Virus record (IMG/VR): IMGVR_UViG_3300020047_008974
DNA length: 35,437 nucleotides
Strand: one strand, 5' to 3'
From: a virus
Shown: positions 1 to 35,437 of the stretch, piece by piece
How positions within the stretch are numbered: the first letter of the stretch is position 1
Layout of the letters: each line of letters starts with the position of its first letter
Translations under genes and position numbers: made by a program
The notes under the pieces: generated by a model
Databases searched by the model: none
The model's input: only the letters and a program-made list of their open reading frames with translations
Told to the model about the DNA's origin: nothing

Positions 1-121
1 TAGTACAACAGGAGGTTCATATCAATCACAACCACTACAATACCAACCATCTCAATATCAAGCTCCTACACAGCAACAGCCAGCTCAATCAAATGAGATG
101 AGTCAAAACCAGGCATTGTTA
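1..121. repeat. Terminal direct repeat, copy 1 (identical to 35317..35437); overlap of a circular or circularly permuted assembly
   Basis: Read base by base: 1-121 equals 35317-35437, so the unique genome length is 35316 bp. Confidence 0.95.
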
Positions 122-1330
122 CTTAAACTGGCTCAATTAGGTGGTACATCAACCCCTGAATACAAAGCAGCTCTTGAAAAAGCAAACTCTTACAATGATG
201 CCTTATTGAAAAGCCGTACTAACCAAGCTAAAGGATTAGCTGAAAACGCAATGAATCCTATTCCTTTGCAATTCCAGCAAGGTCGAGCTCAAATACTACA
301 GAATCAATATGGTCAAGAACAAGCAGCACTAGGTGCAGCGTATGGTGCAGCTACTAACCAACAAGGGCAAGCTAATACCCAACAAGGACTACAACAAGGT
401 GCTTTGACATCAGCAATTAGTGCTACACAACCTCAAATGCAGTTTGGTATGTTAACTAACCCACAGACAGGTGAAATTGTAGGTGGTCAAGGATCTAACG
501 CACAACAATTGATGGGTAGTTCATTACAGAAAGCTCAACAAATGTTTGCAAATGGTTCAACATTCGAGGATGCGATCGCACAAAGTGGATTAGCGCAGTT
601 TGGTAATCTAGGTAGCAGTTTGTTATCCTCTGCGATTATGTCAGGAGGTGGAGCAGGTTATAACCCTACCGCTTACAATACTCAAGTAGGTGCGAACCAA
701 CAGAACCTAGCAAATACACAAACAGAAGCTTATAAAGTAGGTCAAAACTTACAACAAGTAAAAGCATTGGAAAGTGTAATGCTTGATTATTTGCAGAAGT
801 CCGGTGTTAACCCATCACAAGCTCAAATGTACAATGGTCCAATCAATGACTATCTAAGTAAAATTGGTAACCCAGGAGCAGCAGCAAACTGGGCATTGCA
901 AATGGGAGATCTTAAAAACTATACCAGTCAGTTAATGGCTAGTGGTTACGGTGGAACACCAACCGGTGCTGAATCAGCATTGATCAGTCAGGATCCATCT
1001 AAACTAAGTTATAAAGATTTGAAAGCATACCTTGAAACATTGTCTCGACTTGGTAGCAACCGATTGAATGTACTTCAACAAGGGGTAGGTCAATTAGGTG
1101 GAACAAGTGCAGGTTTCTCAGGTAACCAAGCGCAACAGTACAACTCAGTACCAGTGCCAGCGCCATCAACAGGAGCTCCAGGAACAGGTATAACAAGTCA
1201 ATCAGGTCAATTTGCAGCAGGAGTAGGAGCTAATACATTACCAGGACTAGCTGGGTCAGTAGGTACTGGTGCAGGAATTGGAATAGGAAATAAAATTATT
1301 TCAAGCTTCCTGAAGTTTTTACCATTCTAA
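1..1330 (+). CDS. 3' part of a wrap-around gene (5' part is 34922..35437): Q/N/G-rich virion-internal or ejection-type protein
   Basis: The frame entering at base 2 is open to TAA 1328-1330 and is in frame with ATG 34922 across the overlap (98 corresponds to 35414). Track ORF 98..1330 is only an internal Met. Joined length is 1725 nt (574 aa). Strongly Gln/Asn/Gly/Ala-rich with a hydrophobic C-terminus. Confidence 0.8.
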   Translation, partial: STTGGSYQSQPLQYQPSQYQAPTQQQPAQSNEMSQNQALLLKLAQLGGTSTPEYKAALEKANSYNDALLKSRTNQAKGLAENAMNPIPLQFQQGRAQILQNQYGQEQAALGAAYGAATNQQGQANTQQGLQQGALTSAISATQPQMQFGMLTNPQTGEIVGGQGSNAQQLMGSSLQKAQQMFANGSTFEDAIAQSGLAQFGNLGSSLLSSAIMSGGGAGYNPTAYNTQVGANQQNLANTQTEAYKVGQNLQQVKALESVMLDYLQKSGVNPSQAQMYNGPINDYLSKIGNPGAAANWALQMGDLKNYTSQLMASGYGGTPTGAESALISQDPSKLSYKDLKAYLETLSRLGSNRLNVLQQGVGQLGGTSAGFSGNQAQQYNSVPVPAPSTGAPGTGITSQSGQFAAGVGANTLPGLAGSVGTGAGIGIGNKIISSFLKFLPF

Positions 1331-1344
1331 TCTAAATACACTGT

Positions 1345-1935
1345 ATGGATAAAACCAAAAGAGCGATGGCGATCGCTAAAGCAATAGCCTATGCAGAAAA
1401 TGGTGGTAAACCTAAACTTAATGCATTAAAAGCTGGTAAGACTGGAGAATTAAAATCAATATTCCAGTTTATGCCAAAAACCTGGGAAAACTACTCAAAA
1501 CAAACTTTTGGTAAAGTAGTTCCACTAACACACGAAGCTGAATCAGAAGTAGTCCTAAACAAAGTCAATCAATGGCTTGATAAGGGATACAATGAGAGTC
1601 AAATAGCCTCTATGTGGAATGCAGGAGAGGGACGACCAGATGCATACAAACAAAATTGGAAAGGAGTTAACAGTAAAGGAGTGGCGTACGATACACCAGC
1701 CTATGCTAAAAAAGTAGCTTCTTATACCAGACAGTTCGAAACACAACTAAACACCAATCCCAACCTAAAAGATGTAACTAGTGGACTAGCTGATTTACCA
1801 GAAACTCCAGTACAAAAATCAACAGGTGGAGGACTTAGACAGTTAGCAAACTCGTCAATGGGTATGCCAACAGGACCAGCCCCTAAAACAATTGGATCAT
1901 TAGTACAATTAGCTAATGGTGGTGGACAGATGTAA
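1345..1935 (+). CDS. Lytic transglycosylase (SLT)-like protein, probably virion-associated
   Basis: N-terminal AYAENGG...SIFQFMPKTW resembles the catalytic Glu plus GLMQ-type motif of SLT domains. It follows the PG-binding-like protein and is followed by a terminator. Confidence 0.55.
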   Translation: MDKTKRAMAIAKAIAYAENGGKPKLNALKAGKTGELKSIFQFMPKTWENYSKQTFGKVVPLTHEAESEVVLNKVNQWLDKGYNESQIASMWNAGEGRPDAYKQNWKGVNSKGVAYDTPAYAKKVASYTRQFETQLNTNPNLKDVTSGLADLPETPVQKSTGGGLRQLANSSMGMPTGPAPKTIGSLVQLANGGGQM

Positions 1936-1942
1936 ACAAAAA

Positions 1943-1963
1943 GCCCCTCACGGGGTATTTTTG
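1943..1963. terminator. Bidirectional intrinsic terminator between convergent genes
   Basis: GCCCC-TCAC-GGGG(T) hairpin flanked by an A-run upstream and ATTTTTG downstream. It sits between the + gene ending at 1935 and the - gene ending at 2084. Confidence 0.7.
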
Positions 1964-2083
1964 TTAATTTAATAATTTAGTAACGATTACGAAACCAATT
2001 ATTATACCTACTATTTGTAAAAATATCATATAGATTTTTTGGTATGTCCGGCCCAGCGAATAGCTGCTCCTTTCTTTCCAATG

Positions 2084-2485
2084 TTAGAATAATGTTTCTT
2101 GCCTAACTTTTTTGTTTTTGATCCCCCTTTTGATCCCCATTCCTGGAACTGTTGTAGTGTTAGTTTTTTTTCTGCCATAGATTTCCTTGTTTTTCTTATA
2201 AAGTACCCACCATAGTGCCGGGGGATTAATAAATTGTTCTGCGGTGTGTAATGTTATATAGAGATTTTCAACGCTCCAGTTCTGTGTAAGTTTACATACC
2301 TGGAGTAGTGGCCTTTTCAATAACTTAGCTGTTTTATCACGTAGATCGGTGGACTGTGCTATTGCACGCTTTGGTGTAGTTTTCTGTGCCTGAAACTTTT
2401 GTTTCAATGCTTCCATTGTTTTACTAAGGTCTATCTTTTCAAATTTAACAATTAAGTCCTCATTGTCGAGATATTCATTAGCCAT
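2084..2485 (-). CDS. Hypothetical early protein with a basic C-terminus
   Basis: 133-aa ORF, last gene of the minus-strand block, 4 nt after the upstream gene. Confidence 0.6.
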   Translation of the reverse strand: MANEYLDNEDLIVKFEKIDLSKTMEALKQKFQAQKTTPKRAIAQSTDLRDKTAKLLKRPLLQVCKLTQNWSVENLYITLHTAEQFINPPALWWVLYKKNKEIYGRKKTNTTTVPGMGIKRGIKNKKVRQETLF

Positions 2486-2489
2486 ACAT

Positions 2490-3107
2490 TTAGAATGGTA
2501 CAGTATCTAAATCCTCAGCAGTAATAACAGGTACTCCTCCGTTTTTCATTGTTTGATATTCACTAGAACTAGTGATTTTATCTTTAATGAAATCTGGTTG
2601 TTTTTCAAATAATGCCTCGTTCCAATTATCATAACTTAATACCTGAGGTTCATTGATAGCTGGTGGACAAGTCATACCTTTAGGTAAAGGTGTGTAGTTT
2701 TCTAAACAAGCGAATACTCCTGAGTTATCTTTTTTAGGTTTATGAACTACTGTAACAAGTAGATCCTTACCAATTAAGCTTTCGATATCAAATACGTCCA
2801 TCATACCATCATTATCCAATTCGAGAGCTTTTGGATCACAAGCGGTAATAACTCTACGTAATGTTGATTTTTCATTAAATGATAATGTAAAGTCCTGACT
2901 GATAACTCGTGGCTGTTCTCCTTTCTCTTTATCAAACACGTGAAGTTCAGTAGGTAATTCAAATCCAATACGTACTTTGTTTTGGAGTGCTCCTTGGTAA
3001 CCAACAATGGTACCAATATGAATCATTTGATAAATACGTGCTGCATAACTTCCCGCTTCAATTGGCTCGACTGATTCACCTTTCTTATTTGTTGCTATAA
3101 TAGCCAT
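2490..3107 (-). CDS. Hypothetical early protein, possibly ssDNA-binding (DUF669-like guess)
   Basis: 205-aa ORF preceded by a long structured leader. The family guess rests only on a loose N-terminal resemblance. Confidence 0.6.
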   Translation of the reverse strand: MAIIATNKKGESVEPIEAGSYAARIYQMIHIGTIVGYQGALQNKVRIGFELPTELHVFDKEKGEQPRVISQDFTLSFNEKSTLRRVITACDPKALELDNDGMMDVFDIESLIGKDLLVTVVHKPKKDNSGVFACLENYTPLPKGMTCPPAINEPQVLSYDNWNEALFEKQPDFIKDKITSSSEYQTMKNGGVPVITAEDLDTVPF

Positions 3108-3293
3108 ATAATTTATGTGTTTTTAGTCTTTATAATAAACCAGGCCGACTAAGCGCTGGGGACTAGCAACGGGGCAACCGATCTCCTCGAGTACCCCAGT
3201 ACAGCCACCTTGTGTGCAACCAGAGAGTCGTCTTAATCCATCACCTAATTACTAGTCCTCAATGCTCCTACTCATAGGGTACCATACCCGGAT

Positions 3294-3309
3294 AATATAG
3301 CAAGGGGGT
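3294..3309 (-). promoter_or_regulatory. Candidate extended -10 promoter (TGCTATATT on minus strand) inside a conserved 14-mer
   Basis: The minus strand reads ACCCCCTTGCTATATT. The 14-mer TATAGCAAGGGGGT (3296-3309) recurs at 6734-6747, where it forms TGCTATAAT with a -35 box. Confidence 0.4.
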
Positions 3310-3552
3310 TATCAATTAAACTGTGCATATCTTTTATACCCGATTAGTGAGGTTGGTTAAGGAATAGAATACCTCACCAAAGCCCCAAAATTGACCTGTA
3401 CGGGGTTTTACATAAGAGGTCAGTAGTTTGTACCATAGCGACCTAAACCCTTGCTATTTTTTGGCAAATATGCAAGACTATTAATACATCTTTGATAGAT
3501 GTCAAGCGTTTAGTAAAGTATCGTTAAAAACTTAACCTTAATATTGCAATTT

Positions 3553-3650
3553 AGAAAAGAGAATCCTACAGCGGGGGTTCTTTTTTATTGGCTGGATCCT
3601 ACAGGTGATAGAAACACCTATCGTGGGGTATAGCCCTACCTGCAGGAGCC
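3553..3650 (-). terminator. Tandem hairpins terminating the upstream minus-strand operon; the inner one could act in both directions
   Basis: Hairpin 3590-3650 (GGCT..CCTACAGG / CCTGCAGGAGCC). Hairpin GAATCC 3561-3566 / GGGTTC 3575-3580 has T6 on the + side and TCTTTTCT on the - side. They lie just downstream of the stop at 3664. Confidence 0.55.
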
Positions 3651-3663
3651 AACCAACCACACG

Positions 3664-3993
3664 TTACCGTGTGCTAGCTAGCATATCTTGTTTCCAAACT
3701 TGCTCTTTCTTTTGTCTTTTCTTAGCAATATCAGGAGAAGCTGAGTACATACCTAAGTCATTTTGGAAATGAGCCCGGTGACGTTTTACATTATCCTCAC
3801 GAGGTAGATCCATAATATCGTCCAAATAAACATACTTTCTACTTTGGGTAGATCCGTCAGATAGTGTCATTGTTTCAACACGTATACTTTTAGGATAAAA
3901 TACCGCCCATATTTTTAATGTTAACCATTGATCAGAATCCCGGCTTTTTGGGAATTCTTTCAAGATACATTCGACCTGGTCTTTTAGAGTCAT
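3664..3993 (-). CDS. Hypothetical early protein
   Basis: 109-aa ORF, tightly packed with its neighbours. Confidence 0.65.
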   Translation of the reverse strand: MTLKDQVECILKEFPKSRDSDQWLTLKIWAVFYPKSIRVETMTLSDGSTQSRKYVYLDDIMDLPREDNVKRHRAHFQNDLGMYSASPDIAKKRQKKEQVWKQDMLASTR

Positions 3994-3997
3994 AGAT

Positions 3998-4321
3998 TTA
4001 TTGTAGTTTATTAGCGCACGCAGTCATAGCTGGTAATACTTCATCAGGCAATACTCCTGTTTCATCATACTTAACTGACATTTTGATTAACCCAGTGATA
4101 CCTAATTGTTGTTCGAGTTTATCATAGGCACAGCTACAGTATCCGTAGAACCCCGGACCAGCCTCAGTACATCCATTCATAAAATCATCTTTAAATGTAC
4201 TATTCTCTGCGACAATAGGTGTGTTTTTAGTTTCCTGTTCGGTAAAGTAAACTGCTAACCCGATAATTACAATAACCGCTACCACTGCTCCAATTATAGC
4301 GTTTTGTTGTGTGTTTTTCAT
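3998..4321 (-). CDS. Membrane-anchored Cys-containing protein
   Basis: 107 aa. N-terminal hydrophobic helix (AIIGAVVAVIVIIGLAVYF) followed by a domain with several Cys. Confidence 0.65.
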   Translation of the reverse strand: MKNTQQNAIIGAVVAVIVIIGLAVYFTEQETKNTPIVAENSTFKDDFMNGCTEAGPGFYGYCSCAYDKLEQQLGITGLIKMSVKYDETGVLPDEVLPAMTACANKLQ

Positions 4322-4325
4322 AGAA

Positions 4326-4496
4326 TTAAGCTAATGTTCCAATAATATATAATACTAACATAATGATTCCGTAGATTGTTATTATTTTTTCATACAATGT
4401 ACGTTCACTATATTTTTTTGTAAAAGCTAAATAAGCTATATGAATCCAAGAATAAATCATTGTTAATCCTAGAATTGTTAAAATTGTTGTTGACAT
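4326..4496 (-). CDS. Small two-helix membrane protein (56 aa, below the track cutoff)
   Basis: Hand translation: MSTTILTILGLTMIYSWIHIAYLAFTKKYSERTLYEKIITIYGIIMLVLYIIGTLA. It fills the gap exactly, with its stop 4 nt before the next ATG. Confidence 0.5.
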   Translation of the reverse strand: MSTTILTILGLTMIYSWIHIAYLAFTKKYSERTLYEKIITIYGIIMLVLYIIGTLA

Positions 4497-4664
4497 AAAA
4501 GTTAATTAATTAATCTTATAATACACCGCACCAGAATAGGACAGGCAAGACTTGATACTTGCAAAGTCGTTCCATAAGCAACATTCCCCGACCTCTGGTA
4601 TTTTAGTGCTTTGGCAGCGTCTATCTTCCGCCACTGCCCTGTTCTGATGCTGTGTTTTGTTTTA

Positions 4665-5114
4665 TTAAGGTGTTACTCCTCGTTCGCAAGCTCTAAAACC
4701 TTCATCGTAACCGTCATCTAAACCTTTTTGATAAGCCTGTTCCCTTGTTTCTCTGATGAAGTCAAATAAATCACTTCTTAATTCTGCGATTCTTTCAATC
4801 ATTCTTTGACCGTCTTGTGTCCAAGGATAACCTTCACGAGCCTCCATACTGAACTGATTAAATAACCGAGTGAAGTATTCATCTTTCTTATATTCCAACA
4901 CTTTTAATGGGTCTAATTGTTCCTTTGTATTCAAAACAGCTTTTTGTTCTTCTGTTGCAAGTCTACCTACTTCTAACATTGTTTCTTCATTTTGTAGTGC
5001 TTCTTGTAGTAGTTCTCCTGGTTCTTTTGTGTTCATAGGTTTAGGTAATTCAATCTCTGTAATCTCTGCATCTCTTAATGCTATTTCGTTTAGTTTATCG
5101 TAGAGTTCATTCAT
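4665..5114 (-). CDS. Hypothetical acidic early protein
   Basis: 149-aa ORF. ATGA start/stop overlap with the upstream gene (5111-5114). Confidence 0.7.
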   Translation of the reverse strand: MNELYDKLNEIALRDAEITEIELPKPMNTKEPGELLQEALQNEETMLEVGRLATEEQKAVLNTKEQLDPLKVLEYKKDEYFTRLFNQFSMEAREGYPWTQDGQRMIERIAELRSDLFDFIRETREQAYQKGLDDGYDEGFRACERGVTP

Positions 5115-5326
5115 ACCTCTTTATGGTTATCTGATAATGGTGTGGTGAACTTATACCCATCTTCAAATTCTACAAGTTCCTGCGACATTGATAGGTGGCA
5201 TATTGCTCCTTTTTCACTTATACAATATGAATATGCTCCGTCTGGGTGATCATAGATAAAATATGAACTTCCGTCAGATACAGTTTCGTAAATCTTTGAT
5301 TGTCTTGGTATTTCGTATAGTTTCAT
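5111..5326 (-). CDS. Hypothetical early protein
   Basis: 71-aa ORF, ATGA-coupled to the downstream gene. Confidence 0.6.
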   Translation of the reverse strand: MKLYEIPRQSKIYETVSDGSSYFIYDHPDGAYSYCISEKGAICHLSMSQELVEFEDGYKFTTPLSDNHKEV

Positions 5327-5341
5327 ATTATTCCTTTGGTG

Positions 5342-5668
5342 TTATTTTGATGCTCTGCGTAATAATTGATAGTCTTCGTCAGTAATGTTCGCAATATTAA
5401 CTAGACTAAGACCATTTCGTATATCTCTTGCCTTTTTAATATCAATCAATGGATTTGATAATTGTTTGGCTCTATCTTGCCATAAGGAAGTTGTTTTATT
5501 TGGATTCATACTTCCTTTGGGGTAGTGTCTTGTAAAAGGTCTTTTAAAGATAAATTTTTTATCCATACCATCACCATAGTTTTGTATAAGTTCCCAATTA
5601 TTACTTCCTAAAAAATTCAACTCTGTTTCACTTATAGGAAAACTTATTATCTTATATTCCCATTTCAT
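5342..5668 (-). CDS. DUF4177-like protein
   Basis: N-terminus MKWEYKIISF...ELNFLGSNNWELI...IFKRP matches the DUF4177 pattern as I remember it. Confidence 0.55.
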   Translation of the reverse strand: MKWEYKIISFPISETELNFLGSNNWELIQNYGDGMDKKFIFKRPFTRHYPKGSMNPNKTTSLWQDRAKQLSNPLIDIKKARDIRNGLSLVNIANITDEDYQLLRRASK

Positions 5669-5985
5669 ACATTGTCTTTGTTAGTGTCTTGTAATAGGGA
5701 TAGAACGCTTTGTAAAACTTCGTTATGTGCATCGTTATAATCATTTCTATGATTCATAAATGCAGTTTCATTATAGTGTTTTCTTTTCAACATTTCTATC
5801 TTCTCTAAAATATGATTGTGATAGTCTACGAAAATTTCTTTAATAAAATCTTTAAACTCATCTCTTCTACCGTAAAAATCTCCATAATCAATATTTTTGT
5901 AAATCTTATCATCAATCTTTTCATCAATAATAATGGCGAACCTGTCATCTAACTCATCTAACTTGTCTTGTATGTATGTATTCAT
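5665..5985 (-). CDS. Hypothetical early protein
   Basis: 106-aa ORF with ATGA overlap at 5665-5668. Confidence 0.6.
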   Translation of the reverse strand: MNTYIQDKLDELDDRFAIIIDEKIDDKIYKNIDYGDFYGRRDEFKDFIKEIFVDYHNHILEKIEMLKRKHYNETAFMNHRNDYNDAHNEVLQSVLSLLQDTNKDNV

Positions 5986-5988
5986 AGG

Positions 5989-6312
5989 TTAATAAACTAT
6001 ATTAGTAGGCGACTTTTTATCTTTTCTAAACGTAACCGGATCAGCTCCAATCTTTAGGCACATAGTAAACCATTCATCTCCGTGACCAGCATCAGGTTTA
6101 CATAAAGCGTGAGCCAGGGCGTGTAGTACACTTTGACGTACGTCCTCCTTTGTATTTGATTCAATGAATAACCGGGACAATCCTATGGATTTGGTACTGT
6201 GATCGCAAAAGGAATCATTGTAGATATCCATATTGAGAACCAGAGTCCAGGATCGGCGCTTGTTAGCTTTCATTAAATCAAGTGCTAATTTTACTCCTTG
6301 TTCTATTTTCAT
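5989..6312 (-). CDS. SprT-like domain protein with an altered metal motif (HALAH instead of HExxH)
   Basis: LHALAHAL...GHGDEWFTMCLKIGA resembles the SprT HExxH...GHGxxF core. Ala codon GCC occupies the Glu position. Confidence 0.5.
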   Translation of the reverse strand: MKIEQGVKLALDLMKANKRRSWTLVLNMDIYNDSFCDHSTKSIGLSRLFIESNTKEDVRQSVLHALAHALCKPDAGHGDEWFTMCLKIGADPVTFRKDKKSPTNIVY

Positions 6313-6473
6313 ATATTTTCTGAAAACTCCGCTTCAGCAAGTGAACGATCACGATCGTCAGCTTCCTCTCGGCGTTTTTCATAAGTTAAATATTCCTCCT
6401 CTGCTTGATCAATATCAAACCCTACCTCTTCATTTGGAAATGAATCCAAGTATGCATCTGTTGTTAAACTCAT
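6309..6473 (-). CDS. Small acidic protein (54 aa, below the track cutoff)
   Basis: Hand translation: MSLTTDAYLDSFPNEEVGFDIDQAEEEYLTYEKRREEADDRDRSLAEAEFSENI. TAAtATG junction upstream and ATGA overlap downstream. Confidence 0.55.
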   Translation of the reverse strand: MSLTTDAYLDSFPNEEVGFDIDQAEEEYLTYEKRREEADDRDRSLAEAEFSENI

Positions 6474-6474
6474 A

Positions 6475-6660
6475 TTATTTGGTGAAAAAATGGATAATAT
6501 AATCCTGTCCGATAAACAAGAATAATGTTGTAATTATTAATAAAAATAATAAAATACATTTTAATATTCCAGTATCAAATGGTTTACTTTCCCAACTCAT
6601 AATTTCCTCTGGCCATTTAGCTTTACGATCCTTAATTCCGTCAAAGTTAGTTTTTTTCAT
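6475..6660 (-). CDS. Small membrane protein, first gene of the leftward operon
   Basis: 61 aa with one hydrophobic helix (ILKCILLFLLIITTLFLFIG). Confidence 0.55.
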   Translation of the reverse strand: MKKTNFDGIKDRKAKWPEEIMSWESKPFDTGILKCILLFLLIITTLFLFIGQDYIIHFFTK

Positions 6661-6731
6661 AAATAAATTAATCTATACATTAATCGATACTATGATAAGG
6701 GGAAGTGACTAGCCAACCCATATCTACTACA

Positions 6732-6760
6732 ATTATAGCAAGGGGGTAGTTATTATGCAA
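6732..6760 (-). promoter_or_regulatory. Candidate sigma70-type promoter for the leftward operon
   Basis: The minus strand reads TTGCAT (6760-6755), a 17-nt spacer, then TGC-TATAAT (6740-6732), about 70 nt upstream of ATG 6660. Confidence 0.5.
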
Positions 6761-6948
6761 CTAGACTATAACAAAGATTCGTGCTATTTCGATGTCCAGG
6801 ATTTGCACAAAAAAAGAGAGAATAGTATTATCACAAGTATACCCAATAGGGTACTTGCTGGGGCGAATTAAGATTAGCAAGTAAAGCATAAATCTTATAG
6901 GGCAGTTAGGTTGAAACGTAAATCAACCGGGGCGATGGTAAATCGATA

Positions 6949-7038
6949 ACTGCTCTCCCACTCTCAAGTAACGAACTTAATAAGTTTTTATAAATTTGCT
7001 TATTAAGCTCAACAGTTACTGGGGGGTGGGGGGGCTGT
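6949..7038 (+). ncRNA. Candidate structured RNA element: long imperfect hairpin closed by pyrimidine tract / G-tract pairing
   Basis: Pairings are 6953-6965 with 7022-7034 (13 pairs, 4 of them G.U), 6967-6972 with 7015-7020, and 6976-6984 with 6999-7007. The G.U pairs work only on the + strand. Confidence 0.3.
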
Positions 7039-7090
7039 CAAAAAGGGGCTCAAGTAAATAAATAACTTATAGAACTGCATTATTGAATTT

Positions 7091-7131
7091 GTATTACTGT
7101 ATTAGGATTGTATTAGGTATTAAATGTATAA
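7091..7131. repeat. Iteron-like array of GTATTA(GG) direct repeats
   Basis: Copies begin at 7091, 7099, 7110, 7117 and 7126 (the last is the degenerate GTATAA). TGTATTAGG occurs twice. The array is followed by TTATCCGCA (7132-7140) and the + promoter. Confidence 0.5.
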
Positions 7132-7149
7132 TTATCCGCAGGAAAATAT

Positions 7150-7178
7150 TTGACAAATAAAATTAATGGGAATATTAT
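7150..7178 (+). promoter_or_regulatory. Candidate sigma70-type promoter
   Basis: TTGACA 7150-7155, exactly 17-nt spacer, TATTAT 7173-7178. Confidence 0.5.
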
Positions 7179-7184
7179 TGAAAC

Positions 7185-7272
7185 AGGTAGATTTCGATTC
7201 CCCGTCGACCTACCCGCTCCAAAAGAGCTCATAAACCCTATTGCATTAAAGACACCACTGTGTGTCTTTTTT
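7185..7272 (+). ncRNA. Candidate ~85-90-nt small RNA, or a terminated leader
   Basis: Bounded by the promoter above and the terminator at 7250-7272. Predicted hairpins are 7186-7214 (GGTAG/CTACC plus TCGA/TCGA) and 7216-7228. No ORF. Confidence 0.35.
7250..7272 (+). terminator. Intrinsic terminator
   Basis: AGACAC 7250-7255 / GTGTCT 7262-7267, 6-nt loop, T-run to 7272. Confidence 0.6.
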
Positions 7273-7296
7273 GTTTGTTGTATCTTTTTTGTTATG

Positions 7297-7305
7297 TGCT
7301 ACTAT
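7297..7305 (+). promoter_or_regulatory. Candidate extended -10 box (TGCTACTAT) placing the start site on the ATG of the next gene
   Basis: The hexamer ends at 7305 and ATG 7312 is 7 nt downstream, implying a leaderless mRNA. Confidence 0.3.
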
Positions 7306-7311
7306 TAAATT

Positions 7312-8610
7312 ATGAGTAAACTTAAACTAAAATGGCATACAGAGCAGAGAATTATCAATGACCTTATCCCTTTTGATCAGAACCCTCGTAAAATGACTGA
7401 GGATCAGGCCAAACAATTAACAAAATCAATAGAGGAATTCGATATTGTAGAAATTCCCGCAATTGATTTAGATAATATTTTAGTAGCAGGTCACCAACGA
7501 ATGCGAGTAATGCAATTACTAGGACGTGGAGGTGAAACAACAGACGTACGTGTACCAAATAGAAAATTAACACCTAAAGAATTCAAGGATTACAACGTAC
7601 GATCCAATAAGAATGTAGGTATGTGGGATGATGAATTACTAGCAGGATTATTTGATGAGCAGGAACTCCGTGATTTAGGCTTCAGTGACCTAGAATTGGG
7701 CCTATTAGACTTCAATAACCCTAAAGAGGAGGATGACGACGTAGTACCAGATTTACCTGAAAATGAACCAATTTCAAAGCTTGGTGACTTGTATGAATTA
7801 CCAGGAGGTCACCGGATACTATGTGGTGACTCAACCAGTAAAGAGGATGTGGAGAAATTAATGGATGGAGAAAAAGCCGACCTAGTATTTACGGATCCGC
7901 CTTACAACGTAGATTACTCAGGAACAGGGAAAAATACTAAAGAGGGTATATTAAACGACAATATGAGCCGAGAAGAATTTAATACATTCTTAGGTGAAGT
8001 ATTCAAAAGATACTCAGAAGTAACAAAAGAAACAGCAGCCTGGTATGTATTCCACTCTCCAAAGACTCAAGACCAATTCAAGAACGAAATAAACAAAACC
8101 GACTGGAAAGTAAAAAACCAGATAATATGGAACAAACCAAACGCAGGTATGGGAATGAATGAATACCGACAAAAACACGAACCAATGTTCTATTGTGGTA
8201 CTGATAGTGTAAAATTCTATGGTGATCGTACAGGAACTACTGTGTTGGACTTCCACAAAGAAATAGATGACTTAGTTAAATGGGCAAAAACAGTACAAAA
8301 TGCCGATAGAAATGGAAAAACGACTATATGGACTATGAAACGAGAGCCAGTAGGAGATTACGTACACCCAACACAGAAGCCTGTTGAACTTATAGAATAT
8401 GTAATACGCAATTCAAGTAAACCCGGAGATTTAGTATTGGACTTATTTATGGGATCAGGCGCAACTTTGATTGCTGCAGGTAAAAAAGGACGTGTAGCCT
8501 ACGGTATGGAGCTCGATCCAAAGTACGTGGATGTTGTTATAGGACGTTACTGCAACTACACTTGCAACGATAAGATCATAAAGAATGGCGAGGAAATAAC
8601 CTGGCAATAG
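7312..8610 (+). CDS. ParB-like nuclease domain fused to an N6-adenine/N4-cytosine DNA methyltransferase
   Basis: The N-terminus has a ParB-type DLIPFDQNPR...VAGHQR pattern. The C-terminal half has TDPPYN (motif IV) followed later by DLFMGSGAT (FxGxG, motif I), which is the beta-class order. Confidence 0.8.
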   Translation: MSKLKLKWHTEQRIINDLIPFDQNPRKMTEDQAKQLTKSIEEFDIVEIPAIDLDNILVAGHQRMRVMQLLGRGGETTDVRVPNRKLTPKEFKDYNVRSNKNVGMWDDELLAGLFDEQELRDLGFSDLELGLLDFNNPKEEDDDVVPDLPENEPISKLGDLYELPGGHRILCGDSTSKEDVEKLMDGEKADLVFTDPPYNVDYSGTGKNTKEGILNDNMSREEFNTFLGEVFKRYSEVTKETAAWYVFHSPKTQDQFKNEINKTDWKVKNQIIWNKPNAGMGMNEYRQKHEPMFYCGTDSVKFYGDRTGTTVLDFHKEIDDLVKWAKTVQNADRNGKTTIWTMKREPVGDYVHPTQKPVELIEYVIRNSSKPGDLVLDLFMGSGATLIAAGKKGRVAYGMELDPKYVDVVIGRYCNYTCNDKIIKNGEEITWQ

Positions 8611-8611
8611 T

Positions 8612-8956
8612 ATGAGAAAAATACCAGATGATCTGAGAACAGAGATGGCAAACGATCCGTACTATAAAAAATGCGCCTTAACTGGTATTACTGATGGAAA
8701 GATAGACTGGCATCACAACTTGACCTATGCCGGCCGTCAGGTTAATGAAAAATGGTGTATAATACCCTTATCAAAACCAATCCACGATAGAATAGACTAC
8801 TACAAAGATAAAGTGGACTGGATTATGCTCAATAGGGCAACAGATGATGAACTAGTAGCCTACAGCAAGGCAATAGACTTAATAGCTAAAAGAAACCGAC
8901 TTAATAAACTATATGGCGAAACATTTAGAGAAAGAGATACAACTAGCTATTTGTAA
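8612..8956 (+). CDS. Hypothetical protein, possibly HNH/His-Me-finger-like
   Basis: C..TG....IDWHHN...IPLSKPIHDRI is loosely HNH-like, but the Cys ligand set is incomplete. Confidence 0.55.
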   Translation: MRKIPDDLRTEMANDPYYKKCALTGITDGKIDWHHNLTYAGRQVNEKWCIIPLSKPIHDRIDYYKDKVDWIMLNRATDDELVAYSKAIDLIAKRNRLNKLYGETFRERDTTSYL

Positions 8957-9227
8957 TTATTTAGAATATAAAAGGTATTTCTTTTGGCGGCAAAACACCA
9001 CACCAATATTCGATAAAGACCATTTCAGATCAATGCCCAAGTATTCCATAAACGGTGTCCCTGATATTATTCTCATAAAGGACGGTATATTCTGGGGTTT
9101 GGAAGTGAAGCAACCTAAAGGAAAACAAAGCGAAAATCAGAAAATATTCGAGTATAAGACAAAAAAAGCAGGTGGTAAGTATAATATAGTGACTAGCCTA
9201 GACGATATTATTGCTCTAGGACTATAA
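8913..9227 (+). CDS. VRR-NUC domain nuclease
   Basis: GVPDIILIKDGIFWGLEVKQPKGKQSENQ matches the PD-(D/E)xK core of VRR-NUC. The start has the ctatATGGC context. Confidence 0.7.
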   Translation: MAKHLEKEIQLAICNYLEYKRYFFWRQNTTPIFDKDHFRSMPKYSINGVPDIILIKDGIFWGLEVKQPKGKQSENQKIFEYKTKKAGGKYNIVTSLDDIIALGL

Positions 9228-9231
9228 AAGC

Positions 9232-9253
9232 AGGCAAGGTACTTGCTTTTTTT
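9232..9253 (+). terminator. Intrinsic terminator
   Basis: GCAAG 9234-9238 / CTTGC 9242-9246, followed by T7 at 9247-9253. Confidence 0.55.
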
Positions 9254-9305
9254 AGTACCCAGGTGTATTATTTAGGTGTTTATTAGTAATTAATATAAAA
9301 AATAT

Positions 9306-9503
9306 ATGAAAAAAGTAGAATTGACACCGGAACAAGAGGAATTGGCCAAAAAAGTATCAGATCAGATAACTGGAATATTAAACGATAATGGACTCGCTAT
9401 TAGTATAGAAATGATCTATGGACCTGATGCTATTACAGCAAAACCAATTATGGTGTTTACAAACATAAAAGCTGATGAGGTAGCTGAGGAAAAAAATGAC
9501 TAG
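9306..9503 (+). CDS. Hypothetical small acidic protein
   Basis: 65-aa ORF, overlapping the next gene by 8 nt. Confidence 0.55.
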   Translation: MKKVELTPEQEELAKKVSDQITGILNDNGLAISIEMIYGPDAITAKPIMVFTNIKADEVAEEKND

Positions 9504-9738
9504 TTTCCTATTAGGATTAGTTATTGGATTAGTTACAGGTTTTATTGGTGGTTTGTTTTATTATGCTAAAAAGGTACATAAGCATATAACCACAGAGGAA
9601 TTAACCCGGGAAACCATTAACTCAATCATTATGGGAGATGAACCCAAAGGGGAATTTATTAGTGTTAACCCAGTTACTGAGTACATCCGAAACCACGAGG
9701 GCCAGGAGATAAAACTCGGTGACGTAATAGAGGAATAA
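9496..9738 (+). CDS. Small membrane-anchored protein
   Basis: N-terminal helix FLLGLVIGLVTGFIGGLFYY. Confidence 0.55.
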   Translation: MTSFLLGLVIGLVTGFIGGLFYYAKKVHKHITTEELTRETINSIIMGDEPKGEFISVNPVTEYIRNHEGQEIKLGDVIEE

Positions 9739-9740
9739 AT

Positions 9741-11252
9741 ATGGCAAAACAAGTATTATTCGGACGTGATGCAAAAGATAAGATCAAGGTAGGTATTGAT
9801 ACTGTTTGTAAAGCAATCCGTACCACGATCGGTCCAAAAGGACGTAATGCATTTATAGATGACCAGATGCAACCAAAACTAACCAATGATGGTAAAACAA
9901 TAGCAATGTCTATTGAATTATCTGACAAGTTAGAAAATATGGGTGCTTGGTTAGTTAAAAACTCGTCCAGTCAAACAGATGACGATGCAGGAGATGGAAC
10001 ATCAACCACATCAGTACTACTGAAAGCAATTATTGATGAAGCTCAGAAACGACCAGAGAGTCCAATGGATATTAAACGCTCATTGATTAAAACAGGTGAA
10101 CAGGTAAAAAAGTACATTAAGGAAGCATCACAACCAATTAAAGACAACCAGATAGCAGATATTGCTACCATTTCTGCTGAATCAAGAGAATTAGGTGACT
10201 TGATAGCTAAGATTATAAAAGAATCAGGTAAAAACAAACCAATCAATATCGAGGATAACTCAGAGCCTGTTATTGATTATGAGATCAGTAAAGGATTAGA
10301 AACAAACGTAGGATTTGCACATCACGCATTTATTAACAACGCCCGGAACGGAACTTGTGAACTGGAAAACGTGGCAGTGTTTGCAACTGATAGACGTATC
10401 TCAAGCCTACCGGACTTAATGACATTACTTAGATTATTGGAGGTTAATAAAATAACCGACTTGATCCTATTGGTAAGTGACATTGAAAACTCAGTATTAG
10501 GAAGTCTAGTACAATCAAAGGCAGCTGGTATGTTTAACTCTTTAGTGATCCGAGCAAGAAACGCAGAACTGGAGGATATGGTAGCTATGACAGGTGCAAC
10601 TCTTGTATCAGAACTAACCGGCCTTAAGTTTAGTGACGTGAAACTGGAACATTTGGGTAGGGTTAAAAAAATTGTTGCTAGCGATAAGAAAACACTAATT
10701 ATCAATGAGTCACCGGCAGCAAAAGAAAAAGAGGATACACTTAGAGCATTAGCTGACAACACTAAAAACATTTATGAAAAGAAATTCCTAAATGATCGAG
10801 CTGATAAGTTATCAGGAGGTGTGGTAGTCATAAAAGTAGGTGCGCACGTTGATTCAGAACGAATTTACCAGAAGTATAAGATAGAGGATGCAGTGAACGC
10901 TACAAAATCCGCCCTGGAGGAGGGAATTGTAGAGGGAGGAGGTATGTGCTTCTATCGAATCTCTAATAAGTTCAAAGGTAATTCAATCGGTGAATCTATC
11001 CTACGCAACGCACTAAAGGAACCATTGAAAGCTATTATTGAAAATTGTGACGAGGATTACTCAGCTATTGTTAAACGATTACCAAATAAAAAAGGATATG
11101 ATGCCTCATCAGGTAAAGCAGTAGATATGATCAAGGCAGGTATTATTGATCCAGCCCGGGTAACCAGATCAGCATTTCAAAACGCATTAGAAACAGCTGC
11201 AACCTATATAACAATGGAGGTAGCTATTTCAGATATTAATGAAACCAAATAA
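9741..11252 (+). CDS. groEL: GroEL-like group I chaperonin (503 aa, shorter than cellular GroEL)
   Basis: AKQVLFGRDA..., TIGPKGRN, DDAGDGTSTTSVL (ATP-site GDGTTT-like), EEGIVEGGG and GIIDPARVTRSAFQNA align by eye with E. coli GroEL landmarks. No GGM tail. Confidence 0.9.
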   Translation: MAKQVLFGRDAKDKIKVGIDTVCKAIRTTIGPKGRNAFIDDQMQPKLTNDGKTIAMSIELSDKLENMGAWLVKNSSSQTDDDAGDGTSTTSVLLKAIIDEAQKRPESPMDIKRSLIKTGEQVKKYIKEASQPIKDNQIADIATISAESRELGDLIAKIIKESGKNKPINIEDNSEPVIDYEISKGLETNVGFAHHAFINNARNGTCELENVAVFATDRRISSLPDLMTLLRLLEVNKITDLILLVSDIENSVLGSLVQSKAAGMFNSLVIRARNAELEDMVAMTGATLVSELTGLKFSDVKLEHLGRVKKIVASDKKTLIINESPAAKEKEDTLRALADNTKNIYEKKFLNDRADKLSGGVVVIKVGAHVDSERIYQKYKIEDAVNATKSALEEGIVEGGGMCFYRISNKFKGNSIGESILRNALKEPLKAIIENCDEDYSAIVKRLPNKKGYDASSGKAVDMIKAGIIDPARVTRSAFQNALETAATYITMEVAISDINETK

Positions 11253-11253
11253 T

Positions 11254-11526
11254 ATGAAACCAATTGGAAAAAAGATACAGCTAGATATTAAAGATGTAAA
11301 AATCGGCGCAATTCAATCAGATTCAATCGAGGAACACGGAACTATTACAGCAATAGGAGATCAAGTATGGATGACCTCAATCGGTGAATATGATAAAGAT
11401 TCAGTAAATGAATTAGTAGGCAAAACCTTATATTTCAAAGCGTGGGCCGTAGACGTTATTAGTAAAGATGAAAAAAAATACTACTTCATATCAGCTGACT
11501 CAGATGCTATATGTGCTGTAGAATAA
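11254..11526 (+). CDS. groES: GroES/gp31-like co-chaperonin (90 aa)
   Basis: TAAtATG junction after GroEL. MKPIGKKIQL... at the N-terminus and ...YYFISADSDAICAVE at the C-terminus resemble GroES ends. The track start at 11239 overlaps GroEL and is less likely. Confidence 0.6.
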   Translation: MKPIGKKIQLDIKDVKIGAIQSDSIEEHGTITAIGDQVWMTSIGEYDKDSVNELVGKTLYFKAWAVDVISKDEKKYYFISADSDAICAVE

Positions 11527-11530
11527 TTGT

Positions 11531-11638
11531 ATGAAACCTGTAAGTTACTTCAATATAGTATTAATTATACTACTTGGAGTGTTAGCGAGCCCTTGGTGGT
11601 TATTGTTATTATTAATTTATTTACTACCAACCATATGA
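11531..11638 (+). CDS. 35-aa hydrophobic micro-protein (candidate)
   Basis: Hand translation: MKPVSYFNIVLIILLGVLASPWWLLLLLIYLLPTI. Its TGA overlaps ATG 11635 (ATGA). This is an alternative to the TTG-start 109-aa track ORF. Confidence 0.35.
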   Translation: MKPVSYFNIVLIILLGVLASPWWLLLLLIYLLPTI

Positions 11639-11856
11639 CCTGCGGAGATAATATAAACTCAGTGCATAAAATGAAGTATATCCAGGAGGATGAACGGATT
11701 ATTGTAGTATTCTGTGAACGATGTAAAGCTAGGTACTTTATACGGAAATACGATGGTAGAACAGATCCAATATACGGAAAGCTACTACGCAGAGATACAT
11801 TACAGCCAGCACATAACCTGTACTACAAGGAGTATGGGAAAATGAATATAGTATAA
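11635..11856 (+). CDS. Hypothetical small Cys-containing protein (73 aa from ATG 11635)
   Basis: Same frame as track ORF 11527..11856, whose first 36 codons start at TTG and look non-genic. Confidence 0.5.
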   Translation: MTCGDNINSVHKMKYIQEDERIIVVFCERCKARYFIRKYDGRTDPIYGKLLRRDTLQPAHNLYYKEYGKMNIV

Positions 11857-11862
11857 AAAAAG

Positions 11863-11888
11863 CCCCCTATTGCTAGGGGGTTTCCTTG
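11863..11888. terminator. Bidirectional intrinsic terminator
   Basis: CCCCCTA 11863-11869 / TAGGGGG 11874-11880 with loop TTGC. A7 lies upstream and TTTCCTTG downstream. Confidence 0.65.
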
Positions 11889-11928
11889 TCGGGGAAGTCC
11901 GTGCGGACGTACAACCAAACTAATCTGG

Positions 11929-12045
11929 TTATAACTTATAGCCGGTGTCAGTAAACTGCTCAAGGGCTAAGTAATCTTTTAAGCGCAACAACTGACGATC
12001 TTGTTCGATGGTAGTTTTTTTAACCATAGGTGCTTTCTTTTTCAT
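11929..12045 (-). CDS. Candidate 38-aa basic micro-protein on the opposite strand
   Basis: Hand translation: MKKKAPMVKKTTIEQDRQLLRLKDYLALEQFTDTGYKL. It has its own TGCTATACT box upstream and the 11863-11888 terminator downstream. Confidence 0.3.
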   Translation of the reverse strand: MKKKAPMVKKTTIEQDRQLLRLKDYLALEQFTDTGYKL

Positions 12046-12068
12046 AAGAACTGCTTTTATTTGATACC

Positions 12069-12077
12069 AGTATAGCA
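12069..12077 (-). promoter_or_regulatory. Candidate extended -10 box (TGCTATACT on minus strand)
   Basis: Reverse complement of AGTATAGCA, about 24 nt upstream of ATG 12045. Confidence 0.3.
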
Positions 12078-12113
12078 CTAATTAATTAAAATACTAGACA
12101 ATAACAACAGAGG

Positions 12114-12122
12114 TGTTATACT
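12114..12122 (+). promoter_or_regulatory. Candidate extended -10 box (TGTTATACT) for the morphogenesis operon
   Basis: The hexamer ends at 12122 and ATG 12129 is 7 nt downstream, a leaderless geometry. Confidence 0.3.
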
Positions 12123-12128
12123 TTTTGT

Positions 12129-12518
12129 ATGAACAATGATATTCCATTAAATAATAGTGAAAATATAGTAAAAAGAAATGAAAAAGGACAACTTGAAAAA
12201 GGTTCTGTTCTTAACCCTGCAGGTAAACCAAAAGGCGCTAAACATATTTCCACGCTTGTCTTTAATGCATTACAGAATATGTCACCCAAAGGCGATGGAA
12301 AGAAATGGGAGGACCTATTCGTTGAACGTATCTTACTAGAAGCAATCAACAAAGGTAATCCAAAAGTTATGTCATTACTGTGGGCTTATATGGATGGACA
12401 ACCTCAACAAGGAATAGACCTAACAACAGGAGGAGAATCATTAAACCAGGCAAGTGATGATGTTATGGAGATAGCTAAACAAGTGGCCGCTCAATTAAAA
12501 GCTAAAAAGACTAAATAA
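12129..12518 (+). CDS. Putative terminase small subunit
   Basis: 129 aa, immediately upstream of the large terminase. Basic N-terminal segment NPAGKPKGAK. Confidence 0.45.
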   Translation: MNNDIPLNNSENIVKRNEKGQLEKGSVLNPAGKPKGAKHISTLVFNALQNMSPKGDGKKWEDLFVERILLEAINKGNPKVMSLLWAYMDGQPQQGIDLTTGGESLNQASDDVMEIAKQVAAQLKAKKTK

Positions 12519-12522
12519 ACCT

Positions 12523-14118
12523 ATGGATGAAGTGACAAAAGAAAAACTGGCTAACTTAGACATCCATATCTTTAATGAAGTATACGAAATAAAGAATGAA
12601 CAAGGTAATAAGCTAGACTTCACACAGCACTCATTCCTATGGGACATCTATTCAGACTTGTCTCCTTTTCAGGCTATTATGAAAGCAGCGCAGGTAGGAT
12701 TTACCACCACTGCAATCATTAAAAGCTTATGGGTAGCTCATACCAAGAAAATGGATATGATCTATACAATGCCAACTTACTCAGACGTTAATACATTGGT
12801 GACTTCAAAGGTAAACCGTATCATTGAACAGAACCCGGTACTACAGGAATGGGTATCCAAGAAAGATACTATTGAACAAAAGCGTGTAGGTGATTCAGTT
12901 ATCTATTACCGAGGAACCTGGAGCGAACGAGAAGCACTCTCAACATCCTCAGACTTAAACATTCACGATGAGGTAGACCGCAGTAACTTAAAAGTGGTTG
13001 ATCAATACTATTCACGTTTACAACACTCCAAGTATCACTGGCAGTGGCTTTTTAGTAACCCAAGTGTACCAGAGATAGGAGTGCATAAACTATGGAGTAG
13101 ATCAGATCAAAAGCATTACTTCTATACCTGTAAAGAATGCGGGAAAAAGCAATTCCTAGTAATGGATAACATTATGAAAAAGGAAGAGGATAAGGATGAG
13201 TGGTACTTCGGCTGTACCACCTGTAAGGCTGAAATTGCCCGCTATGGGGGCGAATGGATAGCTAGGTGGAGAGATAGGACCTATGACCCAATAAAGAACC
13301 CACACGGGGTAAATGGCTATTGGATTAGCTTGTTAATGTGTCCGTGGGTATCGGCCAACACTATCAAGGATTTGGAAAAGAATAAACCCGCTGATTTCTT
13401 TGCTAACTTCGTATTAGGAATACCATACACAGGAAGTGGTAACGTAGTAAACAAAGGAACCATTATGCGTAACCTAACTGATGCAGTGAACACCCAGGAG
13501 GGGCGCATTGTTATTGGAGTGGATCCCGGGATTGATATTAGATACGTTATTGGTAATGCGCAGGGGATATTCTATTACGGATCCTGTAAAGACTATTCAG
13601 AACTGGAAGCATTAATGAAACGATGGCCTAAAGCTATTATGGTTATAGACTCCGGGGGGGATATCATAGCCAGTCGTGAATTAAGAGCCAGATTTAAAAA
13701 CCGTATATTCTTAGCGTATTACCGACTGGACCGTAAGAGTGAAAATATATTTGATTGGAATGATGATGAGGGCTCAGTAACTATTGATCGAAACAAAACC
13801 ATCCAATTAGTTATTGATGAGTTTACTGATAGACGAATACCAATTTATGGGAACGAAACAGAATGGTACGATTACTGGCTTCACTGGTCACACATCTACC
13901 GAGTATCAGAGGAAACAAACCTAGGACAAATACGACACAAATGGATGCGTAGTGATCGAGATGACTGGGTACACGCAACCGTATACTGGAGAACCGGGAT
14001 GGATAGATTTATGGAGGGTGAGGGGGCAATTATTAACATTCAAGAGTCAATCGGAGAGGTTGGATACACAACTGATCCTACTGGAAAACATTTATTCCAG
14101 CCTCAAAGAAAATATTAA
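12523..14118 (+). CDS. terL: Terminase large subunit (GpA-like)
   Basis: KAAQVGFTTTA resembles the lambda GpA-type K-S-A-R-V-G-Y-S ATPase segment. Also an internal CKECGKK...CTTCKAEI zinc-ribbon-like pair and acidic nuclease-like motifs (VIGVDPG, VIDSGGD). Followed by the portal. Confidence 0.8.
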   Translation: MDEVTKEKLANLDIHIFNEVYEIKNEQGNKLDFTQHSFLWDIYSDLSPFQAIMKAAQVGFTTTAIIKSLWVAHTKKMDMIYTMPTYSDVNTLVTSKVNRIIEQNPVLQEWVSKKDTIEQKRVGDSVIYYRGTWSEREALSTSSDLNIHDEVDRSNLKVVDQYYSRLQHSKYHWQWLFSNPSVPEIGVHKLWSRSDQKHYFYTCKECGKKQFLVMDNIMKKEEDKDEWYFGCTTCKAEIARYGGEWIARWRDRTYDPIKNPHGVNGYWISLLMCPWVSANTIKDLEKNKPADFFANFVLGIPYTGSGNVVNKGTIMRNLTDAVNTQEGRIVIGVDPGIDIRYVIGNAQGIFYYGSCKDYSELEALMKRWPKAIMVIDSGGDIIASRELRARFKNRIFLAYYRLDRKSENIFDWNDDEGSVTIDRNKTIQLVIDEFTDRRIPIYGNETEWYDYWLHWSHIYRVSEETNLGQIRHKWMRSDRDDWVHATVYWRTGMDRFMEGEGAIINIQESIGEVGYTTDPTGKHLFQPQRKY

Positions 14119-14179
14119 TTTGCTTGACTTTTAAAAAACATATATAATTCACTTATTATCAATCTGATCCAATAATACT

Positions 14180-16039
14180 ATGGCAATAATTAATAATCGT
14201 AATGCGTTTAACTCAGTGAGAGGTGTGATGGGCCTATTTAGTCCTTTAAATAAAGGGAAAAAAGGTTTAGACGAGGATGATCAGCCAAGTGAATTGTTAC
14301 CTGAGTTCCAATCAACACTGACTGACGAGGAGATAAATAAGATGACTTCGATGTGGATATCAAGTTATGATGCGTATGCAAAAGATATTAAATCGCAACA
14401 AAAGGATAATGTCAACTATTGGATTGGAAAACACTATAACGACTTAACAACAGCAGGAACAAAGCGTCCATTAGTAGATAACTTAGTGTTTGAAGCAGTA
14501 GAAACATTCCTACCAATTGCAACACGAGCCACTCCAGAAGCAAATGTAGCTATGATAAACGGTCAACAAAACCGGCTATCAAAAACACTACAACCGATAT
14601 TAAACTACAAAGGCCAAGAAACTATGATGCGTATGAAACTCAAGGGAGTGACACGTGACTGGGTGCTGTACTTAATTGGTTGTATGAAAACAGTATGGGA
14701 TACACAGAAAGGTGACTTTGATATTAAAAAGATATTACCAAGTCGTTTAATCCTGGATCCAAATGCTGAAATAGAAGTAAACGGTACATACTTGGGTGAA
14801 TACTTAGGTGAAAAAAAGAAAACAACCGCCCGGAAACTAGCTAAGATGTTTCCGAACTCTAAAACCTACATAGAAACCTATGTACAAGGTAACTGGGGAA
14901 CTAAGATAACCTACATTGAATGGTGGACTAACCTAGATGTATTCTTTACTATTGATAGTCATATCCTAGGTAAGTTTAAAAACCCGCACTGGAACTATGA
15001 TGGAGAAATAGAAAAAGTAGATCCAACAACAGGTAAAGCATCGAAACAATTTGTAAAAGGTAGAAACCACTTTGCATCACCACGGATACCTTATTCATTC
15101 CTAACGATATTTAACCTAGGGAAACAACCACACGATGAAACGTCTTTAATTACACAAAACATTCCACTACAAGACACTATCAACAAACGATACCAACAAA
15201 TCGATAGAAACGTAGAAGCACAAAACAACGGAATAGTATTGTCAGGTAAGTACTTCACTAAGGAACAGGCAGCAGAAGCAGCAACACAACTCTCACGAGG
15301 TAACCCATTATGGGTACCAGAGGGAGATATCAGAGCATCATACCAACGAGATCAAGCGCCTCAACTGGCTGCTGATGTATTTAACCACTTAAGAGATGCC
15401 CGCAATGAACTAAGAAACATATTCGGAACATCAGGGTCATCACCGGAGGGAACTAAAACACAGGAATCAGTACGAGGTAAAATCCTTATCAATCAATTGG
15501 ACTCATCCCGTATTGGTGGAGGTGTAACAGAATATATAGAACTATTTTCAGAAACACTTTACAACTGGTTTGTACAAATGATGTATGTGTACTACATAGA
15601 TGAACGTCAATTCCCAATTGGATTAGATAGAAACAAAGAGGAAATTGTATCATTGATTAATACTGACTTTGAATCACCAGTGAGCGTAACTGTAAAGACA
15701 GGGTCACTTGTACCAAAGGATCCACTAACACAACGTAACGAAGCTATGGACCTATGGAGTGCTCAGGCGATTGATCCAATTTCATTCTATGAAAAACTGG
15801 ACTTCCCTAACCCATATGAATCAGCTAAAGACTTACTAACCTGGAGAATGGTAGAACAAGGTAAACTCCCACCACAGGCAATGTTCAAAGACTTTGAAAT
15901 GCCACCTGCCCCTGGAGGTATGCCAACGGACCAACCAACAGGAACAGTAAGTGGTGCAGAGGATAATTTGTCAGAACAACCGAGTGAACCTGTCGGGGTT
16001 CAGTCGCAACAATTAATGGCTAGTGTGCCAATACAATAA
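14180..16039 (+). CDS. Portal protein
   Basis: 619 aa, directly downstream of terL. Size and position are typical; no motif was checked. Confidence 0.65.
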   Translation: MAIINNRNAFNSVRGVMGLFSPLNKGKKGLDEDDQPSELLPEFQSTLTDEEINKMTSMWISSYDAYAKDIKSQQKDNVNYWIGKHYNDLTTAGTKRPLVDNLVFEAVETFLPIATRATPEANVAMINGQQNRLSKTLQPILNYKGQETMMRMKLKGVTRDWVLYLIGCMKTVWDTQKGDFDIKKILPSRLILDPNAEIEVNGTYLGEYLGEKKKTTARKLAKMFPNSKTYIETYVQGNWGTKITYIEWWTNLDVFFTIDSHILGKFKNPHWNYDGEIEKVDPTTGKASKQFVKGRNHFASPRIPYSFLTIFNLGKQPHDETSLITQNIPLQDTINKRYQQIDRNVEAQNNGIVLSGKYFTKEQAAEAATQLSRGNPLWVPEGDIRASYQRDQAPQLAADVFNHLRDARNELRNIFGTSGSSPEGTKTQESVRGKILINQLDSSRIGGGVTEYIELFSETLYNWFVQMMYVYYIDERQFPIGLDRNKEEIVSLINTDFESPVSVTVKTGSLVPKDPLTQRNEAMDLWSAQAIDPISFYEKLDFPNPYESAKDLLTWRMVEQGKLPPQAMFKDFEMPPAPGGMPTDQPTGTVSGAEDNLSEQPSEPVGVQSQQLMASVPIQ

Positions 16040-16040
16040 T

Positions 16041-16385
16041 ATGAAATCAATGAGTCCAATCGGAGGTCACGATGTAGTAGAAAAAGAAAAAGGTAAGAAA
16101 ATGTTCGATGTGAAGACTGGTAAAAAGGTATATATCAAAGAAAAGATGTCCAAGAAAATGCCACACAACCCTCTAAAGTATTCTAAAGAGATAGAAAAGC
16201 TAAGAGCAAAACCTGATCACACAAGAAAAGGGTATAAACCGGATAAAGGTAGTTTCATTGATAGACTAGAAGCTCATAAACGAGAAGCAGCGAGCTTTGA
16301 CAATGGAACCTGGAAACCAAGTAAAAAAGGTGAGTCATTTATAGATGCCCTCGAACGGCATAAATCTCAAAGAGAATTTGATTAA
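16041..16385 (+). CDS. Small Lys-rich protein 1 (114 aa from ATG 16041)
   Basis: TAAtATG junction with the portal. The track start at 16023 is GTG inside the portal. Internal repeat KGSFIDRLEAHKRE / GESFIDALERHKSQ. Contains SKKM. Confidence 0.6.
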   Translation: MKSMSPIGGHDVVEKEKGKKMFDVKTGKKVYIKEKMSKKMPHNPLKYSKEIEKLRAKPDHTRKGYKPDKGSFIDRLEAHKREAASFDNGTWKPSKKGESFIDALERHKSQREFD

Positions 16386-16389
16386 TTAT

Positions 16390-16608
16390 ATGGCTTGGAA
16401 ACATACATCAGAGAATAAGGAATCACGTACTCAAAAAGACGTGAATGAATACCTTAAACGTAAAACTGGAGAACAAGAAAGGATTGTTATGAAACAGCAA
16501 GTAGCTAAGAAAATGGAACACGTTTCAAGTACACAATTAGAAGCTATGGAACGAGCTTATAAAAAACAAGGTCGAAGTGTACCATTACGATATAAAGTGA
16601 AAAAATAA
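16390..16608 (+). CDS. Small Lys-rich protein 2 (72 aa from ATG 16390)
   Basis: TAAttatATGGC junction. The track start at 16345 overlaps the previous gene by 41 nt. Contains AKKM. Confidence 0.55.
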   Translation: MAWKHTSENKESRTQKDVNEYLKRKTGEQERIVMKQQVAKKMEHVSSTQLEAMERAYKKQGRSVPLRYKVKK

Positions 16609-16609
16609 T

Positions 16610-16801
16610 ATGAAAAAAGACTTTAACAGCCCAGAGGAGAAAAAGATAATGAAAAGTATGATATCAGATCATAACAAACAACATAAAGGAACCTCTAATG
16701 AAATCAAAACTAAAGTAGTTAAGAAAATGGGCCAAAAAAAGAGTGAAACTAAAAATCGCTTTGCATCATTTCATCCGACTTGGTTTGGTACTAACAATTA
16801 A
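16610..16801 (+). CDS. Small Lys-rich protein 3
   Basis: 63 aa, TAAtATG junction, contains VKKM. Confidence 0.55.
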   Translation: MKKDFNSPEEKKIMKSMISDHNKQHKGTSNEIKTKVVKKMGQKKSETKNRFASFHPTWFGTNN

Positions 16802-16812
16802 TTTATAACTGT

Positions 16813-17043
16813 ATGGCAAATCCTAATTCAAAACTATACACTAGCGACATTACTGAAGCAGAAAAATGCTCACCGGACTATGGTGATGTGGAAGTATTGA
16901 TCGCAAGTGATAAAGAAAAACTAAATACCTTTGAAAACGATGGTAACCAAGACAAAGCATACTATAACAATGACTTGGCTAACCAAGGTGCTAAAGAGGA
17001 TAAAAAGGTCGGGAATCAATCGTCAGCTTATTATTCAGATTAA
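16813..17043 (+). CDS. Small acidic/Asn-rich protein ending AYYSD
   Basis: 76-aa ORF. Its C-terminus resembles that of the next ORF (RAYSD). Confidence 0.55.
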   Translation: MANPNSKLYTSDITEAEKCSPDYGDVEVLIASDKEKLNTFENDGNQDKAYYNNDLANQGAKEDKKVGNQSSAYYSD

Positions 17044-17055
17044 TAATAAAATTAT

Positions 17056-17346
17056 ATGTCAAACATATTTAAGTTAGTAACACACATAGATGGTAGACCA
17101 ATTGGAAGTAAAAAAGAAAGTGAAAAACCAGATGGATACCATAAAAAAGCTGTAGAATATCGTAAAAAAATGATGGCACAAAAGTTATCTCCATCAGGTA
17201 AAGTAGTGTTAAAAAAGAGTAGAATGTTAACAGATGCTGAACGTGCTGAGAAAACAAAAGACTGGCCAAAAGGACCAGAAAAACAACTAAATGAATCAGA
17301 AAAACGAGCGTGGCAACAAAAACATAAGCGAGCTTATAGTGACTAA
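17056..17346 (+). CDS. Small Lys-rich protein 4
   Basis: 96 aa, contains RKKM, ends RAYSD. Confidence 0.55.
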   Translation: MSNIFKLVTHIDGRPIGSKKESEKPDGYHKKAVEYRKKMMAQKLSPSGKVVLKKSRMLTDAERAEKTKDWPKGPEKQLNESEKRAWQQKHKRAYSD

Positions 17347-17347
17347 T

Positions 17348-17461
17348 ATGACACTTAAGAAAGTAAAGCTTGTAGCTAAAGAGCAGGAAGCTAAAGCTTG
17401 GATATTGTTCAGAGATCACGTACCTGTTCCAGTTAGTCAGCGCATTTATAGAAAACGTTAA
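17348..17461 (+). CDS. Candidate 37-aa basic micro-protein
   Basis: TAAtATG junction. Hand translation: MTLKKVKLVAKEQEAKAWILFRDHVPVPVSQRIYRKR. Confidence 0.35.
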   Translation: MTLKKVKLVAKEQEAKAWILFRDHVPVPVSQRIYRKR

Positions 17462-17472
17462 TATTAATTATT

Positions 17473-17754
17473 ATGAAAACAATAAAAGACCTAAAACAAA
17501 TGATTTCTGAACCGGCTTCAAAAGAATGGTTTGAAAAACACGGTGGTGCTAAAAAAGCTATTGCTAAGAAAATGGGTGGTGTTATTCCAGGAGTAACAGC
17601 AAGTCACGAAAAAAAAGTATTAAAATCAATTAAAAAAACTGGTAGATATGAGTCACCAGCATCAAAAAAAGCACAAAAGGAATCTGATAAAAAATGGAGT
17701 GCTTATACTGCAGAACGATCAGAACGATATAAAAGAGATGGTATTACTGAATAA
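17473..17754 (+). CDS. Small Lys-rich protein 5
   Basis: 93 aa, contains AKKM and several KK runs. Confidence 0.55.
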   Translation: MKTIKDLKQMISEPASKEWFEKHGGAKKAIAKKMGGVIPGVTASHEKKVLKSIKKTGRYESPASKKAQKESDKKWSAYTAERSERYKRDGITE

Positions 17755-17771
17755 TTAATAACACAAATAAT

Positions 17772-17924
17772 ATGGATACAAACGAAATTGAATCAGGTGA
17801 AATGAAATCCGGCGATGTAGCTATTGAAACTCTATTAGAACTAGAGGACATAGAAGCAGAGATGGATAAAGAGTTAGCAGAGGAAATGGAGACTGAGGGT
17901 GCTACTGTCGAGGTAGCTGAGTAA
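17772..17924 (+). CDS. Candidate 50-aa highly acidic protein
   Basis: Hand translation: MDTNEIESGEMKSGDVAIETLLELEDIEAEMDKELAEEMETEGATVEVAE. It is preferred over the antisense track ORF 17744..17929. Confidence 0.4.
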   Translation: MDTNEIESGEMKSGDVAIETLLELEDIEAEMDKELAEEMETEGATVEVAE

Positions 17925-17998
17925 GTCATTTATAAATTAGCGATGGGTTTGCTCGGACACTATCCCAGTCATAAGACTAAAAAGTTCCCGTAAAAAAT

Positions 17999-18787
17999 AT
18001 GTTTAATGATGAAACAATGTCAGATGAAGTAGCCTTTACAGGTAATGGTCAAGAGGAAATAGATATATTTAAATTTGAACCTGAACAAGCTCCAAGTGAT
18101 ATTGGGGGAAACGACTCGGCTACCACCGAGGATAAAATAACAGACGTATCCGATGAGGAATCAGAGGAGAAACGAGTTCCCTATAGTAGATTCAAACGAA
18201 AAGAGGAGGAATTGGAGGAACGTGACTCAATGATTAGAAATCTAGAGGAACGATTGTCTAGTTTGGAATCAAATCGTATTGAATCAACCCCACTAGAGGA
18301 TATAGACGTACCGAGAGAATGGGTTGAATTGTATGGAGATAGTGACGCTTCTAAACGTGCTTACAAAATACAATTACAACGTGAATCTCAGTTACAGGAA
18401 ACAGCTGTCCAAAAAGCTTTACAGTTATTTAAAGAGGAAGCCGTACAACAAGAAAATCAGTTATCTTATAATGAGGATATTATTGACGAAAATCTTGAGG
18501 ATCTACAGGATACGCTAGGGAAAAAATTATCCCAGCAAACCCAAGAGGATGTTCTCTCGATCGTTGATGAGTTCTCACCAACTGGACCTGATGGGAAATA
18601 CATTAGTTTATTCCCCTTTGACAAAGCGTACGAAATCTATCAATTGCGTAATTCACAGGCTAAACAAAAAACTATGCAGCAAAGGAACCAAGTAGCAGAT
18701 CTCACAGGCGCTAACTCTAACGAGGAATCAGAATCCGGTGAAGCTCACTTCAAACGAGGATGGGATAACTGGAGAGAAGCAATTTAA
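17999..18787 (+). CDS. Scaffolding protein (putative)
   Basis: 262 aa, acidic, with heptad-like E/L/Q-rich stretches. Immediately upstream of the major capsid gene. Confidence 0.55.
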   Translation: MFNDETMSDEVAFTGNGQEEIDIFKFEPEQAPSDIGGNDSATTEDKITDVSDEESEEKRVPYSRFKRKEEELEERDSMIRNLEERLSSLESNRIESTPLEDIDVPREWVELYGDSDASKRAYKIQLQRESQLQETAVQKALQLFKEEAVQQENQLSYNEDIIDENLEDLQDTLGKKLSQQTQEDVLSIVDEFSPTGPDGKYISLFPFDKAYEIYQLRNSQAKQKTMQQRNQVADLTGANSNEESESGEAHFKRGWDNWREAI

Positions 18788-18810
18788 TTATTATTTAATC
18801 TTAAAAAAAT

Positions 18811-19839
18811 ATGGCATTTACAAACCGAGTAGATACCCTTACATTGGACTACCTTGTACCACAAGTAGTAGATACAGTGCTTCGAGGTAACACTTTCGCA
18901 ACAGCAATGCTTGCGAAAACAAAGAAATTCCGTTCATCGACAATGGATTTCCCACTTAAATATCAAAAAGGTGTAGCAGGTACTTCATTCGCAGGATTCG
19001 ACTTACTTCCTACTTCAGCATCAGATACACGTGTTCTTATGGTTTATAACCCTAAATTCTACGCTATCAACGTTGCACTTCCAGGAACAGAAATCGCAGC
19101 TAACAACACAATGCAAAAAGTGATGGACTTAGCAACTGTTGAAATGCGAGGACGAGCTCAAGATATGGCTGACGATATTGGTACATTATTGTACGCAGAT
19201 GGAACAGGTAACGGATCAAAAGACTTCCTAGGACTAGCAGCTGTCGTAGATGACGGTTCAGCAGTTTCAACAATCGGAGGACTTTCACGAACTACTTACC
19301 CAACATTGGCGTCAACTGTTACTGCATCATCAGGCACAATTTCATTGGCTAAAATGCGAACACTTTATAACGCTATTGCAGATGCAACAGTTATTCCTAC
19401 AACTTCATACACTACTTATACAGTGTGGCAGTTATACGAATCTTTGTTACAACCACAAGAACGTATAATGAAAGATGTTAACATCGCTACTAACTTCAAA
19501 GGATACACAGGGTTCAAAACTCTTGAATTCGCTGGACTTCCAGTTATCCCAGATCGAAAATGTACATCAGGAGTTCTATTTTTCTTAAACGAGGAATTCT
19601 TAGACTTCTATGCACTTCCAACAGCTATCCCACAATTTGGTGGAGAACCTGTACCAGTAGCTAGTAAATTATTCGTTGGTAACTCATACAACGAGGTCGG
19701 ATCATTAGGATTCTCTTGGACAGGATGGATCAAATCAACTAACCAATTTGCATTCAATAGTTTCATTACTCTTGGAGGTAACTTGATTACTGATAACCCA
19801 CGTCGTCACGGAAAGCTAACAGGAATTACATCAGTTTAG
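18811..19839 (+). CDS. Major capsid protein (HK97-fold type, putative)
   Basis: 342 aa. Position after the scaffold and a composition and length typical of major capsid proteins. Confidence 0.7.
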   Translation: MAFTNRVDTLTLDYLVPQVVDTVLRGNTFATAMLAKTKKFRSSTMDFPLKYQKGVAGTSFAGFDLLPTSASDTRVLMVYNPKFYAINVALPGTEIAANNTMQKVMDLATVEMRGRAQDMADDIGTLLYADGTGNGSKDFLGLAAVVDDGSAVSTIGGLSRTTYPTLASTVTASSGTISLAKMRTLYNAIADATVIPTTSYTTYTVWQLYESLLQPQERIMKDVNIATNFKGYTGFKTLEFAGLPVIPDRKCTSGVLFFLNEEFLDFYALPTAIPQFGGEPVPVASKLFVGNSYNEVGSLGFSWTGWIKSTNQFAFNSFITLGGNLITDNPRRHGKLTGITSV

Positions 19840-19882
19840 TCTTCTGATTGATATTTATTATTAATCTTAATATTCAAACTAT

Positions 19883-20080
19883 ATGGCATTAGACTTAGCA
19901 AACTACGAACCAGCTTTAAAAACTCTTGGTGTAGGATTCTATGCAGGAGCAGGAGCTCCAACATTCGCAGCTAAAAAAGGTTCGTTTTACTTGAATACAA
20001 CTGGATCATCAACATCAACACGTGCTTACATAAACACAGATGGAGATACCACTTGGACAGCAGTAACAACTGCAGCGTAA
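19883..20080 (+). CDS. Small structural protein
   Basis: 65-aa ORF with the actatATGGC start context, inside the capsid cluster. Confidence 0.5.
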   Translation: MALDLANYEPALKTLGVGFYAGAGAPTFAAKKGSFYLNTTGSSTSTRAYINTDGDTTWTAVTTAA

Positions 20081-20106
20081 ACATTATCAATTAACTATAT
20101 TTACAT

Positions 20107-20838
20107 ATGGCAACAAAACTAACAGCATTTCCTCAACTTTCAGGACAGGACTTGCTAACAAACTCTTCAACACAAACAATGCCAATTGGATCATATATGG
20201 AAACAGCGGATGGCCGTGGATTCCGATATGCTAAAAACGGTGCTGTTGCAACTGTTGCTGGAAAAGTTTACCAATCATCAGCTCTTGATGCTACAAACCT
20301 ACAACCATCAGGTGGTCTAGGAGTATCAGCAGCAGCTATTGGTGACACTTCAGTCACTATCAGTACAAGTATTACTCTTACAGCTAACCAGCTTGCAGGA
20401 GGATACCTTTCAGTAGACGTAACTCCTGGACAAGGATACCTATACCGAATCGCTGGTAACACTGCAGTAACTGCAGCAACAGGTGCTATTATTTACCTAG
20501 AGGATCCATTGATCGTGGCTCTTACAACTTCATCTAAAGTGATCGTTGCAAAACATCCATATGACGGAGTAGTAATTGAACCAGGAACACCAACTGGAGT
20601 AATTGCCGGAGTTCCTAACGGAGTCTTTACAGCATCTTACTTCTTTTGGATCCAAACTCACGGTACAGCATCTGTATTATTTACAGGTACTGGAGTAGCC
20701 GGGAAAGCAGTAGGTTCATTGTCTGGTGGTACATCAGGTTCAATGGCTCCTGCAATCGCAGCAACAAACATTGGAGGTTATCACATTGCAACCGGTATTA
20801 CTGGTGAATATGCTTTGATTTTCTTGAATATTGACTAG
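20107..20838 (+). CDS. Capsid-associated protein (decoration/cement-like guess)
   Basis: 243 aa, Gly/Ala/Thr-rich and beta-rich. Adjacent to the capsid gene and followed by a strong hairpin. Confidence 0.5.
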   Translation: MATKLTAFPQLSGQDLLTNSSTQTMPIGSYMETADGRGFRYAKNGAVATVAGKVYQSSALDATNLQPSGGLGVSAAAIGDTSVTISTSITLTANQLAGGYLSVDVTPGQGYLYRIAGNTAVTAATGAIIYLEDPLIVALTTSSKVIVAKHPYDGVVIEPGTPTGVIAGVPNGVFTASYFFWIQTHGTASVLFTGTGVAGKAVGSLSGGTSGSMAPAIAATNIGGYHIATGITGEYALIFLNID

Positions 20839-20852
20839 TGATTAGTAGTGTA

Positions 20853-20868
20853 CCTCTCGCAAGAGGGG
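20853..20868 (+). other. Stable GCAA-tetraloop hairpin after the capsid genes
   Basis: CCTCTC-GCAA-GAGGGG with no T-run after it. A second imperfect hairpin lies at 20877-20904. The core TCTCGCAAGA recurs at 31716-31725. Confidence 0.5.
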
Positions 20869-20930
20869 TCCACCATCTAGGTACTTAGTCGTCAACTACC
20901 CTAGATTATTAACTTAATTTTTTAAATTTT

Positions 20931-21338
20931 ATGATAGAACCAGCATTGTATGATAACGAACGTAGATTTATTTTTAACAACTGGACCAGTGAGGACTTCC
21001 CGGCATTGTTTGGTGGTGAAACAACCATAATCAAAGCAGGAGAAACAAAAGAATTTGGAATGTTCAAAGCTTATTTATTCACTAAACACTTAGTAGATCG
21101 TGAAATGATTAGAGATGGAAAAGAAAACTCAATGTCAGCGCAGGAAATGCGACAAGACTATGAGGATAAAACCATTGCTGAAATTACTTCAGATATTGAT
21201 TCACCAGCCTTGGCCTCTATTAAAGAAAAGATCAAAGAGGAAATCGCTGTAGAAACAGGAAAGAAAAAAGCTGCTAGTAAAAAAGTAGTAGCCGAAGTGA
21301 AAGATGAGGAGGAAACAGAATTCGCTGATATTAAATAA
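20931..21338 (+). CDS. Hypothetical structural-module protein
   Basis: 135-aa ORF with a charged C-terminus. Confidence 0.6.
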   Translation: MIEPALYDNERRFIFNNWTSEDFPALFGGETTIIKAGETKEFGMFKAYLFTKHLVDREMIRDGKENSMSAQEMRQDYEDKTIAEITSDIDSPALASIKEKIKEEIAVETGKKKAASKKVVAEVKDEEETEFADIK

Positions 21339-21340
21339 CT

Positions 21341-22042
21341 ATGAAACTCTTTACACCAGCACAAGCTAAACACGAAAATACTCTTAGAACCGATGACGAT
21401 GTGGCTCAAATCGCCTTTTTGTCAATTACCCTCAAAAAGTTACAGGACTCTATTAACCTAGAAAACTCAAACTTCTCAGAGCGTATGAAAGAGCAAAGGG
21501 ATGTATACAATGCTGAAAAAGAGAAATTGCAAAAAGAGGTTAAGGATTTACATAAACAAATAGACATCGGAGAAAGACGACTAGCAGAGCTTCTTATCCC
21601 GATTGACGGATTAAAAGAGCAAGCCGAACAGACCTTACAGCGAGCTCAACAACGTGAGGAGGAGATCCGTGAGAGAGAGGAACACATCAGTGAACTTCAT
21701 AATTTACTAGCGGAGAAAATAGATAGCCTTTCAGAACGTGAGTCACGCATTAAAGATCAAGAAGCTGAACTCATTAAACGCACATACGGCATAGAAGCAG
21801 AACGTAAAATGATATCAGATACGCACACTAAACTAAACGCTGAATTAGCAGAGTTTAGAGCTATGCAACTATCAGAAACCAAGATACTCGAGGAACGCCT
21901 AAAATCCCTCCAAATTCGAGAGAGAATGGCCCAGGAGTACATAGACACCAGAACACTAGAATTAAACGCTAAGGAGCGCATTTTGGACGATTTAAGAGGG
22001 GTTGCAGAACGTAACCTAAAGAGATTATCAATTAAACAATAA
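21341..22042 (+). CDS. Coiled-coil protein
   Basis: 233 aa, E/K/R/L/Q-rich, heptad-like throughout. Confidence 0.6.
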   Translation: MKLFTPAQAKHENTLRTDDDVAQIAFLSITLKKLQDSINLENSNFSERMKEQRDVYNAEKEKLQKEVKDLHKQIDIGERRLAELLIPIDGLKEQAEQTLQRAQQREEEIREREEHISELHNLLAEKIDSLSERESRIKDQEAELIKRTYGIEAERKMISDTHTKLNAELAEFRAMQLSETKILEERLKSLQIRERMAQEYIDTRTLELNAKERILDDLRGVAERNLKRLSIKQ

Positions 22043-22046
22043 CTAT

Positions 22047-22184
22047 ATGGAAATAAATGATTCAATGTTTTTGAAAAAAAATATAAAAAAACCAAAAGTT
22101 ATCAAGGAAAAAAATGAAAGGGAAAAATCATATGACAAATGGATTTCTGAAAAGAAAAAATTATTAGCATCTAAATTAAAATAA
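22047..22184 (+). CDS. Candidate 45-aa Lys-rich micro-protein
   Basis: TAActatATG junctions on both sides. Hand translation: MEINDSMFLKKNIKKPKVIKEKNEREKSYDKWISEKKKLLASKLK. Confidence 0.4.
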   Translation: MEINDSMFLKKNIKKPKVIKEKNEREKSYDKWISEKKKLLASKLK

Positions 22185-22188
22185 CTAT

Positions 22189-22500
22189 ATGGCAGATACA
22201 TATTCAATCATTTGCTCAAAATCAACTGCTAACACACCAGCAATTGTATCAGGAGCAGGTACAGCATTGGCTTCAAACCCGGCACGAGCTGGATGGTCAA
22301 TTCAAAACCTAGGTACTAACCCATTGTTTGTATTATTAGGATCAGGTGCTTCAACCTCAGTATTCCACTACGTACTCAAAGGAGGATCAGGGAATGATGA
22401 CGGTCTAGGTGCTTTCTTATCACAAACAACCGGAACCGTATACACAGGTATTATTACAGTAGCCGGGACATCACCCCGATTCGTAGTGATGCAATTATAA
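22189..22500 (+). CDS. Hypothetical structural protein
   Basis: 103-aa ORF with coupled junctions. Confidence 0.6.
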   Translation: MADTYSIICSKSTANTPAIVSGAGTALASNPARAGWSIQNLGTNPLFVLLGSGASTSVFHYVLKGGSGNDDGLGAFLSQTTGTVYTGIITVAGTSPRFVVMQL

Positions 22501-22501
22501 T

Positions 22502-22981
22502 ATGGAACTTAATACACCAAAAGATGAATTGAAAGGTGTAGATCCAGTCCTTACTAACACAATCGCAGCATTACGATCACAGATCACTGAAAAAGAATCT
22601 GAAATCAAGCGACTAAATGGTGAGATTGAATCAAAAAAATACACTGTAGATCAATTACATAACCAAAAGGTAGAATTAGATACAGTAATTCCGGAACTTA
22701 CAGTTAAAAAAGACAACCTAGAAAGTGATATTGCTGAACTTACTACTAAAAAAGAGGAAACTATTGTAGAAATTGCGAAAGCTCACGATGAAAACAATGC
22801 AACTTCCCTTAAATTAGCTGTACGTGAGTCAGAAATTAAAGAAAAAGAGGAGAACTTAAAAGAAATTAGTATTACCTTAAGTAAAGAAGCAGGAGAATTG
22901 GAGAAAATTAGTGCTGAACTAGAGAAAAAAGAAAATGCGCTAGAGGATAAGATCGCTAAATTAAAAGAAATAATCAAATAA
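22502..22981 (+). CDS. Coiled-coil protein
   Basis: 159 aa, E/K/L/I-rich and heptad-like. Confidence 0.6.
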   Translation: MELNTPKDELKGVDPVLTNTIAALRSQITEKESEIKRLNGEIESKKYTVDQLHNQKVELDTVIPELTVKKDNLESDIAELTTKKEETIVEIAKAHDENNATSLKLAVRESEIKEKEENLKEISITLSKEAGELEKISAELEKKENALEDKIAKLKEIIK

Positions 22982-22985
22982 ACTT

Positions 22986-23216
22986 ATGAATTATTCGCCA
23001 GGATTAAACGCAACATCGTCAGGAACTAGTAGCGTGCTCGTATTATCGAGCCTTATTCCTGTAGCTTTTGATTACATTTCAGCGAATTATGCAGGTGCTA
23101 CGTCAGATGTATATACTTATAAATCCGGTGGATCTGGTGGAACTACTGTAGCTACAGTAACTGTGGTATGGACTGATGCAACAAAGGCAGTCTTATCAAC
23201 AGTAACTAGAACATAA
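22986..23216 (+). CDS. Hypothetical structural protein
   Basis: 76-aa ORF. Confidence 0.5.
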   Translation: MNYSPGLNATSSGTSSVLVLSSLIPVAFDYISANYAGATSDVYTYKSGGSGGTTVATVTVVWTDATKAVLSTVTRT

Positions 23217-23217
23217 T

Positions 23218-23526
23218 ATGGCTAATAAATTTGTTTTTAACCCACTTATAGGAAACTTTGATCTTATAAATGATGGATCAACTGATTATTTTGAAACAGT
23301 ATCAAAAAATCTTAAATCATATCCTTATGAATTCACCTATAGTGGCGCTGATATAGATTTTATAACGTATGATTTAGGTGGAGGATTAAGTATTATCAAA
23401 ACATTTAACTATACTTCAGGAGATATAACATCGATAGTTTTATCTGGTGACGTACCAGGTGGAATTAATTTAACAAAAACACTTAGTTATATATCTGGTA
23501 ATATTGATAATGTAATTTATTCATAA
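23218..23526 (+). CDS. Hypothetical structural protein
   Basis: 102-aa ORF, TAAtATG junction. Confidence 0.55.
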   Translation: MANKFVFNPLIGNFDLINDGSTDYFETVSKNLKSYPYEFTYSGADIDFITYDLGGGLSIIKTFNYTSGDITSIVLSGDVPGGINLTKTLSYISGNIDNVIYS

Positions 23527-23527
23527 T

Positions 23528-23698
23528 ATGAAAAATAAAAAAATCGAGGAAGTTTCAGAATTAAAACCAATTGTCAGCAAGCTTAATTTCGCTATTAATA
23601 TATTAGAGGAAAAAGTAGCTAGAGAATATGGATTAACACTTAGTGAAGTTCGGTCAAAAAAGATAGAAATTATTAACAGTCAATTAACAATTAATTAA
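23528..23698 (+). CDS. Candidate 56-aa protein
   Basis: TAAtATG junctions on both sides. Hand translation: MKNKKIEEVSELKPIVSKLNFAINILEEKVAREYGLTLSEVRSKKIEIINSQLTIN. Confidence 0.45.
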   Translation: MKNKKIEEVSELKPIVSKLNFAINILEEKVAREYGLTLSEVRSKKIEIINSQLTIN

Positions 23699-23699
23699 T

Positions 23700-24143
23700 A
23701 TGTCAAAATCAAACACATTCGAAAACGACCTTTTGAAACTTATATTCAACAATGTAGATATTGCTGATATTGGAGATGCAGGAGGATTACAAAATAGTGC
23801 AGCAGCTGGTTCATTATATGTAGCATTACATACAGCAGACCCAGGTGAAGCAGGTAACGCTACAACAAACGAAACTGCATATACAAACTATGCTCGTGTA
23901 GCAGTAGGTCGTTCTGGTGCTGGATGGACAGTATCAGGAAATGCAGTAACAAACTTTGCTCAAGTAACATTCCCTGAATGTGGAGTAACGGGAGCAACAA
24001 TTACATATGCTTCAATTACAACAGATTCATCAGGGGCAAGTAAAATACTTTACTCAGGAGCTTTGAGTTCATCTCTTGCAGTAGCAAACCAAATTACACC
24101 ATTCTTTGCAGCAAGTACAGGTATAACAGTAACCGAAGACTAA
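23700..24143 (+). CDS. Conserved phage structural protein (tail-associated guess)
   Basis: 147 aa. The pattern ENDLLKLIFNN...LYVALHTADPGEAGN...YTNYARVAV...W is one I recall from uncharacterised phage virion proteins. Confidence 0.6.
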   Translation: MSKSNTFENDLLKLIFNNVDIADIGDAGGLQNSAAAGSLYVALHTADPGEAGNATTNETAYTNYARVAVGRSGAGWTVSGNAVTNFAQVTFPECGVTGATITYASITTDSSGASKILYSGALSSSLAVANQITPFFAASTGITVTED

Positions 24144-24144
24144 T

Positions 24145-24306
24145 ATGGAACCAATTATCGTATCAAAGGCAGACTATGACTCAGGTAACTATCCAAAAGA
24201 TGTACCAATTATGGTATCAATGGATGTTGGTATGGAAGGAAGAGGTGGTCTTAGTGTAGGTAAAAAAGAACCTGCTCATATAAAAATAACACTTAAACCA
24301 GCATAA
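24145..24306 (+). CDS. Candidate 53-aa protein
   Basis: TAAtATG junctions on both sides. Hand translation: MEPIIVSKADYDSGNYPKDVPIMVSMDVGMEGRGGLSVGKKEPAHIKITLKPA. Confidence 0.45.
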   Translation: MEPIIVSKADYDSGNYPKDVPIMVSMDVGMEGRGGLSVGKKEPAHIKITLKPA

Positions 24307-24307
24307 T

Positions 24308-25165
24308 ATGATTAAAAATATCGAACAATTAGTTACAGCAGAATTAGACGGAAAAGAACTCCGTTATACTTGGCGTAAAACACCTTCTCAGGTTACTATT
24401 GCTGGTCTATGGTTCGATTTATCTATGAGTCCAGGACGACCGGTACCAAAGTATTGGTTCGATGCTCCACCAGCAATAGCTAAAGCTGTATACTATTCAA
24501 CAGACGGTGGATTAGAACACGGAGGTGGTGTATCACCAAGTGAGAAGTATCTGAGATTAACTACAGGTATCGCAACAGCAGTAACCGCATTACCACTTAC
24601 TATGATTCTATGCGATTATCTTATTTACTACCCATCTATAGATGATTCAGTCTTAGGTGAGCAGATTTTGGACAATACAGTAACATTACCGAGATACACA
24701 GATGGAGAAGGGGTACAAGTTATCGCAGTATCAGTAGCGGGTAGAACTGGTGGTGCAAGATTTTACTTTACTTACACCAACTCAGATGGAGTAAGTGGCA
24801 GAACATCACAGATTTGCTATCAAAACTCATCTGCTGCTCTTGGAACTTTACAGAATAGTGGTGCTAACTCAAATGTTTCAGCTATGCCTTTCTGTGGATT
24901 GCAATCAGGAGACACAGGTGTTCGAAGTGTAGACTCAGTATTTATGTTAGACGCTGACGTAGGACTTATGACACTTATTCTGGTTAAACCACTCGGAACT
25001 TCTGTAATTCGTGAAATAACTGCACCAGTAGAAAAAGACTATTTTATGGAAGCAGGTGTGATTCCAAGAATATATGATGACGCATACCTTAGTTTTCTTT
25101 GTCTCCCACAAGGTTCATTAGCAGCAACCGCTTTAATGGGAGATATTAAGACTATATTTACATAG
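24308..25165 (+). CDS. Structural protein, paralogue A
   Basis: 285 aa. Shares LPRYTDGEG and PRIYDDAYLSF blocks with the next gene. Confidence 0.65.
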   Translation: MIKNIEQLVTAELDGKELRYTWRKTPSQVTIAGLWFDLSMSPGRPVPKYWFDAPPAIAKAVYYSTDGGLEHGGGVSPSEKYLRLTTGIATAVTALPLTMILCDYLIYYPSIDDSVLGEQILDNTVTLPRYTDGEGVQVIAVSVAGRTGGARFYFTYTNSDGVSGRTSQICYQNSSAALGTLQNSGANSNVSAMPFCGLQSGDTGVRSVDSVFMLDADVGLMTLILVKPLGTSVIREITAPVEKDYFMEAGVIPRIYDDAYLSFLCLPQGSLAATALMGDIKTIFT

Positions 25166-25192
25166 TCAATTAACAACTAATAATAAAAATAT

Positions 25193-26365
25193 ATGGCAGG
25201 ATTTACATCACAAAACCAAATAATACAAGCAATGACCAACGGTCAGACTTGGCGATCAGACTGGTCTAAAAATATGAACCCAACAACAGCAGCAGTAGCT
25301 AACGAGTGGCATACGCTTTTTCGTGGAAACGGAAACCCAGGTCCAGATGCTATCTTTGACGCAGGTGCAAACTTAACATTCCAAGCAGTAAAAGATACAA
25401 CTACTTCAGCATCATCTATCCAACACGGAGGAAATGTACAACCAACTTATAATAAATTTCTATTGAGTGGTTCAGCGGTTAGTGCAGCAGCAACAGCACA
25501 ACCAACAGTAGTAACCTTAATAGACGTTGTAGGTTTTTACCGAGTAACAACTGTAACTACCACAACAGCTCAAGCTACAACAAATACATTAGGTCAAACA
25601 GACACATTTACAGCAGACGCAGGAACAGATGTTTGTACTTGGACTTCAACTGCTAATATCCCGTCTAACGTATTAACTGGAACTCGTGTACGACTAACAA
25701 CAACAGTTACACTCCCAGCAGGACTTGCACTCGCAACTGACTACTATGTAATCAGACTTTCTGATACAACATTTTCACTTGCTACATCATTCGCAAACGC
25801 AACAGCAGGAACGGCTATTGATATAACATCTACAGGTACTGGTACACATACAGTAAACTGGCTACTACCACGCTATACAAATGGTGCAGGACTAAACGCT
25901 ATATTCTTTAATCCAGCTTCAACTGCGATGGGTGCGGCAACTCCTAACCTTTCACTTGGTTATACTAATTCAAATCAAACAGGTTCAAGAGCAACCCCTA
26001 CTGTACTACCAGTAGGTAAAACAGCAGCATCTAACTCACATATCCTCTATACAGGTGCAACTGGTGCAGGTAAATATAATTACGCTGTACCAAGACAGTC
26101 AGGTGATGCAGGAATTGCTCAAATAGATACAATTCAGAACTCAATCTCATATGTATCAGGTACTTATTGTGTAGCACTTTATAAAGAAATCGCCCGATTC
26201 CCAGTTACGACTCTTGGTGTAGCAGCAGAACGTGATTTCCTAAACCAACTTCCTTCACTTCCTCGTATTTACGATGGTGCAGCACTTTATTTTGTAATAG
26301 GTAGTGGTGCAGCAACACCAGCGAACTCGGCATTTTCTGGAAATTTAGACTTTATTTGGAATTAA
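25193..26365 (+). CDS. Structural protein, paralogue B
   Basis: 390 aa. LPRYTNGAG and PRIYDGAALYF blocks; Thr/Ala-rich insert. Confidence 0.65.
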   Translation: MAGFTSQNQIIQAMTNGQTWRSDWSKNMNPTTAAVANEWHTLFRGNGNPGPDAIFDAGANLTFQAVKDTTTSASSIQHGGNVQPTYNKFLLSGSAVSAAATAQPTVVTLIDVVGFYRVTTVTTTTAQATTNTLGQTDTFTADAGTDVCTWTSTANIPSNVLTGTRVRLTTTVTLPAGLALATDYYVIRLSDTTFSLATSFANATAGTAIDITSTGTGTHTVNWLLPRYTNGAGLNAIFFNPASTAMGAATPNLSLGYTNSNQTGSRATPTVLPVGKTAASNSHILYTGATGAGKYNYAVPRQSGDAGIAQIDTIQNSISYVSGTYCVALYKEIARFPVTTLGVAAERDFLNQLPSLPRIYDGAALYFVIGSGAATPANSAFSGNLDFIWN

Positions 26366-26368
26366 TAT

Positions 26369-27121
26369 ATGGCATTATTAGGTAATTACAGCATAATACT
26401 GAAAAATCCAGTTACCTTTATTGGTGGTACGCAAGTTAGTAATGTCCGTAGTGCTTTTAATGCAACAGGTCAATTAAGACAAAGATATTACCCAGAAACT
26501 ACTGGCGGTCTACCATCAACTACAGCACTTATGGAGGGATATTTACATCCAAACGCTTGGATGATGCCTTATGATATAGGTTCAATGACAACCAGTAACC
26601 TAAATGGTGTTGGTTCACTATCCTTAATAGGTGTTAATGGACTAAGTGGTGTTGTATCAATGTCTGGTTCTGGTTTACTAACTGCTACAGGGGGACTTCT
26701 GGCAGGTCTTGTTGTGGAAATGACAGGTGTTGGTAGTCTTACTGCAACAGGTGGTGGATTGCTACAAGGTATCGTTGCTATGGCAGGTTCAGGAACGCTT
26801 GCTGGAATTATAGGGGCAACAGCAGGATTATCTGTAACTATGGCAGGTATAGGTACTCTAACAGCTTCACCAAAAGGTACAGGAGAAATGGTGCTTGATA
26901 TTTATGTAAACCAATCAGAAGCAACAGTACAACAAATTGTTGATGCAGTATGGTCAGCACTTGCAGCAGAATACAATGTTTCAGGAACTATGGGTGAAAA
27001 ACTAAACGGAGCAGGTAGTGCAGGAGATCCTTGGACAACAGACCTAACACCTTACAATACAGCAGATACTGCAGGTAAAATAGTAAAACAGATTAAAAGT
27101 ATTAGCCAAGCGAATTTATAA
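26369..27121 (+). CDS. Structural protein with five ~20-aa Gly/Leu/Thr tandem repeats
   Basis: Repeats of the type M-x-G-x-G-[ST]-L-T-A-x-G-G-L-L-x-G-x-V, then a ...IVDAVWSALAAEYNVSGTMGEKL tail. Confidence 0.65.
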   Translation: MALLGNYSIILKNPVTFIGGTQVSNVRSAFNATGQLRQRYYPETTGGLPSTTALMEGYLHPNAWMMPYDIGSMTTSNLNGVGSLSLIGVNGLSGVVSMSGSGLLTATGGLLAGLVVEMTGVGSLTATGGGLLQGIVAMAGSGTLAGIIGATAGLSVTMAGIGTLTASPKGTGEMVLDIYVNQSEATVQQIVDAVWSALAAEYNVSGTMGEKLNGAGSAGDPWTTDLTPYNTADTAGKIVKQIKSISQANL

Positions 27122-27140
27122 ACTAACCATTATTAACTAT

Positions 27141-27443
27141 ATGGACTCTAACCAATTCAGAGAACTACAAAATACCATTGCTGAATCTATCGAAAAGAAT
27201 GTAAATGGGAAAATCCGCAACTTGACTCAAAAGGTTGATGATTATATCAAAACAGATCTCGAACATAAAGAAACTGAACGAGCTGAAACAAATGAATGGC
27301 GAAAAGGGGCTGATGAAAAACTACAATTCGTCGTTGATCTACAGGGTTTTGGTAAAGTAACAAAATACGTTATGGGGTTTATAATATCAATTGGGGGAAC
27401 TATTGCAATATTAGTCGGTTGGTTTCATAATAAGAGTAACTAG
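27141..27443 (+). CDS. C-terminally membrane-anchored protein in the lysis neighbourhood
   Basis: 100 aa with a charged helical N-terminus and the C-terminal helix YVMGFIISIGGTIAILVGWF. Confidence 0.55.
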   Translation: MDSNQFRELQNTIAESIEKNVNGKIRNLTQKVDDYIKTDLEHKETERAETNEWRKGADEKLQFVVDLQGFGKVTKYVMGFIISIGGTIAILVGWFHNKSN

Positions 27444-27444
27444 T

Positions 27445-28344
27445 ATGGAATATAAATTACTTATCATTAAGAATAGATACTCAAAAAAGCTCAACTTAAA
27501 ACTTGGGCTCGATTGGTTTTCTAAAAACACTCCACTAAAGATATCATTAGATGAGATAGAAACGGACTACGACCTAGCCTTTAAAACGGTCGGAAATGAT
27601 ACATTTACAGGGGTAGTGGTATCAGATTACCTAAAGCTTAGAAAAGACGTGCCAGAGGGCAAATATAACGCCGTAGCACTTGTATATGGCAACGATGCTC
27701 CCGGAGTTAGAGTATCAATAGCAGAGAATACGCCATTGTACTCAGATACGGACTTTATTAGTTTAGTTAAGGTAACTGATGGTGGGAAAACACTTAACCA
27801 CGAATTAATCCATACATTTTTTAAGAAACTTGCCCGGAGAGGAATTAACCTCCCGGATCCAATGGATACTTATTTAAATGATAGTAATTTAAATTCAAAA
27901 AACAGTAATAGAACGGCAGCGCTAGTGTTACTAAAACCACACTGGGAAACAATAGTATCTTTTAAGAAAAGTTTTATCCAAACTATCATTGAAACGATAA
28001 CACCAAAAAAAAAGTATAAGTATTTCTCAGATAGTGAGATCGTAGGATTGAAACCGGAGCTAGTAGATTTACTAGACAAAGCAAGAGAGTTAGCTGGGAT
28101 ACCATTCAAGATATCCTCAGGTAAACGAACGGCATCAGAAAACAAAAGTGCAGGTGGTGTAGAGGGATCGGCTCACCTGTTAGGATACGCTGTAGACCTG
28201 GTATGCAATGACAGTAGCTCCCGGTCGAAAATTATTAATAGTTTAATTAAGGTCGGATTTACTCGGATAGGTATAGGAAAAACATTTGTACACGCAGATT
28301 GTGACCCAAATAAACCTCAACAAGTAATCTGGCATTATTACTAA
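27445..28344 (+). CDS. Endolysin: C-terminal Peptidase_M15-type domain plus an N-terminal HExxH-containing domain
   Basis: SGKRTASENKSAGGVEGSAHLLGYAVDL...FVHADCD fits the M15 H..D...H zinc-site pattern. NHELIHTF lies in the N-terminal half. Confidence 0.7.
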   Translation: MEYKLLIIKNRYSKKLNLKLGLDWFSKNTPLKISLDEIETDYDLAFKTVGNDTFTGVVVSDYLKLRKDVPEGKYNAVALVYGNDAPGVRVSIAENTPLYSDTDFISLVKVTDGGKTLNHELIHTFFKKLARRGINLPDPMDTYLNDSNLNSKNSNRTAALVLLKPHWETIVSFKKSFIQTIIETITPKKKYKYFSDSEIVGLKPELVDLLDKARELAGIPFKISSGKRTASENKSAGGVEGSAHLLGYAVDLVCNDSSSRSKIINSLIKVGFTRIGIGKTFVHADCDPNKPQQVIWHYY

Positions 28345-28345
28345 T

Positions 28346-28585
28346 ATGAACCCATCAGATTTTTTAGGAATTACAATTATAGGAGTAGGTGCATCATTGT
28401 TGGTACAATTTATCAAAAACCAATTTGGTACTCAATCAACTGCTACTAAATTAATCCTAGTATTCATAGCTTTGGTAACAGGTGCAGGATATTATGTCCT
28501 ACAACTTAACCAAGACTTTTATCAGATTGTTATTCAAATACTTGGTATAGCTTCAATAGTATACGCATTTATAATCAAAAAATAG
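28346..28585 (+). CDS. Holin (putative, three hydrophobic helices)
   Basis: 79 aa with three hydrophobic segments and a KK C-terminus. TAAtATG junction after the endolysin. Confidence 0.55.
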   Translation: MNPSDFLGITIIGVGASLLVQFIKNQFGTQSTATKLILVFIALVTGAGYYVLQLNQDFYQIVIQILGIASIVYAFIIKK

Positions 28586-28586
28586 T

Positions 28587-28856
28587 ATGACTGTAATAGA
28601 TCAAAATAGAGTACCTGCCGCCTTAGGTGTCTCAAACGCAAATGGATCGTCAGTTATTCCTGTATACGGAAACCCAGCGAATAACGCTATGAAAGCTGAC
28701 GACAATACTACTGGTTCAGATTTAGGCGGAAACCCAGATCCACGAGATGCAAACCGCAAAGTAGCATTTATGGCAGTATCGTCAGTAGATGGTGTTACAC
28801 CTGTTGCAGTGTATGTCGACTCAGCAACAAATAAACTATTAATTAATTCAAACTAA
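28587..28856 (+). CDS. Small fibre-associated protein carrying two copies of the fibre N-terminal motif
   Basis: VPAALGVSNANGSSVIPVYGNP... and AFMAVSSVDGVTPVAVYVDSATNKLLIN match the N-terminus of the next gene. Confidence 0.6.
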   Translation: MTVIDQNRVPAALGVSNANGSSVIPVYGNPANNAMKADDNTTGSDLGGNPDPRDANRKVAFMAVSSVDGVTPVAVYVDSATNKLLINSN

Positions 28857-28860
28857 CTAT

Positions 28861-29811
28861 ATGGCTGAAGCTAAGAGAGATGGTAACTATGTACCAACAT
28901 TACTTGCAGTATCAAGTGCTGATGGAACAACTCCGGTAACATTATATGCTGATCCGACCACTCACCGATTGTTCGTAGATTTACCAGGAGGTGGTGGTTC
29001 AGGAACAGTAACTAGTGTATCGGTTACAACAGCAAACGGTATATCAGGAAGTGTTGCAACAGCAACTACAACTCCTGCTATTACTTTAACCTTAGGTGTT
29101 ATTACACCAACTAGTGTAAACGGTATCACCTTTTCAGGTTCAGGAAGTCTAGCTAATTCAGGTACATCAAGTTTAACTGGATTTACTGGATCAGGTACAC
29201 ATTCAGGAACCTCATCAGGAACCAACACAGGTGATCAAACATCAGTATCAGGCAACGCAGGAACCGCAACAGCACTTCAAACTGCACGTGCAATCTATGG
29301 TAATAACTTTGACGGTACAGCAGCACTAACTCAAGTCATTGCTTCAACCTATGGAGGTACTGGTAATGGTTTTACAAAATTCACTGGTCCAACAACAACT
29401 GAAAAGACATTCACCTTACCAGATGCAAGTGCAACTATTGCACGAACAGATGCAGCACAAACATTCACTGGTACGCAAACATTTAGTCAAATTGTAACAA
29501 CGAACAATGCAGTAACTGCATCAGCTAATGCTGCAACCGTTCCAATTACATCACGACTAACCACGGTAACTAACAACTCCGCCGCAACCTTAACTATTAC
29601 TATTACCACCACCTCAGCAGTAGATGGCCAAATGGTTATAGTACGAGTATTAGATTTCAGTGCAGCAGCTCAAACAATTACCTGGGTAAACACAGAAAAC
29701 AGTACGGTGTCAGCTCCAACAACATCAAACGGATCAACAACTCTCCCATTGACGGTCGGATTTATGTATAACAATGCTACATCTAAATGGCGATGTATAG
29801 CATCAGCATAG
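28861..29811 (+). CDS. Tail fibre protein
   Basis: GNAGTATALQTARAIYGNNFDGTAAL is the classic fibre repeat (..A.KL.TAR.I.G..FDG...). Ser/Thr/Gly-rich. Confidence 0.7.
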   Translation: MAEAKRDGNYVPTLLAVSSADGTTPVTLYADPTTHRLFVDLPGGGGSGTVTSVSVTTANGISGSVATATTTPAITLTLGVITPTSVNGITFSGSGSLANSGTSSLTGFTGSGTHSGTSSGTNTGDQTSVSGNAGTATALQTARAIYGNNFDGTAALTQVIASTYGGTGNGFTKFTGPTTTEKTFTLPDASATIARTDAAQTFTGTQTFSQIVTTNNAVTASANAATVPITSRLTTVTNNSAATLTITITTTSAVDGQMVIVRVLDFSAAAQTITWVNTENSTVSAPTTSNGSTTLPLTVGFMYNNATSKWRCIASA

Positions 29812-29812
29812 T

Positions 29813-31678
29813 ATGGCCTCTAGATATTGGGTCGGTGGTACTGCTAACTGGGATGCAACAATTGGTACAAAATGGGCAACAACCTCAGGTGGAGCAGGAG
29901 GTGCTGCTGTGCCAACAACATCAGATAACGTATTTTTTGATGCAAATAGTGGATCGGGTACAGTAACTATTGCAATCGTAGATGTAACTTGTTTAAATAT
30001 AGATTTTACTGGATTCACAGGAACATTAGCAGGTTCAACAACACAACTACAACCTTTAGGTAATATTACATTGGGATCAGGTATGACTTGGAGTCATTCA
30101 GCTGTACTTAACTGGTTTGGAACAGGAAGTTCAACATTTACAAGTAATGGAAAAACTACCACATCAACATTACAATTTACAGGGACTGGTACAATGACAT
30201 TACAAGATGATTTCACTAATACTGGAGCAGGTGGATTGTCACATACATCAGGAACTATTGATGCAAATAATAAAAATGTAAATATAATTAATTATAATGG
30301 TTCACCAGCAGGTACTAAAACACTTACAATGGGTTCAGGTACGTGGACCTTATCAGGAACAGGTACTGTGTGGACTGCATCAAATGTATCGACACTTAAT
30401 GCAAACACATCAGTTATTAAAGTAATTGATACAAGTGCATCAACGTGTATATTTGCAGGTTCAGGTAAAACATACAGTACGGTTTGGTTAGCACGTGGAA
30501 CAAGTTCAGGTATTAACACTATTTCAGGTTCTAACACCTTTGCAATATTAAAAGATAACGGAACAGTAGCCCATACTACACGATTCACAGCAGGAACCAC
30601 ACAAATCATTTCAACAGCCTCAGGATGGCAAATATCGGGCAATTCGGGGCAATTAATCACCATTAACTCCACAACAACAGGTACTCATACTTTATCCTGT
30701 GCAAGTGGTAACATTTCAGCAGATTACTTGGATATTCAACACTCAGTGGCTCAAGGAGGTGCAAAATGGTTTGCAGGTGCCAACAGTACCAATAACCAGG
30801 CAACAGCAACAGCAGGTAGTGGTTGGATATTCCAACAAGTGAAATCCCTTATTATTGCAGGAGGTGGTGGAGGAGGTATTGGAGCAACCGTTGGAGCTCG
30901 TTGGGGAGGAGGTGGAGGAGCGGGGGGTTACCAAGAAAATGCTGCGGTATCTGTCACGGCTCAGGCTTATACTATTACTGTGGGAACAGGTGGAAGTGGT
31001 GGTGCAGGAGCTGGAGATAACGGAACAGATAGTTCTGCTTTTGGTATTACTTCTACTGGTGGAGGAGGAGGAGCTGCTGCAACATCAGGAACGGGTCTTA
31101 CTGGAGGTTCAGGTGGAGGAGGAGCAGGAGCCGCTGGAGGTACTGGGGTTCTTGCAAACGGAGGGGCAGGTACGGGTGGACAAGGAAATAATGGAGGTGC
31201 AGGATTTAGTGGTAACAGTTCTACTGGAGCTGGAGGTTCAGGAGGAGGTTCTGGCGGTGCTGGAGGTAATGCTTCTGCGTCAACAGGAGGAAATGGAGGG
31301 GCAGGTACAGCATCAAGTATCAATGGCTCATCAGTTACACGAGCTGGTGGAGGAGGAGGTGGAGGTGTTACTACAGGTGGTACTGGGGGTTCAGGTGGAG
31401 GAGGAGCTGGAGGAACAGATGGAGCAGGAGCAAACGCTACAGCAAATACTGGTTCAGGTGGAGGAGGAGCTAAGAACGGATTTACAGGAGGAAATGGTGC
31501 AGATGGGGTTGTAATTATCTCATTTATAACTACAGATTTTGCAGACTTAGGTTGGACTTGCACTGGTGGAACAATTACCACTTCTGGTTCAAATACAATT
31601 CATACATTCAATAGTAGTGGAACATTTACTATTACTGCTTCTGCTACAAATAACGCACAATTTCTAGCATTTATGTAA
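29813..31678 (+). CDS. Glycine-rich tail fibre or spike-like protein
   Basis: 621 aa. The N-terminal half is Thr/Ser/Gly beta-rich. Residues ~345-570 are GGxGG-type runs ending in GGNGADGVVIISF, like the phage glycine-rich domain family. Confidence 0.65.
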   Translation: MASRYWVGGTANWDATIGTKWATTSGGAGGAAVPTTSDNVFFDANSGSGTVTIAIVDVTCLNIDFTGFTGTLAGSTTQLQPLGNITLGSGMTWSHSAVLNWFGTGSSTFTSNGKTTTSTLQFTGTGTMTLQDDFTNTGAGGLSHTSGTIDANNKNVNIINYNGSPAGTKTLTMGSGTWTLSGTGTVWTASNVSTLNANTSVIKVIDTSASTCIFAGSGKTYSTVWLARGTSSGINTISGSNTFAILKDNGTVAHTTRFTAGTTQIISTASGWQISGNSGQLITINSTTTGTHTLSCASGNISADYLDIQHSVAQGGAKWFAGANSTNNQATATAGSGWIFQQVKSLIIAGGGGGGIGATVGARWGGGGGAGGYQENAAVSVTAQAYTITVGTGGSGGAGAGDNGTDSSAFGITSTGGGGGAAATSGTGLTGGSGGGGAGAAGGTGVLANGGAGTGGQGNNGGAGFSGNSSTGAGGSGGGSGGAGGNASASTGGNGGAGTASSINGSSVTRAGGGGGGGVTTGGTGGSGGGGAGGTDGAGANATANTGSGGGGAKNGFTGGNGADGVVIISFITTDFADLGWTCTGGTITTSGSNTIHTFNSSGTFTITASATNNAQFLAFM

Positions 31679-31689
31679 GCCTGTAGGGT

Positions 31690-31735
31690 AACCAATGAAT
31701 TGGTTCTCCTATCAGTCTCGCAAGACTGTTTAATT
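31690..31735 (+). terminator. Two hairpins, the second followed by TTTAATTATT
   Basis: AACCAA 31690-31695 / TTGGTT 31700-31705, and CAGTCT 31713-31718 / AGACTG 31723-31728. Confidence 0.45.
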
Positions 31736-31752
31736 ATTAACAAACAAAAGAT

Positions 31753-33543
31753 ATGTCCTGGAATATAGAAACAAACCCAGTAACACAACGGCCTGAGGTT
31801 GTGATTAAGGGGTTCGAAAATGGGATAGCAGATTCACCTTATACCGGTATTGCGGATATGAGGAATATTAACGTGAGTACAGCAACAAAACAGGCCAATG
31901 TTGCTTTTGCAAACGCAGCTGTGACATTACCACCAACAGGATATACAACCGTTGCTTATACAGCGGCATCAGGTACTGATGTATTTACTACAGCAAGTAC
32001 ATCTGGATTCTATACAGGTATGGCATTAACTATTGTAACCGTATCCGGTGCAGGTGGAGTAACTGCAGGATCAACTTATTACGTAGGTAACATTACAGCT
32101 ACAACATTTAAGTTATATTATGCTCCAGATACAGGTATTCTTATTGATATAACTTTGGATATAAGTGGTACATTCACAGTTCCAACATTTGGAACACCAT
32201 CAGATTCAATCTCATATACAACTACAACAGCAATATCAACAACTAGAAAAAAATATAAAGATGTTTATATTTGTACGTCAGATGGACTAGTGTGGGCATT
32301 AAATAATGGTTTAATTAATGTAACTCCTGGAGGAACACAAGATCCAAATCGTTTAACTTGTTTAGGTAATATAGCTCACTCAACTGCAGGTTCACCACAA
32401 ACAGGTATTGCAGTATTTAATGATTATTTATTACTGTTTACTCAAAGTAAAATAGATTATATAAATATAAACTTAATAACAGGTTCAAATAACCCTAGTG
32501 CAAACTGGCACTATGCTTGGAAATCAACCACTCAAAATAGTCAAGGGCATAGAGCATTAGCTGCTACTGATAATGCTCTATATTTCTGTAATGATACGTT
32601 CATAGGCTCACTTATTGAAATAGGAACGTTTGATCCAACCAACGCAGCAACATACACCTATAACACCGCAGCTCTAGCATTACCAACCTTTGATCAAGCA
32701 ACTTGTTTGGCGCAATTAGGTACATCCTTGTTGGTTGGTGGAACTATGAACTATGTGTATCCTTGGGACCGGATTAGTACATCATTCTCTTATCCAATTG
32801 TGCTTGCTGAGGAATATGTAAAATGTATTGTTTCAACAAACTCATCGGCTTATATACTTGCTGGAAGTAGAGGAAATATATATATAACAAACGGTGCCAA
32901 CGTTGAGATATATAAAAAATTCCCGGATTCTTTATCAGGAACTGTTGATCCTGTATACGACTGGGGCTGGGCTTTGTATCATAAAAACCAAATATTCTTT
33001 AGTATTTCATCAGCAACTAATTCAGGAACTACCATTAGTAACTTTGCAGGGATATGGTCATTAGATCTAACTACTAAAGTGATAAGAATGAGTAATTCGT
33101 TATCATATGGTACTTACTCAGGAACAGTACCAGTGTTAACATTGATGGGTAATGTACGACCAACAGGCGATGGAATATACTCAGGATGGTTCAATAGTAC
33201 CGGAGGATTAGATTACACTTCAGGAAGTCCTTATATTAACTATGAAGCACGGATAGATAGTGATATTATACCAGTAGGAACATTTCTCAATAAAACATCA
33301 TTCACTAACTTAGAATACAAACTTGCGAAACCTCTAGTATCAGGTGAAAAGGTAAAACTTTCACAACGATCAAACCTCAATGATTCGTTTACAGAAATAG
33401 GAAATACCACCACAGCAGGTGGTGTATCAGATTACTACCTAACGAACTTTGAAAATATGGAATGGATACAGATACGAGCTGAACTATCGTCGACAGCAAC
33501 GACTCCATCCTATGTACCTTTATTAGAAATAAGAATAAGATAA
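31753..33543 (+). CDS. Large tail structural protein (repeated beta-blade-like segments)
   Basis: 596-aa ORF with recurring hydrophobic-G-x-I/L-Y/F segments. No specific motif. Confidence 0.6.
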   Translation: MSWNIETNPVTQRPEVVIKGFENGIADSPYTGIADMRNINVSTATKQANVAFANAAVTLPPTGYTTVAYTAASGTDVFTTASTSGFYTGMALTIVTVSGAGGVTAGSTYYVGNITATTFKLYYAPDTGILIDITLDISGTFTVPTFGTPSDSISYTTTTAISTTRKKYKDVYICTSDGLVWALNNGLINVTPGGTQDPNRLTCLGNIAHSTAGSPQTGIAVFNDYLLLFTQSKIDYININLITGSNNPSANWHYAWKSTTQNSQGHRALAATDNALYFCNDTFIGSLIEIGTFDPTNAATYTYNTAALALPTFDQATCLAQLGTSLLVGGTMNYVYPWDRISTSFSYPIVLAEEYVKCIVSTNSSAYILAGSRGNIYITNGANVEIYKKFPDSLSGTVDPVYDWGWALYHKNQIFFSISSATNSGTTISNFAGIWSLDLTTKVIRMSNSLSYGTYSGTVPVLTLMGNVRPTGDGIYSGWFNSTGGLDYTSGSPYINYEARIDSDIIPVGTFLNKTSFTNLEYKLAKPLVSGEKVKLSQRSNLNDSFTEIGNTTTAGGVSDYYLTNFENMEWIQIRAELSSTATTPSYVPLLEIRIR

Positions 33544-33547
33544 TTAT

Positions 33548-34024
33548 ATGGATCCAGCAGAAATGTTCGCCAAAATTAAAGAGATGGTAGCTAATGAAGC
33601 TAAACAACAAGCCACCGCAGTGTTTAATGATTTAGGTACACAGTACAACGTTGGTAAAGTTCCTACCCATATGCACAACGGTATAGATTCACTTAAAATA
33701 CCTCCAACCAGTGTTGAAGTATTCCAAGTACTACCAGCAACCAGTGGAGGTGTAGTAGATCCAGCAATAATAGGAAATAAAGTAATGACACAAGGTCCAA
33801 CAGAACGAGGATACGGTAACTTTGCAACAGTGAGTCAGGCAGTATTCCCAGTATACCCAATACCAGTTATGTATGGGAATGGTGTCGGGGTTGATTCAGC
33901 ATTTAGTTATGGTGATGCTCCATCTGGAACTATGGTATTCTTTGATAACGGTCTCACATTATCTGGTCTTTACATTAAAACAGCTAATGGATGGTATGGG
34001 TTTACGCCCGATACATTCGTATAA
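33548..34024 (+). CDS. Hypothetical structural protein
   Basis: 158-aa ORF, TAAttatATG junction. Confidence 0.6.
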   Translation: MDPAEMFAKIKEMVANEAKQQATAVFNDLGTQYNVGKVPTHMHNGIDSLKIPPTSVEVFQVLPATSGGVVDPAIIGNKVMTQGPTERGYGNFATVSQAVFPVYPIPVMYGNGVGVDSAFSYGDAPSGTMVFFDNGLTLSGLYIKTANGWYGFTPDTFV

Positions 34025-34030
34025 AATATT

Positions 34031-34915
34031 ATGAAAACATACACATCATATAGAAACCTATTCGGAACACATACAGGAAACACATCGACTGCTAACTTAA
34101 CATTCGGTGACAGCCTTGTGAATGATTCCCTTAGATATCTAACAACTAAATATTTCTTTAATGAACGTAGTCAAGTAGTTCCAGGAGGTACCGTAGCAAG
34201 TCAACAAAACTACAACCTCCCTTACAATATAAAAACCCTGCTCAACGTGTACGTAACGGTTGGTACAATTAGATACCAACTTACAGAAGCGCCAAACAGA
34301 GTATTCTGGGATTCATTAAACTTTGTACCGTATACATCAGACATCCCTCAATTTTATTTTATATACAACAAACAGTGTTATATATTCCCAACCCCGGCAT
34401 CAAGTGGAAATTCAATAACCTATAACTATAAATGTCGTATTCGTGAATTATCACAGGCTGACTATGTAACCGGTACCGTAACATTAACAAATGCATCGTC
34501 AGTTATTACAGGAGTAGGTACAACATTCACATCAGATATGGTAGGACGTTGGATTTATGCAACACCACCAACAGGAGATGGAAACTGGTATGAAATTGGA
34601 TCGTATACCTCAGCAACAGTCCTTGGATTAGTAAACGAATACCAAGGTACAACCGCATCAGGAATAACTACCTTAATTGGTGAAGTTCCATTGTTAGGTG
34701 AGGATTACCAAGACTTACCACTGTATCGATCGCTTGAAATCTATTACACATCACGTGTACCAGATCCAGCACGAGCAGGTGAATACACCAAACTATATGA
34801 GGAGGGTGTGAAAATGTTAGATGCAGAATTCGGTTCAAAATCCTGGTCGGTAGCAATTACTCCTGCAGACGTAGAAGTAAACAACCCTAATCTATTTACT
34901 AGAAGCTTATCTTAA
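34031..34915 (+). CDS. Hypothetical structural protein
   Basis: 294-aa ORF. Confidence 0.6.
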   Translation: MKTYTSYRNLFGTHTGNTSTANLTFGDSLVNDSLRYLTTKYFFNERSQVVPGGTVASQQNYNLPYNIKTLLNVYVTVGTIRYQLTEAPNRVFWDSLNFVPYTSDIPQFYFIYNKQCYIFPTPASSGNSITYNYKCRIRELSQADYVTGTVTLTNASSVITGVGTTFTSDMVGRWIYATPPTGDGNWYEIGSYTSATVLGLVNEYQGTTASGITTLIGEVPLLGEDYQDLPLYRSLEIYYTSRVPDPARAGEYTKLYEEGVKMLDAEFGSKSWSVAITPADVEVNNPNLFTRSLS

Positions 34916-34921
34916 TACTAT

Positions 34922-35437
34922 ATGGCAATTACAACCCCACTAGCCTCAAACGCTAATAAAACAACTTCATATATAAATAATGCCTTTGCTAAGAATTCAG
35001 GTAATACTTTAAGTAATCAATTAGGTGTTAATGCTAAAGCTCCGGCTCCAGCAACATCAGGAAACACTACCATCAAACCTAATATGTCAGTGGCTCCTAA
35101 TATGTCACCGAAATTCATAGGACCAATGGATACTAATTCAGATGCAACAAAGGTAAAGAATATGCAAACTCAGCTCAATGCTAAGAATGCTGGTCAACCA
35201 GGATGGACTCCACTACAAGTGGACGGTATCCTTGGACCTAAAACAAAAGCTGCTCAATCATTCAAACCTACATCTACTAATTCAGGAACAACAGGAGGTT
35301 CAAGCTATTCGTCAGGTAGTACAACAGGAGGTTCATATCAATCACAACCACTACAATACCAACCATCTCAATATCAAGCTCCTACACAGCAACAGCCAGC
35401 TCAATCAAATGAGATGAGTCAAAACCAGGCATTGTTA
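34922..35437 (+). CDS. 5' part of the wrap-around gene: N-terminal peptidoglycan-binding-like segment
   Basis: ATG 34922 after TAAtactat. Hand translation MAITTPLASNANK... contains NAGQPGWTPLQVDGILGPKTKAAQ (PG_binding_1-like DGxxGxxT). Open to the window end and continues in 1..1330. Confidence 0.8.
   Translation, partial: MAITTPLASNANKTTSYINNAFAKNSGNTLSNQLGVNAKAPAPATSGNTTIKPNMSVAPNMSPKFIGPMDTNSDATKVKNMQTQLNAKNAGQPGWTPLQVDGILGPKTKAAQSFKPTSTNSGTTGGSSYSSGSTTGGSYQSQPLQYQPSQYQAPTQQQPAQSNEMSQNQALL
35317..35437. repeat. Terminal direct repeat, copy 2
   Basis: Identical to 1-121. Confidence 0.95.

Follow-up and report, generated by a model that had tools for sequence, protein, structure and literature searches.

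A compound regulatory region with a structured leader RNA and a candidate small RNA upstream of a phage gene for an SSB-like protein

Introduction

Autogenous control of single-stranded DNA-binding protein (SSB) synthesis is a textbook case of gene regulation whose details have been worked out only in T4-type phages. That a structured element can precede a phage SSB gene is not new, and the operators of T4 and RB69 have been characterized. The T4 operator comprises a folded 5′ element followed by more than 40 nt of less structured RNA, which holds UUAAA/UAAA repeats and the ribosome-binding site and along which gp32 spreads cooperatively (PMC535899). A 2023 survey described 12 candidate structures directly upstream of GP32 genes, and Rfam was reported to be without a model for the gene 32 pseudoknot (PMC10690425). 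STAXI is a structured motif that often lies near the SSB genes of mobile elements, and it may act as RNA or as ssDNA (PMC2864571).

Here, we analyzed a non-coding island in a viral DNA stretch of 35,437 nucleotides, which we call the window. The assembly is circular, with positions 1-121 repeated at 35317-35437, and corresponds to a phage genome unit of ~35.3 kb. The genes in the window include those for a large terminase, a portal, a major head protein, a GroEL-like chaperonin and a ParB-methyltransferase fusion, and an SU10-type adaptor is present in a close relative. No DNA polymerase, primase or helicase was detected among the genes of the phage. The island (3108-3663) lies within a leftward gene block that extends from 6660 to 2084, and it is flanked by a 109-aa gene (3664-3993, minus strand) and a 205-aa gene (2490-3107, minus strand). 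Like the gene 32 operators of T4 and RB69, the element that we describe occupies the 5′ leader of a phage SSB gene. The analysis yielded a covarying RNA motif that has no Rfam model and a candidate phage small RNA.

Results

The island contains several elements

The original prediction divided the island into tandem hairpins, a block of further hairpins with a long-range complement, a 14-mer box and a G+C-rich segment, and all four were found where it had placed them. The island had also been described as devoid of a credible ORF, in agreement with our finding of no ORF of at least 30 aa lying wholly within it; the ORFs near it are a 40-aa ORF with a GTG start (3538-3660, minus strand) and a 55-aa plus-strand ORF that extends into the neighboring gene. 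The 9-mer ATCCTACAG occurs twice as reported, at 3563-3571 and 3596-3604. The hand count of about 54% G+C for 3141-3290 was accurate: the value is 0.54 versus 0.379 for the whole window, which places the segment in the top 1% of 150-nt windows. The island folded better than its shuffles in both senses (z = -3.84 in the minus sense and -2.99 in the plus sense). No tRNA or tmRNA was detected by ARAGORN, and a pseudogene remnant was ruled out, as conservation peaks at the structure and indels are not multiples of three.

The island is a compound regulatory region with several elements rather than one. The segment at 3310-3552 had been treated as a single structured block, and this part of the prediction did not hold; the segment instead divides into a small-RNA unit and a poorly conserved spacer. 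The features of the leftward unit are as follows.

3294-3309, minus strand: leader promoter (the 14-mer box), CCCCCTTGCTATATT, read as TGC + TATATT, an extended -10
3140-3289, minus strand: structured leader RNA, predicted from covariation, independent folds and RNAalifold
3267-3289, minus strand: small 5′ hairpins at the 5′ end of the leader
3248-3258 with 3160-3170, minus strand: helix A, the outer helix
3235-3245 with 3173-3183, minus strand: helix B
3228-3231 with 3187-3190, minus strand: helix C, short, (A)CGA with UCG(U)
3219-3225 with 3194-3200, minus strand: helix D, YUCUGGU with ACUGGGR
3140-3159, minus strand: T hairpin, with the loop UUAGUCGG in the window
3108-3139, minus strand: A/U-rich single-stranded tail up to the ATG, UUUAUUAUAAAGACUAAAAACACAUAAAUUAU
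2490-3107, minus strand: 205-aa gene whose product is modeled as an OB-fold SSB-like protein; first in line behind the leader

The leftward promoter

The 14-mer TATAGCAAGGGGGT is present as an exact copy at both 3296-3309 and 6734-6747, as had been noted. Its proposed role as a promoter gained support, in that the coding strand reads TGCTATATT, an extended -10, and the box recurs at the head of the leftward block, where the second copy (6734-6747) reads TGCTATAAT upstream of the first gene of the block. The box is invariant in close relatives. The window has seven sites of the form TTGCWATWWT, where 1.8 would be expected, and four of these sites lie in or adjoin the island. In two related loci, L014 and L167, the promoter scan preferred an assignment in which TTGCTA is possibly the -35 hexamer for a -10 element TGCTATACT located 17 nt downstream. 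Because of this alternative assignment, the predicted transcription start of the leader is uncertain by ~25 nt, and it would lie upstream of helix A either way. The 10-bp long-range complement of the original prediction exists and extends to 10-13 nt (3294-3306 with 3448-3460); it is simply the leftward promoter box and the rightward box facing apart.

Structure of the leader RNA

A structured 5′ leader of ~180 nt had been proposed for this mRNA, with covariation on homologous islands as a check, and the helices did prove to be conserved with covariation. Nine sequences, each folded independently, gave a common nested architecture. RNAalifold, run on a sequence-only MAFFT alignment of nine sequences, recovered A, B, C, D and T, and 14 of 29 pairs were compensatory, meaning that at least one sequence carried a compensatory change in the pair. 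We also built a covariation alignment (A6) of seven lineages, in which blocks were aligned by hand under guidance of the structure. Pairing was found in 91.3% of its cells versus 75.0% with shuffled partners and 28-49% with slid partners; 19 of its 28 pairs had changed on both sides, and none of 500 shuffles reached any of five covariation measures. G.U pairs accounted for 35 cells, and pairing on the opposite strand would fall to 73%. Since the helices need these G.U pairs, among them an invariant tandem in helix D, the mRNA strand is the folded strand. From these comparisons, a conserved, strand-specific and covarying leader structure between the promoter and an SSB-type start codon is well supported.

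The individual helices listed earlier had mixed fates. The pairing GGACTAG/CTAGTCC is helix A and covaries, and GGGTA..TACCC is a small 5′ hairpin whose pairing is kept by a compensatory change in L004. The helix CTGGGG (3156-3161) with CCCCAG (3194-3199) is not conserved; its bases are instead part of helix D and of the point where helix A meets the T hairpin. GTGAGGT/ACCTCAC is present in the sequence, but 6 of 10 close relatives have a mismatch in it with no compensating change.

Helix D contains an invariant tandem U.G/G.U followed by a G-C pair. The T hairpin is separate from A-D; its stem starts with CAG...CUG, and its loop carries (U)GGUCGR. The tail that follows measures 32-45 nt across lineages, is unpaired in the MFE fold of every lineage and carries two to three UAAA/UUAAA motifs per lineage. 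In the window, UAAA occurs three times in the 45 nt before the ATG, the second-highest count of 35 genes, and the tail has no Shine-Dalgarno sequence before the ATG. A pseudoknot pairing between UUAGUC of the T loop and GACUAA of the tail is possible in the clade of the window and partly in L001, and it is not possible in L014, L024, L252 and L017. Pseudoknots of the T loop with CGAC of the core or with the tail were rejected as not conserved, and the loop is kept in short leaders that lack the core.

The search of Rfam that had been suggested was run and found no known family. With the Rfam 15 covariance models, including STAXI, c4, riboswitches and ribozymes, there was no match in the window at gathering score; a scan of 2900-3900 at E values up to 10 returned chance-level matches only, and a scan of seven related loci gave none at E values up to 1.

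Distribution among relatives

Our close-relative set consisted of ten near-identical island-bearing contigs from ENA, JGI and Logan. Across these ten, the gene-proximal 160 nt (3108-3267) are nearly invariant, and the most variable alignment columns, 224-330, correspond to ~3335-3440 of the window. Homologous islands or leaders preceding the same protein family were found at L012 (protein 83% identical), L014/L015 (71%) and L167 (70%), with L167 carrying the leader and a short upstream part. A homologous leader precedes a different downstream gene at L169/L170, L251 and L252/L253. One of these loci, L169, was reached by way of the 133-aa downstream protein, for which only three homologues were found.

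Of ~150 loci with a homologue of the 205-aa protein, most have a gap of just 0-120 nt before the gene and lack the A-D domain; therefore, the long island with its A-D domain is an accessory of a few lineages and not a requirement. A gap of ~260 nt upstream of more distant homologues (the L108 group) was considered and set aside, as it encodes a small ORF and is unrelated. Blastn searches of GenBank phage records (INPHARED) in near and distant modes gave no match, and exact and gapped DNA pattern scans of IMG/VR gave no match to the full leader. The pattern scan of GTDB genomes gave one match, in a Tenderia MAG, which is possibly due to chance and is not matched by models R1/R2. Among ~250 loci searched with nhmmer profiles of the island and the leader, only the known lineages were recovered.

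Modular organization of the leader

The leader is modular. The short leaders at L001, L017 and L024, which serve the OB-fold family, contain only the promoter, the hairpin with the GGUCGG loop and an A-rich tail. A GUCGR-loop hairpin lies within 150 nt upstream of the SSB start at 30 of 213 loci, compared with ~12 expected from its overall density, and the matches include the more distant gp32-like loci L171, L181, L210, L226 and L247. This hairpin is located 35-100 nt before SSB genes of both families.

The second module, the C/D core, was modeled with Infernal, and a test model was built without L092 and L205. The only two matches of the C/D model in 436 kb, at 25.3 bits (E = 0.007) and 17.9 bits (E = 0.43), were L092 and L205, and covariance models of the core found no members beyond these two in 800 kb of related loci. 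In both, the core follows closely on promoter-like sites at the operon head, and the SSB gene is third or fourth. The C/D core is therefore tied to the SSB operon, though not always to the SSB start codon.

The downstream SSB genes

The original prediction named the 205-aa product a possible ssDNA-binding protein, and structural modeling points the same way, to an OB-fold SSB-like protein. The protein matches phrog_862 (unknown function) and has no Pfam match. Its AlphaFold model (pLDDT 82.8) retrieved PrgE, an SSB-like OB-fold protein of pCF10, as the top PDB match in Foldseek (E = 6e-6), followed by many bacterial SSBs with E values of ~0.05 or worse; matches in the viral library BFVD include DUF669 proteins. 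From this predicted fold, we regard the ssDNA-binding assignment as reasonable.

The leader of L169 precedes a 171-aa protein whose similarity to the 205-aa protein is undetectable. This 171-aa protein matches PHROGs annotated as single strand DNA binding protein, and one member of its family has the gp32-like domain PF08804. The proteins at L251 and L252 are 77% and 71% identical to it, and both loci carry the leader. Because homologous leaders stand before two dissimilar SSB families, the leader has stayed in place through a non-homologous replacement of the SSB gene.

The rightward unit, the terminator and the spacer

Upstream of the leader, the island contains a second predicted unit that is directed away from the SSB gene, with these features.

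3310-3447, no strand: variable spacer of ~140 nt between back-to-back promoters, ~35-170 nt long among lineages
3451-3460, plus strand: promoter candidate TTGCTATTTT, extended -10-like, one of the seven TTGCWATWWT sites
~3467-3590, plus strand: candidate small RNA of ~100-125 nt with an approximate 5′ end, directed away from the SSB gene
3553-3586, both strands: predicted two-way intrinsic terminator with the stem-loop GAAUCC-UACAGCG-GGGGUUC at 3561-3580
3590-3654, minus strand: long hairpin directly after the stop codon of the 109-aa gene, GGUUGGCUCCUGCAGGU...ACCUGUAGGAUCCAGCC, present in the MFE fold

The claim of a plus strand-competent terminator at 3561-3586 was borne out, as T6 follows the stem-loop on the plus strand (3581-3586); on the minus strand, the stem-loop is flanked by UCUCUUUUCU (3560-3553). 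The terminator would thus be shared between the two directions and could also end the upstream operon. Homologous terminators are present in L014, L169, L251 and L167, and the scan tool called those of L014 and L251. The long hairpin at 3590-3654 is kept by compensatory change in L007 (CAGAC/GUCUG), L014 (CUGCAGGUAUA/UAUACCUGCAG) and L251 (CUGUAGAGAUA/UAUCUCUACAG).

Strong plus-strand sigma-70 promoters with TG were found in L169, L167, L251 and L014, ~100 nt from the terminator. In these four diverged relatives, taken in that order, the rightward promoters read TTGACA-17-TATTAT and TTGACA-18-TATATT (11/12 each), TTGCCA-17-TATTAT (10/12) and TTGACT-17-TAGTAT (9/12). The TTGACA/TTGCCA of the relatives is homologous to the box at 3451-3460 and acts as the -35 hexamer. 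In the window, the promoter scan tool did not call this box. The rightward unit thus has its own promoter and intrinsic terminator conserved in the relatives, with a promoter in the window that is only extended -10-like. It probably makes an RNA of ~100 nt that ends at the two-way terminator.

The putative small RNA has a conserved core at 3504-3525 (CAAGCGUUUAGUAAAGUAUCGUU; CAAGCG..GUAUCGUU in the window and GAAACGCGCUUGUAUCGU in relatives). The unit also contains a hairpin at 3486-3502 and an 8-nt palindrome, AUAGCUAU or AUUGCAAU, of which the window has AUUGCAAU at 3543-3550. RNAalifold found no conserved fold in the body of the small RNA beyond the terminator. Pairing with the adjacent leader was rejected, as the duplex energies fell within 1.4 sd of those of shuffles. 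The putative small RNA would be antisense to any transcript that enters from the upstream operon by read-through or that comes from the TTGCAATATT box (3540-3549).

The spacer carries a DnaA-box-like ATATGCACA at 3322-3330 (minus strand), the position of which is conserved, and the corresponding 9-mer is a perfect TTATCCACA in L169 and L251. A cluster of DnaA boxes or an origin in the island was rejected, as the island holds one box only, the window shows no enrichment of the motif and the skew minimum lies elsewhere.

Discussion

A putative mechanism for the control of SSB synthesis

Overall, after comparing the locus with its relatives, we read the island as a compact region in which two transcription units lie back to back and in which the leader exerts T4 gene 32-style post-transcriptional control of SSB synthesis. 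We give this joint reading a rough probability of 0.55, and leader control of this kind, which we propose by analogy, is the likeliest role of the element. The extended -10 promoter in the 14-mer box would start the leftward mRNA. The first ~150 nt of the message form the conserved fold, with helices A-D stacked and followed by the hairpin with the GUCGG loop, and ~32 nt of A/U-rich single strand carry the start codon of the SSB-like gene. When free SSB exceeds the available ssDNA, the protein would nucleate beside the folded element and spread cooperatively along the unstructured A/U-rich stretch, blocking the entry of ribosomes. The folded 5′ part may also protect the message. Non-specific, cooperative binding of single-stranded RNA would suffice for such a mechanism, which would explain how one leader can serve two unrelated SSB families.

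The likeness to T4 gene 32 on which the original prediction drew holds in part. An SSB-like product, a conserved leader and a gp32-like gene in relatives agree with it, whereas the putative autoregulation itself faces counter-evidence, in that the core domain also heads operons whose SSB gene comes third or fourth. Three findings speak against a pure gene 32 model, namely, that no pseudoknot is conserved across the lineages, that the core is remote from the SSB start in L092 and L205 and that the GGUCGR loop is conserved over both SSB families. The context of these two loci fits an operon-level role, such as stability, processing or antitermination, better than it fits occlusion of a start codon. 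The conservation of the loop over two unrelated SSB families hints at a sequence-specific partner other than the SSB.

Alternative explanations

The leader could mainly be an element for mRNA stability or processing, either as a 5′ stem-loop that protects against RNase E or as an RNase III site at which the SSB message is cut from upstream read-through, with no feedback by the SSB. Long irregular hairpins directly after the promoter and after the terminator, the leading position of the core in the multi-gene operons of L092 and L205 and the small hairpin at the very 5′ end are all consistent with such a function. However, the repeated link with SSB genes of two families and the conserved GUCGR loop just before the SSB start would be left unexplained, and the internal-loop bases and tandem G.U pairs are conserved beyond the need of a generic stabilizer. 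We consider this account possible but rather unlikely.

A further proposal, which we hold to be unlikely, involves a sequence-specific partner. Here, helices A-D and the GUCGR hairpin would form a new class of cis-acting RNA, a cassette specific to phage SSB operons that passes between unrelated SSB genes and is either read by the partner or serves as a transcription-primed ssDNA signal, with the small RNA taking part in the switch. The partner might be a host factor, or it might be the SSBs themselves through a shared mode of RNA recognition. In the ssDNA variant, the cassette would be a replication signal in a phage that lacks replication enzymes of its own.

It is also conceivable, although doubtful, that the C/D core (ACGA..YUCUGG..CUGGGR..UAC..UCG) binds a small molecule, or a host or phage protein, in the manner of an aptamer and would thereby time the expression of the replication and recombination operon. 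Its invariant bases cluster in the internal loop and the tandem G.U, flanked by helices of free sequence, it has no Rfam match, and the model built without L092 and L205 finds just those two in 436 kb (E = 0.007 and 0.43). Nevertheless, only about nine lineages are known, no expression platform in the form of a terminator or anti-RBS pairing is seen, and the gene context is narrow, being that of SSB operons and not metabolic.

Could the folded element instead act as ssDNA? On the strand that transcription from the adjacent promoter displaces, it would serve the host replisome as a signal for priming or as an origin, and the phage has no detected polymerase, primase or helicase. The DnaA-box-like 9-mer, perfect in both L169 and L251, is found a short way upstream of the promoter, and the loops carry GTC and CTG, which are the trinucleotides recognized by the T7 and E. 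coli primases. Yet there is a single DnaA-like box whose motif is not enriched in the window, and the cumulative GC skew reaches its minimum at 6730, within the other non-coding region. Moreover, the helices rely heavily on G.U pairs, whereas G.T pairing is weak in DNA, and the element always has the sense of the mRNA, with a promoter before it and a start codon after it. We regard this function as improbable.

Finally, the proposal that the whole island is one free-standing plus-strand ncRNA of ~440 nt, running from TATAAT at 3131-3136 to the terminator at 3561-3586, is very hard to sustain even though the plus strand folds better than its shuffles (z = -2.99) and the terminator works in that direction, for the conserved helices have G.U pairs in the minus sense only and lose 18 points of pairing on the plus strand, the TATAAT lies inside the A/U-rich tail, the middle ~140 nt show poor conservation and range from 35 to 170 nt in length, and the plus-strand promoter of the relatives is only ~100 nt from the terminator. 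What the relatives do support is the shorter plus-strand RNA (~3467-3590), which ends at the same terminator.

Implications

Uncultured podophages of freshwater and wastewater share a folded leader that is much larger than the T4 element and that is kept even where an unrelated SSB gene has taken the place of the first. If the element is an SSB operator, then the logic of gene 32, a folded nucleation site joined to an unstructured start, would hold as a general solution, whatever the protein family. It would also offer a compact, testable RNA for the question of how non-specific ssDNA-binding proteins select their own message.

Comparison with known systems

Lambda OOP RNA and P22 sar RNA are examples of short phage RNAs, antisense or regulatory, that have a promoter and an intrinsic terminator of their own. 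The rightward unit resembles them in its predicted design: it is ~100 nt long, has its own sigma-70 promoter and a Rho-independent terminator, and opposes read-through from the upstream operon. It has no sequence or Rfam similarity to them, and its predicted pairing with the adjacent leader is no better than that of shuffles.

With STAXI, the leader shares the link to SSB genes and the question of whether the structured motif works as RNA or as ssDNA. In contrast, STAXI is a tandemly repeated pseudoknot with UUCG loops, and cmscan gave no match to it in the window or the relatives. The GP32 candidate structures of the 2023 survey (PMC10690425) are likewise conserved structures before a phage SSB gene that are proposed to regulate translation and have no Rfam model; judged by description only, the leader differs from them in that it also serves an SSB family that is not gp32.

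The closest parallel is the gene 32 operator of T4 and RB69. In both systems, a folded 5′ element is followed by an unstructured A/U-rich stretch, here of 30-45 nt, that has UAAA/UUAAA motifs and contains the start codon, and the downstream gene is gp32-like in L169, L251 and L252. The folded part differs in scale, as it comprises ~150 nt with four stacked helices and a loop-conserved hairpin here versus a pseudoknot of ~28 nt in T4 and RB69, and the conserved-loop hairpin occupies the place equivalent to the nucleating pseudoknot of T4. The A/U-rich tail, at 32-45 nt, is shorter than that of T4 and lacks a Shine-Dalgarno sequence. The window protein also belongs to a different SSB family (OB-fold, PrgE/DUF669-like); it is no gp32 homologue (PF08804), having neither a Pfam match nor similarity to the gp32-like protein of L169. 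The leader has no sequence similarity to the T4 and RB69 operators, and the repression that we propose for it follows from analogy with them. Set apart from the 12 GP32 candidates by description only, what is new here is a leader that is far larger than the T4 pseudoknot, serves an SSB other than gp32 and belongs to no Rfam family.

Genome form and gene content

The first 121 nt of the window are repeated exactly as its last 121 nt (1-121 = 35317-35437), and the window is a complete genome of ~35.3 kb that was assembled as a circle. A GroEL-like chaperonin gene of 503 aa is encoded at 9741-11252 (phrog_5725, E = 7e-107), and in this 35-kb phage neither a DNA polymerase nor a primase or helicase was detected. 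The run of GGN-rich direct repeats at 30845-31436 is a glycine-rich coding repeat that lies inside a 621-aa ORF (29813-31678) of the structural gene block.

Non-coding region between the divergent gene blocks

A second large non-coding region is located at 6661-7311, where the leftward and rightward gene blocks diverge, and it contains the following features:

6730, minimum of the cumulative GC skew
6734-6747, 14-mer promoter box (second occurrence, exact)
~7021-7036, G-run
~7178-7222, stretch resembling the 3′ half of a tRNA
~7248-7275, terminator-like hairpin

ARAGORN called no tRNA at the tRNA-like stretch. We regard this region as a candidate replication origin or, alternatively, as a candidate for the main region of early control.

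Promoter-like and DnaA-box-like sites

The extended -10-like motif TTGCWATWWT occurs at 7 sites in the window compared with 1.8 expected, including these further sites:

3092-3101 (+), antisense to the SSB-like gene, inside its codons 2-6
3540-3549 (-)
27403-27412 (+)
30540-30549 (+)

The site at 3092-3101 matches the complement of the promoter box (3290-3303) at 12 of 14 positions. This probably arises as a side effect of conservation of the N-terminal residues MAIIAT, and it is not retained in the related locus L014.

Directly upstream of the leader promoter, a DnaA-box-like 9-mer is present at 3322-3330 (-), and its position is conserved between the window and the spacers (the variable stretches between the two back-to-back promoters) of L169 and L251, two related loci with gp32-like genes. 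The 9-mer reads ATATGCACA in the window and TTATGCGCA in L014, and both L169 and L251 carry the perfect TTATCCACA. Only this one box is found here, and the motif is not enriched across the window.

Upstream regions in related loci

Among more distant homologues of the 205-aa SSB-like gene (L108, L115, L117, L123, L126, L139 and L049), the medium-sized upstream gap of ~260 nt is not a leader; it contains a conserved small ORF (ATGAAAGTAATCAAAGCAAAG...), which is preceded by an A/T-rich promoter region. The structured mRNA leader of the window is without the GAAA-tetraloop hairpin of gp32-like gene leaders; in the latter (L169, 1640-1676; L251; L252; L171), this additional small hairpin, with its GAAA (GNRA) tetraloop, lies ~10 nt before the ATG.

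Follow-up and report, generated by a model that had tools for sequence, protein, structure and literature searches.

The hairpin at positions 6949-7038 of a 35,437-nt stretch of viral DNA (IMG/VR record IMGVR_UViG_3300020047_008974; the whole stretch is called the window below) flags what comparison of its relatives identifies as a phage RNA family that is widely distributed, strongly supported by comparative data and absent from Rfam 15. The hairpin, with a probability of about 0.9, forms the 3' stem of a structured non-coding RNA of ~200-230 nt, a member of an uncatalogued family, which would be transcribed rightward from a predicted promoter, P1, and whose pairing appears to be selected on one strand. 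The remaining doubt on the RNA reading is that the non-template DNA strand is identical to the RNA and indistinguishable from it by sequence alone. From 5' to 3', the parts of the predicted RNA are a terminal stem-loop, an H-type pseudoknot whose loop is G-rich, a hairpin termed P4, the pyrimidine/G-tract stem and a CUCAA tail. Their positions in the window are as follows, with relatives cited by locus number.

6803-6831, + strand: predicted sigma-70-type promoter P1, TTGCAC (6803-6808), 17 nt, TATTAT (6826-6831)
6840-6853, + strand: 5'-terminal stem-loop, TACCC (6840-6844) with GGGTA (6849-6853); present in the MFE fold
6854-6896, + strand: H-type pseudoknot, two interleaved helices and a G-rich loop
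6854-6859/6876-6881, + strand: pseudoknot helix 1, CTTGCT with AGCAAG; extendable to 8 bp (6852-6859/6876-6883)
6860-6869, + strand: pseudoknot G-rich loop, GGGGCGAATT
6870-6875/6891-6896, + strand: pseudoknot helix 2, AAGATT with AATCTT
6897-6903, + strand: conserved junction ATAGGGC, identical in the window, L082, L243 and L145
6909-6928, + strand: hairpin P4, GGTTGA with TCAACC, A-rich loop
6929-6951, + strand: direct repeat copy 1 (family D1), GGGGCGATGGTAAATCGATAACT, 74% identical to copy 2
6949-7038, + strand: pyrimidine-tract/G-tract stem; basal part (6949-6966/7021-7038) conserved in the family, apical part (6967-7020) lineage-specific
7045-7072, + strand: tail; repeat copy 2 is 7045-7067 and includes the family motif CTCAA

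The pairing scheme put forward for the hairpin in the original prediction agrees with both a direct reading of the sequence and the RNAfold structure. Thirteen consecutive pairs, four of them G.U, join CTCTCCCACTCTC (6953-6965) to 7022-7034 of GGGGGGTGGGGGGG. The stem continues outward through 6952-7035, 6950-7037 and 6949-7038, with a T x T mismatch at 6951 x 7036, and inward through AGTAAC (6967-6972) with GTTACT (7015-7020) and a 9-bp repeat, CTTAATAAG (6976-6984) with CTTATTAAG (6999-7007). The tract that had been described as G14 is in fact G6-T-G7 (13 G and one T) at 7021-7034, ~185 nt 3' of P1. Within the 35-kb window the G6-N-G6 tract is unique to the hairpin: the four matches to the pattern that are exact or nearly so fall at this site and overlap, while the remaining two carry 2 mismatches each. 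When both strands of 6949-7038 were folded with RNAfold and compared with shuffled controls, the + strand was the more stable (-43.9 kcal/mol, z = -8.49, 0 of 200 shuffles as good, vs -31.2 kcal/mol and z = -6.51 on the - strand). The surrounding 651-nt gap (6661-7311) is ORF-free as had been stated, no ORF in it exceeding 52 aa. Only the window, L081 and L082 have the apical extension 6967-7020, other members carrying other inserts; since the version in the window is palindromic with Watson-Crick pairs throughout, it says nothing on strand. A basal stem of 18-21 bp is present in all members, the size of an RNase III substrate (~20 bp or more of double-stranded RNA).

Two smaller hairpins just upstream, which had been read as signs of a larger folded RNA of a few hundred nucleotides, are both real and conserved. 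The one at 6852-6859/6876-6883 is helix 1 of the pseudoknot, that at 6909-6914/6923-6928 is P4, and both covary; the covarying pseudoknot and P4, together with P1, give the ~200-230-nt unit. The predicted RNA start is at ~6838. P1 is positioned 12-15 nt 5' of the first pseudoknot helix; its -35 and -10 boxes are conserved, identical in L081 and TTGCAC-17-TAAAAT in L082, while the sequence of the spacer varies freely. Five of the six differences between the window and L081 fall within this 17-nt spacer, the length of which is kept. A consensus promoter scan gives two overlapping variants, TTTGCA (6802, 18-nt spacer) and TGCACA (6804, 16-nt spacer), both ending at 6831 and each scoring 9/12. The 5' stem-loop is found at the same place in L082 as ATTCC/GGAAT, changed on both sides. 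Positions 7051-7072 of the tail resemble the 3' half of the pseudoknot (6878-6900).

On the - strand a leftward promoter, TTGCAT (6760-6755), 17 nt, TATAAT (6737-6732), is kept in L082 and L089. Following the stem on the 3' side are a 23%-G+C stretch (7050-7149) with conserved TGTATTA direct repeats at 7090-7115, the near-consensus promoter P2 (7150-7178), a short leader in which helices covary and a loop is C-rich, an intrinsic terminator (7248-7269) and the gene of a ParB-methyltransferase (7312-8610). Three other candidate features of the region were rejected. A 38-aa ORF (6755-6871), in frame in L082, was considered as a conserved small gene. The conserved block at its start, first taken for a ribosome site, is explained by the -35 box of the leftward promoter; its middle is P1, whose fixed 17-nt spacer accounts for the missing indels, and the ORF is absent from other members. 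Neither L243 nor L145 conserves a long-range helix of the MFE fold that pairs the tail (6855-6864 x 7048-7057). A tRNA-like 3' end near 7186-7222 (GCUCCA) has no T arm, and ARAGORN finds 0 tRNA or tmRNA genes in the window.

Homologues were graded via the adjacent methyltransferase gene (7312-8610), and their contigs supplied the syntenic loci. Protein identities of the methyltransferase to that of the window are listed here.

L081: 99%
L082: 84%
L083-L086: 76%
L089 and L090: 74%
L091: 75%
L304-L307: 67-80%

Identity between the window and L082 is 93.5% in the block 6854-7067 and 96.7% in the hairpin, vs 80.6% (DNA) in the neighbouring methyltransferase gene and 41-52% in the flanks. Within this block, helix 2 of L082 has AGAGTT/AACTCT in place of AAGATT/AATCTT, a change compensated on both sides, and C6965 is replaced by T, so that pairing is retained as G.U on the + strand only. 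In L089 (+ strand), L083 (- strand) and L091 (- strand) the intergenic DNA is unalignable, yet a pyrimidine tract pairs with GGGGGGTAGGGGGGCTGT or a close variant. Pattern scans of viral contigs and metagenomes by the G arm, and a further scan by the pseudoknot motif CTGGGGGGTTTAAC, added new loci in AT-rich phage contigs: L103, L105/L139, L125, L145, L180, L224, L243, L250, L257, L266, L269 and L275. In all, ~16 diverged copies with the full architecture and 3 variants are carried by phage or metagenome contigs that have no neighbouring proteins in common. In the variants L091 and L304, GGGGGAGGGGGG is followed by AGAG or TCGT, and in L307 the stem is fully Watson-Crick (CTGTTCTCCCTA/TAGGGAGAACAG); the syntenic locus L306 is without the RNA. 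Conservation of the G arm is partly a product of the search design, but not only that, because the arm is present also in members found via protein synteny (L083, L089, L091) and via the pseudoknot motif alone (L103, L105, L125, L139, L180).

Searches of wider collections gave little. No match to the gap was found in a collection of cultured-phage DNA, nor to the exact 23-nt G arm in IMG/VR. As a synteny marker in IMG/VR the ParB-methylase (80 loci) proved too promiscuous, 0 of the loci carrying the tract upstream. A scan of a genome collection for the G arm plus CTCAA returned chance or G+C-rich matches and a Nostocales repeat only, with no prophage copy. The large terminase of the window is 24-28% identical to those of Bacillus and Geobacillus phages, which gives no clue to the host. 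As had been proposed, Rfam 15 was searched, and no family matches the RNA: the window gives 0 matches at the gathering threshold, the region 6400-7500 at E<=10 gives only sub-threshold microRNA-precursor look-alikes (generic long hairpins, 26 bits vs a threshold of 84), and the 16 member loci give tRNAs only. In the literature searched for the motif or a described family, the only match is the vertebrate mitochondrial CSB-2 motif.

All 16 full members have a common architecture, namely the pseudoknot, the junction ATAGGGC or CAGGGC (the former also in L275, the latter in L089 and L125), P4, the pyrimidine/G-tract stem and an ACUCAA tail. Comparison of the homologous regions, the course recommended in the original prediction, reveals covariation in the pseudoknot, in P4 and at the interruption of the stem. 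Across the 16 members pairing is complete in the two pseudoknot helices (100% of cells), each position shows 2-4 pair types, and 0 of 2000 strand shuffles do as well; the strands were delimited by hand, as MAFFT across both subfamilies placed gaps inside helix 2. With helices so delimited, the 5' strand of helix 2 lies within the loop of helix 1 and both covary, as in an H-type pseudoknot. In subfamily B the loop is GGGGGGTTTAAC and helix 2 is ACAGG/CCTGT, ACTGG/CCAGT, ACAGT/ACTGT, ACAGA/TCTGT, ACAAG/CTTGT, AGAGA/TCTCT or AGGCA/TGCCT. RNAalifold on six members of this subfamily recovers helix 2 and P4 and suggests an extension of helix 2 into GGUU/AACC. P4 takes the forms GTGTC/GACAC, GTGGA/TCCAC, GTCGC/GCGAC and GTCAC/GTGGC in relatives, and in RNAalifold two of its five pairs are changed on both sides. 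In most members the stem stands between short direct repeats, whose sequence differs from member to member.

The stem itself varies in another manner. The G arm, GGGGGG-T(A/G)-GGGGGG-CTGT, is nearly invariant, and its partners are C or U in nearly equal numbers; variation is therefore mostly one-sided, with C and U exchanged in either direction. Both sides change at the tract interruption, which is UA/UA in most members, CA/UG in the window and UU/AA in L180. Judged from this pattern, the G arm is held nearly fixed and the partner arm need only stay pyrimidine and match the UA interruption. In a MAFFT alignment of the natural hairpins, in-register pairing reaches 90.3% of cells vs 56-67% with the partner slid by 1-3 columns, and the covariation score of the stem lies above all 500 shuffles.

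The claim that this is an RNA element and not a cruciform is upheld by several lines of evidence. In 17 of 17 related hairpins the sense strand folds far better (e.g. -29.9 vs -8.6 and -24.2 vs -1.5 kcal/mol), the - strand folds of these and of the window being weaker by 10-23 kcal/mol. The pair table of the basal stem in the related hairpins holds 132 G-C, 99 G.U and 97 A-U, so that ~30% (99/328) are G.U and become C x A on the other strand, which excludes a cruciform or a double-strand palindrome. The C6965T change in L082, the interleaved covarying helices of the pseudoknot and the promoter P1 just upstream all point to a transcript. An element acting as DNA, whether a cruciform, a palindromic site for a protein or a hairpin of single-stranded + strand DNA (an ssi- or sso-like priming signal), is thus very improbable. 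It would suit the apical 6-bp and 9-bp repeats (6967-6984/6999-7020), which are perfect palindromes on both strands, and the fully Watson-Crick stem of L307, and G.T pairs are tolerated in DNA hairpins; the apical palindrome, however, is absent from other members. That the hairpin is an ordinary intrinsic terminator, or a product of chance, can practically be dismissed. Such a reading has a strong stem-loop between operons in its favour, but the flank directly 3' of the stem, CUGUCAAAAAGGGG, lacks a U tract, the intrinsic-terminator scan does not list the hairpin, and chance accords neither with z = -8.5 against shuffles nor with in-register conservation across ~16 diverged phages.

The surroundings of the RNA differ among members. 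It lies in control regions and is always oriented as the downstream genes or operon, and the first downstream ORFs are unrelated across members. Outside one phage group used as bait, no protein family is common to the RNA-bearing loci. In L243, L250 and L266 a -10-like ATGATATAC(T/A) lies ~15 nt before the pseudoknot. In subfamily B (L083, L103, L105, L125, L224, L304) the promoter is 100-150 nt upstream and a terminator-like hairpin with a U run directly precedes the pseudoknot. Most members have no terminator after the RNA; in L243 an intrinsic terminator follows ~45 nt after the stem, and then an ORF. Where the next ORF begins just 30-90 nt past the stem, as it does in several members, the RNA is also an mRNA leader. 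The window, L082, L089 and L145 have a separate strong promoter between RNA and genes, and because of it the downstream gene transcripts never carry the RNA. The genes of the window include a chaperonin, a terminase and other structural genes.

As to function, it may tentatively be proposed, as the best guess among weak alternatives, that the RNA acts via host machinery at a phage control or origin region. Host machinery is probable, given a portable RNA that lacks a protein partner and occurs together with DnaA boxes. One version of this, itself rather unlikely, is a portable, protein-independent origin module shared by unrelated phages, in which the host polymerase, starting from a promoter flanked by DnaA boxes, would make a transcript able to license or prime replication through a G6-UA-G6 switch between hairpin and R-loop (or RNA-DNA G-quadruplex). 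In the broader proposal, transcription across the G6-N-G6/7 tract would yield a G-rich RNA that could stay hybridised to the C-rich template as an R-loop and so activate or prime replication. The pyrimidine arm would hold the G tract of the free RNA in a weak, G.U-rich hairpin, or might alternatively fold the displaced non-template strand, and the choice between these outcomes would depend on a fold set by the pseudoknot domain. Taking the family and its mechanism together, the former very probable and the latter tentative, the explanation as a whole comes out a little below even odds.

Several observations are consistent with action through host factors at an origin. No protein family is shared outside the bait group, no replication protein is recognisable in the window, and the orientation of the RNA flips between the divergent operons of related phages (it heads the rightward operon in the window and L089 and the leftward in L083 and L091). 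The element sits in a divergent promoter region at the minimum of the cumulative GC skew, and is followed by the 23%-GC stretch with its conserved direct repeats. DnaA-box-like sites, TTATC[C/A]AC[A/T], are ~10-fold denser near the RNA (19 in 16.8 kb vs 17 in 159 kb; 14 of 19 loci), where "near" means within 650 nt upstream or 250 nt downstream of the 3' end of the stem, the comparison is with all the remaining DNA of the same loci, and the motif was defined after examples had been seen. About 7 of these sites are a perfect TTATCCACA, with ~0.13 expected, and they lie mostly just upstream of the RNA promoter. Read on the complementary strand, the G arm gives CCCCCCTACCCCCC, the CSB-2 motif of vertebrate mitochondria. 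Against this reading, the window gap and L082 have no DnaA box near the element, the best DnaA-like site in the gap being TTATCCGCA (7132-7140, one mismatch), and shuffles contain more near-matches than the whole window does. A switch of coding strand accounts for the GC-skew minimum just as well. Pairing of the G tract in a conserved hairpin competes with R-loop formation, the RNA is also an mRNA leader where an ORF starts shortly after the stem, the terminator in L243 fits a discrete RNA gene equally well, and the resemblance of the G arm to CSB II may be coincidence.

Three other functions can be weighed against action at an origin. A cis-acting antitermination or anti-pausing RNA, whose nascent fold would bind host RNA polymerase for read-through of the terminators of its own operon, is a rather doubtful alternative. 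It would account for an RNA that directly follows its promoter, as putL does, that runs in the direction of the downstream genes and that needs no conserved phage protein. In the rightward operon of the window, intrinsic terminators on the + strand (7248-7269, 9232-9248 and 11864-11880) precede the terminase genes, and L243 has the order RNA, terminator, ORF. Known RNA antiterminators are structured and partly G+C-rich (PMC8191782). However, terminator-like sites are scarcer in the L139 operon that follows the RNA than in shuffled sequence, gene transcripts in the four members with an intervening strong promoter are without the RNA, the terminator-like hairpin of subfamily B is upstream of the RNA and not downstream, similarity to the put sequence was not found, and EAR, which is present in Rfam, did not match. 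A discrete, stable, trans-acting RNA that binds or sequesters a host factor, possibly a defence or regulatory protein, seems unlikely as well; its stem would be a protective or processing structure at the 3' end, such as an RNase III site that frees the RNA from the downstream mRNA. The L243 copy, with its own promoter and its own intrinsic terminator, is what such a gene would look like, and the window RNA has the 5'-terminal stem-loop and long 3' stem of stable RNAs. The size range of RNase III substrates includes stems of 18-21 bp, the length of the basal stem; the conserved G-rich single-stranded loops could serve as a binding surface, and the module is portable, with no linked protein and free in its orientation to neighbours. 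This reading meets the difficulty that most members have no terminator after the RNA, that processing would leave the nearly invariant G arm unexplained, as it would the DnaA boxes, and that no candidate partner is identified. Quite improbable is a riboswitch or self-cleaving ribozyme in the leader of a phage operon, with the G-rich junctions as ligand pocket or active site and the direct repeats as alternative pairings. The pseudoknot does have highly conserved unpaired nucleotides, GGGGCGAAUU or GGGGGGUUUAAC and AUAGGGC, the repeats flanking the stem could pair alternately with one partner, and the roles of many phage intergenic ribozymes are unknown. Yet the downstream genes have no function in common, as would be expected below an aptamer, there is no conserved expression platform, the predicted long-range helix of the window is not conserved in other members, and no Rfam class of riboswitch or ribozyme matches.

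Carriage of the RNA as a portable module by phages that share no surrounding proteins makes it probable that it plugs into a conserved host machine, for example RNA polymerase, DnaA with the replisome, or an RNase. Provided that it is real, the family of structured RNA is new and well supported; its pseudoknot covaries in textbook fashion, and in its stem a fixed G-rich arm faces a partner that drifts from C to U and back. RNA databases could take the family in, and it would improve the annotation of "ORF-free" control regions in phages; it also offers a handle on the start of early transcription or replication in small phages without recognisable replication genes. Should the R-loop reading be true, priming mechanisms of phages, plasmids and mitochondria would be linked.

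Among known systems, the RNase III hairpins of the T7 early region and the lambda N leader are similar in being long irregular double-stranded stems that separate the leader of an early operon from its first gene, but they have neither an invariant G tract nor an attached pseudoknot domain. The orphan structured RNAs of phages (Rfam metagenome motifs, ROOL, GOLLD) are comparable in being known from sequence only, with strong covariation and a phage or metagenome distribution. Unlike ROOL and GOLLD, the present RNA is much smaller, has no Rfam 15 model and bears a near-invariant G6-UA-G6 arm in a G.U-rich stem. HK022 putL lies directly after its promoter, and put includes a triplex-forming first stem and a second long stem (PMC9378689), while conAn2 requires a G+C-rich segment and a stem-loop (PMC8191782). 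HK022 put, B. subtilis EAR and plasmid conAn2 resemble the phage RNA in being promoter-proximal and folded, and put acts without a dedicated phage protein. Antiterminators of the put type allow read-through of terminators further downstream by contacting the zinc-binding domain of RNAP beta'. The phage RNA, at ~200 nt with a pseudoknot and three hairpins, is ~3 times longer than put (~70 nt, two stem-loops), and it differs from all three in the intervening promoters of several members and in the inconsistent terminator content downstream.

The remaining comparison is with plasmid ColE1 RNA II and the mitochondrial LSP-CSB II system. At the vertebrate CSB-2 motif, a G-rich transcript forms a priming R-loop or G-quadruplex (PMC3488243). 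The phage G tract differs in being paired to a co-evolving pyrimidine arm, a partner that neither known RNA has, and there is no sequence homology beyond the G tract. The polymerase that transcribes the phage RNA would be the multi-subunit enzyme of the host and not a T7-like one. The likeness is drawn from sequence, the RNA-DNA hybrid, the RNA-to-DNA transition and the RNase H site being features of those systems. As in these systems, a promoter would drive a structured, untranslated RNA through a non-template G-run tract with an adjoining A+T-rich stretch, and such a tract 3' of the promoter, as in a primer transcript, is found in the family. DnaA boxes lie near the RNA in most members, the window copy being without one, and the G arm, GGGGGGTAGGGGGG, is the complement of the CSB-2 motif.

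The region carrying the structured RNA (about 200-230 nt, from its own promoter P1) and its immediate surroundings contain several further repeats, promoters and terminators, as follows.

Repeats, promoters, leader helices and terminators around the RNA and in the rightward operon
6663-6690: 12-nt tandem repeat ATACATTAATCG, 2.3 copies, directly upstream of the first leftward gene
6732-6760, - strand: leftward operon promoter, TTGCAT-17-TATAAT
6929-6951 and 7045-7067: direct repeat pair around the G-tract stem
7090, 7098 and 7109 (span 7090-7115): three TGTATTA direct repeats, between the RNA and promoter P2
7150-7278: P2, leader and terminator unit, upstream of the methyltransferase gene
7186-7190/7210-7214: outer leader helix, GGTAG/CTACC
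7194-7198/7204-7208: inner leader helix, nested, TCGAT/GTCGA, with a C-rich loop
7248-7269: intrinsic terminator, 3' of the leader helices and directly upstream of the methyltransferase gene
9232-9248: intrinsic terminator inside the rightward operon
11863-11880: bidirectional intrinsic terminator inside the rightward operon

In most members of the family the G-tract stem lies between direct repeats of 12-23 nt, seen in the window and also in L243, L145, L257, L269, L125, L266 and L275. The two copies are alike within one member and unlike between members; in 8 of 17, none of 300 shuffles gave as good a match. Alternative pairing, a bound factor or an insertion footprint may be the cause.

Variants of the element, and sequences resembling it, were also seen. 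One is found in L307 (methyltransferase 67% identical), where a fully Watson-Crick hairpin, CTGTTCTCCCTA/TAGGGAGAACAG, occupies 875-915, the equivalent place before the leftward operon of this relative. It has no accompanying pseudoknot and may be a derived stem in which A-U has replaced the G.U pairs. Another is subfamily B, whose members have a different pseudoknot loop and carry a 5' domain of about 100 nt ending in a terminator-like helix plus UUUUUUGUUU, 5-15 nt upstream of the pseudoknot. Such a helix, often with a CU-rich tract (CUCCUCC) paired to a G run, precedes the pseudoknot in L083, L103, L105, L125, L224, L304 and L091, and the subfamily-B RNA would be produced solely by read-through of it. 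The last is a conserved intergenic sequence of cyanobacteria (L282, L299, L302 and L303, in Nostoc, Calothrix and Tolypothrix genomes), whose end, TTTGGGGTGGGGGGGCTGT(C/T)ACCTCAATTAAATC, matches the G arm and the CTCAA motif of the tail. Neither pseudoknot nor pyrimidine arm was seen at these four loci, and the sequence is therefore probably unrelated.

In L266, L269, L257, L224, L275, L307, L145, L243 and L250, DnaA boxes that match TTATCCACA or TTATCAACA perfectly or nearly so, frequently as pairs or triplets, precede the promoter of the RNA at a short distance, 100-400 nt 5' of the stem. None is present at the equivalent place in the window or in its close relative L082.

The leftward promoter is kept in both L082 and L089. 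A 38-aa ORF (6755-6871) is probably not a gene, since its apparent ribosome site and start codon overlap this promoter. The tandem repeat at 6663-6690 has the same sequence in L082 and may be an operator within the leftward leader. The TGTATTA repeats, within a stretch of 23% G+C, are also kept in L082, with differing intervening bases, and look like operator or iteron sites.

The two downstream terminators divide the rightward operon into methylase/nuclease, chaperonin and terminase/structural blocks. The chaperonin, of GroEL/Cpn60 type (9741-11252; Pfam E = 2e-44), is also encoded in relatives L082, L083, L089, L091, L306 and L307. Among other RNA-bearing phage contigs, Rfam matches identify an array of 19 tRNA genes in L266 (11891-14471) and two tRNA genes in L250 (8713-9297).

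P2 is a near-consensus promoter (TTGACA-17-TATTAT) followed by a leader of about 85 nt. The leader helices show covariation in L082 (TTGAC/GTCAA), and in L081 replacement of A7208 by G gives a G.U pair. The C-rich loop is C4 in the window and C6 in L089, and in the upstream RNA the G-rich loop is G4 and G6, respectively; the two loops could pair. The arrangement of promoter, leader and terminator recalls the PR'-6S RNA-tR' unit of lambda.

Follow-up and report, generated by a model that had tools for sequence, protein, structure and literature searches.

The window analysed here, a stretch of 35,437 nucleotides, is the genome of an uncultured lake phage, and comparison with its relatives indicates that positions 7150-7275 of the + strand are a real, conserved gene for a non-coding RNA of ~86-91 nt. 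The reading that we favour, with a probability of about 0.5, is that this small RNA (sRNA) would be abundant and early and would pair with a neighbouring structured RNA, whether in trans or, inside a read-through transcript, in cis. To our knowledge, partners have been identified for very few phage small RNAs, hardly any of them from uncultured environmental phages. Here, sequence comparison alone provides a hypothesis that can be tested by mutation, namely that a 9-nt linker of the sRNA contacts the 5' hairpin of the structured RNA beside it.

The 35-kb genome is complete and circularly assembled, its first and last 121 bases being identical. It encodes a ParB-domain DNA methyltransferase (7312-8610, + strand), a GroEL-type chaperonin (9741-11252) and a large terminase (12523-14118), and likewise a portal and a major head protein. 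The genes are laid out in a leftward arm, from 6660 to 2084, and a rightward arm, from 7312 around to 1935, and the sRNA unit therefore lies within a single divergent control region of 650 nt. Ahead of its promoter are ~30 kb of co-oriented genes, split into modules by intrinsic terminators at 9232, 11864 and 31713; a leftward promoter, TTGCAT-17-TGcTATAAT, occupies 6760-6732 on the - strand. No gene in the genome has a Shine-Dalgarno sequence, and the predicted promoters are nonetheless of the canonical sigma70 type. The phage has no DNA match among 50,697 GenBank phages, and the best matches of its methyltransferase, terminase and GroEL among cultured-phage proteins all fall below 40% identity. 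Scans with the methyltransferase gave best identities of 58% (IMG/VR), 57% (JGI metagenome) and 38% (GTDB genomes), with the sRNA in none of them, and 185,579 species genomes contained no close relative. No integrase, repressor or recognisable replication gene emerged among the ORFs scanned, 24 in number for the first two.

The small RNA gene and its conservation

The predicted promoter consists of TTGACA (7150-7155), a 17-nt spacer and TATTAT (7173-7178), exactly where an earlier note on this DNA had placed it, with a predicted start near 7185. No other 11/12 match to sigma70 occurs in the 35.4-kb genome, whichever strand is read. For a genome of this composition, ~1.6 such matches are expected by chance in simulation, so the score alone is not significant, and it is the location and conservation of the promoter that make it credible. 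Folding of 7185-7275 reproduces exactly the two hairpins that had been proposed. Hairpin 1 (7186-7214) has an outer stem GGUAG/CUACC and an inner stem UCGA(U)/(G)UCGA, and its apical loop contains an invariant CCCC (7200-7203), one of only 18 runs of four or more C in the genome; hairpin 2 (7216-7228) is GCUC-CAAAA-GAGC. These are followed by a single-stranded linker, ACCCUAUUG (7235-7243), with which the 5' hairpin of the upstream RNA is proposed to pair, and then by an intrinsic terminator (7248-7275), also present as claimed. The latter is made up of an A tract, an 8-bp stem AAAGACAC/GUGUCUUU (7248-7269) with a 6-nt loop, and a U tract, the stem giving way in the DNA to Ts as far as 7272 and then to GTTTGTT.

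The 91-nt RNA (7185-7275) folds with an energy of -26.5 kcal/mol (z = -5.6), a value reached by 0 of 200 shuffles, and its minimum free energy (MFE) structure, which coincides with the centroid, accounts for 66% of the ensemble; the fold of the opposite strand is weaker (z = -3.3). AUG is absent from the sRNA, and neither of the mechanical ORFs across the unit, 7150-7308 (+) and 7113-7232 (-), is conserved in the relative L081. ARAGORN reported no tRNA or tmRNA gene, and Rfam 15 gave no gathering-level match in the window; at E values up to 10, positions 6600-7400 yielded only weak miRNA-like matches on the long hairpin of the upstream RNA and a 17-bit terminator-like match. Two other identities were considered and rejected. 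A tRNA-like or attP reading of TTCGATTCCCCGTCGACCTACC is contradicted by the negative ARAGORN result and by the loss of the T-loop-like bases in L081, and a ToxI-like RNA of a type III toxin-antitoxin system by the lack of a tandem array in 7150-7275 and by a downstream gene that encodes a DNA methyltransferase.

Homologues of the methyltransferase form a graded identity series, with over 20 more of them at 59-99% identity in addition to those compared here, on syntenic contigs in which small leftward genes, an intergenic region, the methyltransferase, an HNH-like protein, a VRR-NUC nuclease and GroEL recur. Homologous sRNA units are found in L092, L081 and L087, the methyltransferases of which are 99, 84 and 74% identical to that of the window, and the sequences that carry the sRNA independently are three only (the window, L081 and L087). 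In these, both promoter hexamers and the 17-nt spacing are kept (TTGACA/TATTCT in L081, TTGACT/TATTCT in L087) while the spacer and flanks diverge, and hairpin 1 begins 1-2 nt past the predicted start in all three. Compensatory changes in hairpin 1 of L081 convert C:G to U:A and U.G to C:G and replace the inner stem UCGA/UCGA with UUGAC/GUCAA; in L087, two outer G:C pairs have become A:U and a one-sided bulge is present; and in L092, a change of A to G yields a U.G pair. The stem of hairpin 2, GCUC/GAGC, is replaced by GCCU/AGGC in L081 and by GAUC/GAUC in L087. Throughout the homologous copies the CCCC of the hairpin 1 loop is unchanged.

Each homologue folds independently into the same architecture, and in four of five lineages it is the + strand that stands out as structured (z for + and - strands, -5.6/-3.3, -5.6/-3.6, -4.5/-0.8 and -5.6/-2.4). 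A terminator occurs at the equivalent place in L081, L087, L090 and L091, with the 3' arm UGUGUCUUUU conserved. The last two, with methyltransferases 72 and 67% identical, respectively, carry at the same site non-homologous promoter-hairpin-terminator units of the same design, and they do so without the G-run element described below. Hairpins 1 and 2 of the window, L092 and L081 were used to train a covariance model, which recovered only these same sequences from 100 loci; with filters off, the syntenic site of L087 is its third-best match, at 10.5 bits. As a further candidate identity, an RNA anti-CRISPR would be a solitary repeat unit with a hairpin resembling a CRISPR repeat of the host; the exact hairpin 1 pattern had no match in IMG/VR, and a degenerate version gave 17 chance matches in coding DNA. 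Conservation, compensatory changes in both hairpins and strand asymmetry thus back the suggestion that the segment is a discrete RNA gene, running from promoter to terminator and devoid of an ORF.

Such changes could in principle arise at the level of DNA. Hairpin 1 would then be a palindromic operator (+2 to +30) for, for example, the ParB-domain methyltransferase or a repressor, or else the 7-9-bp inverted repeats discussed in the next section would bound an invertible promoter segment. Inverted repeats that serve dimeric DNA-binding proteins also evolve 'compensatorily', and the palindrome overlaps the transcription start, but we regard an explanation of this kind, in either form, as very improbable. 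Covariation is seen in two adjacent and unrelated hairpins, fold significance differs from one strand to the other, and the G.U-type pairs (the U.G of the window, the A to G change of L092 and a pair in the L087 helix below) together with the one-sided bulge of L087 are tolerated, which fits RNA rather than duplex DNA. On the comparative evidence, the unit is a real RNA-level feature.

The upstream structured RNA and its complementarity to the linker

A large conserved structured RNA is predicted at ~6838-7062 (+ strand) from conservation, covariation and fold energy. Its putative promoter (6802-6831; TTGCAC-17-TATTAT or TTTGCA-18), with a predicted start near 6838, is conserved in L081, where the -10 element is TAAAAT, and analogous promoters are seen in L087, L090 and L091. 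The RNA would open with a 5'-terminal hairpin (6840-6853), followed by a pseudoknot in which CUUGCU (6854-6859) pairs with AGCAAG (6876-6881) and AAGAU (6870-6874) with AUCUU (6892-6896), a two-hairpin junction (~6901-6957) and a long hairpin (6943-7044), the 3' arm of which, GGGGGGTGGGGGGGCTGT (7021-7038), pairs via G.U pairs to a pyrimidine arm. The window and L081 are ~100% identical across 6856-7062, and the flanking coding DNA is clearly more diverged. Stem 2 of the pseudoknot covaries, from AAGAU/AUCUU in the window to AGAGU/ACUCU in L081 and GGGAGU/ACUCCC in L189, and the fold energy is -74 kcal/mol on the + strand versus -57 on the - strand. No Rfam family matches this RNA, and no terminator was found between 7062 and 7248. 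The interval before the sRNA promoter contains five TGTATTA-like direct repeats (7090, 7098, 7109, 7117 and 7125), present in L081 with other spacing and absent in L087, and, just upstream of that promoter, a DnaA-box-like sequence, TTATCCGCA (7132-7140).

Large elements of a second type, with 10 covarying pairs, are found in L087, L084, L175, L184 and L193, and in these loci and L189 a promoter, a short hairpin RNA and a terminator directly precede the large element. Further elements of the window's type were sought with the patterns GGGGCGAATT...ATAGGGC and GGTTGAAACGTAAATCAACC, which gave one real match (L189), the rest being coincidences in coding sequence; a literature search for GGGGGGTAGGGGGG returned nothing relevant. 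The G-run motif GGGGGGTNGGGGGGCTGT occurs at about ten non-coding places in unrelated IMG/VR phages of 35-68% G+C, a count close to chance for a 17-base pattern, and it is the context that is notable. A PHROGs scan of nine terminase candidates placed a large-terminase gene within 0.2-1.8 kb of the motif in six of them, and phage-specific direct repeats usually follow it, such as the five TGTATTA copies in the window (7090-7131) and TTGCCACCCTTT in L178. The upstream RNA is possibly an origin, a packaging site or a regulatory RNA at the start of the operon.

The best perfect helix between the two RNAs joins the linker to CAAUAGGGU (6844-6852), the loop and 3' arm of the 5'-terminal hairpin, over 9 bp with an energy of -13.4 kcal/mol, and cofolding of the sRNA with 6838-7062 gains 10.6 kcal/mol. 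At the homologous positions, L081 has a different helix of 7 bp, AUUCCAU/AUGGAAU, and L087 another of 8 bp, UCUAAUAU/AUGUUAGA, which includes a G.U pair and in which the sRNA site overlaps the end of hairpin 2. In the window, L081 and L087 the duplexes (-13.4, -11.6 and -9.4 kcal/mol) are more stable than the target hairpins (-6.1, -3.7 and -0.6), for helices that are short, at 7-9 bp, and drawn from three lineages. The observed helix was reached by 7, 65 and 113 of 5000 shuffles, respectively (0.14, 1.3 and 2.3%), the shuffles being confined to pairing windows that were defined after the helix had been seen. We read this complementarity between linker and upstream hairpin, which covaries at homologous positions in three lineages, as a probable RNA-RNA contact.

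The invariant CCCC loop is not accounted for by linker pairing, and the short terminated RNAs upstream of the big element in L084, L193, L175, L184 and L189 show no consistent complementarity to that element. Other partners for the sRNA were considered and set aside. A genome-wide target search by duplex energy returned strong matches only to GGNGGN glycine-codon repeats (30855-31514), which are non-specific. Pairing of the CCCC loop with G runs is plausible, the density of these in 6699-7048 being ~14 times the genome average, but the window and L081 do not share a common register. At the 5' end of the methyltransferase mRNA there are only 5-nt matches, and these are inconsistent between lineages.

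The same helix bears on two alternatives. Were the long transcript always to reach the shared terminator, the pairing may be the closing helix of one RNA of ~440 nt (6838-7275), joining its 5' hairpin to its 3' segment, with TTGACA-17-TATTAT a fortuitous or minor internal promoter. The full-length fold does close 6844-6852 onto 7235-7243, there is no terminator in 7062-7248, and ~1.6 promoter matches of this quality arise by chance per genome. We consider a single long RNA distinctly unlikely, however. Three lineages retain both hexamers at a spacing of exactly 17 nt, and in each of these hairpin 1 begins 1-2 nt downstream of the predicted start. The remainder of 7063-7184 is the least conserved part and carries indels, unlike a structured linker, and equivalent units exist in L090 and L091, where the G-run element is missing. 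As to the invertible promoter segment, the large element of L084 lies in the opposite orientation relative to the methyltransferase, but the L084 arrangement does not amount to a plain inversion of the segment seen in the window. With a G.U pair among them and a different sequence in each lineage, the repeats are unlikely to be a recombinase site; at 7-9 bp they are very short, and such wholly unrelated sequences from one lineage to the next would be unexpected for a site of this kind. The 24 ORFs scanned include none recognisable as a recombinase, and we rejected an inverton on these grounds. An RNA-RNA contact remains our preferred account of the helix.

The terminator, the methyltransferase promoter and the rightward operon

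The earlier note had remarked that the methyltransferase has its own box after the terminator, and the case proves stronger than claimed. An extended -10 element, TGcTACTAT (TGCTACTAT, 7297-7305), stands 6 nt before the ATG at 7312 (7297-7314 including the start codon, + strand), and this distance recurs in nine lineages. The -10 box is TACTAT in L081, TATTAT in L084, L090 and L091, TATAAT in L087 (before the true start, MKKTNNGLVWHTE), TAAAAT in L089/L193 and TATACT in L082, exactly 6 nt from the ATG in every lineage examined but L195, where TATACT lies 9 nt away. Such geometry implies that the methyltransferase mRNA would be leaderless. A repeat search identified an 18-nt tandem duplicate of the terminator tail, TGTATCTTTTTTGTTATG (7279-7296, a copy of 7261-7278; + strand), and in the window this duplicated tail supplies the -35 element (TTGTAT, 7278-7283) and spacer of the methyltransferase promoter. 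In L081, L087 and L090, there is a single terminator 3' arm (TTGTGT or TTGTCT), and it doubles as the -35 element, 16-17 nt before the -10. Besides supplying these parts, the sRNA terminator may insulate the leaderless promoter that follows it. A second predicted leaderless promoter (12095-12122, + strand; TAGACA, 16 nt, TGtTATACT, then 6 nt to the ATG at 12129) comes after the terminator at 11864-11880 and serves a gene that precedes the terminase; with two designs in which a terminator is followed by a start at the ATG, this appears to be a recurrent habit of the phage. The description of the sRNA unit as self-contained is incomplete, given that the linker is complementary to an RNA 390 nt upstream and that the terminator is physically merged with the next promoter.

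The distribution of the unit is that of a moron: it has its own promoter and terminator, sits between conserved genes and is found only in some relatives. It is present in the window, L092, L081 and L087, has analogous counterparts in L090 and L091 and is absent from L084, L089/L193, L195 and L082. In L084, L089/L193 and L195, with methyltransferases 72-80% identical, the co-oriented unit is missing upstream of the methyltransferase, where there is only the leaderless promoter and a divergent leftward promoter. Because these relatives lack the unit upstream of the same operon, the rightward genes do not need the strong sRNA promoter.

This distribution is relevant to the alternative, raised from the outset, that the unit is a terminated leader, an attenuator or an antitermination target. 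In its most developed form, a strong promoter would drive the rightward genes, with transcription stopping at 7248-7275 until RNA polymerase is made terminator-resistant by a Q- or N-like phage factor or by put-like hairpins, and the ~90-nt RNA would be a by-product, much as lambda 6S RNA is. Several features are in keeping with this. The strongest sigma70 match in the genome faces ~30 kb of co-oriented genes with further intrinsic terminators, and the A-rich pentaloop of hairpin 2 loosely recalls boxB. The big element and the genes beyond it lie behind a promoter, a short RNA and a terminator in L084, L193, L175 and L184, and read-through must occur there because no obvious second promoter lies beyond the terminator. 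Two promoter-proximal hairpins followed by a terminator also recall HK022 putL, just downstream of PL (PMC9378689). The hairpins of the sRNA span 43 nt, however, against the ~70 nt of long bulged stems in put, and a -10-like pause element, TAGATT, is not conserved in L081 or L087.

We find an antitermination checkpoint unlikely, and the broader leader reading has been weakened on three counts: close relatives run the same operon without the unit, no structure competes with the terminator, and the rightward arm is modular, with a leaderless promoter of its own for at least one module. Such a promoter precedes both the methyltransferase and the gene at 12129, and a scan of 24 ORFs revealed no recognisable antiterminator protein. 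Nor does the unit resemble a riboswitch or classical attenuator, nothing upstream being complementary to the 5' arm of the terminator and a single fold dominating the ensemble.

Proposed function and comparison with known systems

In the reading that we favour, the near-consensus sigma70-type promoter would fire at ~7185, early and abundantly, and the RNA would fold at once into the CCCC-loop 5' hairpin and the second small hairpin, leaving the linker single-stranded and ending at the terminator. The promoter at 6802-6831 would give rise to the long RNA, and the linker (7235-7243) would then pair with the 5' hairpin of that RNA, along its loop and 3' arm. In trans, the pairing would come from the abundant short RNA; in cis, a long RNA that reads on to the shared terminator would form the same helix. 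By opening or masking the 5' hairpin of the long RNA, the sRNA may alter its folding or stability and thereby act as a countertranscript-like regulator. The sequences show the anatomy and conservation of the unit, the covariation of its two hairpins and of the intermolecular helix, its patchy distribution and the leaderless geometry; firing of both promoters, pairing in vivo and a regulated output are steps that we infer.

A more far-reaching version, which we put forward as a speculation of low probability, is that the sRNA and the G-run RNA form an RNA-only module for the control of replication (or packaging), with the sRNA as the specificity-determining countertranscript. The long RNA would end in a G6-T-G7 tract resembling the G-rich element of mitochondrial CSBII/ColE1, and this tract would give a primer, in the form of an R-loop or G-quadruplex, adjoining direct repeats and a DnaA-like box, in a phage without recognisable replication genes; were this true, the G-run motif in unrelated phages would mark a widespread, undescribed cis element. 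The analysis has in any case brought to light a large predicted pseudoknotted RNA with a G6-T-G7 end, the motif of which recurs in unrelated phages, and an unusual transcription layout in which terminators are fused to promoters that appear to start exactly at the ATG, in a genome without Shine-Dalgarno sequences. If the pair of RNAs controls replication, packaging or the timing of early genes, it would be a new RNA-based control circuit for phages.

Several known systems share parts of this arrangement. The lambda PR'-tR' region, which gives rise to 6S RNA, similarly combines a strong constitutive promoter with a terminator within ~90 nt at the head of a long co-oriented array. The unit described here differs in being dispensable in close relatives, in being followed by a gene with its own leaderless promoter and in lacking a recognised Q- or N-like gene among the 24 ORFs scanned; of the sigma-dependent pause element that marks the initial transcribed region of a lambdoid Q module, a -10-like candidate, TAGATT (+5 to +10), occurs only in the window and L092, the corresponding sequence being TAGAAC in L081 and L087 having none. 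In HK022, put RNA spans ~70 nt immediately after an early promoter and folds into a pair of stem-loops, both long and bulged (PMC9378689). It causes RNA polymerase to pass downstream terminators by binding the beta' zinc-binding domain, and the relatives that keep the operon without the unit speak indirectly against such an action here. The sRNA hairpins agree with put in position (+2) and in the two-hairpin layout, and disagree in size, at 43 nt in total with only 4 bp in hairpin 2. Lambda oop, P22 sar, the lambda sRNA LPR1/PreS (bioRxiv 10.1101/2024.10.31.621285) and morons are likewise autonomous and patchily distributed, as non-coding cassettes of ~70-100 nt between conserved genes. Whereas oop, sar and LPR1 act on phage or host mRNAs, often with Hfq, the sole supported partner here is a neighbouring non-coding RNA, and, unlike stand-alone phage sRNAs and morons, the terminator is fused to the next promoter.

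Resemblance to RNA I and RNA II, which control ColE1 replication, lies in an abundant, terminated, multi-hairpin RNA of ~100 nt that would bind the 5' end of a longer structured RNA, with a sigma70 promoter nearby, a G-rich tract in the longer RNA, and direct repeats and a DnaA-box-like site adjacent. RNA I is transcribed from the strand opposite to RNA II and is fully complementary to it over 108 nt. The two RNAs described here differ from such a countertranscript pair in being on the + strand, 390 nt apart, with 7-9 complementary bases, and the proximity of the G-run motif to a terminase gene in unrelated phages points elsewhere.

The c4 RNA of P1/P7 and the CI RNA of P4 are small, stable, structured phage RNAs that have the same orientation as their targets and lie next to them without overlap. 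They act through short complementary blocks, and the blocks of sRNA and target covary between related phages, setting specificity. Both are processed from the transcript that they control, have downstream targets and bring about a translation block or termination in immunity. The phage sRNA differs in having its own predicted promoter and terminator and in its candidate target, the 5' hairpin of an upstream non-coding RNA, and it has no sequence or Rfam relation to either. Beyond covarying complementarity, none of the defining features of the c4, CI and RNA I families is found in the unit. What it has in common with c4 and CI is a short complementarity to a nearby, non-overlapping RNA of the same strand, which covaries such that three lineages present three different helices.

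Predicted leaderless starts in the rightward modules

Two rightward modules are each headed by a gene with a predicted leaderless start: the ParB-domain DNA methyltransferase gene and the gene at 12129, which sits before the terminase. At both starts an extended -10 box is followed by exactly 6 nt and then by the ATG (7297-7314 for the methyltransferase; 12095-12131 for the 12129 gene), and each box lies immediately 3' of an intrinsic terminator. A similar leaderless start may exist for the gene at 9306, where TAATAT stands 9 nt 5' of the ATG. Across the whole window, a Shine-Dalgarno sequence was found at none of 46 gene starts. The upstream sequence is instead A/T-rich, typically of the form ...A-T-ATG, and often overlaps the stop codon of the preceding gene. 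The promoters of the window resemble the canonical sigma70 type and not the -33/-7 type of the Bacteroidota.

The large structured RNA and its flanking promoters

Upstream of the small non-coding RNA (sRNA) that precedes the methyltransferase gene, a large structured RNA, its candidate partner, is encoded at 6838-7062 (+) behind a promoter at 6802-6831. Its 6856-7062 portion is ~100% identical between the window and L081, a related phage locus, whereas the coding DNA on either side is clearly more diverged. The RNA comprises a pseudoknot, the second stem of which covaries, a junction of two hairpins, and a hairpin of ~100 nt with GGGGGGTGGGGGGGCTGT at its 3' end; a comparison with Rfam gave no match. 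A second sequence type of this element, with 10 covarying pairs, occurs in five other phage loci (L087, L084, L175, L184, and L193) and has its 3' motif in common with the window type.

Back to back with the promoter at 6802-6831 is a leftward early promoter, TTGCAT-17-TGcTATAAT (6732-6760, -), which is absent from the listing of the consensus promoter scan and is kept in both L081 and L087. The related loci L087, L090, and L091 carry GTTATCCAC boxes adjoining the leftward promoter. At 7090-7140, just 5' of the sRNA promoter, a TGTATTA-like direct repeat occurs five times, alongside a DnaA-box-like TTATCCGCA. A separate observation concerns L231-L253, loci of an unrelated phage group, in which perfect DnaA boxes in tandem (GTTATCCACAGAAGTTATCCACA) come after the C terminus of a conserved phage protein (...GIDWMIWGELVESIPPAYTHYIGQQ) and probably constitute a replication origin.

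Genome completeness and other stretches of the window

The termini of the window (1-121 and 35317-35437) form a 121-bp direct overlap, which makes the contig a complete and circularly closed assembly, ~35.3 kb in length. Scanning of 24 window ORFs revealed no recognizable replication protein, integrase, or repressor. A second stretch without an ORF of at least 90 aa, at 3107-3664, has six runs of at least four G on its + strand that the leftward transcript carries as runs of C. Within the ORF at 29813-31678, a glycine-rich GGNGGN repeat region (30855-31514, +; local G+C 46%, GC skew 0.28) is probably a portion of a tail-fiber-like protein; these repeats swamp any naive complementarity search with C-rich RNAs.

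The G-run motif in unrelated phages

The motif GGGGGGT(N)GGGGGGCTGT, at 7021-7038 in the window, occurs repeatedly in the non-coding DNA of unrelated phages of 35-68% G+C (IMG/VR, L173-L192), and L193 has it in the variant form GGGGGAGGGGGG. The match in L182 (3300005689_000480) was rejected as an artifact in the public collection, where a stretch of poly-G at the end of the contig leads into the Nextera adapter CTGTCTCTTATACACATCT. The motif frequently pairs, via G.U pairs, with a pyrimidine arm 5' of it, and phage-specific direct repeats often lie 20-60 nt 3' of it. A PHROGs scan placed the large-terminase gene 0.2-1.8 kb from the motif in 6 of 9 terminase candidates. Candidate roles for the motif are a cos/pac site, an origin, and an operon-start element. 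An HNH endonuclease gene (3964-4266) begins 47 nt past the motif in L184, and the 114-aa ORF 3' of the methyltransferase gene in the window (8612-8956, +) contains an HNH-like motif (DWHHN...H); packaging sites adjoined by HNH proteins are a known theme.
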